In this document: positions 1 through 9,040 of the stretch, one piece after another
Position numbering within the stretch: position 1 is the first letter of the stretch
How the letters are laid out: every line of letters starts with the position of its first letter
From: Octopus sinensis
Lineage: Eukaryota
NCBI RefSeq assembly: GCF_006345805.1
Contig: NW_021828251.1
Location: forward strand, 1 to 9,040
Reading direction: 5' to 3'
Length of the DNA stretch: 9,040 bases
Program-made: the position numbers and the translations under genes
Notes under the pieces: model-generated
The model's database searches: none
What the model saw: the letters and a program-made list of their open reading frames with translations, nothing else
Told to the model about the DNA's origin: nothing

Positions 1-171
1 GTTATTCATATGTGTTTCTTCTATATCACTGCAAACACGTTCGCACGTATTTCAAAATCAAACAGAATCTTCCTTCATATTTTCCAATCCAATTATTCCG
101 AGATAATCTCAGACACAATACCACCACATAAACATACATACGACTGCATGCATTTTTGCTGAAACACGCAT

Positions 172-180
172 AATATATAT

Positions 181-237
<57 letters not shown>

Positions 238-344
238 ATATAATATAATATATATATATATATTATATATATCGATATATATATATATATGTATATATAT
301 ATGCATAGGTGGGTATGTGTCTGTGTCTGTGTTTGTATGTGTAT
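172..344. repeat. (TA)n microsatellite with interruptions, followed by a short degenerate (TG)/(TCTGTG) tract
   Basis: Direct reading: a TATATA run at about 172-302, then tgtgtctgtgtctgtgtttgtatgtgt at about 314-344. Confidence 0.95.
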
Positions 345-480
345 CAAATGTGTCTATGCGTATGTATATGTTTTTGTATAATACTGTTTATGAAATAACA
401 CGATAAACACAGCGATTACAGTTTTAGAGTAGACAGAAAACTTCATAGATACTCACCCTGATATCTACAGTTAGACTCAT

Positions 481-510
481 TATATATACATACATACATA
501 CATACATACA

Positions 511-546
<36 letters not shown>

Positions 547-969
547 TATACATACATACATGTATATATATATACATACATACATATATGTATATGTATA
601 CATACATACACACACATATGCTTGTGCATGTATATGTGTATGGACGAATATTAATATATGCATGTATATATATATTGTATAAGTATATATATGTATATAT
701 TATATATGCATATATATATATATATATAGGCTTGCATGTATACATATATTTATATGAAGCTATATCTATAACATATATCATATATGAGTGTATATTTATT
801 AATATATAACTACATTAATATGTCTTACATGTATATCTAAATATATATTTATAATATAAAATATATATTTATGTATACATACATACATACATACATACAC
901 ACACACACATATATATATATATATTCATACATACTGTAGTTACTAATATATATATATATATGTATACAC

Positions 970-1006
<37 letters not shown>

Positions 1007-1072
1007 TATACATATATATGCATATATGTATATATATATGTACATATGTATATATAAATGTATGCGTGTGTT
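481..1072. repeat. Compound (TACA)n/(TA)n/(CA)n microsatellite field
   Basis: Perfect (TACA)n at about 487-540, more TACA at about 875-896, (CA)n at about 896-909, and interleaved degenerate (TA)n. Confidence 0.95.
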
Positions 1073-1357
1073 TGTCAAAATACTATATTGTAAATCTCCA
1101 GCATCACGAGCGCCACCATTTCTACAGCCGTTTTAGACCCCCCTTCCTTCAACGCTACAGCTTCAAATGTCACCACCACCCTCCCCCCATACCAACAGTG
1201 CACATACCACTATTATTATCGCAACCATTACCATTAATATCATTCGTAGACAATGACTAATATACAAGTACTACTGCCAAAACCTATATTACAAGTATTG
1301 TCCTGTAAAGTCCATAATTACAGGCATCTCTGACACCCCTTAACTTTAGGGTGATAC

Positions 1358-1430
1358 GCCAACACCGTCGCCACAACCACCATCCACCACTACCACTATC
1401 ACCACTACCACCACCGTCCCCACTGCCAAC
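1358..1430. repeat. Degenerate (CCA/CTA)n low-complexity tract
   Basis: ccacaaccaccatccaccactaccactatcaccactaccaccacc. Confidence 0.7.
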
Positions 1431-1729
1431 GGTGACTACGAGGAAGCCTTGCCAATGTAGGAGGGACCACTTGTCGCTCGAGCACCTTGAAATAATTACT
1501 AAAGTCCGTCTGAAATCACACCTTACCGTCTTAAGTAAATCGAATGACGCGTGAAAGAACCTTGTTTGATATATCGCGTCTGGGAAAGGGGAAAGGTGTG
1601 AGAGTCACGCCTGGAATTTGAAACGCTCTTCGTTCGTTTTGCCAAAACATGAATATGGGATTAGAGAAAGAAACTAAAGCTAATACTAGAAGAACGAAAT
1701 TATACTAAGACTGTAGATACGCGTAAATG

Positions 1730-1795
1730 CAGGAACGAAATTTGTTCAGGGAATGCAAACCCAGGTCCAAAATGTTTTAGAAATAAGGTCGATAT
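1730..1795 (-). mobile_element. Relic of a hAT-like transposon end, inverted relative to the right end of the 2711-6118 element
   Basis: 1730-1768 matches the reverse complement of 6072-6110 at 33/39 positions without gaps, including a perfect 15-mer TGCAAACCCAGGTCC (1754-1768 vs 6072-6086). Weaker similarity continues to about 1795. The terminal 8 nt (CAGTGGCC) are not recognisable. Confidence 0.8.
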
Positions 1796-1827
1796 TTTTC
1801 AACTTTATCAGAAGAAACACATAAGTA

Positions 1828-1854
1828 ATGATGATGATGATGATGATGATGATG
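1828..1854. repeat. (ATG)9 microsatellite abutting the 5' truncation point of RLE retrotransposon copy 1
   Basis: Nine perfect ATG units at 1828-1854. Confidence 0.95.
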
Positions 1855-1856
1855 AC

Positions 1857-2494
1857 GGTGGACAAAACGGTTAAACCGTATGGCATATAACCAGCCAATG
1901 TAAGCCAATAGCCCACAATGAATATAAGAGACGCTACGACAATATAGCCAGGCTTGTCCATTGGACACTTTACAACAAGTATAGTCTTGACAGAGCAAAA
2001 AATTGGTACGACCACAAACCTGAAGTCATCGTCGAAAACAGAAATGCAAAGAGCCTATGGGATTTTATGATTCAATGGGACCATGAGATTGAAAATACGA
2101 AGCCGCACATATTCCTAATTGAGAAAGAAAACAAACTATGCTGGATCATAGATATAGCATGCCCAGCTGACAACAAGGTATGCGATAAGGAAGAAAGAAA
2201 AGTCGAGAGATATGAGAGGTTAGCTTGGGAATTTAAGCAGTTGTGGTCGATGAAAAAAGGTGGTAGTAGTACCAATAATTGCTGGAGCCCTGGGAATAGT
2301 GAGTAAAAATCTCGAGAAGTACGTGGAACAAATAGGAGGTGCAATAAGGGTGGAGCTCTTGCAGAAAACAGCACTGCTTGGAACCGCTCGAATACTCCGG
2401 AAGGTGCTCGAAAAATAAGAGGTGTTACCTTAGTTTACTGGTAGTGACAGCTGACACCGTAGTACATCTCGAGCGTTAGAAGCTGTGCAAAGGC
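1857..2494 (+). mobile_element. 5'-truncated R4/Dong-like non-LTR retrotransposon, copy 1 (degenerate CCHC zinc knuckle, restriction-like endonuclease and 3' UTR)
   Basis: Translation from 1857: GGQNG*TVWHITSQCKPIAHNEYKRRYDNIARLVHWTLYNKY...WYDHKPEVIVENRNAKSLWDFMIQWDHEIENTKPHIFLIEKENKLCWIIDIACPADNKVCDKEERKVERYERLAWEFKQLWSMKK. After a +1 frameshift in the A-run at 2253-2258 it continues VVVVPIIAGALGIVSKNLEKYVEQIGGAIRVELLQKTALLGTARILRKVLEK* (stop 2416-2418). These are decayed versions of the CxxC...H...C, RHD, RPD...D, KxxKY and GALG motifs of RLE non-LTR elements. A 76-nt 3' UTR follows, then (AAT)n, the known target type of Dong elements. Confidence 0.92.
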
Positions 2495-2558
<64 letters not shown>

Positions 2559-2565
2559 TAATAAT
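2495..2565. repeat. (AAT)n microsatellite; tail/target between the two RLE retrotransposons
   Basis: 21 perfect AAT units at 2495-2557 plus a short imperfect extension. Confidence 0.97.
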
Positions 2566-2710
2566 AGCATGCCCCGGTAGCAACAGGATGAATGTGAAAG
2601 AAGAAGACAAAATAAACAACAATGACGATTTAAAGTGGGAAATACGGAAGTTGTGGTCAATGAGGAGAGTAGATGTGATACCAATAGTAATTGGTGCACT
2701 TGGAAATATC
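2564..2710 (+). mobile_element. 5'-truncated R4/Dong-like retrotransposon, copy 2, left part (a different family from copy 1)
   Basis: IACPGSNRMNVKEEDKINNNDDLKWEIRKLWSMRRVDVIPIVIGALG aligns without gaps to copy 1 (24/47 identical). Homology stops abruptly at 2710 and resumes at 6119. Confidence 0.9.
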
Positions 2711-3344
2711 CAAAGGGCCCGGGAACAGGGGGTGCAGCGGGTGCACCTGCACCCCTTTGAATTTTCAGGTGGTGCAAGATCAAAATAGTGTCTAAAAAAT
2801 TATCTGTATAAGATGCTTGAAGCTAGATTTCGTTTCAAAGCAAAAACAAAGAACTAAAATAAATAAATAAAAGTGATGAAGCTGGGCTTAAAATTCCCAA
2901 GGGAATTTATGACTAACCAACTTCTGAAGCAAAGTAGCGTCAAAATAAAAAGTATGTGACAACAACAACAGTAGCAGCAAACAACAAGAACAACAACATG
3001 ACCAGCATCTAAGGCTACTCTTCAATACATAGCATTACTTGGATTCTTGAAGGCAGCTCGACAAAAATAACTCCAAAATTTTGCAATGCTGAAAATGTGT
3101 GAAGGTTCTCTTGTCTTCTCTCAGTCTGTCTCTCAAGTTCTTTGTAGTTGATGTCGCTAAAGACTGACGACATGGTTGAATGGATTCGACTGTTTGACCT
3201 CAGCCTAAAAATAAAAGCCCATTAAAAATTCTTTCAGTCATATCGGTTTTCTCATTTAGGTTGTTAGGTCTAAAGTTTGACAAGGGAACAAAATGATTTA
3301 TTTTTATCTTTGATATTTTATGCTCATTATTCGAAATACTAGTC

Positions 3345-3470
3345 CAGTTTAATAAAAAAAGATTTTGAAAGGAAACATTTAACTATAAATGATTGCAGAC
3401 CAACCCCGAAATTACCTAATTTGCAAAGAAATGTACTTGACAATTTCAGACTAATTTATCTAAAAAGGAA
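3345..3470 (+). pseudogene. Possible N-terminal relic of a hAT-Tip100/ZMYM1-like transposase (region leading into the TTF zinc finger)
   Basis: 3361-3426 reads DFERKHLTINDCRPTPKLPNLQ. A shifted frame at 3429-3470 reads KCT*QFQTNLSKKE. This resembles, from recall, the F-E-x-K...GRPTP-x-L...R-x-F pattern that precedes the TTF finger. The match is short and frameshifted. Confidence 0.5.
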
Positions 3471-3484
3471 ATGATATTGAAAGC

Positions 3485-3820
3485 ATTACCTACCGTCATC
3501 CTGACGCGGTTAACCACGAAGATCACTTCAGGGGTGCTTTTTTTACTCACAAGTCTAACCCTAGCTGAGGCCAGCACACAGGCTAATATGCTTTTAACAG
3601 AGGTCTTTAATTTTACTAATCTTAGCTGGTCCGAGGATTATATCCAGCCTGGAACCAAGCAACTGGTGTGGAGGGATATGAACGCTTTCCTCAATACAAC
3701 AAAAGACTTTCCCATACAACAAATTATTACCTGTCCAATTAGGGGAAAATAGCATACTCGACTTTGTTTTTATTCACAATGTTCATGTCATTCCCACAGC
3801 TATTTCCAACCAAAAGCGTA
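3485..3820 (+). mobile_element. Decayed apurinic-like endonuclease (APE) fragment of a CR1-group LINE ORF2
   Basis: ITYRHPDA (3485-3508; cf. YRPP); MLLTEVFNFTNLSW (cf. GDFNxPxIxW); FLNTTKDFPIQQIITCPIRG, frameshift, NSILDFVFIHN (cf. QxVxxPTRGxxILDLVFTN); PTAISNQ (cf. SDH). Motif order and spacing fit, but catalytic residues are lost. Confidence 0.8.
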
Positions 3821-3849
3821 ATACAATTATCTGTATATGGTACAAAGAA

Positions 3850-4830
3850 ATATCCGACTCGCAGCATGGATTTCTATCCTGAAGATCTTGCCTAACAAAT
3901 CTTCTCCTTCTTGAAGAATGGATTACAAGGACCATGGATGAAAAATACTTGCTGGACGTGGTATTTTTGGACTTTGCAAAGGCATTTGACTCCGTTAATC
4001 ACTGACTTCTCACGCGCAAACTTCGAGCATTCAAGATTCATCCATTGTTGACTTTGTGTATTTCTTCCTTCCTGAGCTATCGAACCTTTTGGGTGCAGAT
4101 AAATGGAGATCTCTCAGCGGAGACGAATGCATGCAGCGGCGTTCCCCAGGGGTCGGTGCTGGGGCCAATATTTTTCCTTCTCTATATCAACGACCTGTCA
4201 GATTTTCTTGATGGAAGAGTTCTCCTATTTGCAGACGACGTCAAACTTGTCTCATCTAGGGATCAATACGACATACTCCAATTATCGCTGAACCGAGCTT
4301 GGAATTGGGCGGAAGAATGGAATCTGAACTTGAACGCCTCAAAATGCACCCATTTGCCCATAGGTTCACCTCCAAACTCTCCCTTGACTATTGGCCACAA
4401 ACATCAACATCTTAAGATGGTCACTGAAGAAAAGGATCTCAGCATAATGATCGATACTACTTTCAAACTACCACGGCAGGGTATCGAGGCGGCGAACAAA
4501 GCCAGAAGGAATCTTTTCTTCATCCACCGATCCTTTGCTAACCTTTCAATGGACGTCTTTTGGCATGTATATGTCACTCTAGTTCGACCCATCCTCGAAT
4601 ATTACATCCATACCTCAAACCCATATCTCCAGAAAGACATTCAGCACCTGGAATGGGTTCAGCACTTGGCCACCCGAATGGGCGCGGGCTTGTCTAAGCT
4701 TGCGTAAGAGGAACATCTCCGACGGCTGGCATTGCCTTCACTCAAACGACGGAGGATGCAGGGAGATCTCATCCGACTTTCAACATCTTCAACGGACATG
4801 TAAGCCTACCATTTGCGAAGATTTTCACCC
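3850..4830 (+). mobile_element. CR1-group LINE reverse transcriptase relic (includes ORF 4045-4707)
   Basis: One frame from 3850: ISDSQHGFLS*RSCLTNLL...DVVFLDFAKAFDSVNH*LL...SGVPQGSVLGPIFFLLYINDL...LLFADDVKL...LNASKC...EKDLSIMID...YVTLVRPILEY...LEWVQHLATRM...LA*EEHLRRLALPSLKRRRMQGDLI. Stops at 3880, 4003 and 4705. Homology is cut off at about 4830 by the minisatellite; there is no 3' UTR or tail. Confidence 0.95.
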
Positions 4831-5456
4831 GAGGTTTTCTAAATTCCGGAAAGTTTGGTCGAAAATTTCCTGGAAAGTTTGATCGAAAACCTCCTGGAAA
4901 GTTCCGAGAATTCTCTAAATTCAGGAAAGTTTGGTCGAAAACCTCCCGGAAAGTTCCGAGGATGTTCTAAATTCCGGAAAGTTTGGTCGAAAACGTCAAG
5001 TATAGTTCCAAGGTTTTCTAAATTCCGGAAAGTTTGGTCGAAAACTCCCTGGAAAGTTCTGAGGAGTTTCTAACTCCCGGAAAGTTTGGTCGATTTTTTT
5101 GGAAAGTTCAAAGGATTTTGTAACTCCGGAAAGTTTGGTCGAAAACCTCCTGGAAAGTTCCTAGGATTTTCTAAATTCAGGAATGTTTGGTCGAAAACTT
5201 CCTGGAAAGTTCCGAGGATTTTATAACTCCCGGATAGTTTGGTCGAAAACTCATGGAAAGTTCCGGGGATTGTTTAAATTCCGTAAAGTTTGGTCGAAAA
5301 CCTCTTGGAAAGTTCCTAGGATTTTGTAACTCCCGGAAGGTTTGGCCGAAAACTTCATGGAAACTTCCGAGGATTTCGTAACTCACGGAAAGTTTGGTTG
5401 AAAACTTCCTGGAAACGTCCGAGGATTTTGTAACTCCCGGAAAGTTTGGTCGAAAA
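4829..5456. repeat. 52-bp minisatellite, about 12 units; consensus approx. CCGAGGATTTT(C/G)TAA(A/C)T(T/C)CCGGAAAGTTTGGTCGAAAAC(C/T)TCCTGGAAAGTT
   Basis: The core GGAAAGTTTGGTCGAAAA, with variants, starts at 4848, 4872, 4924, 4976, 5027, 5079, 5128, 5180, 5232, 5283, 5335, 5387 and 5439. Spacing is mostly 51-52, with one 49 and one 24-bp half-unit duplication. Confidence 0.97.
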
Positions 5457-5488
5457 TATACTTCACATTATTATATATACTATTCATT

Positions 5489-5994
5489 AATGCAAAAATT
5501 ATTGTGTTTATTGGCTATCTTCAAAATGATCACACCATCAATGGAAAATTTTAATATCAACTTCCTAAGGCAGTTATGAAAGGCTATCAAGACCAAACAC
5601 CCAGAAAAACGGATGACTGGGGTCTTGTTTCATTATGACAATGCTTCAGCACACAAGTCCTTGGTTTCAATGGCTGCTGTATGTGACTGGTTTTGAACTG
5701 GTTGATCATGCTCTCTATGTTAGTGGTTTGGTTCCTTCTGGTTATCATCTGTTTCCCAACATAGAAAAATACTCAGCTGAGCACCTGTATCACTATGATG
5801 AGAACATCTTATCCGTTGTTGATGACCATTTTGATCAACAGAAAATCTTCTTTACCAGTGCGACCCAAGCACTGCAACTACTAATGGAAGTGTGTGGACA
5901 GTAAGAGGAACTATGTCAGAAAGTGAACTTCATTTGGTCACATTCCATTCAGAGTGTCTTGCTCAGATTATGAACATTTCAGCCGACCCTCATA
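5489..5994 (+). mobile_element. 3' half of a decayed mariner (Tc1/mariner, DD34D-type) transposon with its right TIR
   Basis: Across frameshifts: NAKIIVFIGYLQNDHTING...LRQL*KAIKTKHPEKRMTGVLFHYDNASAHKSLVSMAAVCD/GFELVDHALYVSGLVPSGYHLFPNIEK...KCVDSKRNYVRK* (stop 5924-5926). Compare the mariner motifs HxDNAxxH, HPPYSPDLAPSDYxLF and GxYVE. The element ends ...TTTCAGCCGACCCTCA-TA (5993-5994), like the ...CCCTCG-TA terminus of many mariners. No 5' half or left TIR is visible. Confidence 0.92.
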
Positions 5995-6118
5995 ATAATA
6001 AAAATTATTATACCTGCATTTGTTTTAATGTTAACATTGGAAAAATCCACATTTTTCATTAAAACAAATTAGGACCTGGGTTTGCACCCCCTTAGCAAAT
6101 TTTGTTGCTGGGCCACTG

Positions 6119-6336
6119 GAAGTATCAGCACTCAACTACCAACATGGCTGAATATGATCGGTGCAAGTGTGAAGGAGGAACATCTTCAGAAATCAGCATT
6201 GTTTTGGAACTTGCAAGAATTCTTCGCAGGGGTCTTGAAGCATAACCGGTAAAGCAAGTGACACATTAGTCTGCTGGCTGTGGAAAGCTGACACTTTCCT
6301 TCATACCCAGCAAAATAAGCTGTGATTTTTCATCAC

Positions 6337-6337
<1 letters not shown>
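6119..6337 (+). mobile_element. R4/Dong-like copy 2, right part (ORF end and 3' UTR)
   Basis: SISTQLPTWLNMIGASVKEEHLQKSAL, then small indels, then GT/ARILRRGLEA* (stop 6243-6245). This is collinear with the end of copy 1 (LQKTALLGTARILRKVLEK*). The 3' UTR shares TTAGT, CTGG, AGCTGACAC and AAGCTGTG blocks with copy 1 and is followed by (TAA)n. Confidence 0.92.
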
Positions 6338-6373
<36 letters not shown>

Positions 6374-6437
6374 TAATTAATAATAATAATAATAATAATA
6401 ATTGATAATAATAACAATAATAATAATAATAATAATA

Positions 6438-6471
<34 letters not shown>
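6338..6471. repeat. (TAA)n microsatellite, tail/target of copy 2
   Basis: Direct reading; a few interruptions. Confidence 0.97.
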
Positions 6472-6472
<1 letters not shown>

Positions 6473-6643
6473 GTGATGATGATGATGGTGGTAGTGATGG
6501 TGGTGGTGGTGATGATGATGACGATGATGATGATGATGATTATGATGATGATGATGATTATGATGATGACGATGATGATATGATGATGATGGTGATGATG
6601 ATGATGATGATGATGATGATTATGATGATAATTATGATGATGG

Positions 6644-6688
<45 letters not shown>

Positions 6689-6689
6689 C

Positions 6690-6743
<54 letters not shown>

Positions 6744-6810
6744 GATGATGATGATGATATGATGATGGTGATGATAACGACGCCAACGACGATGATGATA
6801 AGGATAAGGT
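6472..6810. repeat. (TGA)n microsatellite with TGG/TTA/CGA variants and a decayed right edge
   Basis: Direct reading. Confidence 0.95.
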
Positions 6811-6894
6811 TAAGGATTTGAAGTAATAAGAAGAGATAAAAAAAAACGAAAGAAGTTCAATCTCATTTCTTCTAAATGAAAATTCAACTTCCAA

Positions 6895-7000
6895 CTTCTT
6901 TTTCCTTTTTTTTTTTTTCTGTTCTCTTTTTTTTTTACTATTTTTTCTCCCTTTTCCCTCTTATTTTTTCCTTCCTTCTTTTTCTATTTTAATTTCCTTT
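6895..7000. repeat. T-rich polypyrimidine low-complexity tract
   Basis: Runs of T with C interruptions, e.g. ttttccttttttttttttttctgttctctttttttttt. Confidence 0.8.
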
Positions 7001-7137
7001 CAGCTCCTTATTTTAGCCTTTGTTCTATGATAAGCAGCCAAGTCGATAAACTGTGCGTATATTTTTAGTAAATCTAAATTTGTCGCGTTATTTCATTAGC
7101 ATCTTGCAGTTATTATCATAACCGTTAGTATTTTTCC

Positions 7138-7271
7138 AGCAGCAGTGGCAGCAGTGGCAGTAGCAGCAGTAGCGTCGTCGTCGTTATCATCTCCGTCTTC
7201 ATCATCATCACCATCGTAATCATCACCAAGTTAGGTGTCGTCGTCATCGTCATCATCATCGTCATCGTCGC

Positions 7272-7302
<31 letters not shown>

Positions 7303-7447
7303 GTCACCCATCATCATCCTCGTCATAGTCATCATCATCATCATCACCCTCATCCTCATCGTCGTCATCGTCGTGTCTTCGTCGTCGTCATCATCATCGT
7401 CACCCATCATCATCATCATCATCATCATCGTCATCATCATCGTCACC

Positions 7448-7484
<37 letters not shown>

Positions 7485-7502
7485 GTCGTGTCTTCGTCGT
7501 CG

Positions 7503-7536
<34 letters not shown>

Positions 7537-7861
7537 TATCATCATCATCATCGTCATCACCCTCATCCTCATCGTCGTCATCGTCGTGTCTTCGTCGTCG
7601 TCATCATCATCGTCACCCATCATCATCATCATCATCATCATCCTCATCGTCGTCATCGTCGTGTCTTCGTCGTCGTCATCATCATCGTCACCCATCAACA
7701 TCATCATCATCATCATGATCATCGTCATCGTCGCCATCGTCGTGTCTTCGTCGTCGTCGTCATCATCATCATTGTCATCATCACCGTCATCATCATCATC
7801 ATCATCATCATCATAATCATCATCATTGTTGTCGTCATCATCATCATTGTCATTATCACCG

Positions 7862-7910
<49 letters not shown>

Positions 7911-8028
7911 TGTTGTCGTCATCATAGTCTTTCTCGTCATCGCTGTCGTCTTCATTATCATTGTCATCCTCGACACCGCCGTTGTCTTCAGGATTATCAT
8001 TGTCTTTCGTCCTCATCATCATCATCAT
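7138..8028. repeat. Long compound (TCA)/(TCG)n microsatellite with higher-order repeats, preceded by a short (GCA/GTG/GTA) tract
   Basis: Direct reading. The marker GTGTCTTC recurs at 7373, 7488, 7586, 7661 and 7742; GTCACCCA recurs at 7303, 7399, 7442, 7612 and 7687. Confidence 0.95.
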
Positions 8029-8325
8029 GACCAATATCCTTAAGAATGGTCTCTAATTTAGACACAAACCCAGAAGTGTTGTTGTATCTCGGGAGGGTCA
8101 TTATACCAGTAGTAATCACACCCTCCGGTTCTATTTCACTTCTTAATTTCATAAGTGCTTAACCATTATTAATGCTGGTATTTAACTGGTGATACTTGCA
8201 AATGCACCAATTACTATTGCTATCACTCCCGCTCCCTTCCACCACTTTCGTATTTCCCACTTTAAATCTTCATACTTGCTTACTTCTACTTTTTTCACAT
8301 TGATCCTGTTGCTACCGGAGCATGC

Positions 8326-8396
<71 letters not shown>

Positions 8397-8432
8397 GTTG
8401 TTGTTGTTTGTTATTATTATTATATCATCATT

Positions 8433-8500
<68 letters not shown>
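8326..8500. repeat. (ATT)n microsatellite, i.e. (TAA)n on the minus strand
   Basis: Direct reading; short (GTT)n interruption near 8395-8410. Confidence 0.97.
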
Positions 8501-8501
<1 letters not shown>

Positions 8502-8502
<1 letters not shown>

Positions 8503-9036
8503 GATTGAGTGAGAGAGCGTTCATGCCATCAAAGTGACACTGGGGTAAAATATACGAAGCCCAATATACCCATCATGACTACCCGTCTGATAAGGTACAC
8601 CAGGCACATGCATCACAACTATATGTGTGCGCGACATGGTGATCTCATATCAAGATAACAGCACATGACCTTGCAGGTGGGGCCCGTTGAATTTTCTTCA
8701 GGTTGAGTAGCCCATCCCGCCTCAAACGGTCCCTGAATAAGGGTTGTTTAAGGATGTTGAAAGAACCAGCCATGTTTCCAGAGGTGAACTATTCAAACCC
8801 CAAAGAATCCCTCTCAACACATGGCTATGATGCTCCCCCACTACTTCTGCTCGTGATCAGAGATTCACATATCGTCAGCCACTAAGGGACATGCTCAACT
8901 GGTTAAGGTCAAACAACTGACAAGCAAAACGTGGGTATTGAGCAGAATATTGCTGTAGCCCATCTTTTATACCAGACAAAACAATGTACATGATAACACT
9001 TCCAATCAATTAAGATCAGAAGCCATGAGAGCCACT
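8502..9036 (-). mobile_element. Putative non-coding retroposon (SINE-like element or long 3' UTR) ending in a structured 3' end plus (TAA)n
   Basis: A complex-sequence block with a sharp boundary against the microsatellite. There is no minus-strand ORF in the track and I saw no RT/RLE motif. The minus-strand 3' region GGTGT-ACCTTATCAGACGGGTAGTCA matches the copy 1 3' UTR GGTGTTACCTTAGTTTACTGGTAGTGA at 20/27 columns. The 5' boundary is at or beyond the window edge. Confidence 0.6.
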
Positions 9037-9040
9037 TATA

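What the first reader, a model, noticed from the sequence alone, without database searches (positions are those of the whole stretch)
2703..6126. 3.4-kb hAT-like element whose interior is a same-strand mosaic of other elements' fragments: candidate Pack-type cargo transposon
Seen: the boundaries are fixed by an 8-bp TSD and by in-frame rejoining of the interrupted retrotransposon. Inside, about 2.5 kb consists of an APE fragment, an RT fragment, a 52-bp array and half a mariner, all coding relics on the + strand. None is a complete insertion: the CR1 lacks both ends and a tail, the mariner lacks its left half and TIR, and I found no internal TSDs. The mariner and APE relics look heavily decayed, while the TSD is still 7/8 intact. 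Known: plant Pack-MULE/Pack-CACTA and some Ds elements acquire fragments by template switching during gap repair; this is less documented for animal hATs. Inference: the cargo may have been captured before this insertion and moved as one unit. Alternative: later nested insertions followed by deletions.
Basis: partly seen in the sequence, partly recalled or inferred. Interest (0 to 1): 0.72.

Follow-up and report, generated by a model that had tools for sequence, protein, structure and literature searches.

The report
Snowballing transposon carrying dead transposons
This is a shortened copy of a cut-and-paste transposon family, present at over a hundred sites in this animal genome, that lost its own enzyme and carries pieces of dead transposons as one package; older relatives show that several pieces were picked up one at a time, likely before the family's last burst, as already described in a lizard.

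Summary
Real, and it moved as a unit, but it is not a single Pack-type capture. Window 2711-6118 is an internally deleted member of a non-autonomous hAT family. Its right end occurs 129 times in the genome; 22 of 25 two-ended copies have their own 8-bp target duplication; all segments are 2.1-3.9% from the family consensus; the stop codons in the cargo are shared. Longer copies (about 10 kb plus array, pieced together) carry three LINE relics, SINEs, filler DNA and the array. Older relatives give the history. A transposase-bearing hAT received a complete mariner with a TA duplication (empty site found). The transposase was then lost, apart from a relic at window 3356-3473, and LINEs and SINEs were added (empty sites for two SINEs). 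The 'APE' and 'RT' pieces come from two different LINEs. Only the RT piece and a CT-rich filler could be template-switch captures; no donor locus and no host-gene fragment was found. Anolis hobo_AC elements are a published precedent. The scan's earlier notes did not show this family. New member of a known kind; interest modest.

The parts
2561..2702 (+). Host non-LTR retrotransposon 3' fragment, part before the insertion (restriction-like endonuclease type, R4/Dong-like; label recalled)
   Evidence: Frame rejoins with 6127 onward; no Pfam or PDB hit for the sister copy
2703..2710 (.). Left target-site duplication GAAATATC (one change from the host form)
   Evidence: host paralogues carry the right-hand form (loose ends)
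2711..2726 (+). Left TIR (one extra A relative to other copies)
2711..3355 (+). hAT 5' end and subterminal region; first ~165 bp shared with a 270-bp cargo-free MITE
   Evidence: Aligns to MITE and at 73-80% to old transposase-bearing copies L266, L296, L298
3356..3473 (+). Relic of the hAT transposase N-terminus (residues ~24-65 of a related 713-aa protein)
   Evidence: tblastn E 4e-6 in a small database; protein is DUF4371 + Dimer_Tnp_hAT; same stretch leads into a whole broken transposase in L266
3480..3847 (+). LINE b, 5' piece (end of APE domain)
   Evidence: Continues into the rest of LINE b in older copy L267
3848..4829 (+). LINE a (CR1-like, label recalled) RT fragment; replaces ~380 bp of LINE b in the master; no tail, no TSD
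   Evidence: Pfam RVT_1; absent from L267; free copies continue into a 3' end
4830..5456 (.). 52-bp minisatellite array, about 12 units here, up to ~72 units in other copies; both junctions are deletions unique to this copy
5453..5992 (+). Right half of a mariner with right TIR (about 5965-5992); 5453-5488 is a degraded lead-in
   Evidence: Whole mariner with both TIRs in L266, L296-L299; PF01359
5993..5994 (.). TA duplication of the mariner insertion
   Evidence: Empty site in L300
5995..6118 (+). hAT 3' end; right TIR 6104-6118; last ~75 bp shared with the MITE
6119..6126 (.). Right target-site duplication GAAGTATC
6127..6471 (+). Rest of the host retrotransposon: end of ORF, 3' UTR and (TAA)n tail

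Best explanation
The element is an internally deleted copy of a multi-copy, non-autonomous hAT family whose cargo of dead transposon pieces moved with it as one unit, was likely gathered step by step in successive master copies, and was likely moved by a transposase supplied from elsewhere in the genome. Shown: (1) a transposase-bearing ancestor type exists with and without a complete mariner in its 3' region; (2) sister families keep the same ends with fewer passengers (270-bp MITE; end plus CT-rich filler; plus LINE b; plus LINE c and mariner without the SINE); (3) the young family amplified to over a hundred sites at about 3% divergence with 8-bp duplications; (4) deletion derivatives amplified again. 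Inferred: the order of the middle steps; recombination between sister lineages to join the LINE-b left arm to the mariner right arm; cut-and-paste with gap repair as the source of copy gain and of microhomology deletions; template-switch capture for the LINE-a piece and the filler. The window copy lost about two thirds of the master through two deletions ending in the array. It is most likely neutral.
For: Junction recurrence: 40 of 40 scored hits span the mariner/hAT junction at 94-100%; 40 hits for the transposase/LINE junction; of 40 right ends picked on the last 24 bp only, 30 have the direct mariner junction, 3 an interrupted one, 2 an older version, 5 none. TSD at least 7/8 in 22 of 25 two-ended loci, 22 different 8-mers, 0 of 600 cross pairs. 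Median divergence 2.1-3.9% in all 12 segments; RT stops in 24 of 26 and 22 of 23 rows, mariner stops in 63 of 66 and 63 of 67 rows. Free LINE-a copies differ by 7.5-12.4%, free LINE-c copies by roughly 13-21%. Old transposase-bearing copies with the whole mariner: L266, L296-L299; empty TA site in L300. Tree of the mariner piece: 18 young rows and 5 old rows each form one side of a 100/99 branch, 3 intermediate rows between. SINE empty sites. Shared deletions: one array/LINE-c junction in 15 loci by eye, one RT deletion in 4 loci.
Against: No single complete master was recovered; the ~10 kb structure is pieced from overlapping copies, longest two-ended copy 8794 bp. No empty site or TSD was shown for LINE b or LINE c; LINE a has no tail or TSD and replaces ~380 bp, which fits capture as well as insertion plus deletion. 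The cognate intact transposase was not found: the nearest intact family has different TIRs, is about 80% identical and younger. 3 of 25 two-ended loci lack a matching TSD (one is explained by a nested end). The array's origin is unexplained; 7 of 16 array loci show no family arm within about 1.5 kb. Most fetched loci were chosen by best match, so counts other than one search are biased toward the family.
Confidence: 0.85

Rival explanations
1. One Pack-type capture: a hAT copied a ready-made stretch of genomic DNA, already full of old transposon relics, during gap repair, and then amplified (the reading given for Anolis hobo_AC).
For: The interior looks like ordinary intergenic DNA with microsatellites and filler; LINE a lacks tail and TSD; CT-rich filler is not in the old transposase-bearing copies. 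It may be true for those pieces.
Against: The mariner sits complete, with TA duplication, in transposase-bearing copies and has an empty site; SINE empty sites exist within the lineage; sister families carry subsets of the cargo at 70-90% identity; no donor among 18 fetched of 40 filler hits.
Confidence: 0.1
2. Two separate small hAT ends flanking a genomic segment were mobilised together as a composite.
For: This did happen once in the lineage: four loci carry a young right end inside an older sister element, and one has a 7/8 TSD at the outer ends. A 270-bp MITE with similar ends exists.
Against: The left arm runs without a break from TIR into the transposase start, and the right arm from mariner into the end, as in whole ancestral elements; no inner TIR was seen in the assembled arms.
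Confidence: 0.03
3. An ordinary hAT inserted here and was later filled by nested insertions and trimmed by deletions at this locus, or the copies are segmental duplications.
For: The two array junctions of the window copy are unique among the fetched copies; a few loci share flanks.
Against: Cargo junctions and stop codons are shared across chromosomes with different TSDs and flanks.
Confidence: 0.01

Closest known systems
Anolis carolinensis hobo_AC and hobo-N1 to N15 (PMC3014272; hAT section read in full, other passages by term search)
   Same: Animal hAT with 8-bp TSD carrying fragments of CR1, SINE and another DNA transposon superfamily; 9-15 kb autonomous and 1.3-3.4 kb non-autonomous forms; deletions and inter-element recombination make new families.
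   Different: The authors infer capture of genomic DNA for hobo_AC; here empty sites show true nested insertion for the mariner and two SINEs. Here the amplified form is non-autonomous and about 10 kb, with a long internal minisatellite. The transposase is of the DUF4371 type; its hAT clade was not tested.
Pack-TIR of animals, including Pack-hAT-N8_XT (PMC8277862; passages read)
   Same: Multi-copy, distinct TSDs, foreign DNA between TIR ends.
   Different: Pack-TIRs were defined by an internal sequence with a unique parental copy at 90% identity or more and median size 224 bp; only 4 of 281 were multi-copy. Here cargo is kilobases of transposon relics and no parent was found.
Maize Ds2 and Ds-l4 (PMC3260210; abstract and outline only)
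   Same: Non-autonomous hAT ends with unrelated filler inside.
   Different: Plant; filler occasionally from genes; shorter.
Plant Pack-MULE / Pack-CACTA (recalled; Pack-MULE also in passages of PMC6431247 and PMC8277862)
   Same: Cargo moved between TIRs by a transposase in trans.
   Different: Defined by captured host gene fragments, mostly 1-2 kb elements; none detected here.

Membership tests
hAT superfamily, non-autonomous | 8-bp target-site duplication | tested here: met
   22 of 25 two-ended loci at 7/8 or 8/8; 0 of 600 cross pairs
hAT superfamily, non-autonomous | Short TIRs starting with YARNG (as stated in PMC3014272) | tested here: met
   Family ends CAAGG and CAGTG, about 11 of 15 complementary; window has one extra base
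hAT superfamily, non-autonomous | Descent from an element encoding a hAT transposase | tested here: met
   Relic at 3356-3473; L266 and L296-L303 hold broken transposases with the same ends or arms; related intact protein is DUF4371 + PF05699
hAT superfamily, non-autonomous | Cognate intact transposase present in the genome | tested here: inconclusive
   Nearest intact family has other TIRs and about 80% DNA identity; searches score only the best 40-150 candidates
Pack-TIR / Pack-type | Several copies with distinct TSDs and the same cargo | tested here: met
Pack-TIR / Pack-type | Unique parental copy of the internal sequence outside the element | tested here: inconclusive
   None among 18 fetched of 40 filler hits, nor among 30 fetched of 41 LINE-c hits; not a whole-genome exclusion
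Pack-TIR / Pack-type | Cargo is host (non-transposon) or gene sequence | tested here: not met
   Window cargo is all transposon-derived or array; 80 open frames of 55 aa or more from three long copies gave only RVT_1 and one hit below its cut-off; the filler of longer copies is unassigned
Pack-TIR / Pack-type | Acquisition by template switching, not by insertion | tested here: not met
   Not met for the mariner and two SINEs; open for LINE a and the filler
Tc1/mariner (passenger) | TIRs, TA duplication, DDE transposase | tested here: met
   In older relatives; only the right TIR and TA remain in the window
CR1 clade (LINE passengers) | RT phylogeny placing them in CR1 | not tested
   RT confirmed; clade label recalled from motifs
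R4/Dong clade (host) | RT phylogeny and restriction-like endonuclease | not tested
   Motif reading recalled; no Pfam or PDB hit; passages of PMC3774820 place Dong in the R4 lineage next to TAA repeats

The most novel reading that the evidence does not exclude
A long-lived hAT lineage works as a conveyor: each dead passenger is re-amplified with it, some pieces are copied in by template switching, and it bred and spread its own 52-bp minisatellite to about a hundred loci, where the array acts as a deletion hotspot that keeps generating new master elements and leaves solo arrays behind.
Probability: 0.25. Interest if true: 0.5.

Novelty: new member of a known kind. Interest (0 to 1): 0.3.

Why it matters
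It is a well-layered record of how a cut-and-paste element turns into a carrier: ancestor, empty sites, intermediates and the final burst are all in one genome, which lets insertion be told from capture piece by piece. It also warns that copy counts and ages of LINE, SINE and mariner relics are inflated by hitch-hiking: over a hundred mariner halves here come from one insertion event. It shows that a roughly 10-kb non-autonomous hAT can still amplify. No host function is indicated.

Tried and rejected
Cognate autonomous partner: 30 loci from a PF05699 search and 9 extended loci were compared with the family ends; none carried them. Array origin: local alignment of two units to the arms, the old element and the intact hAT gave only low scores, so an origin from transposase or LINE sequence is not supported. 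The array has 5 TTC-N3-GAA words against 0.18 in shuffles, but tandem repetition explains this; the resemblance to a STAT site is recalled and untested. Same-strand cargo: three foreign coding pieces on the hAT strand is 1 in 8 by chance, and a SINE in longer copies lies on the other strand; rejected as a signal. Empty orthologous allele: three raw-read runs laid no read at all, so no test; joints across the element come from the high-copy host family. One run labelled as another organism had no cover at 3452-3703, a weak hint only. Host protein: no PDB hit; Atlas look-up unavailable. Papers: searches for octopus hAT non-autonomous elements (4 listed, listings only), for hAT with internal minisatellite in molluscs (none) and for nested hitch-hiking (none) did not show this family; repeat libraries such as Repbase or Dfam were not available, and no supplements were read, so it may be catalogued there. 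Sequence look-up in earlier scan notes found nothing.

Full report
Observation. The insertion runs from 2711 to 6118 between GAAATATC and GAAGTATC; joining the flanks restores the reading frame of the interrupted retrotransposon end. The RT relic is Pfam RVT_1, the array has period 52 with 11.4 copies, and the mariner half ends in a TIR and TA. The window is a whole 9-kb contig of a 2.72-Gb genome. Earlier scan notes call this genome an octopus; I did not test that.

It moved as one unit. A query across the mariner/hAT junction gave 40 of 40 scored hits, nearly full length, at 94-100%, on many contigs. A query across the left junction gave 40 hits at 89-100%. The last 24 bases occur 129 times with at most one mismatch, the control 0 times; the first 24 bases 153 times with at most two, a count that includes sister families. 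To avoid selecting on the cargo, 40 right ends were taken from the pattern list alone: 30 had the direct mariner junction, 3 an interrupted one, 2 (one locus twice) an older version at 84-85%, and 5 lost homology within 46-133 bp. Of 25 loci with both ends in view, window included, 22 have a TSD of 7/8 or 8/8, all different; 0 of 600 cross pairs do (left offsets of up to 2 bases allowed). Lengths run from 833 to 8794 bp. Median divergence from the family consensus is 2.1-3.9% in each of 12 segments, ends and cargo alike (15-78 rows per segment, eight duplicate or overlapping fetches dropped; the consensus was built from part of the same copies). The cargo was dead before the burst: two RT stops are in 24 of 26 and 22 of 23 rows, two mariner stops in 63 of 66 and 63 of 67. 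Free copies of the passengers are further away: LINE a 7.5-12.4% in 4 copies, LINE c mostly 79-87% identical.

The window copy is a deletion derivative. Longer copies hold, in order: hAT left arm, LINE b start, LINE a RT, the rest of LINE b with SINEs and microsatellites, the array, SINEs, LINE c from endonuclease to tail, a CT-rich filler, a reversed SINE, the mariner half and the right end. The sum is about 10 kb plus an array of up to about 72 units. No single copy shows all of it. Both array junctions of the window are unique among the fetched copies and show 2-4 bases of microhomology. Other deletions were amplified again: one array/LINE-c junction, with a 7-of-8 microhomology, is in 15 loci by eye (two of them share flanks), and one RT deletion is in 4 loci, two with different perfect TSDs.

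History from relatives. The consensus stretch matching window 3356-3473 is similar to residues 24-65 of a 713-aa hAT transposase of a young intact family (E 4e-6 in a small database; DUF4371 and PF05699). A pattern from that stretch led to L266, a decayed whole element with the same left arm (78-80%), a broken full transposase, a complete mariner and the same right end. Four more old copies carry the whole mariner (L296-L299) and L300 has the empty TA site. In a tree of the mariner piece the 18 young rows and the 5 old rows each lie on one side of a 100/99 branch, with 3 intermediates between; the root is only the midpoint. Other sisters: a 270-bp MITE with TSDs in 10 of 17 fetched loci; a family with left arm plus CT-rich filler only (7 of 18 loci); L267 with LINE b but without LINE a, without the tRNA-like SINE and without the array; copies with LINE c and mariner but without the reversed SINE. 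In L267 the 'APE' piece runs on into LINE b, so LINE a replaced about 380 bp of LINE b and has neither tail nor TSD. Four loci carry a young right end inside an older sister, and one of them has a 7/8 TSD at the outer ends.

Mechanism. Shown: nested insertion into earlier copies for the mariner and two SINEs; amplification of the loaded element; re-amplification of deletion forms. Inferred: a transposase in trans that needs only the ends; gap repair as the source of deletions; recombination between sister lineages; template switching as a possible route for LINE a and the filler. The cognate transposase was not found: the nearest intact family has different TIRs, about 80% identity and copies 97-99% alike. 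The origin of the array is open: of 16 other array loci, 7 have family arms within about 1.5 kb, 2 have a small piece or an arm 4 kb away, 7 show none.

Comparison. Anolis hobo_AC elements of 9-15 kb and their non-autonomous derivatives carry CR1, SINE and Chapaev fragments and diversify by deletion and recombination (PMC3014272, hAT section read). Pack-TIRs require a unique parental copy, and only 4 of 281 were multi-copy (PMC8277862, passages). Here no parent was found and 80 open frames from three long copies gave no host-gene family above cut-off. It works like a Pack element in carrying cargo but fails the host-cargo and capture criteria where tested.

Verdict. A real, multi-copy, cargo-laden non-autonomous hAT; new member of a known kind. 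The value lies in the completeness of the record, not in a new mechanism. Interest 0.3.

Noticed in passing
window 1875-2566 (+) and about 8100-8330 (-): Two more 3' fragments of the same host retrotransposon: one directly upstream ending in a (TAA)n tail, one inverted with a single uninterrupted copy of the target 8-mer at about 8191-8198.
   Followed up: partly
L120-L136 (G000, several contigs): Cargo-free 270-bp hAT MITE sharing the ends of the family, 2.6-6.0% from its consensus, 8-bp TSDs.
   Followed up: yes
L250-L258: Young 3.8-kb hAT family, copies 94-99% alike, several with an open 713-aa transposase frame; possibly recently active.
   Followed up: partly
L052, L106, L108, L119 with L291-L294: hAT inside hAT: young right end at one shared site within an older sister element, present at four loci.
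   Followed up: partly
G000:C4:46042270-46062362 (L040, L213, L214): Family ends about 20 kb apart, mostly filled by a different 13-bp satellite; flanks are TG repeats, so the TSD is not informative.
   Followed up: partly
L063:2375-5149: A 2.8-kb insertion with long terminal repeats and a 4-bp duplication inside one family copy.
   Followed up: no
L059, L072, L021, L259, L262: Copies with internal inversions, several ending at or near the array.
   Followed up: no
L143, L146, L147, L151, L154, L155, L167: 52-bp arrays with no family arm within about 1.5 kb; remnants or a separate carrier.
   Followed up: partly
92 right-end flanks: Target preference close to NNYRYRNN, which fits insertion into TA and CA repeats.
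   Followed up: partly
L070, L202, L260, L087: The array changes unit along its length (about 73-75, 52, then 26 bp towards LINE c).
   Followed up: no

What the first reader, a model, noticed from the sequence alone, without database searches (positions are those of the whole stretch)
8502..9040. Candidate non-autonomous, (TAA)n-targeting retroposon that borrows an R4/Dong-type 3' RNA structure
Seen on the minus strand: more than 430 nt with no recognisable coding motif, then a 45-nt hairpin (8604-8560) CCTGGTGTACCTTATCAGAC-GGGTA-GTCATGATGGGTATATTGGG. It has 19 pairs, five of them G.U wobbles that work only in this orientation. The loop GGGTA (8584-8580) is complementary to TACCC (8547-8543) just downstream, giving an H-type pseudoknot. 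A small hairpin GTGTCA/TGGCAT and then (TAA)n follow. The 5' arm and loop match the copy 1 3' UTR at 20/27 columns, including AC-NGGTA-GT. Known: SINEs often share 3' ends with a partner LINE, and R2 has non-autonomous SIDE derivatives. I am not aware of a well-described equivalent for microsatellite-targeting Dong elements. Inference: a LINE/parasite pair sharing a fold and a target, with both partners visible in this window. I saw no convincing tRNA A/B boxes, but the 5' end may lie outside the window.
Basis: partly seen in the sequence, partly recalled or inferred. Interest (0 to 1): 0.75.

Follow-up and report, generated by a model that had tools for sequence, protein, structure and literature searches.

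The report
TAA-seeking hitchhiker retroposon mimicking Dong tail
This is one copy of a very abundant 558-base repeat that codes for no protein and sits inside TAA repeats; its tail fits a predicted RNA fold shared with the genome's Dong-type jumping genes, so it likely borrows their enzyme to copy itself.

Summary
Window 8507-9036 (-) is a young copy of a discrete 558-nt non-coding repeat; the contig ends 22 nt short of its 5' end. Genome-wide, 12,683 exact 3' ends occur, 11,007 followed in phase by TAA-type repeats. Copies are 5'-truncated or start at one fixed base, and none examined runs into an ORF. Five Dong/R4-type 3' UTR families share a gapless, covarying 39-nt two-helix fold. The element's consensus fits it as a held-out test (0/300 shuffles); the window copy does not, having lost one base. 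A covariance model without bulges missed the element. The pseudoknot (83/1000 shuffles) and the plain sequence match to 'copy 1' (156/1000) are not beyond chance. No partner with a matching head or tail sequence was found, and no Pol III boxes, tRNA or ribozyme. Best reading: a non-autonomous retroposon likely mobilised in trans by Dong/R4 proteins, closest in kind to Entamoeba EhSINE1. New variant of a known kind.

The parts
8507..9036 (-). Copy of the 558-nt non-coding repeat ('S'), consensus positions about 23-556; the 5' 22 nt are missing because the contig ends
   Evidence: 523 of 528 aligned columns identical, 11 small indels
8563..8601 (-). Dong-type two-helix core (7-bp outer helix, 5x3 internal loop, 6-bp inner helix with a bulge, 5-nt loop); one base of the left loop is lost in this copy
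   Evidence: consensus scores 20.4 bits, this copy 1.8
8560..8604 (-).
8543..8547 (-). TACCC, complementary to the loop GGGTA (8584-8580); possible pseudoknot, not beyond chance
   Evidence: 83 of 1000 shuffles
8523..8540 (-). Small terminal hairpin; a hairpin appears at the same place in Dong families A, B, E and G (by eye)
8326..8506 (-). (TAA)n run: 3' flank of the element and 5' flank of a truncated Dong-type fragment
8182..8325 (-). 5'-truncated fragment of a Dong/R4-type endonuclease C-terminus, same orientation, starting right after the TAA run
   Evidence: translation; resemblance to the other fragments judged by eye
1875..2418 (+). 'Copy 1': frameshifted C-terminal ORF piece of Dong-type family A
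   Evidence: up to 69% identical to proteins in the collection, 57% to the best RVT_1-bearing one
2421..2458 (+). Two-helix core in the family A 3' UTR, followed by a hairpin and (TAA)n from 2495
   Evidence: 41.2 bits; family A was in the model
6257..6295 (+). Two-helix core in the 3' UTR of a second Dong-type family (B), followed by (TAA)n from 6337
   Evidence: 39.9 bits; this copy was in the model

Best explanation
The element is a 558-nt non-coding repeat that sits inside TAA runs in at least 11,007 places and is likely copied there in trans by the reverse transcriptase and endonuclease of Dong/R4-type LINEs, which likely recognise the predicted two-helix fold in its 3' end. Shown: discrete ends, 5' truncation with a fixed 3' end, TAA on both flanks, no ORF, and the fit of the consensus to a fold that covaries across Dong-type families. 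Inferred: an RNA with a defined 5' end is made (probably by Pol II, since Pol III boxes are absent and the body has two T4 runs); a Dong protein binds the 3' fold, nicks a TAA run and primes reverse transcription there; faulty completion at the 5' junction leaves truncations and short repeats of the 5'-most bases. The present-day driver is unknown. Family H is my first guess (intact ORFs, has the fold); family C is second (young, same 5' stutter, but does not fit the fold).
For: Copy number: 12,683 exact matches of the 3' 22-mer, control 0; 10 copies in 60 evenly spaced 10-kb stretches, about 45,000 by extrapolation with a wide range. Fixed 3' end: 11,007 of 12,683 are followed in phase by AATRATRA. 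Fixed 5' end: 5,899 exact head 24-mers, 3,514 preceded by AATAAT within 2 nt. Of 38 loci whose head lacked that prefix, 22 had a degenerate TAA/GAT run, 12 a duplicated piece of the head, 2 a reverse-orientation run and 2 an internal piece of the element; none had a shared upstream extension (sorted by eye). In loci not chosen by the element, 13 of 37 copies start at base 1 and the rest are 5'-truncated, 29 of 37 have a TAA-like run upstream, and 32 of 42 keep the 3' end (these loci are enriched for TAA runs). No ORF, and no protein match to the Dong-type proteins held, best E 0.46. Fold: 18 cores from 5 families align without gaps in 39 columns; 92.3% of cells pair, 11 of 13 pairs change on both sides, 0 of 500 shuffles reach the covariation score, and slid controls fall to 33-55%. 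A profile trained on 6 Dong families scores the element consensus 20.4 bits and an older copy 26.0 (0 of 300 shuffles each), within the leave-one-out range 12.2-35.2; 317 of 319 background windows score 8.0 or less. The same 5' stutter occurs in 3 of 20 element copies and 4 of 45 family C segments. Intact drivers exist: family H has open frames above 1100 aa in 11 of 150 hits, RVT_1 at E 7e-28 and R2 proteins as best solved relatives. Dong and Rex6 insert in TAA repeats (PMC1635306, passage).
Against: No autonomous family with a matching 3' sequence was found among 593 pre-TAA windows in 1.25 Mb, nor among the best-supported loose ends in four public runs at 80% likeness (480 rows not shown). 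No 5' UTR examined matches the head: H, two older families, C. The covariance model R1 missed the window copy at E up to 5 and gave older copies only 11-13.6 bits, E 1.1-5.6; it also missed the bulged Dong family D copy in L120. I designed the bulge-tolerant profile after seeing the element. The element replaces a G that is invariant in the five-family alignment. Family C, young and abundant, does not fit the fold (-15.3 bits), so the fold is not universal among TAA-targeting families. Family H showed the stutter in only 1 of 49 segments, many of them not true 5' junctions.
Confidence: 0.8

Rival explanations
1. It is a SIDE-like internal deletion product (5' end plus 3' end) of one specific Dong/R4 family that is rare, extinct or unsampled, and moves with that family by ordinary sequence-specific recognition.
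For: Its 3' end has the Dong-type layout. Only about 10 families were sampled here, while 51 Dong-R4 consensus families are listed for Octopus vulgaris (PMC13282606 supplement row). Lack of Pol III boxes fits a LINE-derived head.
Against: No similarity to four 5' UTRs, no coding remnant, no matching 3' family. This rival overlaps the best explanation on mechanism and differs on origin and partner.
Confidence: 0.3
2. It is mobilised by a non-Dong LINE (for example a Tx1, CR1/L2 or RTE type) and the TAA flanks and the fold are coincidental or ancestral.
For: Another abundant SINE-like family also ends at TAA runs (cluster 2, 37 members). No sequence-identical Dong partner was found.
Against: TAA runs lie on both sides, also at truncated copies. 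Orientation and 3' phase match Dong families A, C and H. The fold scores above background. The 5' stutter is shared with family C.
Confidence: 0.1
3. It is only the long 3' UTR of an autonomous family, seen as 5'-truncated copies.
For: The tail looks like a Dong 3' UTR; family H has a UTR of about 220 nt.
Against: Thousands of copies start at one base directly after TAA; 0 of 38 exceptions extend upstream; 13 of 37 unselected copies start at base 1.
Confidence: 0.03
4. It is a conventional Pol III SINE with a decayed tRNA, 5S or 7SL head.
For: The length is under 700 nt, and weak box-like words exist with 2-3 mismatches.
Against: No tRNA in 6 loci, no relevant Rfam match at E up to 10, no A or B box pattern, and T4 runs at positions 78 and 512.
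Confidence: 0.07

Closest known systems
EhSINE1 / EhLINE1 of Entamoeba histolytica (PMC2996970 and PMC1635306, passages read)
   Same: 500-600 nt, non-coding, no small-RNA precursor identified, only weak A/B boxes, body unlike the partner, partner with a restriction-like endonuclease.
   Different: EhSINE1 shares about 70 bp of sequence with its LINE and has no specific target. This element targets TAA runs and shares a fold but no detectable sequence with any sampled LINE.
R2 SIDE and R2/R1 SIDE (PMC3414825, abstract only)
   Same: Short non-autonomous element that keeps the target specificity of a site-specific non-LTR element through its 3' end.
   Different: SIDEs are the 5' ribozyme plus 3' end of a known parent and are rare. 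Here no ribozyme and no parent were found, and copies number in the tens of thousands.
Dong / Rex6 TAA-targeting elements; 'Dong-R4' of octopus (PMC1635306, PMC13282606, PMC9115989, PMC8967140, passages read)
   Same: Same target repeat, orientation and 3' phase, 5' truncation, two-helix 3' fold, and 5' stutter (family C).
   Different: No ORF; head and body unrelated to the sampled families. The label Dong/R4 for the autonomous families here rests on domain layout, target and the octopus papers, not on a tree with named references.
Bipartite non-autonomous LINEs of RTE, Ingi, Vingi and R2 (PMC5786205, passages read)
   Same: ORF-less, probably Pol II-transcribed, LINE-dependent short elements.
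   Different: That paper lists only these four clades as producing them. Bipartite origin is not shown here because no parent 5' end was found.

Membership tests
Non-autonomous non-LTR retroposon | Many dispersed copies with a fixed 3' end and variable 5' truncation | tested here: met
Non-autonomous non-LTR retroposon | No ORF and no extension into an RT ORF | tested here: met
   (0 of 38 exceptions extend)
Non-autonomous non-LTR retroposon | No terminal inverted or long terminal repeats | tested here: met
   ends of 30 loci and the consensus, by eye
Non-autonomous non-LTR retroposon | Mobilised in trans through an RNA | not testable with these tools
   needs a retrotransposition assay
Dong/R4-dependent element | Insertion inside TAA runs in Dong orientation and phase | tested here: met
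Dong/R4-dependent element | 3' structure shared with Dong-type UTRs | tested here: met
   met for the consensus and an older copy; not met for the window copy; model R1 negative
Dong/R4-dependent element | 3' sequence shared with an identified partner LINE | tested here: not met
   sampling incomplete
SINE in the SINEBase sense (PMC3531059, passage) | Head from tRNA, 7SL or 5S with an internal Pol III promoter | tested here: not met
SIDE / bipartite non-autonomous LINE | 5' end homologous to the 5' UTR of the parent LINE | tested here: inconclusive
   no match to four 5' UTRs; other families not seen full length, and the H 5' end was not reached
SIDE / bipartite non-autonomous LINE | 5' HDV-like ribozyme (R2 SIDE) | tested here: not met
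   Rfam and my own descriptor (run without a positive control)
H-type pseudoknot at the 3' end | Loop pairs with a downstream strand, with covariation | tested here: inconclusive
   5 pairs in the element (83/1000), 5 in family G with different letters (487/1000), 4 in E (297/1000), nothing convincing in A, H or J

The most novel reading that the evidence does not exclude
A sequence-orphan parasite of microsatellite-targeting LINEs: it has no Pol III head and no parent, is recognised by RNA shape alone, and has outlived partner turnover (copies from about 82% to 99.8% identity) by switching between Dong/R4 families that share a conserved 39-nt two-helix 3' signal. That signal would be the cis element for R4/Dong target-primed reverse transcription.
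Probability: 0.35. Interest if true: 0.68.

Novelty: new variant of a known kind. Interest (0 to 1): 0.48.

Why it matters
If right, it extends non-autonomous partners to microsatellite-targeting Dong/R4 LINEs, which the one survey I read does not list among clades that produce ORF-less derivatives (PMC5786205, passages). It also gives a compact, covarying candidate for the RNA signal that these enzymes read, which is directly testable and relevant to R2-like gene-insertion tools. It covers roughly 0.7% of the sampled DNA (4,431 of 600,000 bases), so it is a sizeable share of this genome's short repeats.

Tried and rejected
Rfam on the window and on a full copy: only low-complexity matches. 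ARAGORN on 6 loci: none. HDV-like descriptor: 0 hits, no positive control. Covariance model R1: missed the window copy and the bulged family D. A longer alignment with family D put no gap at the bulge, so no second model was built. The alignment of element 3' ends had 5 of 29 rows with wrong coordinates (L173, L206, L216, L217, L218), which I ignored; variation among the other 24 looked like decay after insertion and was not used for covariation. Sequencing runs: no RNA holder listed; contigs cannot show starts or strand. Literature: ten searches counted; none showed a described Dong/R4 TAA-targeting non-autonomous family in the listings, and three short motifs of the element were in no paper. 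Two motifs were absent from the supplements searched (8 of 12 files, the 4 large files unsearched). The octopus genome paper PMC4795812 is not held. Repbase and Dfam could not be searched, so the family may already sit in a repeat library under another name. PMC3747384 had none of my terms. That EhLINE1 belongs to the R4 clade is recalled; one search found no paper with all three terms.

Full report
Setting. The window is the whole contig C4722 of a 2.72-Gb animal genome. It is likely an octopus; that label is recalled from the repeat landscape and comes from no call. The finding covers the last 540 bases, on the minus strand.

Observation. The hairpin has 19 pairs with 5 G.U and is strand-specific. 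The window's 3' 111 nt fold no better than shuffles (z -1.10). The pseudoknot complement (83 of 1000) and the alignment to copy 1 (156 of 1000) are within chance. The copy has 11 small indels against 5 substitutions relative to the family consensus, which looks like assembly error (inference). One of the deletions falls in the hairpin.

What the element is. A DNA search gave 4,679 candidates and 44 matches, most at 95-96%. In the 29 loci other than the window's own, the element starts up to 22 nt beyond the contig end, directly after a TAA run, and ends directly before one. The consensus of 48 copies is 558 nt, has no ORF, and has no match to the Dong-type proteins held (best E 0.46); copies range from 82% to 99.8% identity. 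Exact patterns give 12,683 3' ends, 11,007 followed in phase by AATRATRA, and 5,899 heads, 3,514 preceded by AATAAT within 2 nt. I fetched 38 loci whose head lacked that prefix, the first such on C1: 22 had a degenerate run, 12 a duplicated piece of the head, 2 a reverse-orientation run and 2 an internal piece, and none a shared extension. Sixty evenly spaced 10-kb stretches held 10 copies plus one internal fragment, about 45,000 genome-wide with a Poisson range near 22,000-83,000. In loci not chosen by the element, 13 of 37 copies start at base 1, the others are 5'-truncated, and 32 of 42 keep the 3' end. This pattern is what target-primed reverse transcription into a TAA target gives (established knowledge), and it rules out a mere long UTR.

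The neighbours. The genome holds at least ten 3' UTR families of RT/endonuclease elements that end on TAA runs. Family H has intact ORFs of about 1,270 aa with RVT_1 and R2 proteins as nearest solved relatives. Family C is equally young, with all 150 hits at 98% identity or more. I call these Dong/R4 from layout, target and the octopus literature (PMC13282606: first third of the text, passages and one supplement row; PMC9115989 and PMC8967140: passages; PMC1635306: passage naming Dong and Rex6 as TAA-targeting). No tree with named references was built.

The shared fold. Cores from families A, B, E, G and H align without gaps in 39 columns: a 7-bp helix, a 5-nt loop, a 6-bp helix with a 5-nt apical loop, a 3-nt loop, and the closing strand. 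Of the cells 92.3% pair, 11 of 13 pairs change on both sides, and slid controls fall to 33-55%; RNAalifold finds 12 of the 13 pairs unaided. The rows are related within families, so the evidence is about five independent sequences. A covariance model from this alignment missed the window copy, scored older copies at 11-13.6 bits, and missed family D, which has a bulge like the element's. A bulge-tolerant profile of my own, trained on six Dong families only, scored the consensus 20.4 bits and an older copy 26.0 (0 of 300 shuffles each). Left-out Dong families scored 12.2-35.2, and 317 of 319 background windows scored 8.0 or less; the two higher ones were a family B copy and an unverified Dong-like tail. 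The window copy scored 1.8 and family C -15.3. I designed the profile after seeing the element, so this is supportive, not blind.

Partner search. No sampled family shares the element's 3' sequence or its head. Short repeats of the 5'-most bases at the junction occur in the element (3 of 20) and in family C (4 of 45 segments), and rarely in H (1 of 49, many not true junctions). This is modest evidence for a common enzyme type. The head has no tRNA, Rfam family, A/B box or HDV-like pattern, and the body has two T4 runs, so Pol II or read-through transcription is likelier than Pol III (inference).

Mechanism. Shown: anatomy, target, abundance and fit to the fold. Inferred: transcription from a defined start, binding of a Dong protein to the 3' fold, nicking and priming in a TAA run, and error-prone 5' completion. 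Confidence 0.8 for Dong/R4-dependent non-autonomous retroposition. Whether it is an orphan shape mimic or a deletion product of an unsampled family is open.

Comparison and novelty. It works like EhSINE1 (PMC2996970, passages) and R2 SIDEs (PMC3414825, abstract). It fails the SINEBase definition of a SINE (PMC3531059, passage) and is not shown to be a SIDE. PMC5786205 (passages) lists only RTE, Ingi, Vingi and R2 as sources of bipartite ORF-less LINEs. My ten literature searches showed no described Dong-dependent equivalent, but Repbase, Dfam, four large supplement files and subscription journals were not seen. Verdict: real, new variant of a known kind, interest 0.48.

Noticed in passing
L065:291-468 and L029:350-505: A different repeat with inverted arms carries a piece 84-88% like element positions about 90-271, without the 3' end or TAA flanks; the same junctions recur as loose ends in 64-123 contigs of one run. 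Capture by, or donation from, a MITE-like element is undecided.
   Followed up: partly
G000:C1 about 68,851,373-68,861,000 (L259, L260): A tandem array of the first 54 nt of the element: a minisatellite grown from the 5' stutter. L120 has a shorter array of a 23-nt unit.
   Followed up: partly
L008 (three copies, period 620) and L090:4281-5226 (two copies truncated at the same base): Tandem copies with identical spacers or identical truncation points, which suggests duplication at the DNA level through the TAA flanks.
   Followed up: no
window 2564-2715 and about 6110-6336 (+): What looks like one Dong family B fragment split by about 3.4 kb of other sequence with similar G/C-rich words at both ends; judged by eye, not tested.
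   Followed up: no
window 4006-4707 (+): RT fragment (RVT_1, E 4.5e-15) of a different LINE type, followed by a 52-bp satellite of 11.4 copies at 4867-5456.
   Followed up: no
window 6337-6775 and 7244-7910: Long ATG and TCA triplet arrays facing each other, forming an imperfect inverted repeat of about 220 nt with a 900-nt spacer.
   Followed up: no
family C 3' UTR, e.g. L014:2152-2260 (-): Does not fit the 39-nt core, but its GGTAG word is complementary to the last bases before the TAA run, a possible alternative long-range pairing (by eye).
   Followed up: no
L083:3923-4042 (+): An unclustered pre-TAA window that scores 22.3 on the fold profile and 15.2 bits on model R1: probably a further Dong-type family.
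   Followed up: no
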